Source: Eledone cirrhosa
Taxonomy: Eukaryota
NCBI GenBank assembly: GCA_964016885.1
Contig: OZ024743.1
Location: 73,966,001-74,030,000, forward strand
Direction: 5' to 3'
DNA length: 64,000 nt
Both the position numbers and the translations under genes were made by a program. The notes under the pieces were generated by a model. That model ran no database searches and was not told the DNA's origin. It saw nothing but the letters and a program-made list of their open reading frames with translations. Below, piece by piece: positions 1 through 64,000 of the stretch (the first letter of the stretch is position 1; each line of letters opens with the position of its first letter).

Positions 1-250
1 GTATACAGGTGCTTTCGAAATCGTTCCCCAAGATATTGAATAGTCTATATTGTTGTCTTTTAAGTTCCAAATTAAATGTGAAAGTGAAGTGGAATATTTT
101 TTATCCGATCTCTTAAATGTGCGTTTATGTTTATACCAGCGTTCTTTGAATTTTGTAGAAGTGGAACCAATATAAGTAAATACTTTGTCTCTAGTTTTAA
201 CAGTGCATTTATAAAGTACGTTTTTGTCTAAGCAATTATTTTTAAATTTA
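1..250 (-). pseudogene. PLE GIY-YIG endonuclease fragment (Hydra-like), runs off window
   Basis: Manual translation of minus strand: NNCLDKNVLYKCTVKTRDKVFTYIGSTSTKFKERWYKHKRTF..STSLSHLIWNLKDNNIDYSISW; same motif pattern as ORF 52043-52699. Confidence 0.9.
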
Positions 251-387
251 AGTTTCTATTATTAATTCTATTTATATTTTCTCTTATCCCTATTTATATT
301 TTCTCTTATCCCTTCACTATCCAAGGAAAACTTAAACCGTTAAGGTATCTTTTCTTGGTTATGTCAAAATTTATAAAACAAACTTTG

Positions 388-448
388 TATTTTATCTGAT
401 GAAAGCGTACCAAAGTTTTGGTATCCTTGAAATATATATAATAGAATA
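388..448 (+). ncRNA. Minimal type I hammerhead ribozyme in pLTR-like repeat (~260-588)
   Basis: tattttat-CTGATGA-stem II(aagcgtaccaa/ttggtatcctt)-GAAA-tatata-TA-atagaata; stem I pairs, stem III palindromic. Confidence 0.85.
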
Positions 449-586
449 AATATGGTTTTATAAATATAGTTTCCATTTATTTAATATCATTGAATATTAT
501 ATTCCAGAAAACTTGTTGGGTGCTCTGAATCAATTATAAACATTTATATTTGTTGAATTAACAACAAATTAAATATCACTTTTCCT

Positions 587-619
<33 letters not shown>

Positions 620-914
620 TATACATATATATACATACACACACACACACAAACACCTATATATATATATATATTTATTAAAATAACAGATTAAAGTTTA
701 AGCAAAGAATCGCTGCTTTCACCCTTAACGGGATCTTCTGAAACTAACAAAGTCAATATTATAAGTCAGTAGAGTGCTCAACCGAGGGAGCCAAATATAT
801 ATATATAAGTATGTATACATATGATCATATTTACAACTGAAGTACACTTGAATATAATCCTAGAGACTTGTATAAATATGCAAATATCAACACAGACAAT
901 GTTCTTCTTCATTG

Positions 915-2285
<1,371 letters not shown>

Positions 2286-2551
2286 TTGAAATGAGAGACA
2301 CCACTGATGGATTACAAAAAATCTGACAAAAATCACGCTACTCATCTCTGTTCTCAGTTTGTTTTATTTAAGAGTTTACGCTACACCCACCCTATATATA
2401 ATTGATTAATTTACAATCACCATGACTAATTTCAGTAGCCATTTTTGCTAGACAACTGCGTGATTCTGACGGCTTTTAAGTTGATTCCTTTTTTATCTTA
2501 TTTAGTGAACGTGGAAAGACATGTAGGAGTTTGAATATACTTATATATATG

Positions 2552-2598
<47 letters not shown>

Positions 2599-2748
2599 CT
2601 GTGTGTGTGTATGTCTGCGTGTGTGTATAATACATATAAATATATATATATACATTAATATCACGAATACATACATGTATATATATATATTATATATATA
2701 TATATATGCGTATTATACATACACAAACACACACAGACACACACACAC

Positions 2749-2790
<42 letters not shown>

Positions 2791-2865
2791 CACGAAGGAA
2801 GTATGGTAGTCCAGAAATAACTGTCGAAACGGCTTGAGCTCTGCCGCCTGGGTCATGAACATTTT

Positions 2866-2903
<38 letters not shown>

Positions 2904-3303
2904 TATATTTTGAGAATAAACTCTCAGTCGTTTACAATAATTAAGCTCGAGGGAGGGGCTCTTCCGAGCAGTTAAATACATTTAAAATATATGATAAACA
3001 CGAAATGTGTTTATATTGCAACAGACAAAGTTAGCTATTAATGAAATAAACTAATTAAAGTGAATACAATTTGTCTGTCTCGATATAAGTCAATAAAGAC
3101 AAGCTTATATTGGCAACTGCCATGATTCCTGGACATATTTAAATTTCAAAATTCAAACCTGTTCTGTAGACGAATTTGAACCTCGAAACCCAAATAAGTT
3201 TCGCAACGGTGGAATGTGAATTGAAAAATAAAGAGAATCGAAATGGAATAGAAATAAAAGAGTGAAATATCCAAATCGTATATATATATATATATATATA
3301 TAC

Positions 3304-3398
<95 letters not shown>

Positions 3399-3483
3399 AG
3401 AGTGAAATATATATATATATATATGTATATAAGAGTGAAATATATATATATATATATGTATATAAGAGTGAAATATCCAAATC

Positions 3484-3781
<298 letters not shown>

Positions 3782-3821
3782 GATATTAAATAAATGGAAA
3801 CTATATTTATAAAACCATATT

Positions 3822-3887
3822 TATTTCATTATATATATTTCAGGGATATCATATTAAAAATATATTATGCCTTCTTCAGACAAAATA
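3822..3887 (-). ncRNA. Minimal HHR in solo pLTR fragment (3782-3950) related to the 49.7-54.3 kb PLE
   Basis: Reverse complement tattttgt-CTGAAGA-aggcata..tatccct-GAAA-tatata-TA-atgaaata; flanks match 49692-49860. Confidence 0.8.
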
Positions 3888-4071
3888 CAATATAAACAGT
3901 CTTATAAATAGATAGATTCGACATACCTTTCAACTTCGACTTCTATTTGAAAAGTTGATTAATGTATGTTGTAGCTCTGATTCATATGAATGATCGAGTG
4001 CTTGCCACACATCTCGGAGGTTGATTTTCGTTAATTCCTGAGCTGAAATACGATTCTCGCTAATTTATATT

Positions 4072-4120
<49 letters not shown>

Positions 4121-4137
4121 ATATATATGTGTATATA

Positions 4138-4240
<103 letters not shown>

Positions 4241-4427
4241 ATATATATATGTATATATATTTATATATATATATGTGTATATATATATGTATATATATAT
4301 ATATGTATATATATATGTATATATGTATATATATATGTGTATATATGTATATATATATATGTATATATGTATATATATATATTTATGTATATATGTATAT
4401 ATATATATATGTATATATGTATAAATA

Positions 4428-4460
<33 letters not shown>

Positions 4461-4547
4461 CAGAAATAGCCGTTATTCTGGTAGTTGTAGGAAATATCCA
4501 TCATAGTTATATTTTGTTGTTATTGGTGTTTGTCTGAGATGAAATCT

Positions 4548-4771
4548 GTGTTATAGAACCTAGTTACTAGTGTTATAGAATCTAGTTACTAGTGTTATAG
4601 AACCTAGTTACTAGTGTTATAGAATCTAGTTACTAGTGTTATAGAACCTAGTTACTAGTGTTATAGAATCTAGTTACTAGTGTTATAGAACCTAGTTACT
4701 AGTGTTCCATAATCTAGTTACTAGTGTTATGAACCTAGTTACTAGTGTTCCATAATCTACTTACTAGTGTT
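4548..4771. repeat. 22-bp minisatellite (gtgttatagaa[c/t]ctagttacta), ~10 copies, alternating variants give a 44-bp dimer
   Basis: Direct reading. Confidence 0.95.
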
Positions 4772-4916
4772 CGATTCCAGGAACAATGTCTTGAAATGTT
4801 GAAGCTAAAGTAACTCGGTTGCTGTTTATTACATTGTCAGATATTATTGTGTGTTTGTTGTGATAGTTACTACAATCTACATGTTTCAGTGACTAAATAC
4901 CTACTTGTCTACACAT

Positions 4917-4917
<1 letters not shown>

Positions 4918-5012
<95 letters not shown>

Positions 5013-5562
5013 CCTACCTCTCTCTTTCTCTCTCCCACTGACCTCTTATCTATCTATCTACCTACCTACCTCTCTCTTTCTCTCTCTCACTGACCTCTTG
5101 GTACGTAGTTCCTTCTCGTCCTCTCCTACAACTCCACCCGGCTCTCATCCTTGTTCTCGTCCCCGCTGAAACATTTGTCCTTTCATTTCTACCCTCACCA
5201 CCACTACCACCACCACCATCTTCAGCACCACTACCACCCCCATTCACCACCACCACCAACACCACGACCACCACCCACCACCAACATTACCACCACCGCC
5301 ACCACCCCCATTCACCACCACCACCACCACCACCACCACCACCACCACCACCACCACCACTACCACCACCACCACCACCACCACCACCATCATCTACCAC
5401 CACCACCACCACCACCACCACCACCAGCACCACCACCACCACCACCAGCACCACCACCACCACCACCAACATTACCACCACCGCCACCACCCCCATTCAC
5501 CACCATCACCACCACCACCACCACCACCACCACCACCATCATCTACCACCAACACCACCACC
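4918..5562. repeat. (TATC)n (4918-5092) followed by (CCA)n low-complexity tract (5196-5562)
   Basis: Direct reading; explains His/Pro/Thr ORFs. Confidence 0.95.
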
Positions 5563-5850
5563 AGATAAGCACAGTTGAATTCCCCCGACGAGGAGTGAAC
5601 ATAGATAATTATGTCTTCTAACTAAAACAGAGCGCTACTAATTGTGTAGTTGATGGAAGTGTTGATTATAAACATAAAACCCTTTAACTCGTGCTTATAA
5701 TATCGACATAGAGAAGGATGAAAGGTCCTGATGATTGTGGCAGAATTTATTTTAACACTTTTGATTTAGTATAATACAGCGCCATTCTTGAAGCAAAGAA
5801 ATACTTAACGATATATTTCGTTAAGATAAATATAGTTTATTGTCATTATT

Positions 5851-6242
5851 GGGGGTTGATTGGCAGTATCGGTAGAGGGTCGGAGGCCATGCTTTGACGT
5901 ATGGAGTTACGGCCCTTTCCATTCTGAGTTCAAATCCCACCGAGGTTAACTTTGCCTTTCATCCTTACGGGGTCGATAAAAGAAAGTACCAGTAATGTAC
6001 TGGGGTAATTTCTGGCCTTGTGCCAAAAGTAGAAACAATTATTGGATAAGGGCAGTGGATTGGCAGTATCGGTAAAGCGTTGGGCGCCATTCTTTGTAAC
6101 ATAGAGTTACGCCCCTTTATGATCTGAGTTCAAATCCCGCCGAGGTTAACTTTGCCTTTCATCCTAACGGGGTCGATAAAATAAAGTACCAGGTATACAC
6201 TGGGTAATTGCTGGCCTAGTGTCAAAAGTAGAAACAGTTATT
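5851..6242 (+). mobile_element. Two tandem tRNA-derived SINEs with Nin/Deu-type core (octopus OR-like): 5851-6043 and 6050-6242
   Basis: A box tggcagtatcgg, B box gagttcaaatcc, core ctttgcctttcatccttacggggtcgataaaa..gtaccag; second copy flanked by ttattggataa duplication (6039-6049, 6238-6248). Confidence 0.85.
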
Positions 6243-7117
6243 GGATAATGGTTACTGGTATTATACAAATCCTACTTTTACGATATTCAAACTACTGTTA
6301 CTTGTGAGAATCCCAACATTTCTATAAGATACAATGTAGTATAGTTCTTTTTTATTAAGTTTAGATGTTGTTCAATTTTATGTATCTTATTCATATGTTT
6401 AATATAAAGTTTGCGGTTATTCCAACCGACATTGAAATAATGTTCTATTAACTCGAGGAAATTATTTCGATAATGGTAACTATTGTCGAGCTGTTATTAT
6501 ACCAAATGTTTCGAAAGCCCTTGAAAAAAAAATGTTTTTCTAATCATTAGATTCCCATTGAGAGATGTCTATTAGGTAGGAGGAGGAGGAGGAGGAGGAG
6601 GGGGAGGAGAATCTGCTTGTAACCAGTTTAACTCTGTATACAATGTTACTCAAGTAACATCATTGGTATCCCATGACCACCATCAACTAACTAGTGTAGC
6701 TAATGGAATTCAAAGGAAATGAATAATTGAAGTATTCTAATTTATGATCCACATAAAAGATATGCATGAATTTATTTATATTCCACTTAGCTCATGAAAC
6801 AACTGTATTTCTCATGAAAGTGATGTTAGAATTCTATTTGAGAGAATAAACAGTGAAAAAAATCAATATAACAGACTGGCAAAATTCAAATAAATTTGCC
6901 TGGAACACTAAACAAACAAGACTTGCTCTCTTGGTTCAAGTACTTGTACGATTCATACCATTGCTCTCTCACAAAATATATAGAATACAATAGGCAGAAT
7001 AGAATAAAGGAATATATCTCATCCTTAATATAAGTGTGAATAAATAGATGGAAAAATTAAGTAGAAACATTCTCTTAATATAATCCATAACATATTCTGA
7101 CAGCCCGTGGCGGGGGA

Positions 7118-7290
7118 GGAGCTTGTGAGTATCCCCACTCTCACAGCCGGTTCAGTCATTTCTGGTGCCACACCTGAATAGTTGTATTTCGTCCATCCTC
7201 TATCCAAATCTACAATATAAGAGCCACGGAAATCCCGACTATATCTAGCCGATAGCATCTAGTCTCCTCCACTAATTCCTGCTTCAACTG
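7118..7290 (-). pseudogene. RTE-clade LINE APE-endonuclease N-terminal fragment
   Basis: Across a frameshift: QELVEETRCYRLDIVGIS..GSYIVDLDRGWTKYNYSGVAPE..VGIL, matching the RTE/Expander pattern ELV.E..RYRLDIVG...GWT..YSGV...GVG. Confidence 0.75.
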
Positions 7291-7631
7291 TCAAGGTTTG
7301 CTCCCTTCCTGACCGTCATTGGGATCTCGGGATATGCAATCTTTGTGCGTCCATCTCACGCCTCCCAGAACAGGTCACAGGCTCATCACCAGTTTTTGTA
7401 GTATGAAATTGAGACTGCGATATATTTTTGGAACATGCTCTTCTACCTAAGGCCGGAAGTTGTCCCTTGTTAACCTGCCTGGAGGATGATGCAACTCCCT
7501 CATAAACGATGTGGCATGGTTCTTATAATCCAAACTGAAAAGTTATTGCTAAAGATGAAAAGTATATTGATACTGTGTGATTGTGCTATTTCCTCTGTAT
7601 ATTTCCAACATCTTTAAAGTCTGTCTCAAGC

Positions 7632-7954
7632 CAAGAGAGTACAAGAATTCCCCCTGGACAGGACGCCAGTCCATCGCAGAGTTAAATTATGATGAGCCCC
7701 CAGGCAGGTGCTTATCCCGGTTTCACGGTGTGAAGCGACAGAGAGTACAAGACTCCTCACCCTGGGCATGACGCCAGTCCATCGCAGGGTTAAACCCCCA
7801 GCTATTGCAGGTACACATTCTCATCTGAGTATACTGTAGCAACGTGAAATAAAGTGTTTTGCTCAAGAACATAACACACAACCAAGCTCAGGAATCAAAG
7901 CCACGGTATTATGATCGTACGTCCAACATCTTTACAACTAGGACACGCGCCTCC
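7632..7954 (-). mobile_element. tRNA-derived SINE with Meta/V-type core and partly duplicated 3' tail
   Basis: Reverse complement has ggaggcgcgtgtcctagttg head, ttgagcaaaacactttatttcacgttgct core, aaccctgcgatggactggcgtc tail. Confidence 0.75.
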
Positions 7955-8204
7955 ACATATTTCCCACATAGCAATCAAAATTAAATTCTAATTTACTAGA
8001 AGAGGATGAAGAAGCAAAATTGATCCAGTATTCATTATGGCTCTCTGCATTGTGAGTTCAAATCCAAAGGGAGATAACTTTCCTTTTCATCGTTTCAAAG
8101 TCGATAAATTAAGTTATATTTTGAGATATATTTTTCACGATAAAAACCAATTAGGTATTAGCGTCACCGTCATACACAAGGGAACGTTAGCAACACCCTC
8201 ATAA

Positions 8205-11200
8205 ATAGGGGGAATATTGGTGACACCGTCATATACAGGGGAATATTGGTGACACCGTCATATACAGGGGAAATATTGGTGACACCGTCATATACAGGGG
8301 AATATTGGTGACACCCTCATATACAGTGGAAATATTGGTGACACCCTCATATACAGGGGAAATATTGGTGACACCCTCATATACATGGGAAATATTGGTG
8401 ACACCGTCATATACAGGGGGAATATTGGTGACACCGTCATATACAGGGGAATATTGGTGACACCGTCTTAAACAGGGGAATATTGGTGACACCGTCATAT
8501 ACAGGGGAAATATTGGTGACACCGTCATATACAGGGGAAATATTGGTGACACCGTCTTAAACAGGGGAATATTGGTGACACCGTCATATACAGGGGAAAT
8601 ATTGGTGACACCGTCATATACAGGGGAATATTGGTGACACCGTCTTAAACAGGGGAATATTGGTGACACCGTCATATACAGGGGAATATTGGTGACACCG
8701 TCTTAAACAGGGGAATATTGGTGACATCGTCATATACAGTGGAAATATTGGTGACACCGTCATATACAGGGGAAATATTGGTGACATCGTCATATACAGT
8801 GGAAATATTGGTGACATCGTCATATACAGGGGAATATTGGTGACACCATAATATACAGGGGAAATATTGGTGACACCGTCATATACAGGGTAAATATTGG
8901 TGACACCGTCATATACAGGGGAATATTGGTGACACCGTCATATACAGGGGAAATATTGGTGACACCGTCATATACAGGGTAAATATTGGTGACACCGTCA
9001 TATACAGGGGAATATTGGTGACACCGTCATATACAGGGGAATATTGGTGACACCGTCATATACAGGGGAAATATTGGTGACACCGTCTTAAACAGGGGAA
9101 TATTGGTGACACCGTCATATACAGGGGAATATTGGTGACACCGTCATATACAGGGGAAATATTGGTGACACCGTCTTAAACAGGGGAATATTGGTGACAC
9201 CGTCATATACAGGGGAATATTGGTGACACCCTCATATACAGGGGAAATATTGGTGACATCGTCATATACAGGGGAAATATTGGTGACACCGTCATATACA
9301 GGGGAAATATTGGTGACACCGTCTTAAACAGGGGAATATTGGTGACACCGTCATATACAGGGGAATATTGGTGACACCGTCATATACAGGGGAAATATTG
9401 GTGACACCGTCATATACAGGGTAAATATTGGTGACACCGTCATATACAGGGGAATATTGGTGACACCGTCATATACAGGGGAATATTGGTGACACCGTCA
9501 TATACAGGGGAAATATTGGTGACACCGTCTTAAACAGGGGAATATTGGTGACACCGTCATATACAGGGGAATATTGGTGACACCGTCATATACAGGGGAA
9601 ATATTGGTGACACCGTCATATACAGGGTAAATATTGGTGACACCGTCATATACAGGGGAATATTGGTGACACCGTCATATACAGGGGAATATTGGTGACA
9701 CCGTCATATACAGGGGAAATATTGGTGACACCGTCTTAAACAGGGGAATATTGGTGACACCGTCATATACAGGGGAATATTGGTGACACCCTCATATACA
9801 GGGGAAATATTGGTGACATCGTCATATACAGGGGAAATATTGGTGACACCGTCATATACAGGGGAAATATTGGTGACACCGTCTTAAACAGGGGAATATT
9901 GGTGACACCGTCATATACAGGGGAATATTGGTGACACCGTCATATACAGGGGAAATATTGGTGACATCGTCGTATACAGGGGAAATATTGGTGACACCGT
10001 CATATACAGGGGAAATATTGGTGACACCGTCATATACAGGGGAAATATTGGTGACACCGTCTTAAACAGGGGAATATTGGTGACACCGTCATATACAGGG
10101 GAATATTGGTGACACCGTCTTATACAGGGGAAATATTGGTGACACCGTCATATACAGGGGAATATTGGTGACACCCTCATATACAGGGGGAATATTGGTG
10201 ACATCCTCATATACAGGGGGAATATTGGTGACACCGTCATATACAGGGGGAATATTGGTGACACCCTCATATACAGGGGAAATATTGGTGACACCGTCAT
10301 ATACAGGGGGAATATTGGTGACACCGTCATATACAGGGGAATATTGGTGACATCCTCATATACAGAGGAATATTGGTGACACCGTCATATACAGGGGGAA
10401 TATTGGTGACACCCTCATATACAGGGGGAATATTGGTGACATCGTCATATACAGGGGGAATATTGGTGACACCGTCTTATACAGGGGGAATATTGGTGAC
10501 ATCGTCATATACAGAGGAATATTGGTGACACCCTCATATACAGGGGGAATATTGGTGACATCGTCATATACAGGGGAAATATTGGTGACACCGTCATATA
10601 CAGGGGGAATATTGGTGACATCCTCATATACAGGGGGAATATTGGTGACACCGTCATATACAGGGGAAATATTGGTGACACCGTCTTAAACAGGGGAATA
10701 TTGGTGACACCGTCATATACAGGGGAATATTGGTGACACCGTCTTATACAGGGGAAATATTGGTGACACCGTCATATACAGGGGAATATTGGTGACACCC
10801 TCATATACAGGGGGAATATTGGTGACATCCTCATATACAGGGGGAATATTGGTGACACCGTCATATACAGGGGGAATATTGGTGACACCCTCATATACAG
10901 GGGAAATATTGGTGACACCGTCATATACAGGGGGAATATTGGTGACACCGTCATATACAGGGGAATATTGGTGACATCCTCATATACAGAGGAATATTGG
11001 TGACACCGTCATATACAGGGGGAATATTGGTGACACCCTCATATACAGGGGGAATATTGGTGACATCGTCATATACAGGGGGAATATTGGTGACACCGTC
11101 TTATACAGGGGGAATATTGGTGACATCGTCATATACAGAGGAATATTGGTGACACCCTCATATACAGGGGGAATATTGGTGACATCGTCATATACAGGGG

Positions 11201-13340
11201 AAATATTGGTGACACCGTCATATACAGGGGGAATATTGGTGACATCCTCATATACAGGGGGAATATTGGTGACACCCTCATATACAGGGGAAATATTGGT
11301 GACATCCTCATATACAGAGGAATATTGGTGACACCGTCATATACAGGGGGAATATTGGTGACACCGTCATATACAGGGGAATATTGGTGACATCCTCATA
11401 TACAGAGGAATATTGGTGACACCGTCATATACAGGGGGAATATTGGTGACATCCTCATATACAGGGGAATATTGGTGACACCCTCATATACATGGGAATA
11501 TTGGTGACACCGTCATATACAGGGGAATATTGGTGACACCGTCATATACAGGGGAAATATTGTTGACACCGTCATATACAGGGGGAATATTGGTGACATC
11601 GTCATATACAGAGGAATATTGGTGACATCGTCATATACAGGGGGAATATTGGTGACACCGTCATATACAGGGGGAATATTGGTGACACCCTCATATACAG
11701 GGGGAATATTGGTGACATCGTCATATACAGAGGAATATTGGTGACATCGTCATATACAGGGGAATATTGGTGACACCCTCATATACAGGGGGAATATTGG
11801 TGACATCCTCATATACAGAGGAATATTGGTGACACCGTCATATACAGGGGGAATATTGGTGACATCCTCATATACAGAGGAATATTGGTGACATCGTCAT
11901 ATACAGGGGGAATATTGGTGACACCGTCATATACAGGGGGAATATTGGTGACACCCTCATATACAGGGGGAATATTGGTGACACCGTCATATACAGGGGG
12001 AATATTGGTGACACCGTCATATACAGAGGGAATATTGGTGACACCGTCATATACAGGGGAATATTGGTGACACCGTCATATACAGGGGAATATTGGTGAC
12101 ACCGTCATATACAGAGGGAATATTGGTGACACCGTCATATACAGGGGAATATTGGTGACACCCTCATATACAGGGGAATATTGGTGACACCGTCATATAC
12201 AGGGGGAATATTGGTGACACCCTCATATACAGGGGGAATATTGGTGACATCGTCATATACAGGGGAAATATTGGTGACACCCTCATATACAGAGGAATAT
12301 TGGTGACATCGTCATATACAGAGGAATATTGGTGACACCCTCATATACAGGGGGAATATTGGTGACATCGTCATATACAGGGGAAATATTGGTGACATCC
12401 TCATATACAGAGGGAATATTGGTGACACCTTCATATACAGGGGAATATTGGTGACATCCTCATATACAGGGGAATATTGGTGACATCGTCTTATACAGAG
12501 GAATATTGGTGACACCCTCATATACAGAGGAATATTGGTGACATCCTCATATACAGGGGAATATTGGTGACATCGTCATATACAGGGGAATATTGGTGAC
12601 ACCCTCATATACAGAGGAATATTGGTGACATCCTCATATACAGGGGAATATTGGTGACACCCTCATATACAGGGGAATATTGGTGACACCCTCATATACA
12701 TGGGAATATTGGTGACACCGTCATATACAGGGGGAATATTGGTGACACCGTCATATACAGAGGAATATTGGTGACACCCTCATATACAGGGGAATATTGG
12801 TGACATCGTCATATACAGGGGGAATATTGGTGACACCCTCATATACAGGGAAATATTGGTGACACCGTCATATACAGGGGAATATTGGTGACACCGTCAT
12901 ATACAGGGAAATATTGGTGACACCCTCATATACAGGGGGAATATTGGTGACACCGTCTTAAACAGGGGAATATTGGTGACACCGTCTTAAACAGGGGAAT
13001 ATTGGTGACACCGTCTTAAACAGGGGAATATTGGTGACACCCTCATATACAGGGGAAATATTGGTGACACCGTCATATACAGGGGGAATATTGGTGACAC
13101 CGTCATATACAGAGGAATATTGGTGACACCCTCATATACAGGGGGAATATTGGTGACACCGTCATATACAGAGGGAATATTGGTGACACCGTCATATACA
13201 GGGGGAATATTGGTGACACCGTCATATACAGGGGGAATATTGGTGACATCCTCATATACAGGGGAAATATTGGTGACACCGTCATATACAGGGGGAATAT
13301 TGGTGACACCCTCATATACAGGGGGAATATTGGTGACACT
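8205..13340. repeat. 29/30-bp minisatellite (atattggtgacaccgtcatatacagggga), roughly 170-175 units, degenerate units at both edges (to ~8160 and ~13470)
   Basis: Direct reading; head-to-tail units with no unique spacers. Confidence 0.98.
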
Positions 13341-13499
13341 TTCACACACAGGGGAAACAACAACGTTACCTTCAAACACAGGGGACATTTTGTGACACCG
13401 TTATACACAGGGGCACCACTAACGTCACCCTCACAAAGAAGGGACATTTTGGTGTCACCATCACACATTATACAATATTACATTATGCGTTCATTATTT

Positions 13500-13677
13500 G
13501 GATTGGCAGTATCGGTAGAGGGTCGGACACCATGTTTTGACGCATTGAGTTACGGCCCATGCCATTCTGATTTCAAATCCCGGCGAGGTTAACTTTGCCT
13601 TACGGGGTAGATAAAATAAAGTACCTGTAATGCACTGAGTAATTGCTGGCCTTGTGCCAAAAGTACAAACAATTATT
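13500..13677 (+). mobile_element. Nin/Deu-core tRNA SINE
   Basis: Same head, core and tail as 5851-6043, with small core deletion. Confidence 0.85.
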
Positions 13678-13792
13678 TGCAATAGTAGTATTTTAGTGTT
13701 AAATATAACTTTAGTGGGTCACTACTCTACTATATATTTTCTTCCATATATATTCTGAATTTTGTAGAAATACATGTGTGTGTGTGTGTGTG

Positions 13793-14114
13793 TGTAGGGC
13801 TTAGGGATGAGATCATTGAGCTTGCAATCAGAAGGTTGTGAGTTTGATTCTCGGACCTAGTGATGCGTTGAGCAAAACACTTTATTTTCACGTTGCTCCA
13901 GTTTACTCAGCTGTAGAAATGAGTTGCGACGTCACTAGTGCCAAGTTGTATCAGCAATTGCCTTTCCCATGGACAACATCGGTGACGTGGAGAGGGGAGA
14001 CTGGCATGCATGGATGACTGCTGGTTTTCCACAAACACACCATGCCGGACTTGTGCCTCGGAGTAAAACTTTCAAGGTGCAAATCCCCTAGTCATTTTTA
14101 ACCGAAAGGGGTCT
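13793..14114 (+). mobile_element. Meta/V-core tRNA SINE
   Basis: B-box-like gagtttgattc, core ttgagcaaaacactttattttcacgttgctccagtttactcagctg. Confidence 0.7.
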
Positions 14115-14666
14115 ATAAAAATGTATGTATATGTACATAAATGTGTGTATCTAGATTTTCAGAAGAAACTTGAAGTGTTAAACACTGGGGACAGTTACTT
14201 AAATATATTTATGCAATGGAAATACGATGTAAAGGATTTGAGAATGAAAAGATAAATGGCGACTTTTGTTGGCTAGCGGTAATCCAGAGCAAGTTTATAA
14301 AAGGAAATCATGTACACAATATTAAATGACAAACAATCAATCATATACAATATATATTTGTCAAATACATATGTATCTATTTAATTCTATGATATAGAAG
14401 GTAAAATTAATTATGTATGACTTAATTACATACTGTGTTTCAATTACAGAAGTTAACATATATGTATAAAGTGTTATCCAATACAGCTTAAGTATTGATA
14501 ACATAGAGAAACAGACTAAGATATTCCAAATACTGGTTGTTATATGCATGGAGTGTTAAATACATTCGGTAATCTCTAATTTTGTTCCGATGAAAAGATA
14601 GAAAAGTAGTTCATTGATCTGTGTTATCTCATTAAAGCATCAGCAACATTTTTGCTCTTTATGTTC

Positions 14667-16700
14667 ATGATCAAATGTATAGCAACTGTGAGTGTCTGTC
14701 TCTTTAAATATACTAGAGAGTACTATATCTATGATCTAATGTATAGCAACTGTGAGTGCCTGTCTCTTTAAATATACTAGAGAGTACTATATCTATGATC
14801 TAATGTATAGCAACTGTGAGTGCCTGTCTCTTTAAATATACTAGAGAGTACTATATCTATGATCTAATGTATAGCAACTGTGAGTGCCTGTCTCTTTAAA
14901 TATACTAGAGAGTACTATATCTATGATCAAATGTATAGCAACTGCGAGTGCCTGTCTCTTTAAATATACTAGAGAGTACTATATCTATGATCTAATGTAT
15001 AGCAACTGTGAGTGCCTGTCTCTTTAAATATACTAGAGAGTACTATATCTATGATCTAATGTATAGCAACTGTGAGTGCCTGTCTCTTTAAATATACTAG
15101 AGAGTACTATATCTATGATTAAATGTATAGCAACTGTGAGTGTCTGTCTCTTTAAATATACTAGAGAGTACTATATCTATGATCTAATGTATAGCAACTG
15201 TGAGCGCCTGTCTCTTTAAATATACTAGAGAGTACTATATCTATGATCGAATGTATAGCAACTGTGAGTGCCTGTCTCTTTAAATATACTAGAGAGTACT
15301 ATATCTATGATCTAATGTATAGCAACTGTGAGTGTCTGTCTCTTTAAATATACTAGAGAGTACTATATCTATGATCAAATGTATAGCAACTGTGAGTGCC
15401 TGTCTCTTTAAATATACTAGAGAGTACTATATCTATGATCTAATGTATAGCAACTGTGAGTGTCTGTCTCTTTAAATATACTAGAGAGTACTATATCTAT
15501 GATCAAATGTATAGCAACTGTGAGTGCCTGTCTCTTTAAATATACTAGAGAGTACTATATCTATGATCTAATGTATAGCAACTGTGAGTGTCTGTCTCTT
15601 TAAATATACTAGAGAGTACTATATCTATGATTAAATGTATAGCAACTGTGAGTGCCTGTCTCTTTAAATATACTAGAGAGTACTATATCTATGATTAAAT
15701 GTATAGCAACTGTGAGTGCCTGTCTCTTTAAATATACTAGAGAGTACTATATCTATGATCAAATGTATAGCAACTGCGAGTGTCTGTCTCTTTAAATATA
15801 CTAGAGAGTACTATATCTATGATCAAATGTATAGCAACTGTGAGTGCCTGTCTCTTTAAATATACTAGAGAGTACTATATCTATGATCTAATGTATAGCA
15901 ACTGCGAGTGTCTGTCTCTTTAAATATACTAGAGAGTACTATATCTCTGATCTAATGTATAGCAACTGCGAGTGTCTGTCTCTTTAAATATACTAGAGAG
16001 TACTATATCTATGATCAAATGTATAGCAACTGTGAGTAGCTGTCTCTTTAAATATACTAGAGAGTACTATATCTATGATTGAATGCATAGCAACTGTGAG
16101 TAGCTGTCTCTTTAAATATACTAGAGAGTACTATATCTATGATCAAATGTATAGCAACTGTGAGTGTCTGTCTCTTTAAATATACTAGAGAGTACTATAT
16201 CTATGATCAAATGTATAGCAACTGTGAGTGTCTGTCTCTTTAAATATACTAGAGAGTACTATATCAATGATCAAATGTATAGCAACTGTGAGTGTCTGTC
16301 TCTTTAAATATACTAGAGAGTACTATATCTATGATCAAATGTATAGCAACTGTGAGTGTCTGTCTCTTTAAATATACTAGAGAGTACTATATCTACGATC
16401 TAATGTATAGCAACTGCGAGTGCCTGTCTCTTTAAATATACTAGAGAGTACTATATCTATGATCTAATGTATAGCAACTGTGAGTGCCTGTCTCTTTAAA
16501 TATACTAGAGAGTACTATATCTATGATCGAATGCATAGCAACTCCGAGTATCTGTCTCTTTAAACATACTAGAGAGTACTATATTGAATGTATAGCAACT
16601 GCGAGTATCTGTCTCTTTAAAGATAACAGGGAGTACTATATCTACGATCTAATGTATAGCAACTGTGAGAATCTGTCTCTGTAAAAATAGCAGGGAGTAA
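14667..16700. repeat. 64-bp minisatellite, ~32 copies (atgatc[a/t]aatgtatagcaactgtgagtg[c/t]ctgtctctttaaatatactagagagtactatatct)
   Basis: Period 64 checked (14731, 14795). Confidence 0.97.
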
Positions 16701-16705
16701 TATAA

Positions 16706-16850
16706 GCGGTGAATTGGCAGAGTCGTTAGACATTGGTTAGAATACTTCGTGGTATCTATTCCATCTCTCTGCTCTCTGAGTTCAAAACCCACCGAGGTCA
16801 ACTTTGCCTTTCATCCTTTCGAGTTCGATAAATGCATTTCCAGTCTAGTA
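16706..16850 (+). mobile_element. Diverged Nin/Deu-core SINE (different head subfamily)
   Basis: tggcagagtcgttaga..gagttcaaaacccaccgaggtcaactttgcctttcatcc. Confidence 0.75.
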
Positions 16851-17112
16851 CGGGAGATGATTCTTCCTCTATATTTTTTCTCACTTCTCTCTTACTATCT
16901 ATCCTTCTCTGGAAGAAATCTACCGAGTTTAAAAATGTCTTAGAAACGCCGTATGTCAATATAGCGCCCATACGACTTCTTCAGGAGTTACGGGACAATG
17001 CATGCAGACAGTAATATAACTACGATTAAATATATTGCAGTTATGAGGGCCTGTCTTTAGACCGTAAAGTGGGATTTGAAGGAAACCTAGCTGCTATTAT
17101 TAGTGGATTGCA

Positions 17113-17304
17113 GGGCGGTGGATTATCAGTATCGGTAGAGAGCCGGGCGCCATGCTTTGCAGCAAGGAGTTACGGCCCTTTATGGTCTGAGTTCAAATCC
17201 CGCGAGGTTAACTTTGCCTTTCATCCTTACGGGGTCGATAAAATAAAGTACCAGTAATAACTGGGATAATTGCTGGTCTTGTGCCAAAAGTAGAAACAAT
17301 TATT
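17113..17304 (+). mobile_element. Nin/Deu-core SINE with 17-bp target-site duplication
   Basis: attattagtggattgca at 17096-17112 and 17299-17315. Confidence 0.9.
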
Positions 17305-19184
17305 AGTGGATTGCAAATCTTAAGGTATGTCTACTTTCTTCAAGTTGTTCATAAACTGTTTTCTTGAGCAACGAAAGAAATATCTTCATCGCCTAATACT
17401 CTTTGTATATATACTTTCGTAAGGAGTTGTAGTTTTGTTTAATCTTTGGTGGATTTATTTTAGTGAATATCACAGAAAAGGATTTGACAGTGAGATGTGA
17501 GATGTAACAGAATAAATAGTTTTATATTTCTCACAAATATATTTATTGGTACTCATTGCGAAAATATATTTCTTTGTTGTTAAGTTTCATGGGAAGAAGT
17601 GAGAACAATTTGAGACTTTAAAGGCAAAACTTGAAGAAGATATTTTGTTGATTTATCCTACAAAATCGATAGATTTCGATTATATGTGAATGTCTCTACG
17701 ATTAAATGGACGTGGATAGGCTATCAGATTAATCAGCGTGTAGCTGGAGACATTAATACAATTCAGTAGCAGACGACAGAGAACATAATTCATTTAATCT
17801 TTAGTTTGAAGTTTGGAGACGAAAACATAGTACATAGAATGACACGAGTAATATGTCTATCAGAATAGATATAGAATGTAACCGCTAACTTCTGAATAGC
17901 AGTATGTATTATCATAACGAAAATAGAAAAAAAAACAACAACGATAAAGAGAGAATGCAGTCTGGGAGAGTAAAGAAACGCAATGCAATGATGTATATAC
18001 CTTCCAGCTTAAATCAGCAATAAATTTGAATATGATCAAGGAAAGTCGGAAGGAATTTCTCCCTTATAGTACATAGAATACAAAGAAAGTTTTCAAACTA
18101 TAATTACAATTCCGAACAGTTCGATAGTCTTGGTAAACATTACCTGTAGCTCTAAGTAGTTTGATTTCTTTCCTATATTAGTTGAATATCAAGTGACACC
18201 ATTTTTTTAAATTCTCTATAGATTCTTTATTACTTTATACTGAAGATAAATTTGATATAGGACAGTTTTACTTTAAATTTGTTTTTGGTTGTTTGTTAGC
18301 TGGAAGGGAGCATCTGATTAAAGTGGATAGTTGATTTAAGAATTGAGATGGTTAGCTTTTTTTAACGTCCCTCTTACACACAAACTCTCTCTTCATATCG
18401 ATCTATCTAAATATTAAAATAATGCCAGAAACTACAACACAAAAGCCATCAAAACAAATCAGAAGTAACGTGCATTCACAATTCTGCATGACCAAAAGAC
18501 AATATTACACAAATCGTATGAATAAAAATAAATACCCAATGGTAGAGTAGAGGCTTCAATGAAACTGTTGAAAACCTGTTGATAATCTGAAACGATAAAA
18601 AAAATGGTTGAGTTACTCTCGTGTCACAAATGACAGCAGAGGGGTGGGAGGGGTTTGAAATATGTGGGAGGGGTTTGAAATAAGCGGGTGAGTTGGAATA
18701 AATGGCGGGCGGGAGTAGGATATTATTCTAGGTTGTTTCCGTTGATTTAAAAAAAAATTGTCCTTTAGTTTACATATTGAGAGCTTCTCACCAGTCCTAT
18801 TTATTTTAAAATGTAAGGGGTTTCTAGTAATGTAATTCTTTTGTCATGTATAATGTTTTTTTAATGTTTAAAGAAAATTAGTTGTCGCAGGAATGCTACC
18901 ACTTAAAATAAAATTTCGCCGGAGATAGATTAGCAAAATTTAATTTAATGAGCAGGGAGAGTCGTGGAAATACATCTGAACAGAAATACTTATATAACCA
19001 ATAAACATTTTTTTACATTTGTTAAACATATACTCTACTTGGTAGAAAATCAGTTGATACTAAATTTCTAATTGGCTAAAATACATTTTGAAAATATAAT
19101 GAAATTATCCCGAATGGAATACAGATAAATATGTACTCTCGGGTATCGAATAATCCCCCCCCCCCCTCCGCTCTTACACACAGA

Positions 19185-19263
<79 letters not shown>

Positions 19264-19354
19264 TGTAATAATAATGAATTTGAAGACTAAAATCCAAAGA
19301 GGGCTCGATAAGGATAAATATATATCAGATATATAAGAACCGTAGAGCAAATAT

Positions 19355-20037
19355 TTATTAAAATAACAGATTAAAGTTTAAGCAAAACATTCGTATGTGT
19401 GCGGGTACAGGCGTTGCGTGGGTTATGTATGTGTGTGCGTGTTTTTCTGTGTACGTGCTTGTATTTGCATACCCATGGCTAGTGTCTTCGCCAATGCTTG
19501 TGTATGTACGTATATGGATGCGTGTATGTATATATTTAATTTCAATTACCTCTGTATTTTATTTACTTTATTCTTAACTCTGAAGCCGAGAATAATTCGG
19601 TTTCCTAAATAGAATTTTAGTCTACGACTTCAGTTATACCATTTACGTGGTTTTGTCTTTGAGTGTAATTTTTCTCACCGCTCCACATAATGACGTATTA
19701 TCTTCGTTTTTGTCGTTCATTGCCAGAAAACGTCTCCATGAACCATCTAATAGAATATTAGTCTACAACCTCATCTATACCATAAACGTGGTTTTGTCTT
19801 TGCGTGTAATTGTTTTCACCGCACCTAATAATGACGTATTATCTTCGTTTTTTTCCGTTCTTTGCCAGGGAACGTTTCCACGAACCAAAGTATCGTCTTC
19901 CTGTCTTCCTTCGGTTGCAACGTTTTTTGAAATATTTACTTATGCGCGTTCACAGATTGACTTTTTTAGTTTCAGAAGATCCCGTTAAGAGTGAAAGCAG
20001 CGATTCTTTGCTCAAACTTTAATCTGTTATTTTAATA
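19355..20037. mobile_element. Unclassified dispersed repeat with ~32-bp inverted ends; related copies at 677-752, 47365-47720, 61688-61950
   Basis: taaaataacagattaaagtttaagcaaa.. at left end and its reverse complement at right end; body matches the other loci. Confidence 0.7.
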
Positions 20038-20050
20038 TATATATATATAT

Positions 20051-20478
20051 AGTTAAAAGAATAGAGGTGTAACACACAAGTTATTATATATTGGTAAACG
20101 GAATAGAAAATGCTGACAAATTGTTCACAGTTGAAAAATGGTTTAATTAGGAATAAAAGAGTATTAGTGATTGTATGGGTTAGTATTCAGTTGTGGTTTT
20201 AAGTTTTTAAGTTTTTACCGGTTGCGCATTTCTAAATGCTTTTCAAAAATAATTTTGAGATAGAGTGTCCGTGCTGTTTGCTCTGATCAGAGCAAACAGC
20301 ACGGACACTCTATCTCAAAATTATTTTTGAAAAGCATTTAGAAATGCGCAACCGGTAAAAACTTAAAAACTTAAAACCACAACTGAATACTAACCCATAC
20401 AATCACTAATACTCTTTTATTCCTAATTAAACCATTTTTCAACTGTGAACAATTTGTCAGCATTTTCTATTCCGTTTA

Positions 20479-20482
<4 letters not shown>
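20051..20482. mobile_element. Fold-back element family F: spacerless palindrome 20091-20482 plus 40-bp tail on left
   Basis: Arms mirror around tgatca (20284-20289); flanked by (TA)n. Confidence 0.9.
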
Positions 20483-20529
<47 letters not shown>

Positions 20530-20535
<6 letters not shown>

Positions 20536-21063
20536 CGTAAAATAAGAAAATTATAAAATTAACTTACTTACTAAATTGGCCATGACTGCTACTATGGTAG
20601 TAAGCTAGCCGCTGTCTTAATAACCACTCGCTTTCCACTGATTGACCTCGATGTCACGTGATTGATTCTTTTTGAATTTGCCACGGACGTAGAGGCAGTG
20701 ATTTTCTCAATGGCTTGGAATCCAGTCCACGCTCCGCTATTTCCATTCCACTGAATTATTTTTTTAATAAGTTTCCACTGTCCTCGCTATGCCTGGAGAC
20801 CTATACGGAAAAAGACTTTCCTGATGACGGAATTATTTTCTATATGTTTCTTCGGAAAATATATTTACTCCATTCCAGAAATTAATTAGTTGGAAGTGAT
20901 TTTTTAGTAAGTAAGTTAATTTTATAATTTTCTTATTTTACGTCTCTCATATTATTGTTCTGCAACCCCATGCATTGAACCACATTGTTAATAAGACAAA
21001 ACCTATATATTTGCTAGCATTGATATGCATCTGTGTGTATATAAATGTTACTAGATATAAATT

Positions 21064-21068
<5 letters not shown>
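20530..21068 (+). mobile_element. Retrozyme-like non-coding element with HHR at 20815-20897 and short inverted left end
   Basis: actttc-CTGATGA-ggaat..attcc-GAAA-ttaattag-TT-ggaagt; same family as 56657-57428. Confidence 0.8.
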
Positions 21069-21131
<63 letters not shown>

Positions 21132-21364
21132 GGGAAAAAAATGAAATGAAATTTCATTTCTCACTCTTAGTACGGCTGTTACTTAAATATAAGTATGTAT
21201 ACGTACATACATATATGTATACAGACGTACAGTACCTTCCTGCCAGATGATTGAACGTCTGAAATTATATACTTTCCATACGTACATATATATATGTGTG
21301 CGTGTATGTATATATATACATACTACTGTACGCCTGTATACATATATGTATGTACGTATACATA

Positions 21365-21427
<63 letters not shown>

Positions 21428-21432
<5 letters not shown>

Positions 21433-21866
21433 GCGAGAATCGCATTTCGGCGGGTAGAAAAAGTGACACGTAACGCAAATACCGAGTCATGCTGGCAAGC
21501 GCTCCATAGGCTAAAAAAGACCAGAGCAATAAACATAGGTTACAAAAGGCCATACAAACTGAGAAGGCGGTCAAGAAGCAAAAAATTGCATAAATAGCAC
21601 AAATGGAATAAGCTCTCGACCGGTTTATAAAATAAACTTATGCAATTAATCTGTCAATAGAATTATTAACCGGTTAATTGTAAGACTCGGGAGATTAATA
21701 CAAATATAAATTCAGCGAGAATCCCACTTCGGCCGGTAGAAAAAGTGAAACGTAACGCAAATTCCGAGTCATGCTGGCAAGCGCTCAATGGGCTAAAAAA
21801 GCCCAGAGCAATAAACATAGGTTATAAAGGCCATAGAAACTGAGAAGAGAAGGCAGTCAAGAAGCC
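21428..21866. mobile_element. Partial tandem element (~282-bp period) in (TA)n; related fragment at 3960-4076
   Basis: ttcagcgagaatc..tcaagaagc at 21428-21580 and 21710-21866; reverse complement shares gag(c/t)gcttgcca..ctcgg..gattctcgct..aatttatatttgtat with 3960-4076. Confidence 0.7.
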
Positions 21867-21922
21867 ATTAACCACCTAAGCCAAAAAAACAAGTCAAGCT
21901 AAACAGGTCAGACAAAATAAAT

Positions 21923-22153
<231 letters not shown>

Positions 22154-22273
22154 GGTATACAACCAACATATACTAAAAATTTATACATATACATATATAT
22201 ATAACAAACCTGGACCCTTGGAATTGATGGTAAAATCCAGTACAGGGTTTCTGTGACACCTAAATCAATAATA

Positions 22274-22315
<42 letters not shown>

Positions 22316-22538
22316 TTTGTAAATACTGCGTAGCCTTAAATATTCCTCTAATAACAGATATCCTAAATTATATTTTGTAATTAAGAATTAGCGAACGAAA
22401 ATGATTATTAAACTTTCTAAATATCAATAAATCAAACATCACTAAACATTGCAAACCACACAGAAATACCGCCAGACATACATATATATACATACATACA
22501 TATATACATATATACATAAATTCATACATACATACATG

Positions 22539-22626
<88 letters not shown>

Positions 22627-23318
22627 CATACATACATATATACATACATATATACACACATACATAAAAACAGAATCAAACACACACATACCCCCATTCT
22701 ATTGCTAGCAGGTATACTCACATATCCAATGACTCCATGATTTATCACTCTGTATAACCAATACAATGAAATTTATCCGAAACTTTATTAAGGAAATCCT
22801 GCCATAAACAAAGTAGGTATGGCGCCTTCTGTGACTACCCACACAACGGTTTTTAATGTGTAACACGCAGTCACTCATTCAGAAGTGTTCACGTACACAC
22901 ACATCTGTAGTAGTTATATATTAAACTGTAATGTGTAAATTTATAATTTTGAAACAGTACAGTGTCAAAACAATTAGGTACCTGGATTAAAATGGCGAGA
23001 TTCACATTAAACTCTGTTGCACAAAAATTACATCGATGAAGATTATTTAATCAGATCACTTCATTAAATATATACTCTTTTTGTATGAGATTTTTTATCA
23101 ACATTTCTTTTTAATTCTACACCCTAAGAACTCTGCTAATTCACCGTCATTGAATACCTGTACAATGTATGATAAATAAGACGTAATTTGAATACAATAC
23201 ATATATAGTATATTCGGCAATATACTGTATTTTTAATTTAAAACATTTAGAAGACCATTCGCTATGAGTTTTAAAGTAGTGACTATGTCACTTACTTATT
23301 CTCGGCAAAAACAACAGA

Positions 23319-23368
23319 GAGCGGCCGACAGTCTGTTTCTCGCTTGTGAACCTTTATCAAGACCACTC
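23319..23368 (-). ncRNA. HHR with U3-A8 core (TTGATAA), long stem I, degraded stem II
   Basis: gagtggtc-TTGATAA-..-GAAA-cagactg-TC-ggccgctc; stem I extends attctcggcaaa/tttgccgagaat. Confidence 0.65.
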
Positions 23369-23635
23369 AGTTGCCTTTGCCGAGAATTATAGGGGATGGA
23401 TTCTTATAGAATTCCAGCAATAATCGGGAGCTGATTAAACAGAGCGATTGCCAGCCCAGCAAAAATTAGGTATTAGTATTGCTGCTCTGAAATAGCGATG
23501 TATACATGAATGTATGTATATTATATTTGGCAATATACCGTATATTTAATTAAAATCATTTAGAAGACTATACGCTATTAGTTTTAAAGTAGTGACTATG
23601 TCACTTACTTCTTTTTGGCGAAAGAAGGGAGAGAC

Positions 23636-23675
23636 GCTGACAGTCTGTTTCACGCTGGTTGGCGTTCATCAGAGC
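23636..23675 (-). ncRNA. Minimal HHR, canonical core, tandem sibling of 23319-23368
   Basis: gct-CTGATGA-acgc(caacca)gcgt-GAAA-cagactg-TC-agc; flanks 23210-23320 and 23524-23635 are homologous. Confidence 0.8.
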
Positions 23676-23677
23676 TA

Positions 23678-23721
<44 letters not shown>

Positions 23722-23768
23722 CAAAGATATATGGAGGAGTAAGCAAGACATGTTTAAACAAGATTTAA

Positions 23769-23875
23769 TTCTTTCACTGTGTTTCGTCTTCAAGTACATT
23801 TATGATACAACAGGTAGACATATATGTGTGCATATATAATACAGTAGAGCTGCACTTATAAGACTCGTCAGAGAA
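23769..23875 (-). ncRNA. Degenerate HHR with long stem II
   Basis: ttct-CTGACGA-gtctt..~70 nt..aagac-GAAA-cacagtg-AA-agaa; U16.1 mutated. Confidence 0.55.
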
Positions 23876-24730
23876 AAATTATTGTCTACACACACATCAC
23901 ATATGTATGAATTTGCATCTAGCCGTAAGTGTGTTTAATAAGATTGTAAATTATATTTCCCAATCAAGAATAAATGAAAAGAAATTTCTACAGTTTCCAT
24001 TGATGAAAATAAATCGGAAATCACAGAATATTTCAAACAGATATAAACACTGGCTGGTTTATGTAAATATACAGCGAATCTTTGATTTATTATGGTGAAT
24101 AACCAATTAATAGAATTGATCTGAAACGGAACCAAAGTAATAATCCTATAAACAAAATAGATATGTCACATTGAGTGTAGGGGTGGGGTGATCTGTTATG
24201 TGTAAGGCTGATTTCACTGCAACCATCCCTTACTCTAGCTTAAGAGGTCTTAAGAAAGACAAGACTTTGCTCTTCGGAAAATGGCTCTTCAGCTTCTTCA
24301 AGTAGCTTTTGGAGTGAAATATGACGGAGGAGAGAGAGCGCGAGAGAGAGAGAGGGGGGTGAGAGAGAGGGGTGAGAGAGAGAGGGGGAGAGAGAAAGAC
24401 TGAGAGGGTAGCTAAAGTTAAATTTCCGAGAGAGTGGTGATGAGTAAGATTCCAGGTGACAAGGCTACACGTGTCATACATTTGTAGGTTACAGAACACA
24501 CCTGGAAGATGGTACTTGTCCTTATATCAATTGTAATCCGACAGTTATGGAGTTTTCTAAACCCCCACATAGCCGTTCCTCTAGTGTTGAGGTTCTCAAA
24601 CCTTTTGGGCTACCCCTACCCCCTCACGGACACATAATACACTCAGCGCCACCAAACCTATTTCCACCAAACCTGTCCATACGCAAATTAGAAAATAATA
24701 TATAATAAATAACATCGTTAATTTATATAT

Positions 24731-25097
24731 AATTGTTTCTACTTTTGGCACAAGGCCAGCAATTATCACACTGTATTACTGGTACTTTATTTTATCGACC
24801 CCGTAGGGATGAAAGGCAAAGTTAACCTCGGTGGGATTTGAAGTCAGACCATAAAGGGCCGTAACTTTGCTGCAAAGCATGGCGTCCGACCCTCTACCGA
24901 TACTGCCAATCCACCGCCATTGCCAATCCACAAACATTATAATAGGGAGATGGATTGGCAGTATAAGTAGAGGGTTGGACACCATGCTTTGCAACAAAGA
25001 ACTGAGTTCAAATCCCGCCGAGGTTAACTTTGTCTTTCATACTTACGGGGTCGATAAAATACAGTACCAGTAATACACTGGGATGAATGCTGGCCTG
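24731..25097. mobile_element. Head-to-head inverted pair of Nin/Deu-core SINEs (24731-24918 minus, 24950-25097 plus)
   Basis: Both carry the SINE head and core. Confidence 0.85.
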
Positions 25098-25140
25098 TTA
25101 TTTCTCCTTAAATTGTACCCAACACCAATAATTATAATTC

Positions 25141-25175
<35 letters not shown>

Positions 25176-25257
25176 TGTTGTTGTTATACTGCGAATAATA
25201 ATTATGTGTAAAATGATACATGTAATGTAGGAGTGTATGGATATAAATACACACGCG

Positions 25258-25316
<59 letters not shown>

Positions 25317-25586
25317 AACTCGGCCTACCATTCTTTCAGGGTCGATAAATAAAGTATCAGTTCAGGAGCAGTGCATTAGTCGAGATGTTAGAGTGACAAT
25401 AAGTTGTTTCACTGTATCTCTTCTGAATTCTTGTGTTTTGAGTTCAAATCCAGCAACAGTGGGCCAACGAGAAGAGAAATGGAGAGCTTCCACGGTTATT
25501 CTCTCACCCCCTGTCGCTCTCTCTCTCTCTCTCTCACACACACATATATCAAAATGTATGAAATATATGAGAGTATACATATGAAT

Positions 25587-25622
<36 letters not shown>

Positions 25623-25623
<1 letters not shown>

Positions 25624-26172
25624 AGAATAGAAGTGTAACACACGAGTTGTGATATATTAGTAAAAGGAAAAGAAAATGCTGACAAATTTTTCCCAGTGAA
25701 AAATAGTTTAATTAGGAATAAGTATAAATTAGTAATAAGTATTGGTTAGTATTCAGTTTTAGTTTCAAGTTTTTACCGGTTGCACATTTCTAATGCTTTT
25801 CAAAAATAATTTTGAGATAGAGCGCCCGTGATGTTTGCTCTAATCCAGATTATGCGCAACCGCTAAAAACTTGAAACTAAAACTGAATATTAACCAATAC
25901 TTATTACTAATTTATACTGGATTGGCAGTATCGGTAGAGGGTCGGACGCCATGCTTTCCAGCATAGTTACGTCCCTTTACGATCTGAGTTCAAATCCCGC
26001 CGAGGTTGACTTTGCCTTTCATCCTTACGGGTTCGATAAAATAAAGTACCAGTAACGCACTGGGTAATTGCTGGCCTTGTGCCAAAAGTAGAAACAATTA
26101 CTAATTTATACTTATCCCTAATTAAACTATTTTTCACTGGGACAAATTTGTCAGCATTTTCTTTTCCTTTTA

Positions 26173-26178
<6 letters not shown>
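25623..26178. mobile_element. Family F fold-back element interrupted by a SINE (25919-26096) with 16-bp TSD
   Basis: Homologous to 20051-20482; attactaatttatact duplicated at 25903-25918 and 26097-26112. Confidence 0.85.
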
Positions 26179-26237
<59 letters not shown>

Positions 26238-26644
26238 ATACTTTGGGAGGGTCATGTTGCCAATAAGAAACACACGCACCAGTTGCTTTCACTTCAATTT
26301 ATCATATATTTATAAATTTATAAATTTACAAATCTACAAATTTATAAATTTCTGGTTGGTTGGTTGGTTCCACAACCAGATAGTTGTTTATATATAGTCA
26401 TAGTCCTTTCGTCACACACTCTGTGACCTCTTCCGTGACTGGGGATTCCTTTCTTTGTTTCTGTGTCTTTCCTTTCTTCTGTCCTACGCCATTTTGTTTC
26501 TGTGTGTGTGTTGTGTGCTCAGTTTGCGCATGCGCCACATCCGGGTGTCTGTGTGTGTTTGTGTTCATTTATCTATTTGTTTATTTATTTACATGTTGTT
26601 GGTTGGTTGTTTGTTCTATGTGTGTGTGTGTTTTCATTTTGTCC

Positions 26645-29337
26645 TTAATTGTAAGTAGTGATGTTGCTGTTCCACTCATATTTTCTATTTAATTTTGGTT
26701 GTAATTCTTTTATGTTTATTGCCTCTGTAATTTGTCTAAACATTGCATCTTTTCTGTGTGTAGATTCTATTTTTATTTCTATGTTCTCTAATTTACCCTT
26801 GTGTTCTATCTTAGCATGTAGAGTACAGATGATTCTTTATTATCTTGAAGGTCTCGCCAGTGTTCATTTATCCGTTCCCCTATATTACGAGCTGTCTCAC
26901 CTATGTACACTATATTTTTGTTTCTACATTGTCCTTCAGTACATCTTATGCTATACACTACATTTCTAGTTTTACAGTTAATATGGGGGCTTATTTTACA
27001 GGGTATACATTTCTTATCTATACATGAGGGTCTTTGGAACGGGTATGTCTTGCTAATAAGTGTTTTTACGGAGGTACCTGGTCTTTCTACTATCTTAATA
27101 TTGAGTTTATATTTATTTAGGACCCTTCTAAATTTGTAGGCTAGTTCGCCTCTACGGGTTGTATCGATGAACATTACACTCTGGTATTTATTGCTATCAT
27201 ACCATGAGTTTATTCTATTGGCCTTGTTCCTAGTTCTTTCTATTATATTCCAAAATTTGCTCCTATACAAGGGGCAGGTCCCATTTATGTCATTATTTAC
27301 CATTTTTTCCCATTTGGTTCTGGCTCCTCTATACACTCTGATTCTATCTCTCTGATTGTAGCCAGAGAACTGCATACGGTGGATGAAGTGTTGTATGTAT
27401 CTCTCTAGTTCTTCGGGGTTGCACATGCGGGACACATTTCTCATCACCCGTACCAAATCCGCAATCAGTATGTTGATTTTGGTATGGTCCGAAATGGCCG
27501 AGTTTCGGTGGATCAGATGTTTGGAAGTCATGGGTTTGGCATAATGGGAATGGAGGATTTGTTTTTGGTTGTTAATGGTATCTAACCAGAGCTCTGTGTC
27601 TAGTACAGGTAATCGATGGTTGGGGTGTCTACTTGGGTAGTCTATAGTAACTCTAATGCTCTGGTGGATGGAGTTTGCTATTTGCTGGATGCTTTCCATT
27701 GTGTTTTTCTCTAGTTCCTGACTGTTCTCTAGTGGGGGTGTCTTAACTACGATGTTTATATCATCTACGTAGCGGGAGTACATTATCAGGGTTAAGCTGT
27801 CTTCTAATTGTTCTTTAAGTTTAAGTTTAAGTCTACTGTCCCACCATACCATGAATAAGTTAGCTATGTCGCCTGCAATGCTAACACCAATGGCTGCTCC
27901 TTCCTCTTGGGCATATGTTTTTCCATTAAATTTGAACATATGTTCCTTAAGGGTTAATTTTATGCTGGCCCCTACCGCATGTGCAATCATTTTCTTCAGT
28001 TCATCGCGGTTTTCGGGTGTCCGTATGGCTCTGGTCCACCCGTTCCATCTATCTGTGTGGGTTTTCTTGGCCATTGAGGTAATGGTAGGTGGTCTGCCTC
28101 TTGCTGGTCTTGTAGGGCACAGGTTGCTAAGGTCATATGTGTCTAGGTAACTATTACTATGGGTAAGCTTAAGTAGAAGTCCCAGCTCACTGGTATCAAT
28201 CCCACGGAACTCAACCTTGCTCTCGCTGATCATTTCTACGCATTTCTCCACAGCAAAATCCACGTCAATAGATGGATACAGGGACACAACATCCATACTG
28301 CCTATTATGCAGTTTGTTAGGTCCCCATATCGGTTACTCACGCCGACTCTGCTGAGGAGGTCCTCCGTGCTGTCACATACATCTGGGGACATCTCAATGA
28401 TGGGGCGTATGATCAGGGAGAGGAAGTAGGACAGTCTGTAGTTACTAGCAATGTTAGCTCCACAGACTGGCCGTGTTGGTGGTCCCGCGACAGGGTCACA
28501 GCCCGTTTTATGGTCTTTTCGAAGCCCATACAACGCCGGCACGTCATTGTTCCAGGCCTGGAAGTTGTTGGCAGTCCTTTTGTTGGGCTGCATTATATTC
28601 GTCCACATCACCATATGGGCATTGAGGGCTTTTTATCTATCCTCATGCCCCTGTGGTGTTACCTCTCTTGTGTTAGTGATGTGGGGTTGCATTGCCTGGA
28701 TGTAGTTTGGCAGACTGTCAACCGACATTCTGCCAGACTTGTCTGTTGGAAAGCATGCTATCTCTCCATTACGTGAGCGCTGCATGAGCTTACGCAAGCC
28801 ATTTGCAGATTTTTCTCCCAGTTGCTGGGCCTCTATTCTATTATGCTTCTTGCTATACTGTTCTATAATATTTCTAAGTTCGGATCTAGCTATACTAAAT
28901 TGTGCTTCTGTTTGTTCATCGACCTGCGACGGCAACTGCGTGCGTTTGTTAAATGGTAAAGTCGTGGCGTGGACTCGTCGCAGGTCGAATGATTTGTCGG
29001 AAGGATTATAAAACGGAGAGTTCCAGGCTGCTGCTTTATGTGTACTAGTGCTATTGTTATTGTTAGTTGTGTTGTTTCTATTTCTATTTCCACCAACAGC
29101 CTCATGGTTGTTTCTATGTCTCTCATAATTACTCCTGTCTCTTTCCACTGGCTCAATGTTGTTATCTCCCCTATTTTGTGTGTCTGTGTGTTCGTCTTGG
29201 TTATTCTCTTTGTCCTTAGTCTCCCTTCTCCTTTTAATCCTATTACTTTCCCTTATTTCTGTGATTTCTGTGCTACTGTCATTACTTGTTTTCTGTGTCT
29301 GTGTGTTTGTTAAGATTGTGGTGGTGGTGAGAGGCAT
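26645..29337 (-). pseudogene. PLE polyprotein (~890 aa): N-terminal DKS motif, reverse transcriptase, Cys-rich linker, GIY-YIG endonuclease; two lesions
   Basis: PTDKSG, SMDVVSLYPSID, QEEGAAIG, YSRYVDD, LPVLD, NVVYSIRC..YIGETAR..ERINEH; in-frame TAA at 28633-28635 joins the two listed ORFs; 4-bp deletion near 26818 relative to the inverted copy, which preserves YQHAKIEH..EAINIK..LNRKYEW. Confidence 0.92.
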
Positions 29338-29884
29338 TGAATGCGTGTGTGTTGTTGTTCATGTGTGCTGTTGTTGATGTGTGTTGTTGTTGTCTCCGTG
29401 TGTGTTATCGTTGTTGTGTGTGTTGTTATTGTTGTTTGTGTCTGCGGATAAATGAACACTGGCGAGACCTTCAAGATAATAAAGAATCATATGTACTCTA
29501 CCAACATGCTAAGATAGAACACAAGGGTAAATTAGAGAACATAGAAATAAAAATAGAATCTACACACAGAAAAGATGCAATGTTTAGACAAATTACAGAG
29601 GCAATAAACATAAAAGAATTACAACCAAAATTAAATAGAAAATATGAGTGGAACAGCAACATCACAACTTACAATTAAGGACAAAATGAAAACACACACA
29701 CACACATAGAACAAACAACCAACCAACAACATGTAAATAAATAAACAAATAGATAAATGAACACAAACACACACAGACACCCGGATGTGGCGCATGCGCA
29801 CACTGAGCACACAACACACACACAGAAACAAAATGGCGTAGGACAGAAGAAAGGAAAGGCACAGAAACAAAGAAAGGAATCCCC

Positions 29885-29929
29885 AGTCACTGAAGAGGTC
29901 ACAGAGTGTGTGACGAAAGGACTATGACT
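29885..29929 (+). ncRNA. Minimal HHR of the Naiad-like pLTR (mutated mirror copy 26396-26440 minus; third copy 56245-56288)
   Basis: agtca-CTGAAGA-g-gtcac(agagtgt)gtgac-GAAA-ggac-TA-tgact. Confidence 0.85.
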
Positions 29930-30152
29930 ATATATAAACAACTATCTGGTTGTGGAACCAACCAACCAACCAGAAATTTATAAATTTGTAGATTTGTAAA
30001 TTCATAAATTTATAAATATATAATAAATTGAAGTGAAAGCAACTGGTGCGTGTGTTTCTTATTGGCAACATGACCCTCCCAAAGTATAACAATATCGGTT
30101 TCAACACACGATTTCAGATATAGAATCTTGCTAAACAAATTCAGAAACGAAA

Positions 30153-30201
<49 letters not shown>

Positions 30202-30283
30202 ATACATATATATATATACATTTCATACATTTTTATACACATACATATATATATATCTACATATAGAAATACACACACACACG

Positions 30284-30387
<104 letters not shown>

Positions 30388-30481
30388 TTTACATATATAT
30401 ATACATACATATACATATACGTGTTTTGCAACGGGTCACTTTGTGGCTCAATGAAAATTTAATAAATTAAATAATCAGAGC

Positions 30482-30591
30482 TATATATCATAAAACATGT
30501 CTATAGAATCACAAGATAAAATATATACCATTTCCTAATTGGGAGAGGAAATGGTATATATTTTATCTTGCGATTCTTTAGACATGTTTTA

Positions 30592-30600
<9 letters not shown>
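30482..30600. repeat. 55-bp inverted repeat with 9-nt spacer abutting (TA)n
   Basis: tatatatcataaaacatgtc..ccatttcct / aggaaatgg..gacatgttttatgatatata. Confidence 0.85.
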
Positions 30601-30677
<77 letters not shown>

Positions 30678-30886
30678 GTAGATTTCTATATGTAGCTATA
30701 TATATATATATATGTATGTGAATAAAAATGTATCAAATGTACGAGAGTATACATATGGATATATATATACAGACACAGACAGTCACATACATACATACAC
30801 ACACACACACACGCATATACATATATATATATTTGCATGTGTATGTTTGTGTGTGTCTGTGTCTGTGTGTGTGTCCATATATATGA

Positions 30887-30919
<33 letters not shown>

Positions 30920-30958
30920 CTCGATGTGTATGTGTCTGTGTGTGTGTATATATATATA

Positions 30959-31009
<51 letters not shown>

Positions 31010-31033
31010 TCGGTGTGTGTGTGTCTGTGTGTT

Positions 31034-31119
<86 letters not shown>

Positions 31120-31513
31120 CGGGGTGTGTGTATGTTTGTGTGTGTTTAGCTCAGCTCTCACATATATACAGTATATGTATCGCCGTAGGTGTGTGTGATT
31201 TTTTTCCTTTGTTACGCTTTGTTTTTCTGTTAGTTCTGGCAGTCACTTGATAAATGACAGATAGCAATGGAAGCTGATTTTAGTAAATAGCCAAATTGTC
31301 AGTGTGGTAATTTCTGAAATTATCATCTGAATGGAAGCATTCTATTTTCACTGCTATTTTCAAATGTTATCCAAATATATTAATACTGCTTCAAGCATGC
31401 TCAGGAATACAACAGCCTGGAAGAGTCCAGTCAGAAATATTTGCATAAGTACAGCTGGAGGTATTTTAAGAGATCTTACTTTTTTCTATTACATTATTAC
31501 TAATACTATCTCT

Positions 31514-34500
31514 TTGTTGGTTTGTTGGTTTGTTGGTTTGCTGGTTTGGTGGTATGTTGGTTGGTTGGTTTTTTGGTTTGGTGGTTGGTTTGTTGGTTGG
31601 CTTGGTGGTTTGTTGGTTGGTTGGTTTTTGGTTGGTTGGTTTGGTGGTTGGTTGGTTTGTTTGTTGGTTTGTTGATTTGGTGGTTGGTTTGTTGGTTGGT
31701 TTGGTGGTTTGTTGGTTAGTTGGTTTTTGGTTGGTTGGTTTGGTGGTTAGTTGGTTTGTTGGTTTGTTGGTTTGTTGATTTGGTGGTGGTTTGTTGGTTG
31801 GTTGGTTTGTTGATTTGGTGGTTGGTTGGGCGGTTGGGTGGTTGGTTTGTTGTTTTGTGGTTGGTTGGTCGGTTGGGTGGTTGGTTTGTTGGTTTGTTGG
31901 TTTGGTGGTTGGTTTGTTGGTTGGTTGGTTTGTTGGTTTGGTGGTTGGTTGGTCGGTTGGGTGGTTGGTTTGTTGGTTGGTTTGTTGGTTGGTTTGGTGG
32001 TTTGTTGGGTGGTTGGTTTGGTGGTTTGTTTGGTGGTTTGTTTGTTGGTTGGTTGGTTTGTTGGTTGGTTGGTTGGTTTGGTGGTTTGTTTGTTGGTCGG
32101 TTTGTTGGTTGGTTTGGTGGTTTGTTGGTTGGTTGGTTTGGTGGTTTGTTTTGTAGTTGCTTTGTTGGTTGGTTAGTTTGTTGGTTAGTTAGTTTGGTGG
32201 TTTGTTGGTTGGTCGGTTGGTTTAGTGGTTTGTTTGTTTGTTTGTTGGTTGGTTGGTTTGGTGATTTGTTGGTTTGATGGTTTGGTGGTTGGTCGGTTTG
32301 TTGGTTTGTTTTTTAGTTGGTTTGGTGGTTTGGTGGTTGGTTTGTTGGTTGGTTTGTTGGTGGTTTGTTGATTGGTTGGGTGGTTGATTTGGTGGTTTGT
32401 TTGTTGGTTGGTTGGTTGATTTGTTGGTTGGTTTGGTGGTTTCTTGGTTTGTTGGTTGGTTTGTTGGTTGGTTGGTTTGTTGGTTTGATGGTTTGTTGGT
32501 TTATTGGTTTGATGGTTTGTTGGTTTGTTGGTTAGTTGGTTTGGGGGTTGTTTGGTTGGTTGGTTGGTTTGTTGGTTGGTTTGGTGGTTGGTTTGGGGGT
32601 TTGGTGGTTTGTTGGTTGGTTTGGTGGTTTGTTGGTTTGTTGGTTGGTTTGTTGGTTCGTTGGTTGTTGGTTTGTTGGTTTGTTGGTTGGTTTGTTGGTT
32701 CGTTGGTTTGTTGGTTTGTTAGTTAGTTTGTTGGCTGGTTGGTTTGTTGGTTTGATGGTTTGTTGGTTCGTTGATTTGTTGGTTTGGTGGTTGGTTGGTT
32801 GGGTGGGTGGTTTATTGGTTGGTTTGGTGGTTGGTTTGGTGGTTTGTTAGTTTGTTGGTTGGTTGCTTTGATGGTTGGTTGGTCTGTTGGTTTGGTGGCT
32901 GGTTTGTTGGTTGGTTTGTTGGTTTATTGGTTTGGTGTTTTGGTGGTTCGTTGGTTGATTTGTTGGTTGGTTGATTTGTTGGTGTGTTTGTTGGTTGGTT
33001 TGGTTGTTTGGTGGTTTATTGGTTTGTTGGTTTGTTGGTTTGTTGGTTGGTTTGTTGGTTTGTTGGTTTGGTGGTTTGGTGGTTTGTTAGTTAGTTGGTT
33101 TGTTGGTTTGTTGGTTTGGTGGTTTGGTGGTTGGTTTGTTGGTTTGTTGCTTGGTTGTTTTGTTGGTTGGTTTGTTGGTTGGTTTGGTGGTTTGGTGGTT
33201 TGTTGGTAGGTTGGTTGGTTTGGTGGTTGGTTTGGTGGTTTGGTGGTTTGTTGGTTTGTTGGTTGGTTTGTTGGTTGGTTGGTTTGGTGGTAGTTTGATT
33301 GGTTGGTTTGGTGGTTTGTTTGTTTGTTGGTTTGTTGGTTGGTTTGTTGATGGGTTGGTTTGTTGGTTTTTGGTTTGTTGGTTGGTTTGTTGGCTTGTTG
33401 GTTTGTTGATTGGTTTGTTGGATTGTTTGGTGGTTTGTTGGTTTGTTGGTTTGTTTGTTGGTTTGTTGGTTGGTTTTTTGGCTGGTTGGTTTGTTGTTTT
33501 GTTGGTTTGTTGGTTGGTTTGTTGGCTGGTTGGTTTGTTGGTTTGATGGTTCGTTGGTTTGTTGGTTTGTTGGTTTGTTGGTTTGGTGGTTGGTTGGTTG
33601 GTTGATTTGTTGGTTGGTTTTGTGGTTTGGTATTTTGTTGGTTGGTTGTTTTGTTGGTTGGTTGGTTTGTTGGTGGATTGGTTTTTTTGGTTTGTTGGTT
33701 TGGTGGTTTGTTGGTTGGTTTGTTGGTTTGTTGGTTTGGTGGTTTGGTGGTTTGTTAGTTAGTTGGTTTGTTGGTTTGTTGGTTTGGTGGTTTGGTGGTT
33801 GGTTTGTTGGTGTGTTGCTTGGTTGTTTTGTTGGTTGGTTTGTTGGTTGGTTTGGTGGTTTGGTGGTTTGTTGGTAGGTTGGTTGGTTTGGTGGTTGGTT
33901 TGGTGGTTTGGTGGTTTGTTGGCTTGTTGGTTGGTTTGTTGGTTGGTTGGTTTGGTGGTAGTTTGATTGGTTGGTTTGGTGGTTTGTTTGTTTGTTGGTT
34001 TGTTGGTTGGTTTGTTGATGGGTTGGTTTGTTGGTTTTTGGTTTGTTGGTTGGTTTGTTGGCTTGTTGGTTTGTTGATTGGTTTGTTGGATTGTTTGGTG
34101 GTTTGTTGGTTTGTTGGTTTGTTTGTTGGTTTGTTGGTTGGTTTTTTGGCTGGTTGGTTTGTTGTTTTGTTGGTTTGTTGGTTGGTTTGTTGGCTGGTTG
34201 GTTTGTTGGTTTGATGGTTCGTTGGTTTGTTGGTTTGTTGGTTTGTTGGTTTGGTGGTTGGTTGGTTGGTTGATTTGTTGGTTGGTTTTGTGGTTTGGTA
34301 GTTTGTTGGTTGGTTGTTTTGTTGGTTGGTTGGTTTGTTGGTGGATTGGTTTTTTTGGTTTGTTGGTTTGGTGGCTGGTTGGTTGGTTTGTTGGTTGGTT
34401 AGTTTGTTGGTTGGTTTGGTGGTTTGGTGGTTTGTTATTTTGTTGGTTGGTTTGGTGGTTGGTTTGGTGGTTGGTTTGGTGGTTTGGTGGTTTGTTGGTA

Positions 34501-35202
34501 GGTTGGTTGGTTTGGTGGTTGGTTTGGTGGTTTGGTGGTTTGTTGGTTTGTTGGTTTGTTGGTTGGTTTGTTGGTTGGTTGGTTTGGTGGTAGTTTGATT
34601 GGTTGGTTTGGTGATTTGTTTGTTTGTTGGTTTGTTGGTTGGTTTGTTGATGGGTTGGTTTGTTGGTTTTTGGTTTGTTTGTTGGTTTGTTGGCTTGTTG
34701 GTTTGTTGATTGGTTTGTTGGATTGTTTGGTGGTTTGTTGGTTTGTTGGTTTGTTGGTTGGTTTGTTGGTTGGTTGGTTTGTTGGTTTGTTGGTTGGTTT
34801 TTTGGCTGGTTGGTTTGTTGTTTTGTTGGTTTGTTGGTTGGTTTGTTGGCTGGTTGGTTTGTTGGTTTGATGGTTCGTTGGTTTGTTGGTTTGTTGGTTT
34901 GTTGGTTTGGTGGTTGGTTGGTTGGTTGGTTGGTTGGTTGGTCTGTTGGTTGGTTTTGTGGTTTGGTAGTTTGTTGGTTGGTTGTTTTGTTGGTTGGTTG
35001 GTTTGTTGGTGGATTGGTTTTTTTGGTTTGTTGGTTTGGTGGCTGGTTGGTTGGTTTGTTGGTTGGTTAGTTTGTTGGTTGGTTTGGTGGTTTGGTGGTT
35101 TGTTATTTTGTTGGTTGGTTTGGTGGTTGGTTGGTTTCTTGGTTTCTTGGTTTCTCGGTTTGGTGGTTCGTTTGTTGGTTGGTTGGTTTGTTGTTTGGTT
35201 TG
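31514..35202. repeat. 3.7-kb G/T-only (GTTG/GTTTG/GTG) low-complexity satellite with ~630-670-bp higher-order duplications
   Basis: Direct reading; near-identical ORF translations offset by 668 bp (33100/33768, 33360/34028). Confidence 0.95.
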
Positions 35203-35238
35203 TTATTCTTTTCATTACTAACTTTACAGATTTCTTTA

Positions 35239-36195
<957 letters not shown>

Positions 36196-36693
36196 ATTGC
36201 TTGACCGAAGCGGAAAATTTGTGTTCAGTGTTCAGCCATGACAATCATGCCCACCATAGCCACCACTCTTTCGCCATAATCACCTGTCAACAGAGACATA
36301 ATGCTACCTGTCATTCTCACCAAAGGAAGATGGTAGAGAGATCGCCACAATGGATTCAGCTAATAGCCGTTGAAGTCCGACGTGTGATAGCAGCGATGAC
36401 AGACATAGCTCCACAAGTCAGCAATACTCGGGCACTGAACGAGCGTGTGTAGGACGCTTTCGTTACCCTAATCACTTTTTCCTGATGAAGGACTAACATC
36501 TGTAACGTTGAAACATTATTTTTCTTTTTCTATCCTTACGAGGTCGATAAAATAAAGTACCAGTAATACACTGGGTAATTGCTGGCCTTGTGCCTAGCGT
36601 AGAAACAATCATTTTTCCTTTTCTATAAAGCGGGAAACGAATAAGACAGTGTGTCATTGTTCTTCGTGTCTTTCATTTATCTTGAGTTATATA

Positions 36694-36842
<149 letters not shown>

Positions 36843-37084
36843 AATGACTAAGTTTCAGAAAGCCGGTATAATGCGAAAGAAAATATATAAAGGGTATAAT
36901 ATGACAAATAAAACAAAACAAAGTAATGTTTTTCCAAATATATATCAACATAATATTTCAGGGCTAAAACCCCTCTTTTCAAATGAGAAGCGAGGACGAT
37001 TCAAATAAAAACAACGATAGGGTGTTCTTCTTTAACTAGTCTTAGTGCCTACTACACTATATATATATGTGGATATATATATAT

Positions 37085-37836
<752 letters not shown>

Positions 37837-37845
37837 AGAGTCAGA

Positions 37846-37940
37846 ACCCGACGGCTGACCTCCAGCCGTTTCGACAGCTAGATCCGAACTAAGTAACCAG
37901 TATTAGAACGGCAGGAATCTAGCTGAACTTATCAAAGGGT
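37846..37940 (-). ncRNA. HHR with U3-A8 core and full stem III
   Basis: accct-TTGATAA-gttcagctagattc..ggatctagctgtc-GAAA-cggctg(gaggt)cagccg-TC-gggt. Confidence 0.75.
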
Positions 37941-38074
37941 ACAGTCCATATATGGGCATGCTGTCAACGTAAAAAAAGCAAAAAAATCTAAGCAAAGAAT
38001 CCTAAAAGTTTGTTATTTTCTTGTCACGGGGAGTGGTCAGTGATATATATATATATACACACACACACGCACAC

Positions 38075-38157
<83 letters not shown>

Positions 38158-38369
38158 CACACATATATGTATACAGTGTAGTAAAATGTAAGTAAATATT
38201 GATGGAATCGGGCAACTCAAGTCCGTAGGGGCCAGTTTGAATATAATTATCAAGGCCAGTTACTTCGACGGTGCCATACTAGGTACGTATGTTTCGTTAG
38301 CCCTGAGAAACAAATTGTTCAATTGTTCAACATGGACCGATGAAAATGTGCCTGGTCTTAATAATTATC

Positions 38370-38417
<48 letters not shown>

Positions 38418-38589
38418 GAGAGAGAAAGGGGGTAGAGAGGTAGAGAGAGAGAGAGAGGGGGAGGGGAAGACAGAGAGTCTACGGTACTGGGCATACTCAA
38501 TGCATGGGGAGATGCAGAGTTTGTAAAATCCTGGCCGCGGTGCTAAATATATATATTTGATGATTCTGTTAGTCCACTGGTGGAACTTC

Positions 38590-38978
38590 AGAGTTAATAT
38601 ATGATCACGCCACCGATACTATGGGTGTGTGGTTAGAATGTCACAGGAAAGTATCGCTGGACAGATTTTATAAGCAAAACCAACCGGCAGGAGACCCAGG
38701 GGTATACCTCGAGCATGATGGTTGGATAACATCCATGATCTTCGTTGGTCTCGCTCAGCGATTCAGCTGGGTCAGTTGGAAACGGTTATTTCTGACAGGA
38801 CCTGCTGGAAGGAGTGTTTGGAAACTCAGCCCCGACAGCCCTCCCAGGATTAAGTGGGCGAAGAGGAAGGGCGAAGAAGACGAAGAAGAAGAAGAAGAAG
38901 AAGAAGAAGAAGAAGAAGAAGAAGAAGAAGAAGAAGAAGAAGAAGAAGAAGAAGAAGAAGAAGAAGAAGAAGAAGAAG
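38590..38978 (+). mobile_element. RTE LINE 3' end with (GAA)n tail
   Basis: Translation with stops RYYGCVVRMSQESIAGQIL*AKPTGRRPRGIPRA*WLDNIHDL..DRTCWK, the typical RTE C-terminus, followed by (GAA)n. Confidence 0.85.
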
Positions 38979-39348
38979 ATATATATTGGAGTCCACCTGG
39001 TAGTGGTGGGGCTGATTGAACAGGGTCATCGAGACGAGAAATAGGCAGTAACTTTACAGCTACCATGCTAGTTGATACATCTATGTCCATCGATCAAATC
39101 GACCCTCTGAAACGATCGTAAAATAATGAACTAACTATCTACCTACACATGACTTCTGTTTTTATTCTCCACACACACACAGACACATCCATACACACAC
39201 ACACACTCATATATAAATATACACAATACGCCAGCACTAACAGTTTTGCAAGAGATGTCAACATGAATGGACCTGCTATTTTAATCTAAAGACATTTTTT
39301 CCAATTCCAACCCGCCCGTTCCCTCAATCTATCTTATTTCTCATTCTT

Positions 39349-39384
39349 TCTTCTGATGAAGGACTAGCGTCCGACACGTTAAGA
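39349..39384 (+). ncRNA. Degenerate minimal HHR of an old PLE 3' end family (also 36478-36513, 43697-43734)
   Basis: tctt-CTGATGA-a-ggac(tagc)gtcc-GACA-cg-TT-aaga; each copy has a different core lesion. Confidence 0.6.
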
Positions 39385-39466
39385 CCCTCTTCCTGCTATA
39401 TCAAGCGTTAACCTAATATATCCCTTCTTATATACTGTACTGATTGTGTTGTTATTTCTGGTTACC

Positions 39467-39545
<79 letters not shown>

Positions 39546-39546
39546 C

Positions 39547-39901
39547 AATGATATTAAATAAATGGAAACTATATTTATAAAACTATATTTCAAGAGTACC
39601 AAAATTTGGTACGCTATCATACCGTTAAGATATATTCTCCTTGGTTATATCAAAATTTATAAAACACACTTCGTATTTTATCTGATGATAGCGTACCAAA
39701 ATGTTGGTACCCTTGAAATATATATAATAGAATAAATATGGTTTTATAAATATAGTTTCCATTTATTTATAGTCCATTTTATTTATAGTCCAAAATTTAT
39801 TTTCCATTGTATATTATAGTCCAGAAAACTAGTAGACTGCTCTGAATCAGTTATAAACATTTATATTTATTGAATTACCAACAAATTGAATATCCCTTCT
39901 G

Positions 39902-39905
<4 letters not shown>
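39547..39905 (+). mobile_element. Solo pLTR with short inverted left arm; HHR at 39674-39734
   Basis: Same family as 260-588; tattttat-CTGATGA..GAAA-tatata-TA-atagaata. Confidence 0.85.
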
Positions 39906-39974
<69 letters not shown>

Positions 39975-39979
<5 letters not shown>

Positions 39980-41068
39980 GAAGAGAGAAGAAACATTTAG
40001 ATATAATTAGTAATAAAATGTATCATACCTAAACTGCTCCTAGATTCCTCGACTACGTAGTTTCGTGGCATAAACAAAAACAATACATCATAAAGATATA
40101 GAGTCCTTGCGAGGTCTGCCGACTTATCAAGAGGATACCTCATTTTACTAGTCTCAAGAACGCGTCTATACGACGTGAGAAAGAATCCCAAAAGGCGGAG
40201 GGGGAGATAGTCACGCGATATAACGGTCGAGAAACAGAGCTAAGCCTCTTATAACCCCGAAGAAAATACCACGGAGGCGGAGGGGGTATTTATATCTAAA
40301 TGTTTCTTCTCTCTTCATAATGTATTTTTAACTCTGATACTGGTTCAATCTAGTTCAACCGGATTGGTCTGTCCCAGTCATTCATTGAGCAACATCGGTG
40401 AAGTTGGCACCCTTAACTCACGGTTGGGTGCGGATGCATTCATGTATATGTGTGTCCCCGCATGTATCTGTGTGTTTCTAAATATATTGTTAATAACTCC
40501 CTCTGGTCGAGCAATCTTTGAAGTGTGGGGACTGCTGGAAAGCTTCCATTACTCATACTTCTCGCCTCCTTCACCACCTCTTCTACGGCTTCGATATAAA
40601 TACCCCCTCCGCCTCCGTGGTATTTTCTTCGGGGTTATAAGAGGCTTAGCTCTGTTTCTCGACCGTTATATCGCGTGACTATCTCCCCCTCCGCCTTTTG
40701 GGATTCTTTCTCACGTCGTATAGACGCGTTCTTGAGACTAGTAAAATGAGGTATCCTCTTGATAAGTCGGCAGACCTCGCAAGGACTCTATATCTTTATG
40801 ATGTATTGTTTTTGTTTATGCCACGAAACTACGTAGTCGAGGAATCTAGGAGCAGTTTAGGTATGATACATTTTATTACTAATTATATCTAAATGTTTCT
40901 TCTCTCTTCATAATGTATTTTTAACTCTGATACTGGTTCAGTCTAGTTCAACCGGATTGGTCTGTCCCAGTCATTCATTGAGCAACATCGGTGAAGTTGG
41001 CACCCTTAACTCACGGTTGGGTGCGCATGCATTCATGTATATGTGTGTGTCCGCATGTATCTGTGTGT

Positions 41069-41072
<4 letters not shown>
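39975..41072. mobile_element. Retrozyme-like element with ~320-bp inverted arms and duplicated tail; U3-A8 HHRs at 40046-40135 (minus) and 40754-40843 (plus)
   Basis: tcctc-TTGATAA-gtcggca..tgccac-GAAA-ctacgtag-TC-gagga in both arms; mirror ORFs 39997-40191 and 40698-40892 identical. Confidence 0.88.
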
Positions 41073-41166
<94 letters not shown>

Positions 41167-42054
41167 ATATATATATATTCATCTATTATTAAGATAATTG
41201 GATGGTTACGAACATACACACGCTCACACGCACGCGATATTGTGCTTGTGTATTTGTGCGTGTTTTTTTTTGTGTGTGTTTTTTGTGTGTCTGAGTGTGG
41301 ATGTTTGTGTGTGTGTCTGTGTGTTATTATATGTGTGTTATTATTATTATGTGCGTGCGCTTTTGCGTACATATTATTATGTCTGTGAGAATATATATGT
41401 ATATGTGATTGCCATTGTTACTGTGCTTAACTATTATATGAAACACGTAAGAATTTATTCTGCAAGATCTATAAAAAGGCTTTTGGCTCGTACGTTTTCT
41501 CAAATATCGACATTAAATCTAAAAGGTGGTGTATAAGAACCTGTTACACACGATGTGACGCTGTGTTGGTGACAGTCTAATTAGCATGGCAATGGAAGCA
41601 CAGATGCCCACTAAATACACATACTATGAATGAATAGTCGTCTTTTCTTGTTACCTATTACTAATTTGAAAGCCAATTGTCTTCTGTTTTACACTAGCTC
41701 GATACAAATCTATTTTAGTCACGAAAACCTTTCCAACTATTCTGCTCGGTGAGAGCAAATGGCGTAAAACTGTAACAAATATGGCGGAGATATTGTTAAT
41801 CTCTGAATCATCTGGAGTGCAGGAGTGTGTGTATACATATTGAGGCGTGTATACGTCTGTGATGGTGTGTTTGTATTTATATCTGTTGATGTGTGTGTAT
41901 ATTTGCGGAGGTGTATGTATTTGTGCTGATATGTGTGTGTGTATATATATATACGGATGTGTGTTTATATATGTGGAGGTGTGTTTATGGCGGTATGCGT
42001 GTTTAAGTATAAGCGTACGTGCACAGAAGTACCAATCATAGAAAAATATATTGT

Positions 42055-42245
42055 ATATTGTTATATATAGTTATATATAGTTCTATATAATTATATATAA
42101 TTATATATAGTTCTATATAGTTGTATACAGTTCTCTATATTTCTATATAGTTATATATAGTTATATATAGTGATATATAGTTGCATATAGTTATATATAG
42201 TAATATATAGTTCTATATAGTTATACGTATATAGTAATATATATC
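42055..42245. repeat. 10-bp minisatellite (ttatatatag)
   Basis: Direct reading. Confidence 0.9.
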
Positions 42246-42964
42246 TTATATCACAGTTTGCTAGAAGTATCATCGTTTGTTGAAAGTATCCAATGTGCAC
42301 ATCACCGGTTCAATACATTTCTTTTTCGATCTGTTAATATAAAGCAATGCGATTTCAACTATACAAAGGTCCACAGAGATGCTCACTTTTCTAACACAGA
42401 TCGTATTCAGGGTGCAGCCAAAGCACCACCCCAACCTCGGTACAGTCTGTTATCTTCTTCCCTTCCCCACTCTCCTTCTCCTGTGACCTAATAGTCCTTG
42501 CTCTTTCCCTCCCTTTCTTCTCATTTATGGCATTTATAGTCTTTTCCTTTACTTTCCTATTCAGCCAGATCTTCCCTTCATTACCCCTTCCCTCTTTTTG
42601 TCATTACTTAATTTTGTTTTTAACCTTTTGTTCAATAGATACAAGGATATATACTAAAAAATAAATTCTACATTGTATTTGTTTTAACGTTTCAACTTCA
42701 ATTAAGTGGATTAACAGATTAGAAGAGAAATGACAGATTATATTTAAGAATTTAAGATCCGAAACATTCGCTTGAATGAGGGGTTTCTTCTCTAAAGAAC
42801 TTCTGCTGTCCAGCTCTCCTGGGAGTTTCTTCACTGCTTTTAACCGTTAATTACAATGGGTGATAGGGTGACACTGCGATCTCATATGAAGGACGTAATA
42901 AACACAGACAGGCCTAGAAACATATTTACTCATGTATGTATATATACACAGACATACACACATA

Positions 42965-43143
42965 TGAGGTGCTCAACAGTTCCTGGCTTATGAGAGGGTA
43001 GAGATGTTTCCTTTACAGAGGAGGTAGGACCGCTGCAATAAGTGTGTGAATCTGAGAAGGGAATATGTTGAATAAAATTATAATTAACTGTTCCTCCTGT
43101 ATATTTTTTTACCCAATGCAAGGAATCTCTCAGCACCCCTTCG
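42965..43143 (+). mobile_element. Mariner-derived internally deleted element/MITE
   Basis: TA flanks, degenerate TIRs gaggtgctcaacagttcct / aggaatctctcagcacccc, transposase C-terminus relic DRCNKCVNLRREYVE*. Confidence 0.75.
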
Positions 43144-44232
43144 TATATGTGTGTATGTACATGAGCGTGTGTGTGTGAGTGTGTAGGTGTGCGTGGAGGG
43201 TCGTGCAATCTATCAAATAGTAGAAGATAAGGTCAACATCGCATTTACTGTGAAAAATATCAATTATAATAATAATTGTTTCTGATTTAGACACAAGGCC
43301 AGTGCATTACTGGTACTTTATTTTATCAACCTCGTAAAGATGAATGATAAACACTGGTCTCCGAGAGATGCATAACATAGTGGCGATGATGAAGGTCAGA
43401 GACTGCTGGAGAGAACTCGTGCATGGATCTCGGGAATTGTACCCGCCCTAGATAGATTCATGTATAATTGCATGCTTCTATAATTTGTAGTACTCCACCC
43501 AAATATATGTGTGATCATGCTCTATCTCTCTAACTAACCCCCATACATGTAAGTGTTTCTATGGTATATGTAAGCAAAATATCCTTGTTGTAACTAGTTT
43601 CACTGAATATGCACGTGTGTCTTTTTTTTTCATTTTTTCTTTCTGTTCCTTCCTCTCGTCATTCTTTATCTTTCTATTTCATTTATATGTAATTATGTCT
43701 TCTGATAACAGACTAGTGTCCGAAACGTTATGACCATTTCCCCAGTTATTTCAAGCGTTAAACTAATATATTTCTTCAATGTGTATCATTCAATGTGTAT
43801 CATTCAAACTGTATCATTTCTTTTGTTATTTCTGTTTAATTTTGATATGTATATATATGTGATGTGTTAGGTAATTCCAAAGGAACAGAAAAGGAAAAAA
43901 GAGTGCTCTATGTATAGAACAGAGCTATTTAAATAGAAAGTGCACAACACACAATATAACTACTCCATTACCTAAGGTTTGTGGGTCACAGACGATAACA
44001 ATATACGTCTGTGATCCAGAAACCTTTGGTAATGGAGTAATTATATGTTGATATTTATATTTGAAAAAAAAAGGAAAAGAATGACTTCACTTGTAGTTGT
44101 AAATAATTTGATTTAATTTTATAATATTATAATATTATGAGTTGGTAGATCTAATGAATTTGAGGGTTTTTTATGGGCTTGTTTTTTGGATATTATTTGA
44201 CTTTGCCATAGTTTTTTTTCATATTCTTGTGC

Positions 44233-44263
<31 letters not shown>

Positions 44264-44531
44264 CTTATATATAGGAATAATACTTATATATGTGTTAAAT
44301 CTGGTGGTAAGCAGCAAGTCAAGAGATAGCTCAGTTGGTAGAGCAGTAAGTAAGTAAGTCCCGCTGCCCACTGTTGATCTGCGGCTTAACAACAACCAAA
44401 TAAATAGTCTATTTTACCCCCCCCCCCAATCTCATCTGTCTCGTCTTCTTTTTTCTCCCACTGTCGTTATCCTTACCTCCCTTACACATCATCACCACCA
44501 TCTGAAGGGTTGTGAGTAGTGCACATGTGTG

Positions 44532-44572
<41 letters not shown>

Positions 44573-44675
44573 GAAATGAAGTGCCTTGCTGAAGGTCACA
44601 ACACGCCACCTGCTCAAATAATTAAACTTATAGCCTTACGGCCATGTGTCGAACACCCTGATCGCAAAGCCAGTA

Positions 44676-44716
<41 letters not shown>

Positions 44717-44810
44717 GTGGAACACTGGAAGGTAATATCCGTAGTGGTAGAGCACTCAGTCCATGGGACGAGTTAGGTAGAAGTGGTTACACAACAGTTA
44801 GTTCACCATA

Positions 44811-44850
44811 CCGAGAACAATTGTTTCACCTTAGCGGATCCTCAGCTCGG
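44811..44850 (-). ncRNA. Minimal HHR
   Basis: ccgag-CTGAGGA-tccgctaaggt-GAAA-caattg-TT-ctcgg. Confidence 0.8.
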
Positions 44851-45012
44851 AATGGTCATGGTTATAGGAACAGGAAGGACAACCGTACGAACGCGCATGC
44901 GCAGAAACCCGGTCACTTCAAACAGGCAATACTAGACTGCGTGCGAGAGGTGTAAGGGAGATAACTACGAAAGTCCGAAAAGTTTTTAGGTTGAAAATAA
45001 AATTACAAAGAA

Positions 45013-45510
45013 TCAGTCCGGAGCCTTGTAGTTATGCAATAGGTATTTGGCGACATGTGGACAACGTGTGAACAATTCATTTCTCATGTTTAGGCAATCA
45101 CTATTGCGTAATCTCTTTAGAATAGTTATTCGTTCGTCAATACATAAGCCACACGTCGGATTTCCCCTTGCGTATGGCTTGGATTTAGTGATGGCTTTCC
45201 ATTGAATGGAGTAGTCTATACTTGAGTCCTTGAGGGACCATACGTGGCTCTCGAGTTTCGTGGATGAACGTCTGTCCGGGTACCTGAAGGTAGACTGGTG
45301 GTTCAGGAAACGTTCCTTAAATCGGCCCTCCGCCATGCCCACATAGGATTTGACCTCCTGTGGTTCGTTTGGTCGGTTGGAAGTGACCACAGCATCATAA
45401 ATTACAGCTGGTGTGTTGCATTGCTGTTGAAGGGGACAAGCTCTAGGCTTACGGCAAGAGCACCCTGGTGGGGTGTTGCTCCTAGGGCTGCTGGTGGTGT
45501 GGGCCTTCAT
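45013..45510 (-). pseudogene. PLE GIY-YIG endonuclease domain
   Basis: CSCRKPRACPLQQQC..VIY..YVGMAEGRFKERFLNH..CGLC..E..LNMRNEL..CPH. Confidence 0.9.
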
Positions 45511-45707
45511 GTTCTTTGCGCAGGAGTATCCTAGTTTAACTCTGTGTCGGTTGAAGATGGAGCGGTATTCATTAAGTGTCTATCTAAGAGGGCTAGACAT
45601 TTTTTTCGTACATTGGTTTTAACGTTGAGTGAGAAGGGAAGAGAGAAATCACTACCTTGATTAAATCTTAACCATCTACCATGTCAGGGTTTGTCATGTA
45701 TCATTTT

Positions 45708-45772
45708 ATTTTATCTGATGAGGACGTACTGTTAAACTTAATACAGTACCTCTGAAATGTGTATAATAAAAT
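45708..45772 (+). ncRNA. Minimal HHR
   Basis: attttat-CTGATGA-ggacgtactgt..acagtacctct-GAAA-tgtgta-TA-ataaaat. Confidence 0.82.
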
Positions 45773-46028
45773 TCATTGATCACAAGAATCTCTAGTTTTG
45801 TTCATATTTGAATTAATATATATTTATATATATTTATATATAATATATATATATTTATATATATGTAGAAGTTATATTTAATTTGTTGGGATTTAAACCT
45901 CTCCGACACTATTTTGCATAATAGACCAATAATAAAATTAGTAACCCCACTATCCGGGAGCTTCCAACCGACATGGTCGCATTCTTTAAGGGTATGTCAA
46001 TATTTGTTTATAAAACTGATCTATATTA

Positions 46029-46093
46029 TATTTTATCTGATGAAAGCGCACCTTAATTTGCTTTGGTGTCCTTGAAATATGTATAATGAAATA
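46029..46093 (+). ncRNA. Minimal HHR (family of 388-448)
   Basis: tattttat-CTGATGA-aagcgcacc..ggtgtcctt-GAAA-tatgta-TA-atgaaata. Confidence 0.82.
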
Positions 46094-46140
46094 AATATGA
46101 TTTTATAAATATAGTTTCCATTTGTTAATATACTGTATTA

Positions 46141-46169
<29 letters not shown>

Positions 46170-46182
<13 letters not shown>

Positions 46183-47036
46183 TGAGGTTGTCTGTCTGAT
46201 TGACTGTCTGCCTGTCTGTCTGTCTCTGTCTGTCTGTCTGTCTGTCTGTCTGTCACATCTCCTAAACCGTACGTTCAAATGTCGGTGAAATTGCTACACT
46301 TATAGATGAAGGTCCGGCGAAGACATCGGTCAAAAAAACTTTAAAATCGACCTACGCGAAGTGCAAAAATCGAATTTGTAATGTATTGAATTTTCAGTTC
46401 AAACGTATAAATAGAGATGAGAGACGAGTTATTTCCCTTTTATGGCGTCATTTCTTTATCTATTTACGTTACGAATAAACGTGCAGAAGTACAAAGATGC
46501 GCGAACAGTTTTCGGGCCCGCAAAATTTTAACCTGCAAAATTTATGAGTTCGAAGTTTCAACATTAAGCTTCCATTTTGCTTCATTTCCATTAAAAAGTC
46601 TTTTAAAACAATATTTCAGCGCATCAGCCTCGCCATCACCCGAGACAACGCTGCGAGTGTGCTGGCTTGCCTCAAAAATCATTAGAGAGGTTGCCCAGTA
46701 CTCGCGACGTTGCTGTCTTTTGCTCTGGTGTTGGCTCCGTTGTTCACCCCTTCCTTTACATTTTCTTTAATATTGTAGCATTGAAGGAATATGTCTTTCA
46801 TTGTATCATCCTTTGTAGTGTTACCGAGGCATTTGTAATGTTATTTATGTATATATTTAAAACATATTTGTTATGTTATTCTACTGTAAATTTATTTATA
46901 TGCTCTGTTTATATTTTCATTCTCACTACCCTCAAAAATCTATGAAACTACATACATGTTGCAACTCTCTCTCTATATATATATCACACACACACACACA
47001 CACACATATACATATACATCTAAAGAGAGAAAGGGA

Positions 47037-47085
<49 letters not shown>

Positions 47086-47252
47086 TGAGATAGGTCGTTA
47101 TACAGAGAGAGGTACAAGATAATCAGATAGAGAGACAGAGAGAGAGAATGGCGACGAACGCTGGTTCACACACACACACACACAAACACATACACATATA
47201 AAGAGAGAGAGAGGGGGGATCTGCGCGTTCTTTATTTTCTCCATTCTGTAGA

Positions 47253-47327
<75 letters not shown>

Positions 47328-48412
47328 GGTATGATAAAAAAGGGAGAGGGGTTGAGAAAGAAAGAAAGTTTAAGCAAAGAATCGCTGCTTTCAACATTAA
47401 CGGGATCTTCTGAAACAAAAAAATGTAATCTATGAACGCAGAATTAAATATTTCGAGAAACGTTGCAACCGAATGAAAACAGGAAGACGATATTTTGGTT
47501 CGTGAACACGTTCCCTGGTAATGAACGGAAAAAAAGCGAGGATAATACGTTGTTATGTGGATCGAGAAGAACAATTTCATGCAACGACGAGACCAAGTTT
47601 ATGGTATAAAGGGAGTCGTTAGACTAATATTCTATTTAAAATATCCGAATGATTTCCAACCCCAGAGTTTAAGAATGATGTAAATAAAATTGTAAACGAA
47701 AATGACAGAGGTTATTAAAATAGTTGTTTCTACTTTTGGCACAAGGCCAGCAAATTATCCAGTACATTACTGGTACTTTATTTTATCGACCCCGTAAGGA
47801 TGAAAAGCAAAGTTAACCTCGACGGGATTTTAACTTTACCTTAAATTAGTAAAAGTAAATAGTGAAGATTTAGGCCAGTAGATACGTATGCGCCGACGGA
47901 CATACACATACATATATATACGCACACACAAATACATACACACACACAAACACACACAGACACACGCGCGCGTGTGTGTGTAAACGTTATGCATTTCTAC
48001 AGTATTTTCACCAAACTTAAGACATAGGTTACTTATGTATTCCGGATGGTCATGGGCACTTTCATTTTTCCAGATATTGATTATAGGGCCTCCCGGCATC
48101 GAACCCTCTTTAACCACTTCCTTGGAGTCGACTGAAGCACTGCAGTGCAATGCAACAAAACGTCATAACTTCTGGAGTTCGCAACCGATTTTCACAAAAA
48201 CTTGACACATGGTGTACGTTTGTTCTACAGATGAATGTGAACTCTCAGAATTGGCACATATTGAGTAGGGGACCCCTGGGTGCAGGAACCCCCTTTTGGA
48301 AACGCCGATGATTTTGCAAAAGTATAGTTTTCGAAGCAGCACTGAAGTATTGACATAAATGGTATACATAACTGCTATTTAATACCCGAACAACGCCGGG
48401 TACCTCTGCTAG
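46170..48412 (+). mobile_element. Non-autonomous Helitron with nested repeats (5' end merges into (TA)n)
   Basis: 5' tatataaaactgaggttgtctgtctg with (gtct)n; 3' hairpin tacccg-aacaacgc-cgggta then CTAG|T. Confidence 0.72.
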
Positions 48413-48494
48413 TATATATATATACGAATAATACTTATATACGAATATTACTTATATATGTGTTAAATCCGGTGGTAAGCAGTAAGTCAGCAGC

Positions 48495-48525
48495 TAGCTC
48501 AGTAGGTAGAGAAGAGGACTGTAGA
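48495..48525 (+). pseudogene. 5' half of tRNA-Tyr(GTA)-like sequence; shorter relic at 44325-44344
   Basis: tagctcagtaggtagagaagaggactgtaga versus eukaryotic tRNA-Tyr tagctcagttggtagagcggaggactgtaga; no T-arm found. Confidence 0.7.
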
Positions 48526-48529
48526 CTAG

Positions 48530-48690
48530 TAAGTTAGGGTTAGAATAAGGGTTGGAATTAAGGTTAGGGTTAGCATAAGGGTTGGAATTAAGGTTAGGGT
48601 TAGAATAAGGGTTGGGATTAAGCTTAGGGTTAGCATAATGGTTAGAATTAAGGTTAGGGTTAGAATTAAGGTGAGGATAAGGATAAGGAT
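48530..48690 (+). repeat. Degenerate TTAGGG-related array with 30-bp period
   Basis: ttagggttagaataagggttggaattaagg, ~4.5 copies. Confidence 0.85.
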
Positions 48691-49019
48691 AAGTAAGTAA
48701 GTATCATCTGAAGGTGCTCATTTCTCATGGAGTCTTGAAGTAAGAGTTGTGCCTGTATAAGATTGTGTATAGTCCGGGATTTATGCTCATCAATATCATC
48801 TTTGCCTTATTTAGACGTGATGTTTTACAGTTAGATGTCCTTCCTCGTACCAGCACTTTTAAATATCTCTTACAGCATGCAGTTTTATGATACACCTTTT
48901 AAAAATTACAGCTCACCTTCCTAATTAATGCTTTACCTTTAGGCAATAGTTCATCTTTCTAAACAATAGAACATCCGTGTAAGCAATGTCACGAGGATGC
49001 ACCTCTCTGATGAGTTTCT

Positions 49020-49200
49020 GATAATAGGCACGAAGGTGGACTCCTTATTATGAAGTCAGTGGATGATCTGCCAGAATATTTTAGTTGCTGATCTAAAGTC
49101 AAATTATTGCTTAACGCTAAAGTCCTTCCATATCTTAACTTCAGATGCCTTTACTGTTTCTGCTGTGACTTTTCACACCTGCTTGTACCACACATGTTAC
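49020..49200 (-). pseudogene. RTE LINE internal fragment (between EN and RT)
   Basis: YKQV*KVTAETVKASEVKIWKDF..FDFRSATKIFWQII resembles RTE AV..AK...W..F....E.DF.SA.K.FW. Confidence 0.65.
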
Positions 49201-49329
49201 ACCGGACGACCAAGATACTTCGCAACAATGCTTGGACAGCCATCGTCTCTAACGACGACCGATCGAATTGTTGGAGCAACGGAATTGCCTACTCGAGAAA
49301 TTAGCTTGTAAGAGGCTGAGCATTCCATA

Positions 49330-49555
49330 GATGCAACATCAACGTAGTTCTCAGGGAGATTCAGCGTGACACAGCGTGTGACAAGATTGGCCCTTTTGAA
49401 TTACAGGTACAATTAATATTTTTTCAACTGAGTGGATTAGATCAACATGAAATAAAGTGCCTTGCTCAAGTACACAACACGCCACCTGCTCAAAGAATCG
49501 AACTTATAGCCTTAGGGCCATGAGCCAAACACCCTGACCGCAAAGGTAGTATGCT
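49330..49555 (-). mobile_element. Meta/V-core SINE (fragments also 44570-44680, 54356-54440, 56053-56170)
   Basis: gaaataaagtgccttgctcaag..cacaacacgcc..gaatcgaact shared by all copies. Confidence 0.75.
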
Positions 49556-50975
49556 TATATATATATATGTATGTGTGTATATATATATATATAATATATA
49601 TATATATATATAATATATATATATATATAATATATATATATATATAGAATATATATATATATAGAATATATATATATATATATATATATATAATGTTAAA
49701 TAAATGGAAACTATATTTATAAAACCATATTTATTTCATTATATATATTTCGGGGATATCATATTAACAATATGCTATGCCTTCCTCAAACAAAATACAA
49801 TATAAACAGTTTTATAGATAAATAGATTCGACATACCGTTATAACACCGACTTGCATTTGAAGAGGTTAAGCTGGCAGTGAAAAAATTTTACACAGAGAG
49901 AAAGAAAGAGAGAAAAAAAGAAAGAAAGACAGAAAACGAAGAAAAGGAAGAAAAAGAAGAAATGCATGGAACAAAATATAGAGATGGAAAGATAGATAAA
50001 GAGAAGAACTTCATGTAAAGAAACAGAAAGAGATATATATATATAGAGAGAGAGGAAATAGAGATAGATACATATATATATAGAAAATTAGGTAGTGGGA
50101 GGTCATTTTGAGTAAATGTATCAATGATACATTTATTTATTTATTTATTTATTTAGCTCTAGTATTAATGTAAGGGAGATATATATATAGAGAGAGAAAA
50201 AAAAAAAAAATATAGAGAGAGAAAAAATAGCGAGAGAAAAAATTTAAAAATAGCCAGATATATTCGAGGCGAAAAAACCCCATGTCTTAATGTATTAGAA
50301 TTCATAAAACTTCCATTATATTGTAAATATCAGTATTCCTGAATGAGACAAGTATCCATAGTGTGTGAAAATTAATTATCTTATGTTTAGTTTTTTAAAA
50401 AATTCATATGTTTATGTTATAGCTACAAACATCCATGTGAATCCACATTATCAACTCTGCAAACTCTAGGTTCACGGAAAACATTCTCAATGTGGTATAA
50501 AAATTTGAGTATACATATATGTGTATTATTATTCTTGTCTTTACTCTACAAGATTATCTATCAAGCAGAAATAGAGAGCAGATTTCAATATACTAATAAA
50601 AATATATATCAGAAACAAAACTAAAGATAAAAAGATAACAATAATAATAATAAGTAATAATAAAATAGAAAACTAAAAAAAAAAAAAAAAAAAAATATTA
50701 CGAAAGAATATTACATATTAAAAATATTACATACTAAAAAATATTACGTATTAAAGAATATTACGTATTAAAAAATTTACATATTAAAGATATTAAAAAT
50801 AAAAATAAAAAATATTATAAAATACTACAATAATAAAAAATAAAAATAAACCACAAAGATCAACCCTTCAAAATTAATTGACAATATATTGCCAAGTTCA
50901 TTATAAGACAAAGCCAAAAATGATCTATCAAATCACATCTAGCAAAGATCATTTCAGAAAGTTTATGATGTCCAA

Positions 50976-52699
50976 GTTGGAAATTGAGAACAGAACACAA
51001 CCCTTCGTGCCCAGGAAACCGAAGATCAATATGAAGGATCACAAGAGGAATTTTGAAAATGACCTGCCAGTTAGATTGATCGCACCATCAAAATCGGACC
51101 TGGGCAAATTAAGCAAAAACATTCTTGACAGGGTGATACAGCAAATTAATAACTTGGATTGTGTATCTAACCTGAGCTTGTGGAAGGGAACTGGAGAGGT
51201 TGTTGAGTGGTTTAGGCAAATTAAATATAACAATAATAATAGGTTTATTCAACTTGATATAGCTAACTATTATTCTTCTATTACCCCTAGTCTACTAAAT
51301 AAGGCACTAAATTACGCATTCAAACATACTGACCTAACTAGCAAAGAAATGCATATTATATTATCGGCTACGAAAACTTTGATAGAATTTAATGACAAAT
51401 TATGGACCAGAGCAGATAGAGATAGCAATTTTGACATAACTATGGGATCTTCCGACTCAGCTCAGGTAACTGACCTTGTGGGCTTATTTTTAATCAATTC
51501 GCTACATAGGAAAATACCTGGTACTACCGGAGGTTTATATAGGGATGACATGCTTTTACTTATTAATAATAATAACCCTGAACTAAATAGAAAATGTAAA
51601 CAAATTACAAAATTTTTTAATTACTTTAACCTTAAAATAGAAATTGAGAACAACCATAGAATAGTCAATTTCCTAGATATAACATTAAATCTCAACACAT
51701 GTCTCCACTATCCTTTTCATAAGTTGAATGAAAACTTAAACTATGTCAACTTTAACTCTAACCACCCCAGATCTGTCAAAAACACTATAGTAAACTCTGT
51801 TCAAAAACGTATCTCTAGGATCTCGTCGAATAGAAAGATTTTCGACGAAAAGGCCCAATACTATAATGAAGCATTAGCTAGGGCAGGATATGCTGATAAG
51901 ATTGTGTACATAGATAATGATAGACAAACTAAACAAAGTAACAACTTTTTTAATTACGGCAACAACATTAACAACTATAATAGAAAGCATTACAATAATT
52001 CCAAAGGCCAAAAAAGAAATAGAACTAGGAACATAATTTGGTTTGCCCCCCCCTTTCTCACTAAACATTAAAACCCACATCGCTAAATTATTTTTCAAAG
52101 CTCTTGATAATCGCTTCCCTAGAACACATAGGTATCACTCAATTTTCAATAGGCATACAATTAAATTAACCTACTCATCCACCAAAAATTTAGCACAAAA
52201 TATTAATAGAATAAATAATAGGAACTTAAAACCTAGTGATAATAGCATAAATAATATACAAGTTAACAAATGTAACTGTAGAGATAGATCTAAATGTCCG
52301 TTAAATAACAACTGCTTAGTTAAAAATATAGTATACAATTGTAATGTTAATACTGACTCTAATTCTTTTAACTACGTCGGTTCCACATCGACGGAATTTA
52401 AACTTCGCTATAATAACCACAAGAATTCTTTCACAGATCCAAGTAAAAAATCTTCAACGGCACTATCAGGCGTACTCTGGCAACTTAAGCTAGATAACGT
52501 TAGATATTCGACGGCTTGGAATATAGTCTCAAGGGGGATTCCTTTTAATTCATCCTCTGAGACATGTGACCTCTGCGCAGAGGAGATATTCTTTATACTA
52601 AAATCTAAAAATTCCCTTAATCTACGGACAAATTTATTCAGTTGTTGCAAACATAGATTAAACTCAACGTTTAAATATAAATTTAAATTTAAAATGTAG
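50976..52699 (+). pseudogene. PLE reverse transcriptase + GIY-YIG, one +1 frameshift in C8 run at ~52046-52053
   Basis: KDHK..RLIAPSKS, QLDIANYYSSI, FDITMGS, GLYRDD, VNFLDITL, SNHP, IIWFAPPF, CNCRDRSKCPLNNNC, IVY..YVG..R, CDLC..E, CKH; first ~33 aa of the listed ORF come from the inverted arm. Confidence 0.93.
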
Positions 52700-54107
52700 T
52701 ATATTTAGTTTGATTTATATTTATATGGGAAACTAGCCGATAAATTTTTGATTCCTAAATTTTGATTCCTTCTTTTTATTCTTTTTTTATTGTTTATTTT
52801 TATTTTTTTTATTTAAACATTCCTCATGAAAAATTAAGCTACCCTAAAAGCTGATGCTCCAAATATTTTGAATAAACCTTACACTAGATAAACTTCTATA
52901 TTAAATATAAGAACACATGTAGACAAAATTGGACATCATAAACTTTCTGAAATGATCTTTGCTAGATGTGATTTGATAGATAATTTTTGGCTTTGTCTTA
53001 TAATGAACTTGGCAATATATTGTCAATTAATTTTGAAGGGTTGATCTTTGTGGTTTATTTTTATTTTTATTTTTTATTATTGTAGTATTTTATAATATTT
53101 TTTATTTTTATTTTTAATATCTTTAATATGTAAATTTTTTAATACGTAATATTCTTTAATACGTAATATTTTTTAGTATGTAATATTTTTAATATGTAAT
53201 ATTCTTTCGTAATATTTTTTTTTTTTTTTTTTTTAGTTTTCTATTTTATTATTACTTATTATTATTATTGTTATCTTTTTATCTTTAGTTTTGTTTCTAA
53301 TATATATTTTTATTAGTATATTGAAATCTGCTCTCTATTTCTGCTTGATAGATAATCTTGTAGAGTAAAGACAAGAATAATAATACACATATATGTATAC
53401 TCAAATTTTTATACCACATTGAGAATGTTTTCCGTGAACTTAGAGTTTGCAGAGTTGATAATGTGGATTCACATGGATGTTTGTAGCTATAACATAAACA
53501 TATGAATTTTTTTTAAAAACTAAACATAAGATAATTAATTTTCACACACTATGGATACTTGTCTCATTCAGGAATACTGATATTTACAATATAATGGAAG
53601 TTTTATGAATTCTAATACATTAAGACATGGGGTTTTTTCGCCTCGAATATATCTGGCTATTTTTAAATTTTTTCTCTCGCTATTTTTTCTCTCTCTATAT
53701 TTTTTTTTTCTCTCTCTCTATATATATCTCCCTTACATTAATACTAGAGCTAAATAAATAAATAAATAAATAAATGTATCATTGATACATTTACTCAAAA
53801 TGACCTCCCACTACCTAATTTTCTATATATATATGTATCTATCTCTATTTCCTCTCTCTCTCTATATATATATCTCTTTCTGTTTCTTTACATGAAGTTC
53901 TTCTCTTTATCTATCTTTCCATCTCTATATTTTGTTCCATGCATTTCTTCTTTTTCTTCCTTTTCTTCGTTTTCTGTCTTTCTTTCTTTTTTCTCTCTTT
54001 CTTTCTCTCTGTGTAAAATTTTTTCACTGCCAGCTTAACCTCTTCAAATGCAAGTCGGTGTTATAACGGTATGTCGAATCTATTTATCTATAAAACTGTT
54101 TATATTG

Positions 54108-54173
54108 TATTTTGTCTGAGGAAGGCATAGCATATTGTTAATATGATATCCCCGAAATATATATAATGAAATA
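54108..54173 (+). ncRNA. Minimal HHR of the Hydra-like pLTR (mirror copy 49732-49797 has C3U only)
   Basis: tattttgt-CTGAGGA-aggcata..tatcccc-GAAA-tatata-TA-atgaaata. Confidence 0.8.
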
Positions 54174-54303
54174 AATATGGTTTTATAAATATAGTTTCCA
54201 TTTATTTAACATTGTAAATATACTCCAAATAGTTGTCGAGTGCTTTTATATCAGTTATAAATATTTACTAGTTGTAACCCAACAATTTTAAATATAACTT
54301 TCC

Positions 54304-54357
<54 letters not shown>

Positions 54358-55061
54358 CGTGAAATGAAGTGCCTTGCTCAAGGACACAGCACACCACCTG
54401 CTCAAAGAATCGAACTTATAGCCTTACGGCCATGAGTCGTAAGTAAGTAAGTTAAAAAACTGAGTTCAAAACTCACATTAATCGCCTATAATTCATGGTG
54501 GTATTGTATCCCCTTTAATTAAACACATGCCTTTTTGTGTGTTTTTCGCTATATACTGTCTTATAAAGAGCCCGGTATCTAAATTATAGGGGATTAATAT
54601 GAGGCTTTAACTCCGTTTTTTAATTTGATATTTTGCTCCTATTTCATGTTTATATATGTAACTTGAGCATCCTAAGTTGAATGGTCCTCGGCTGCTATTT
54701 TTAGCAGTCTTTTGGTCCATTCACACCACCTTGTGCTGTATAGCGCACATGTTTTCTCTTTACACCATGCGTTCTTACTAGTTGTCTGATATATTATTTT
54801 AGAAGTGTGTATCAAGCTATCATTCCTCCCGTTGATAAGCCTTCGGCGGTTTGATTCTACACTTTTTTTCGTGGCAAAACATGCCTACAGTGTATCCAGG
54901 AGATATAGTTACAAAAAGAATGGCATGCACTTGTTAATTTATCCTTTTAATTTTTAGGTATTTTCCATTCCGTTTGGAGATAATATGATTTTCACTCTCG
55001 TTGTGTTATATACCCTTTAATTAAACACATGACTATTTCTGTGTTTTTCTCTATATGCTGT

Positions 55062-55100
<39 letters not shown>

Positions 55101-55145
55101 GGGGGGGAGGGTGTGTGTATGTATATATATATATATATATATATA

Positions 55146-55911
<766 letters not shown>

Positions 55912-56179
55912 CATATACACATATATATTATATTTATATATACATATATATATAGGAACGATCGACTTTCGTCAAATCGGACCGAGGGAACAATGTTTCC
56001 GTTGGTCTTTCCAATTGCTAATACTATCTATCGGTCGCAACTCCAGGTAGAAGGAGCAACGTGAAATAAAGTGTCTTGCTCAAGGACATAACGCATCACC
56101 TGGTACAGGAATCGAACTCACAACCTTACGATTGCGAATCCAATTCCCTAACCACTCAGCCACACGCCTATATATATAT

Positions 56180-56500
56180 ACACAAAAACAAGATGGCGTA
56201 GGACAGAACAAAGGAGAGGCACAAAAACAAAGAAAAGAACCCCCAGTCACTGAAGAGGTCACTGAATGTGTGACGAAAGAACTTTGACAATATATAAACA
56301 ACCATCTGGTTGTGGAACCAACCAACCAACCGGAAATTTATAAATTCCTAAATTTATAAATTTATTATAATAAATTGAAGTGAAAGCAACTGGTGCGTGT
56401 GTTTCTTATTGGCAACATGACCCTCCCAAAGTATAACAATATCGGTTTCAACACACGTTTTCAGATAAAGAATCTTACTAAACAAATTCAGAAACGAAAT
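56180..56500 (+). mobile_element. Solo pLTR of the Naiad-like family with HHR and tail
   Basis: Matches 29820-30152 with moderate divergence. Confidence 0.9.
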
Positions 56501-56555
56501 ATATATATACATATATACATATATATATGCATACACACACGCACACACATAATAT

Positions 56556-56624
<69 letters not shown>

Positions 56625-56656
56625 CATATAAACATCTACATATATATATATATATA

Positions 56657-57428
56657 TGAAAGACGTAAAATAAGAAAATTATAAAATTAACTTACTTACT
56701 AAAATTTCCCTACCAACTAATTAGTTTCTGAAATGGAATAAATATACTTTCCGAAGAAAATATACAGAATCATTTCGTCGTCAGGGAAGACTATTCTCAG
56801 CTAAGTATCCAGGCAAAGCGAGGACTCTGGAAACTTATACAAAAATAATTCAGTGGATAGAAAATAGCAAATCGTGGACTGAATTCCTAGCCATTGAGAA
56901 AATCACTGCCTCTGCGTCGGTGGCAAATTCAAATGAATCAATCACGTGACATCGAGGTCAATCAGTGGAAAGTGGTTTGTTAATAAGACAGCGGCCTGCC
57001 TGCCACCATAGCAGCAGTCTTGGCCAATATTGCTCGACAAATAATTTGGAGATAATTATAAAGAATTAATATCTAGTAACATATATATATACATACAGAT
57101 GCATATCAATGCTAACAAATATATAGGTTTTGTCTTAGTAACTTTGTGGTTCAATGCATGGGGTTGCAGAACAATAATATGAGAGACGTAAAATAAGAAA
57201 ATTATAAAATTAACTTACTTACTAAAATTTCACTCCCAACTAATTAGTTTCTGAAATGGAATAAATATACTTTCCGAAGAAAATATACAGAATCATTTCG
57301 TCGTCAGGGAAGACTATTCTCACCTAAGTATCCAGGCAAAGCGAGGACTCTGGAAACTTATACAAAAATAATTCAGTGGATTGAAAATAGCAAATCGTGG
57401 ACTGAATTCCTAGCCATTGAGAAAATCA
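56657..57428 (-). mobile_element. Retrozyme-like 1.5-mer (~520-bp monomer) with two HHRs (~56710-56789, 57233-57311)
   Basis: Direct repeat 56657-56905 / 57180-57428; reverse complement cttcc-CTGACGA-gaaatg..catttc-GAAA-ctaattag-TT-gggag. Confidence 0.85.
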
Positions 57429-57513
57429 CATATATAACTAAGGAAATGTGGCAAGGAACCAGATGGACCATAACGCACCAAAGTACTCAATACTTAGGGT
57501 AGTAGAGTGGGTA

Positions 57514-57971
57514 ATAGGAAAGAGTAGGACCCCGACGGCTGAGCTCAAGCCGTTCCGACGGCCAATTCTGGACTAAATGAAAATGTTTATCCTGGTATAT
57601 GAATAGCCGAGCTTCTCAGGGGGTATTCCATATATGGTAAAAGTGATTGTCACAAGGATTGGTCAAAAGTTTGTTGTTGAGACACATAATTCTATCATGG
57701 CAATTTGTGGAAGGAAGGGGTAGCTGAACCTGCCAGTAGAAGAAAGAGGGAGAGGGTGTGGAGGGAACCCAGTCAGGCGTTGATATTGCCAACTACAGCA
57801 GGATCCTAAGGGCAGGAGGTCAAGCAAGTATACTTGTGACAACCACTTTTACCATATATGGAATTACCCTCTGAGAAGCTCGGCTATTCATATACCAGAA
57901 TAAAAATGTTCATTTAGTCCAGAATTAGCCGTCGAAATGGCTTGAGCTCAGCCGTCGGGGTCCTACTCGTT

Positions 57972-57975
<4 letters not shown>
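57514..57975. mobile_element. Element with ~140-bp inverted arms, each with HHR-like fold and CTGAGAA core (57529-57624 minus, 57866-57961 plus); relatives at 2808-2868 and 37833-37990
   Basis: accct-CTGAGAA-gctcggcta..tagccgtc-GAAA-tggct..agccg-TC-ggggt. Confidence 0.75.
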
Positions 57976-58009
<34 letters not shown>

Positions 58010-58478
58010 CATCATCATCATCATCATTTTATGTCCGCTATTCCCTGCTTGTATATATATATTCCTTCCATATACTGTACCGATTATGTTGTTATTTCTG
58101 TTTACTTTTTACATAGATACATACATATATGTATATATGTGCGTGTGTGTATGTGCATGTTCGTGTGTGTGTGTGCGTATGTGTATGTATGTATTTGTGT
58201 GTATGGTAATGTGTATTTGCTTACTATTATATATATTCTACACTATGTGAGTATCAGTATATGTAATTGTACTGGTGCCTGGTTTAAACAACATATTAAT
58301 CATGAATGGATACATTTAATTAGACATATAATGTGAAGGTACGGATAGTTGTATGTCTAGGCTGATTAAAGTCTCTTTAATTTCTCTCTTAGACATGTAC
58401 ATAAATGCATACAGAAAGAATGAGAGAGCGAGAGAGAGAGAGGAGAGAGAAATACTCACACAACATTTATATATATAA

Positions 58479-58526
<48 letters not shown>

Positions 58527-59629
58527 ATTATATATATATATATTTATTTATTGTATGTATGTATGTATGTATTTTATCTTTCATATATATTCAGTGTATT
58601 CTTGTATCTGATTAAGATCGATAATTCATTGATAAACTATTTTGTTTTAAACACTAAATACATGTTCAAAATTGGAGAAGTCATTGTTGCGTACACAAAT
58701 AAAATATGAAAGGAACTGTAAATGTACTACATACCACTCCCGCTATTTATATATATATATTTTAGTAAGTATCAATTTAAATATATTATAGATTCTCTTT
58801 TCAGGAGGAGATATTTGTTTTCCATGCTCAAAAGGATTCTCTATTTTCACAGCTGAATAAAATAGTGATTATATATTCTCTTAAAAGTACGGAGAACCTC
58901 TTTATATAAACAACATCACAGATTCTCGTCGCATATCAACAACAATATATCTGTGCATTCCCTCACTCTTGTAGCGTTCTAGAAATATTATTTACAGAAG
59001 AACGCCACAAACATGCCAATATCACCGAAAATATATTCCCTTTTATGAAATTCACTGACAGAATTTGTAGCCAACATAGAGATGATAGCCTGGGAAATGT
59101 CTTTGAAATACTTCGCCATTAATAACAAAGTAATGTCTCTGTCTGCTGAAATACTATAACCTTTATATAATCTTACAGCTCTAAAGATGTCTAAGGAGTG
59201 TCAAGTACATGGTTTGAAGAGATGCATGTACGTTGATGTGTAGAAAGAAAATCCTGACTAAATGTAATTTCAGATTAACAGAAACAAATCTCATGGGATA
59301 CAACGACCAGGCAAATAACTAATCTGAAAGCTTTTCTTTGTTATACACGCGAGGTTTAGGCTGTATAATTCCATACAAAATTAATGCAATTTCAGGTTGG
59401 ATCAAAAGAAATGAATGATCCTATATGTACCATTTGTAAAATATAAATAAATAAAAATAAAAAATGAAAAATAATAAACAAAATATCCTCTTCTTTCAAC
59501 TCAAAAGAAATAATTAGATTGATTATTTAGAAAGTTGCTTTCATCAGACAAGCAACAATAAAATAAAAAGGAGTATCTATGTTGATTCTCATAAGCTTAC
59601 TGTTCTGCACTAATCTGAATTAACACAAA

Positions 59630-60100
59630 ATGCGTTCCGATTAAACATCACGTTTAACAGTAACTTAACCAAGGTCGACTTCTTCAACATCACTCTGGAC
59701 TTCAGGCAAGTATTATCACTACAGCAAACCTAATAATAAAACAGTATATATACATAAGGACTTCAACCAACGCAACTATAGTTGTGAATATAGTGAACGG
59801 GATTATCTATTCTCATATGATATAGATATAGTCGATAGAACTGAACCTCATTACAATGAGGTACTAATAAGAATTAAATTTTAGAAAAAGCCAGCACACA
59901 TGGAAGAACATTCAAAGATAATTAGAAAGAGAAAGATTAATTGTTTCAATCCTTCATTTAATCTAGATATGTCAACAACCGTTGTTAATATATTCCAGTT
60001 CTATAGTAAATAATACGTCCCCATCACCCACAAATATCATAAACTATTCAACTCCAGTAATGTAAAGGTTAGCCATTATTGTGTAGATAGCATCAATTCT
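59630..60100 (+). pseudogene. Heavily degraded Hydra-like PLE RT thumb/linker
   Basis: LNITFNSNLTKVDFFNITLD..YSKPNNKTVYIHK..HYNEVL..RKRKINCFNPSF..HKYHKLFN..VKVS, paralleling the 51.6-52.2 kb protein. Confidence 0.75.
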
Positions 60101-60378
60101 AATAGGGAACGATGCAATATATATTTATTTACATTTCATCACTTTCTTGGACCAAACCCGATATCAATTTCCCTTTGCATTATTTCATATATATGGGGGG
60201 CGGGGGGTAGAGAGAGAGAGAGAGAGAGAGAGGGGGGGATGGCTGCTTTAGGGTTCAACGTTCAGTTAATGATGGTTCACCAGTTTGAGCACTCTGTCAT
60301 TACGTGGATCCGGATAGCAATTTAGGATTTGTAGTTTGTATGGTCACTGGGTTTGATATATATATATATATATATAAA

Positions 60379-60560
60379 TGTCTCTACTTTTGGCACAAGG
60401 CCAGCAATTACCCCAGTGTATTACTTGTACTTTATTTTATCGACCCCGTAAGGATGAAAGGCAAAGTTACCTCAGCGGGATTTGAACTCAGTCCGTAAAG
60501 GGACGTAACTCTATGCTGTAAACCATGGCGTCCGACCCTCTATCGATACTGCTAATCCAT
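60379..60560 (-). mobile_element. Nin/Deu-core SINE (3' fragments also ~36530-36612, 43270-43345, 47720-47835)
   Basis: Reverse complement of the 5851-type SINE. Confidence 0.85.
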
Positions 60561-60734
60561 ATATAATATTATTTATTTATGTTCATACACGGAGCAAAAG
60601 CACTAGCAAAGGTTTCAAGGCCAAAATTTGACCATATCTCCAGAATTCAAGAGGGATCAAAATCTATTCCTATTTATTTATATATTTATAGCTGAATTAC
60701 TTTTAATATATTTACTGCTGCAATTGTCCAAACG

Positions 60735-61035
60735 ATAACATGTCAAAGTGATAACTTGTCAAAAAGATAACTTGTCAAAAAGATAAATTGTCAAAACGAT
60801 AACTTGTCAAAAAGATAACTTGTCAAAATGATAACTTGTCAAAAAGATAGATTGTCAAAAAGGTAGCTTGTCAAAAAGATAACTTGTCCAAACGATAACT
60901 TGTCAGAAAGATAAATTATCAAAAAGATAAATTGTCAAAAAGATAACTTGTCAAAAAGATAAATTGTCAAAAAGATAAATTATCAAAAAGATAAATTGTC
61001 AAAAAGATAACTTGTCAAAAAGATAACTTGTCAAA
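60735..61035. repeat. 16-bp minisatellite (gataacttgtcaaaaa)
   Basis: Direct reading. Confidence 0.93.
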
Positions 61036-61520
61036 CAAAAATAACAACATATAAACAATGCTAATCACTGACAAATATTCTACTTATTACGACACAAATT
61101 ATCAATTAGGATCCCATTCTCTCACGGTTCGACATCACTGCATTAACTGAAGTAGTGATGGTTGAATCACTAAGTAAATTTACAAGAATATACACAGGAT
61201 GGCTTAGAATAAGGAATTACTCATAAAATATTACAAGATTTTGGTTGTCACAAATAATGGCGGCTATTCATGAATTTGATGAGATGATATTTACCTTATT
61301 ACAAATTTCGTTATATCTGGGAAAGAATTCTGGGAATATCTCCCCCACCCAATTTTTGTTCTGACATTATATGTACCACGAGGTTCATGAGTCATAGCAG
61401 ATATTTTAGCACAGTTTATCTATATTAAATTCTGTTTAGTAATATATTATAATCTCAATCTAGAAACTGGGTCAATCCGAACTAAAATTTGATATAGACA
61501 CAAGCATATTTATATATTTA

Positions 61521-62268
61521 CTAGCAGAATGGCCCGGCGTTGCTCGGGATTTGCTATAGGGTTCTTATATATTTGATATATATTTATCCTTATCGAGCCT
61601 CGTGAAATAAATACGTTTGTTTATATTTTGTTATTGTGTTTGCAAAAATATATGTCTATGAATATATAATTATATATATATATATATTAAAATAAGAGAC
61701 TAAAGTTTAAGCAAAGAATCACTGCTTTCACCCTTAACGGGATATTCTACCTAAAAGCAGTATGAAGTACATACACTAAGACTAATTGATGTAATCTTTG
61801 GCCTTGTTTGTTTATATTTTGTTTTTGTGTATGCAAAAATATCTGTATTAAAATAACATATTAATGTTTGAGCAAAGAATCGCTGCTTTCAAATCGCTGT
61901 TTTGGAAAACAGGAAGACAATACTTTGGTTCGTGAAGACGTTCCCTGGCATAAGAATATATATACACATACAGACTGATCGCGTCATAATGACGTAATGC
62001 AGAGAGTCAGGCATACAGACAGATATTATGAAGGCGCGACGTCATATCTATGTATATATCTAAAAAGAGAAAGACTAAGAGAAAGAGAAAGAGATCGCTA
62101 AATCGCCTATTGCGGTCCCTAGGGCATTGAAAATTTGAAATTGTTTTTGCTCAAAACACTTCAGGGGTCATACGAGTTACATGTATAAAGTTTGAAAAAA
62201 ACCGGTTGGGTACTTCTCGAGTTTTAGGGAAACAGACACACAGACATCCTCTGTTTTATATATATAGA
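61521..62268 (-). mobile_element. Non-autonomous Helitron
   Basis: Minus strand A|TCtatatatataaaacagaggatgtctg ... hairpin cccg-agcaacgc-cggg, CTAG|T; termini resemble 46170-48412. Confidence 0.82.
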
Positions 62269-62339
62269 TATATACACGTGTAACGCAAACAGAAATAACA
62301 AATCAAAGACACAGATATATACATATATTTTTATATACG

Positions 62340-62416
<77 letters not shown>

Positions 62417-62450
62417 AGATTTGAATGGATACAGTTTAGTTGAAAGGAAT

Positions 62451-62567
62451 TTATTGACACGTGTTTCTATAACAGTTACATAACCTAAAACAGCTATCTA
62501 CAAACTTTTAGTTATGCAGACATTCAATATTTCAATGTTATTATTTACTGTCATTTCATCAGAATAA
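62451..62567 (-). ncRNA. Minimal HHR with long stem II
   Basis: ttatt-CTGATGA-atgacag..ctgttat-GAAA-cacgtg-TC-aataa. Confidence 0.8.
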
Positions 62568-63116
62568 TATTACTGAGGACCTATTTAGTTTTTATAGAGA
62601 ATATTAGGAGGGAGGGGTGAAGTTGTTAGAAGAATAGTTGAAGGAGTGGTTTTTCGATAGCAGTGAGAATTCTTGGTGGCAGTGAGTAATTAGATTCCCA
62701 TCTGTTGTTTTGACATTTTTTATAGAATATATTATTGGTTATTTTTCTAAATCTATAGAAGGATTAGAGATAGTAAAGATATGCGTGGTTGGTTTTGTGT
62801 TTGCACTTAACATTCAGACTTAAATTTTTCTTTCAAGTGTAGTATTCTTTCACCCACGCATTCACACACAAATATATTTGCACACCTCTACAAAATACAT
62901 ATACTCACAATTCACATATTCATACTTACATATATATACACATGCATACACATATATATACACACATGTATTCATGTACATACATACGCGCTCATGTGTA
63001 TACATTTTCATACTCAACTTATCTTTATATATACACACGTATAGACACACACATATATACATACATACTCTAGTCCATGTGTACACACATACACATACAT
63101 ACACATCCACATACAC

Positions 63117-63189
<73 letters not shown>

Positions 63190-63534
63190 CATATATACAT
63201 ATATATATATACATATACACACATACACATATACACACATACACACACACATATATATATATATAAGCACTTTAATACATGAATACACTTACATCTAACT
63301 ATACACATCAAACATATATATATATTTACTTATTTATATACATTTTCACATATATATACATACTTATGGACGTTTTTAGACACATTCATTATCGCATATT
63401 TGTACCTATTCTCATCAGCATATCTTTTCATTATTAGTATGGTAATTTAAGGTTATTAATATATGTTGAGAAGAGATTGTTTTTATATTTTTCTAACTAG
63501 ATTAAGATTTATATAGTTGGGGGATGTCCCTCTT

Positions 63535-64000
63535 TTATGTAATATTCTGCTTGTAGTGGGAAAAAAGGGTTTTAGTTCTGTGACGGCAGAATAATGTTCG
63601 TTCAATTCTGTTATTCAGCAGTTTCTTCTTGTGTGTGATTATGTAATAAATCTCAAGATTACACAATTTGCAGAAATTTTGGCTCCTGGAAAAGCTTTGG
63701 GTTTTAGCTAATTTTTCCCATTTTAGGGTAAACTTTTGATTGCTATCCCTGAGCGTCCAAGCTTTTTCTGCTAAAGTTGTTACATTTCTTTGGCTCTGGT
63801 GTTTTATTGAGTAAGAATGCCTATACAATCGAGATTTAAACGATGTTGCCGTTGATCCCACGTAATACCACTCGTTGCCTCCGGATTTAATGGTACACTT
63901 ATAAATAATATTTTTTTCCAGGCAGTTATTGCCGAGGGGGCAGTTGTCAGGATAGGTGCAGTTACAGTTGTGTACGTTGGGTTTTCTCTGGAGTAGTATT
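63535..64000 (-). CDS. PLE GIY-YIG endonuclease domain, open to window edge
   Basis: CNCTYPDNCPLGNNCLEKNIIYKC..YYVGSTATSFKSRLYRH..CKLCNLE..LNNRIE..CRH. Confidence 0.88.
   Translation of the reverse strand, partial: ILLQRKPNVHNCNCTYPDNCPLGNNCLEKNIIYKCTIKSGGNEWYYVGSTATSFKSRLYRHSYSIKHQSQRNVTTLAEKAWTLRDSNQKFTLKWEKLAKTQSFSRSQNFCKLCNLEIYYIITHKKKLLNNRIERTLFCRHRTKTLFSHYKQNIT

What the first reader, a model, noticed from the sequence alone, without database searches (positions are those of the whole stretch)
23210..23680. Natural C3-G8 to U3-A8 core covariation between two tandem siblings
Seen: two adjacent homologous units share flanks and the same GAAA-cagactg-TC stem III, but one core is CTGATGA and the other TTGATAA. 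Known: positions 3 and 8 form a tertiary Watson-Crick pair in the active hammerhead and U3-A8 is a tolerated rare variant. Inference: the double change is compensatory, implying selection on ribozyme activity.
Basis: partly seen in the sequence, partly recalled or inferred. Interest (0 to 1): 0.75.

Follow-up and report, generated by a model that had tools for sequence, protein, structure and literature searches.

The report
Retrozyme core pair flips repeatedly
Two worn copies of a small jumping repeat sit side by side, and across thousands of relatives one base pair in its predicted self-cutting RNA core swapped between C-G and an already known U-A form at least twice and likely three times, both bases always together, which suggests that only templates able to cut themselves were copied.

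Summary
Observation confirmed, on the minus strand: type I hammerhead cores CUGAUGA (23672-23666) and UUGAUAA (23360-23354), predicted cut sites 312 nt apart. They are not local siblings. They are decayed members of two subfamilies (B1, A1; 85% alike) of a non-LTR-retrozyme-like family with thousands of copies. Genome-wide, one pattern gives C-G 1656, U-A 874, C-A 52, U-G 38. All 27 subgroups with 3 or more copies are C-G or U-A. A single origin of U-A is rejected in 5 of 5 partitions. Two double switches are firm; a third, in a young family, is likely. The other nine core bases never change along the lineage, yet inserted copies decay in core and flank alike (3.8% vs 4.1%). So selection acted on the source RNAs, not on these two copies, both of which look impaired. 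Natural U3-A8 is published (PMC3088659, PMC4209133), and this scan has noted similar 316-320-base U3-A8 repeats elsewhere in this genome. What this adds is repeated, likely reversible switching, and a U-A branch that spread with an open 10.1-11.1 pair. Cleavage is untested.

The parts
23501..23682 (-). Unit 2: 5'-truncated copy of subfamily B1 (C3-G8), starting a few bases upstream of the core next to the (AT)n tract
   Evidence: 8 differences in 169 aligned nt from the B1 majority; 94-95% to other genomic copies
23639..23680 (-). Hammerhead of unit 2: core CUGAUGA 23672-23666, intact 4-bp helix II with hexaloop 23665-23652, GAAA 23651-23648, helix III 23648-23640, C17 23639. Only 3 bp of helix I remain: the fourth pair is broken by private changes at 23676 and 23635, and the distal 5' strand is missing.
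   Evidence: sequence; fold z -0.31 against z -4.9 for an intact B1 copy
23201..23500 (-). Unit 1: near full-length copy of subfamily A1 (U3-A8)
   Evidence: A-type at 31 of 31 A1/B1 diagnostic columns; 13 substitutions and two 4-nt deletions against the A1 majority; 89-92% to other copies
23299..23386 (-). Hammerhead of unit 1 with long helix I (8 bp plus a 17-bp extension): core UUGAUAA 23360-23354, GAAA 23339-23336, C17 23327. Helix II 23353-23340 has the subfamily's A10.1.A11.1 mismatch plus two private changes (23352, 23350), leaving 2 of 4 pairs.
   Evidence: sequence and fold (z -4.64); private changes
23327..23638 (-). Predicted cut-to-cut monomer of 312 nt (chimeric: B1 3' part, then A1)
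   Evidence: spacing of the two C17 sites; weak folding as a linear RNA, z -1.72, 5 of 100 shuffles as good
23477..23535 (-). Interval holding the B1-to-A1 junction; it contains the site where many family copies end in TA repeats
   Evidence: last B-type and first A-type diagnostic sites read; copy ends seen; approximate bounds
23681..23719 (.). (AT)n microsatellite abutting the truncated end of unit 2
   Evidence: 246 of 354 family copies have a TA run within 60 nt of their 3' end against 159 of 1260 background places

Best explanation
The two units are decayed copies from two subfamilies of a roughly 312-320-base repeat that is likely a non-LTR retrozyme, and the 3-8 core pair of its predicted hammerhead switched between C-G and U-A at least twice and likely three times in the copying lineage, both bases together, likely because only RNA templates able to self-cleave were copied on. 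Shown: the copy numbers, the subfamily ladder I(C-G) - J/F/G/A/H(U-A) - B/E/D(C-G) - C(U-A), co-located changes at 3 and 8, an otherwise invariant core, covariation in all helices, neutral decay after insertion, perfect 312-bp arrays in the youngest family, and inverted arms in TA repeats. Inferred from the literature, not tested here: tandem transcripts fold as double hammerheads through the self-complementary helix III, cut to unit length, circularise, and are reverse-transcribed and inserted by Penelope-like proteins. Inferred and untested: in a double hammerhead one unit's core cuts its partner's site, so a single C-A or U-G mutant could be carried by an intact neighbour until the second change arrives. 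That would explain switches with no amplified intermediate. The two window copies are likely poor or dead ribozymes.
For: Whole-genome counts with one pattern: C-G 1656, U-A 874, C-A 52, U-G 38, reversed controls 0, 16, 5, 5. The mixed copies held as loci are scattered: C-A 28 copies over 14 subgroups, U-G 27 over 10, mostly from C-G parents. 354 of 365 aligned copies fall into 29 subgroups; the 27 with n>=3 are 14 U-A and 13 C-G. One switch is rejected with 3 and 8 masked in 5 of 5 partitions, flanks alone included (AU p <= 0.0012), and again with 33 taxa. Positions 3 and 8 change on the same branches: P = 6.6e-4 without family I, 2.6e-4 with it, taking branch shares as the null. Only 9 of 4371 column pairs share change sets, and 6 of these 9 are predicted base pairs, 3-8 among them. 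9 of 9 other core sites are invariant against 34% (non-core) and 42% (flank) of columns. On 27 real representatives, 90.5% of cells pair and 20 of 26 pairs show changes on both sides, against 36-50% and 4-8 for slid controls. Inserted copies: core 29 of 772, flank 366 of 9024, p 0.77; positions 3 and 8, 6 of 172. Helix III keeps self-complementarity over lengths of 6-13 nt; dimer -6.9 to -20.1 against hairpin 0 to -2.4 kcal/mol. Young identical 312-bp arrays. 60 tail-out inverted pairs and 36 tandems in the loci held.
Against: No cleavage, transcript or circle is shown. The third switch (family I) is supported by the whole unit (AU p 0.0035, 0.0002) and by the ribozyme domain (0.0021), but not by flanks alone (p 0.19, 0.07, 0.11; 0.16), and I sits on a long branch. 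15 of 27 subgroups have a mismatch at 10.1-11.1 (A.A, C.A or U.U), the pair that PMC3088659 calls among the most conserved; unit 1's subfamily has A.A, so its activity is in doubt. The D3-to-C0 switch also changes position 7 and yields the same seven core bases as the A/H branch, so a short conversion patch is not excluded. Subgroups were seeded by eye on helix II/III motifs and several hold only 3-6 copies. Most copies come from contig C1. Any hairpin is partly self-complementary and the palindromy of helix III was not tested against shuffles. No partner Penelope element was tied to this family.
Confidence: 0.8

Rival explanations
1. Founder linkage: U3 and A8 arose once (or by chance) in one master copy and are linked only by descent, with no selection on the pair.
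For: Linkage across copies is expected from subfamily descent alone; the two window units differ at 31 diagnostic columns besides indels; inserted copies decay neutrally.
Against: One origin is rejected in all partitions; co-location P <= 6.6e-4 and an invariant rest of the core; no mixed subgroup among 27.
Confidence: 0.04
2. U-A arose once by compensation and then moved between subfamilies as a short core patch by template switching or gene conversion, so the later 'switches' are transfers.
For: D3 and C0 have identical flanks and differ at 3, 7 and 8, giving the same seven core bases as A/H; mixed-subfamily tandems exist (3 of 36, this window included).
Against: C0 matches its own D3 parent right up to both sides of the core (G10.1, upstream bases), so the patch would be about 6-9 nt; position 7 is free and changes 4 times on the tree; ten other D3/C0 differences lie outside the core, mostly in helix I and its flanks. 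Even a transfer would need selection to keep 3 and 8 together.
Confidence: 0.1
3. The U3-A8 branch with an open A.A or C.A pair at 10.1-11.1 (A, H, G, F) had a crippled ribozyme and spread passively, cut in trans by other subfamilies or copied without cutting.
For: 8 of 9 subgroups of that branch have A.A or C.A at 10.1-11.1; PMC3088659 treats this pair as near-essential and names only U.U as a tolerated natural mismatch.
Against: Along that branch the other nine core bases stay invariant and helices I-III covary; the branch likely leads to the youngest family I with an intact core.
Confidence: 0.12
4. The unit is the terminal repeat (pLTR) of an autonomous Penelope-like element and the copies are its truncation products.
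For: U3-A8 cores are known from Penelope pLTRs (PMC4209133); inverted arms and TA targets are Penelope-like; a Penelope-like ORF lies at 26809-28632.
Against: Pure head-to-tail 312-bp arrays with no ORF between units; 4-bp helix II and long helix I, unlike the minimal pLTR type; the nearby ORF has a different hammerhead-like motif beside it at +29890; long ORFs in 295 loci are few and of mixed kinds (only 8 were scanned against Pfam).
Confidence: 0.06

Closest known systems
Metazoan non-LTR retrozymes (Cervera and de la Pena 2020, PMC7229834, parts 2-3 of 6 read; Li, Clavereau and Pollet 2026, 10.64898/2026.07.22.740005, parts 1-2 of 5 and a term search read)
   Same: Non-coding, low-GC units of 150-450 bp with one type I hammerhead each; thousands of dispersed monomers plus tandem arrays; short helix III; the axolotl HHR_Amex2 has a U.U at the base of helix II, like subgroups B2-B6, E3 and I here.
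   Different: The parts read give no subfamily ladder, no 3-8 switching and no A.A or C.A at 10.1-11.1; circles and cleavage were shown there and are untested here.
U3-A8 minimal hammerheads of Schistosoma mansoni Cercyon Penelope-like elements (Cervera and de la Pena 2014, PMC4209133, parts 1-2 of 4 read)
   Same: The same U3-A8 core covariation in a repeat family (about 1,300 hits there); palindromic helix III and dimer model.
   Different: Those are minimal motifs in pLTRs of coding elements, with a 7-8 bp helix II and an extra base after A9. Here helix II is 4 bp and the element is non-coding. No phylogeny of the switch was given in the parts read.
Natural core variants of hammerheads (Perreault et al. 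2011, PMC3088659, passages read)
   Same: Reports natural U3-A8 covariation in several ribozymes and a natural U10.1-U11.1 mismatch; cites in vitro activity of exchanged 3-8 pairs (its ref. 32, which I could not read).
   Different: Scattered examples; no single lineage with forward and reverse switches, and no U3-A8 combined with A.A or C.A at 10.1-11.1 in the passages read.

Membership tests
Type I hammerhead ribozyme | Core U4 G5 A6 N7 A9 G12 A13 A14 A15.1 U16.1 H17 with a Watson-Crick 3-8 pair | tested here: met
   Both window units; 27 of 27 subgroup majorities
Type I hammerhead ribozyme | Three helices around the core, helix I open-ended, supported by covariation (family level) | tested here: met
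   20 of 26 pairs with changes on both sides, 90.5% of cells paired
Type I hammerhead ribozyme | Intact helices in the two window copies | tested here: not met
   Unit 1 helix II 2 of 4 pairs; unit 2 helix I 3 bp and truncated
Type I hammerhead ribozyme | Paired 10.1-11.1 (usually G-C) | tested here: inconclusive
   Paired in 12 of 27 subgroups (B1 included), mismatched in 15 (A1 included); U.U is known to be tolerated; A.A and C.A were not found in the papers read
Type I hammerhead ribozyme | Self-cleavage 3' of H17 | not testable with these tools
   Needs an in vitro assay
Rfam hammerhead families | Score at or above the gathering threshold | tested here: not met
   0 hits in the window; HH9 18.1 bits against a threshold of 52
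Metazoan non-LTR retrozyme | Short non-coding unit (150-450 bp) with one type I hammerhead, in tandem repeats and many dispersed copies | tested here: met
   Unit 312-325 bp in most tandems; perfect arrays of family I; 2653 and 1929 pattern hits
Metazoan non-LTR retrozyme | Expressed as linear and circular unit-length RNA | not testable with these tools
   No RNA holder listed
Metazoan non-LTR retrozyme | Mobilised by Penelope-like proteins | tested here: inconclusive
   Inverted arms and TA-repeat context fit; no partner element identified; target-site duplications not examined
Penelope pLTR minimal hammerhead | Long helix II (6-8 bp), unpaired base after A9, flanking an RT/GIY-YIG ORF | tested here: not met
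   4-bp helix II in all subgroups; arrays without an ORF

The most novel reading that the evidence does not exclude
One retrozyme lineage crossed the 3-8 fitness valley three times, in both directions, and a whole branch spread and gave rise to today's youngest family while carrying a doubly non-canonical hammerhead (U3-A8 plus an open A.A or C.A at 10.1-11.1) that works only as a double hammerhead, where an intact partner shelters single mutants. The genome would then hold a natural allelic series for how weak a ribozyme an RNA replicon can live with.
Probability: 0.35. Interest if true: 0.62.

Novelty: new variant of a known kind. Interest (0 to 1): 0.42.

Why it matters
The role of the hammerhead in retrozyme and Penelope copying is proposed but open (10.1101/2021.04.23.441226, passages read, says its function in these elements is unclear). 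A fixed core along the source lineage, neutral decay after insertion and repeated paired switches at 3-8 are sequence evidence that a working fold is needed to be copied. The family also offers about 30 natural variants (C-G or U-A, crossed with G-C, A-U, U.U, A.A or C.A at 10.1-11.1, and helix III of 6-13 nt) for direct assay. The U3-A8 variant and the element class are already published, and the two window copies are ordinary decayed insertions, which limits the surprise.

Tried and rejected
Rfam: nothing at gathering score. Expression: no RNA holder listed; three runs of unrecorded kind, one sample, were laid as contigs and only confirm the DNA. In the 11 loci examined, six are single C>T units inside otherwise identical C-G arrays, two more lie beside C-G units, one stands alone and two are truncation junctions. 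The background C>T rate in young arrays is 5 of 1837 per C, and the U-G copies form no clade. A local tandem duplication origin of the pair was rejected. A generic descriptor demanding 4 bp of helix I and 3 of 4 pairs of helix II misses both window units. One search was a mis-spaced pattern (15 hits; its loci were kept as core-independent samples). Rows dropped: 10 of 287 in the first alignment, 11 of 365 in the second (core deletions or reverse-strand artefacts), 2 subgroups with n<3. In one search, 77 of 116 rows passed the length filter. The 86 'unbiased' copies include regions I picked by eye for visible ribozyme remains; with the core filter this biases towards less core decay, against my conclusion. 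Literature: searches listed no report of repeated or reversed 3-8 switching in one lineage, nor of A.A or C.A at 10.1-11.1; only listings were seen for most hits, and the library lacks most subscription journals. The term 'Octopus' was an unverified guess from base composition. Przybilski and Hammann 2007, Nelson and Uhlenbeck 2008 and Martick and Scott 2006 were not held; that 3-8 pairing in the active structure is Watson-Crick rests on PMC3088659 and recall. Supplements of the papers were not read and may list more core variants. One search fetched an unrelated paper.

Full report
What is in the window. On the minus strand two hammerhead-like motifs lie 312 nt apart, between (AT)n tracts. 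Unit 2 (23682-23501) has core CUGAUGA, a perfect 4-bp helix II, a 9-nt helix III and C17 at 23639, but it starts 8-10 nt upstream of the core, so helix I keeps only 3 bp. Unit 1 (23500-23201) has core UUGAUAA, a long helix I (8 bp plus 17 bp; fold z -4.64) and C17 at 23327, but only 2 of 4 helix II pairs. Rfam does not call either at gathering score. The window lies on contig C4 of a 3.0-Gb genome.

The family. Each unit finds 40 scored relatives among more than 2,300 candidates: unit 1 at 89-92%, unit 2 at 93-95%, while the two units are 84.6% alike. A core-independent downstream block has 2653 exact hits, control 0. I aligned 365 distinct copies, dropped 11, and sorted 354 into 29 subgroups seeded by eye on helix II/III motifs and refined by distance with positions 3 and 8 masked. 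Unit 1 belongs to A1 (A-type at 31 of 31 diagnostic columns) and unit 2 to B1 (8 differences in 169 nt). The pair is therefore a mixed tandem, one of 3 among 36 tandems seen, not a local duplication. The matching helix III is unusual for A1, where 38 of 44 copies have a 13-nt form. A related young family, I, forms perfect head-to-tail 312-bp arrays with inverted arms; 1929 hits match a pattern for some of its variants, 99 of the first 100 with C3-G8. Tail-out inverted pairs (60) and TA-repeat neighbours (246 of 354 against 159 of 1260) are common.

Linkage of 3 and 8. One pattern with the four states gave C-G 1656, U-A 874, C-A 52 and U-G 38 (reversed controls 0, 16, 5, 5; family I is not captured by this anchor). 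Independence would give about 1193 mixed copies, not 90. This alone could be descent from two masters, so I tested it on a tree. The 27 subgroups with 3 or more copies are 14 U-A and 13 C-G and form a ladder, I(C-G) - J,F,G,A,H(U-A) - B,E,D(C-G) - C(U-A). Forcing one switch is rejected for the whole unit, both flanks together, each flank and the ribozyme domain (AU p <= 0.0012) and again with 33 taxa. The H/B and D3/C0 switches are thus firm. The placement of I inside the U-A branch is supported by the whole unit (p 0.0035, 0.0002) but not by flanks alone (p 0.07-0.19), so the third switch is likely, not proven. The root is not known; on the three-switch tree both directions occur whatever the root. 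Positions 3 and 8 change on the same branches (P 6.6e-4 without I, 2.6e-4 with I, branch shares as null). Of 4371 pairs of multi-change columns 9 share change sets, and 6 of those are predicted base pairs. The other nine core bases are invariant in all 27 subgroups, against 34-42% of other columns. On 27 real representative copies the hammerhead fold has 90.5% of cells paired and 20 of 26 pairs with two-sided changes, far above slid controls; the shuffle control ignores relatedness and is not a probability.

Where selection acts. In 86 copies not chosen on the core sequence, the nine core sites depart from their subgroup at 29 of 772, flanks at 366 of 9024 (p 0.77) and positions 3 and 8 at 6 of 172. 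The mixed copies held are spread over 14 and 10 subgroups, and the U-G units of family I are single changes inside C-G arrays or junction artefacts. Inserted copies, these two included, decay neutrally; the constraint is on the templates that were copied. No amplified C-A or U-G subgroup was found in this sample.

How it likely works. By anatomy this works like an animal non-LTR retrozyme (PMC7229834; 10.64898/2026.07.22.740005): tandem transcript, hammerhead cut to unit length, circle, and reverse transcription by a Penelope-like protein into TA repeats. None of these steps is shown here. Helix III is self-complementary in all 29 subgroups over 6-13 nt, perfectly so in 9, with dimer energies of -6.9 to -20.1 against hairpins of 0 to -2.4 kcal/mol (no shuffle control). 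That fits the double-hammerhead model described in PMC4209133 and PMC6765202 (passages). My inference: since each site of a dimer is cut by the partner's core, a single 3 or 8 mutant could be carried briefly by an intact partner, allowing the double change without an amplified intermediate.

What stands against. 15 of 27 subgroups have a mismatch at 10.1-11.1, and 8 of 9 subgroups on the A/H/G/F/J branch pair U3-A8 with A.A or C.A; only U.U is described as tolerated in what I read. That branch may have been weak or passive, though it kept its core. The D3-to-C0 switch also alters position 7, so transfer of a short patch is not excluded. Small subgroups, hand seeding and a sample drawn mostly from contig C1 limit the tree. 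No RNA data were available.

Comparison and verdict. Natural U3-A8 covariation was reported in 2011 (PMC3088659) and in about 1,300 Schistosoma Penelope-associated motifs (PMC4209133). This scan has noted 316-320-base U3-A8 repeats elsewhere in this genome; sequence look-ups did not link them to my copies, so identity with this family is probable, not shown. One note says the pair swapped once, which my tree contradicts if it is the same family. Repeated and reverse switching in one lineage was not found in my searches.

Noticed in passing
window + strand 396, 29890, 37415, 39682, 45715, 46037, 56250 and - strand 3879: Eight further hammerhead-like motifs with C3-G8 cores from at least three other families, most with long helix II and short palindromic helix III, as in Penelope pLTRs.
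   Followed up: no
window 26809-28632 (-), with 28636-29358 (-) upstream: 608-aa stop-to-stop frame with weak RVT_1 (E 5.8e-4) and GIY-YIG (E 1.3e-4) hits: a Penelope-like element; the motif at +29890 lies just upstream on the opposite strand and has a relative at +56250.
   Followed up: partly
window 50878-52696 (+), 45016-45579 (-), 63538-63999 (-): Further frames that look by eye like Penelope-type RT or endonuclease pieces; no Pfam hit at E 0.01.
   Followed up: partly
L356-L415, for example L376 (G000:C2:297.008-297.015 Mb): Young family I: more than 1,900 near-identical units in 310-312-bp tandem arrays with an inverted arm, U10.1.U11.1, a 6-nt fully palindromic helix III and A17; the best candidate for a currently active retrozyme.
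   Followed up: partly
L422, L437, L439, L446-L449, L451: 8 of the 9 true C3>U units of family I examined lie in variants with G two or three bases upstream of helix I's core end; their copy number is unknown, so a mutation hot spot is neither shown nor excluded.
   Followed up: partly
L257:1347 and L307:320: Two other tandems joining units of different subfamilies (B5 to I, G1 to B1), suggesting insertion into or switching between older copies.
   Followed up: no
G000:C14:8.95-9.07 Mb: Thirteen near-identical U3-A8 units spaced 7-14 kb apart, probably part of a larger segmental repeat.
   Followed up: no
L454, L433, L426, L456: Further diverged U3-A8 subgroups (K and Lx) with C.A or U-A at 10.1-11.1 and short helix III, branching near J/F.
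   Followed up: partly
window 8165-13356, 14667-16704, 31513-35204: Long minisatellite arrays with periods of about 30/59, 64 and 8 bp.
   Followed up: no

What the first reader, a model, noticed from the sequence alone, without database searches (positions are those of the whole stretch)
39975..41072. Young fold-back retrozyme whose both arms carry a U3-A8 hammerhead
Seen: near-identical inverted arms with tcctc-TTGATAA..GAAA-ctacgtag-TC-gagga, perfect stem I, palindromic stem III, ~60-nt stem II, and a ~190-bp tail segment present twice (40290-40480, 40885-41072). The variant recurs in unrelated families (37846, 23319, degenerate at ~54830). Inference: U3-A8 is an established state in several families here and would be missed by CUGANGA searches.
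Basis: partly seen in the sequence, partly recalled or inferred. Interest (0 to 1): 0.72.

Follow-up and report, generated by a model that had tools for sequence, protein, structure and literature searches.

The report
Penelope-copied retrozyme with known variant hammerhead
This is one copy of a young non-coding repeat found thousands of times in this animal genome; it carries an already published variant of a predicted self-cutting RNA motif, and its mirror-image arms end at two different fixed sites, likely because Penelope-type jumping-gene enzymes copied one RNA from both sides of a DNA break.

Summary
Observation confirmed: the arms are identical over 314 nt, both carry a type I hammerhead fold with a U3-A8 core, and a 190-nt segment occurs twice. 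The locus is not a designed fold-back. It is a truncated insertion of a ~593-nt tandem unit into (TA)n. Genome-wide, 5,981 of 5,993 family cores read TTGATAA and none CTGATGA. The three other window sites belong to separate U3-A8 families. U3-A8 is published (PMC3088659; ~1,300 Penelope-linked motifs in Schistosoma, PMC4209133), so the headline is not new. More interesting: 3' ends fall at two fixed sites ~160 nt apart, and 43 of 44 independent inverted insertions pair one of each, none two of the same. This is the Penelope 'tail at one end only' signature; an intact, young Penelope-like family here does the same (3 of 3). Best model: a Penelope enzyme primes both break ends on one RNA, probably a circle. 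Cleavage, expression, circles and the partner enzyme are not shown. This scan noted the same family and rule before at other loci. New member of a known kind.

The parts
39904..39975 (.). left (TA)n target microsatellite
39976..40296 (-). inverted arm (unit positions ~114-434); outer 3' end at fixed site 1 (unit ~434-439)
   Evidence: 314/314 identical to the direct arm; end class
40046..40135 (-). type I hammerhead, U3-A8 core (core starts 40130; predicted cut after 40051)
40290..40296 (.). 7-nt microhomology at the head-to-head junction of the two arms
40290..40479 (+).
40480..41072 (+). one full ~593-nt non-coding unit; folds well (z -5.3 linear, -4.9 as circle)
40754..40843 (+). type I hammerhead: stem I 5 bp, core TTGATAA 40759-65, 59-nt stem II, palindromic stem III, predicted cut after 40838
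40914..40918 (+). fixed 3' end site 1 (inferred reverse-transcription start), read through in the direct arm
   Evidence: loose end at 40918 in independent contigs
40919..41072 (+). Penelope-type tail (~155-165 nt) between site 1 and site 2; direct arm ends at site 2
41073..41155 (.). right (TA)n target microsatellite

Best explanation
The locus is one 5'-truncated, two-armed insertion of a non-coding ~593-nt tandem unit with a U3-A8 hammerhead motif that is predicted to self-cleave, and it was likely written into a (TA)n tract by the reverse transcriptase and endonuclease of a Penelope-like element acting in trans. Shown: the unit, its ~6,000 hammerhead copies, two fixed 3' ends, (TA)n targets, the one-of-each pairing of ends in inverted copies, and covariation of the hammerhead stems. 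Inferred: tandem source arrays are transcribed; hammerheads cut, probably as dimers through the palindromic stem III, and monomers are circularised; the endonuclease cuts both strands of (TA)n; one DNA end primes at site 1 and the other at site 2 of the same RNA; each cDNA runs upstream, often past one unit length; the two cDNA ends join at short microhomology and give head-to-head arms. This copy has one hammerhead per strand and is probably a dead end.
For: Family: 5,993 cores, 12 within one mismatch of the C3-G8 form, 0 exact. Ends: in 55 regions taken in order from the first 60 Mb of contig C1, 26 of 27 inverted insertions pair site 1 with site 2 (one is a duplicated segment counted twice; one exception ends at unit 193); 18 of 18 in the other 37 regions; P about 2e-7 for 26/27 at 0.5. 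Single-arm copies in the ordered set use site 1/site 2/other 16/13/1. Genome-wide forward-strand counts of site 1-(TA)n and site 2-(TA)n are 1,258 and 1,319. Junction overlap of 2 nt or more in 13 of 27 resolvable junctions vs 15% at random. Units within a locus agree at subfamily sites (32 discordant of 1,387), and variants seen in no other sampled locus are fixed across all units, e.g. 8 of 8 in L182. Variants fixed within arrays show 19 A>G vs 12 T>C (P=0.008); unit-specific ones do not (19 vs 29). Hammerhead: an older relative keeps U3 and A8 in 31 of 32 rows while position 7 takes all four bases; stems covary (119 double-change cells vs 55 shuffled; the central stem III dinucleotide stays self-complementary in 40 of 40). 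Penelope context: a young family with intact 760-aa frames ends at two fixed sites 110 nt apart and pairs one of each in 3 of 3 inverted copies with both ends found. A 938-aa RT/GIY-YIG frame is flanked by two repeats with U3-A8 hammerheads. Literature: PMC8557442, PMC11167929, PMC4209133.
Against: No autonomous partner with homology to the unit was found: none among 50 GIY-YIG loci, none with the 760-aa family's pLTR, and no shared upstream sequence among single-arm copies that points to a source ORF. No cleavage, expression or circle data. 5' ends are not enriched at the cut site (7 of 139 vs 6.1 expected), which fits a circle but equally an uncut multimer. In PMC11167929 hammerhead mutants did not affect insertion in vitro; in the 2026 preprint 8 of 9 retrozyme dimers did not cleave. 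The predicted circular fold does not form the active hammerhead. The A>G contrast between the two variant classes is only P=0.07. 17 of 44 junctions were not resolved cleanly. Part of alignment A1 was selected by a pattern that fixes the core and outer stem III, and relatedness inflates covariation.
Confidence: 0.62

Rival explanations
1. Same Penelope-driven double priming, but the template is an uncut linear multimer transcribed from a source array; the hammerhead is a passenger or acts at another step.
For: No 5'-end excess at the cut site. Hammerhead mutants do not change insertion in vitro. Minimal Penelope hammerheads cleave poorly.
Against: Variants fixed across up to 8 units and both arms need a single-unit template at some step. 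Variants shared between loci avoid the core and stems except distal stem II and one CpG. Covariation across subfamilies.
Confidence: 0.25
2. The inverted arm arises by fold-back self-priming of one strand (the antisense self-priming model for Penelope elements, PMC3846280) rather than by two priming events.
For: Head-to-head geometry is the published pattern. Five junctions are nearly symmetric (L013, L028, L176, L179, L186).
Against: Most junctions join unrelated unit positions, and the second arm ends at the other fixed site, which fold-back alone does not explain.
Confidence: 0.08
3. A DNA-level satellite or fold-back element spread by unequal crossover and repair, with no RNA step; the hammerhead is incidental.
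For: Tandem arrays with homogeneous units.
Against: Thousands of dispersed short insertions with fixed 3' ends, scattered 5' ends and (TA)n targets; strand-biased A>G; covariation.
Confidence: 0.05

Closest known systems
Metazoan non-LTR retrozymes (PMC7229834, passages read; Li, Clavereau and Pollet preprint 10.64898/2026.07.22.740005, parts 1-3 of 5 read)
   Same: Non-coding tandem units, each with one type I hammerhead; GC 43%; structured; thousands of dispersed monomers and short arrays; proposed to be non-autonomous Penelope derivatives.
   Different: Unit of 593 nt (170-400 nt in PMC7229834, 51-972 in the preprint); U3-A8 core and a 59-nt stem II. Two-armed insertions with fixed paired ends are not described in the parts read. 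Circles and cleavage are not shown here.
U3-A8 hammerheads of Schistosoma Cercyon Penelope-like elements (PMC4209133, parts 1-2 of 4 read) and natural U3-A8 variants (PMC3088659, one passage read)
   Same: Same core covariation, short stem I, large stem II, palindromic stem III region, opposite-strand pairs 100-700 bp apart.
   Different: Here the motif sits in a coding-free tandem unit, with a 10-nt palindromic stem III and a longer stem II.
Endonuclease-containing Penelope-like elements (PMC8557442 and PMC3846280, passages read; PMC11167929, parts 1-2 of 4 read)
   Same: 5' truncation, partial tandems, inverted 5' copy, tail at one end only, (TA)n targets, two internal reverse-transcription start sites, both strands cut and extended.
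   Different: No ORF; tail ~160 nt rather than 30-40 nt; no homologous autonomous partner found.
L1 twin priming (recalled, not read)
   Same: Two primers at one break give an inverted 5' part joined at microhomology.
   Different: Here both priming sites are fixed and distinct, and the arms overlap freely instead of meeting at one template point.

Membership tests
Type I hammerhead ribozyme | Conserved core with a 3-8 pair, G12 A13 A14, A15.1-U16.1 and H17 | tested here: met
   U3-A8, GAAA, GUC; the variant is published as natural
Type I hammerhead ribozyme | Three stems supported by covariation | tested here: met
   (86.5% of cells paired; slid controls 32-47%); caveats of relatedness and pattern selection
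Type I hammerhead ribozyme | Match to an Rfam hammerhead model | tested here: not met
   0 hits at gathering thresholds; the E-value mode was not run
Type I hammerhead ribozyme | Self-cleavage | not testable with these tools
   needs an in vitro assay
Non-LTR retrozyme | Tandem non-coding units, each with a type I hammerhead | tested here: met
   up to 5 units per arm; only short ORFs in the element
Non-LTR retrozyme | At least two same-strand hammerheads at this locus | tested here: not met
   one per strand; met by other family loci
Non-LTR retrozyme | Expressed as linear and circular monomer RNA | not testable with these tools
   no run on record as RNA was available to lay
Penelope-like element (non-autonomous) | Fixed 3' ends with a tail at one end, inverted 5' copy, 5' truncation | tested here: met
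Penelope-like element (non-autonomous) | AT-rich or (TA)n target | tested here: met
   3' flanks
Penelope-like element (non-autonomous) | Homology to the pLTR of an autonomous partner | tested here: inconclusive
   none found; only a small part of the genome's Penelope loci was examined
Penelope-like element (autonomous) | RT plus GIY-YIG ORF | tested here: not met
   unit has no such ORF
Penelope-like element | Target-site duplication | not tested
   not readable inside (TA)n tracts

The most novel reading that the evidence does not exclude
Penelope integration is an obligatorily asymmetric double-priming reaction: one protein complex, perhaps the predicted dimer, holds a single circular RNA and starts reverse transcription from each cut DNA end at a different dedicated site, rolling round the circle. 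This would explain the tail, the inverted copy and the partial tandems with one rule.
Probability: 0.4. Interest if true: 0.68.

Novelty: new member of a known kind. Interest (0 to 1): 0.36.

Why it matters
The U3-A8 core itself is known, but it means descriptor and Rfam searches undercount hammerheads in this genome by thousands. The useful part is mechanistic: a young, short, abundant element records that the two Penelope reverse-transcription start sites are used as a strict pair, one per DNA end. That turns the unexplained 'tail at one end only' into a testable rule, and the genome holds intact candidate enzymes. The scan has already noted this at other loci, so this locus adds confirmation rather than discovery.

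Tried and rejected
Rfam scan: no hit. Loose core pattern: below chance. Relatives with a short stem II: only 3 deletion copies. Partner search: 5' flanks of single-arm copies, neighbours of fetched loci, 30 + 20 of 150 scored GIY-YIG loci, and the young 760-aa family gave no homology to the unit. Pfam did not recognise the 760-aa protein, so its Penelope/Hydra-like label rests on motifs read by eye and on insertion anatomy, with no tree. A 6.1-kb repeat holding the 23319 family had no ORF of 200 aa in the one region listed. Linear cleaved monomer as template: no 5'-end excess. Sequencing runs: no RNA holder listed; four contig sets only confirmed the ends. First microhomology count failed on subfamily mismatches and was redone. 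L152 looked like a site 1/site 1 pair but is an older diverged two-armed copy plus a separate insertion. The Lunse et al. paper on dimeric Penelope hammerheads is not held; only its title was seen. No supplements were read; supplements of PMC4209133 and PMC8557442 may hold related motifs or end data. Searches for the paired-end rule in print listed no paper that states it in the passages read; subscription papers were not searched.

Full report
Observation. Between two (TA)n tracts lie an inverted arm (39976-40296, minus) and a direct arm (40290-41072). The shared 314 nt are identical. Both carry TCCTC-TTGATAA-59 nt-GAAA-CTACGTAG-TC-GAGGA, a type I hammerhead with U3-A8 in place of C3-G8 and a predicted cut after 40838 and 40051. 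The monomer stem III hairpin is not stable alone, while two copies pair at -14.3 kcal/mol, as expected for dimer-acting hammerheads. Rfam reports nothing.

What the element is. The window is part of a 3.0-Gb animal genome; earlier AI notes call it octopus-like, which I did not check. Related loci are tandem arrays of a 591-595-nt unit with up to five units per arm. The window copy is one full unit (40480-41072), a partial upstream unit (40290-40479, the segment seen twice) and an inverted piece. The unit has no long ORF and folds well (z -5.3). The core motif occurs 5,993 times; 7 copies have U3-G8, 5 have C3-A8, none C3-G8.

Is the hammerhead under selection? Variants shared by two or more of 90 loci occur at 111 unit positions; within the hammerhead they fall only in distal stem II and at one CpG. 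An older relative found by homology (about 60% identity) keeps U3 and A8 in 31 of 32 rows while position 7 varies freely. On 40 aligned motifs from several subfamilies, 86.5% of cells pair and 119 show double changes against 55 in shuffles; the stem III palindrome is kept through compensatory change. Part of that set was picked by a pattern fixing the core and outer stem III, and relatedness inflates the score. Cleavage is untested.

Other window sites. The 37846, 23319 and 54830 sites belong to three further repeat families whose majority core is TTGATAA. In two loci the 37846 type lies directly behind a decayed GIY-YIG-type C-terminus, so it is a Penelope pLTR remnant. Another Penelope element has a 938-aa frame (GIY-YIG above Pfam's cut-off, RT just below it) between two repeats with U3-A8 hammerheads. 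U3-A8 is thus common in Penelope-linked repeats here. It is also published: natural covariation in PMC3088659 (one passage), and about 1,300 U3-A8 motifs plus opposite-strand pairs 100-700 bp apart in Schistosoma Penelope elements in PMC4209133 (parts 1-2 of 4).

Insertion anatomy. I fetched the 55 regions covering the first 100 listed cores on contig C1 and added 37 other regions. 3' ends fall at unit ~439 (site 1) or ~600 (site 2) and run into (TA)n; 5' ends are scattered. Among inverted insertions, 26 of 27 in the ordered set and 18 of 18 in the rest pair site 1 with site 2; one duplicated segment is counted twice, so 43 of 44 are independent; the exception pairs site 1 with a non-standard end; none pairs a site with itself. 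The two ends are about equally frequent genome-wide (1,258 vs 1,319 on the forward strand; the reverse count for site 2 is inflated by overlapping matches). Independent contigs show the same loose ends. Junctions carry short overlaps (2 nt or more in 13 of 27 resolvable cases vs 15% expected; 17 of 44 unresolved); the window's is 7 nt. Penelope elements are described with 5' truncation, an inverted 5' copy, (TA)n targets and a tail often at one end only (PMC8557442, passages). A purified Penelope protein cuts and extends both strands, starts at two internal sites that bound the tail, and is predicted to be a dimer (PMC11167929, parts 1-2 of 4). A young family in this genome with intact 760-aa frames has two ends 110 nt apart and pairs one of each in 3 of 3 inverted copies where both ends were found, out of 16 regions fetched. 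Its pLTR shows no homology to the unit, so it is a candidate partner only.

Template. Arms run past the cut site and up to five units, and 5' ends are not enriched there (7 of 139 vs 6.1), so the template is not a linear cut monomer. Units within a locus agree at diagnostic sites (32 discordant of 1,387), and 40 variants seen in no other sampled locus are fixed in all overlapping units of their array (11 of them one deletion), against 171 unit-specific ones. This favours repeated copying of one unit, i.e. a circle, but homogeneous source arrays could give the same picture. Array-fixed variants lean to A>G on the sense strand (19 vs 12 T>C, P=0.008), unit-specific ones do not; the direct contrast is P=0.07. 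This is a weak hint of an edited RNA stage.

Verdict. The element works like a non-autonomous Penelope-like element and fits the genomic definition of a non-LTR retrozyme family (PMC7229834, passages; preprint 10.64898/2026.07.22.740005, parts 1-3 of 5); expression, circles and cleavage could not be tested. This copy has one hammerhead per strand and read-through RNA would form a 314-bp duplex, so it is probably inert (inference). The variant core is known. The strict pairing of ends goes beyond what I read in print, but the scan has recorded it for this family and others in this genome, which I treat as leads and not as support. New member of a known kind; interest 0.36.

Noticed in passing
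window 23230-23690 (-): Two neighbouring related units carry different core pairs: U3-A8 at ~23360 and C3-G8 at ~23675, with a similar stem III. This suggests a core swap within one lineage (read).
   Followed up: partly
window 396, 3879, 39683, 45715, 46037: Abundant AT-rich repeats with canonical C3-G8 hammerheads and TATATA-type stem III; the copy at 39560-39860 lies just left of the finding.
   Followed up: no
window 57871 (+): Relative of the 37846 family with a mismatched C3-A8 core (CTGAGAA).
   Followed up: no
window 45046-45579, 51733-52669, 63550-63966: Decayed Penelope-like coding remnants similar to the 760-aa family.
   Followed up: no
L373:2961-5240 (-), L372, L380: Young Penelope-like family with intact 760-aa frames, 150 scored copies at 95-100% identity, no Pfam RT or GIY-YIG hit; its pLTR has a C3-G8 hammerhead-like motif with a ~100-nt stem II read by eye, and a 110-nt tail.
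   Followed up: partly
L320:2300-7500 (-): Penelope element with a 938-aa frame between two pLTRs carrying a small U3-A8 hammerhead (TTGAAAA, stem III CCGG).
   Followed up: partly
L035:5280-5586 (-), L210-L239, L290-L319: Older subfamilies of the same lineage with U3-A8, free position 7 and a homologous site 1 end.
   Followed up: yes
L025:4100-4700, L031, L167, L039: A Penelope family whose pLTR has no CUGANGA-type core found by my scan.
   Followed up: no
window 40290-40479 vs 40883-41072: The tandem overlap differs at 4 of 190 positions while the inverted arms differ at 0 of 314; chance or conversion between arms.
   Followed up: no
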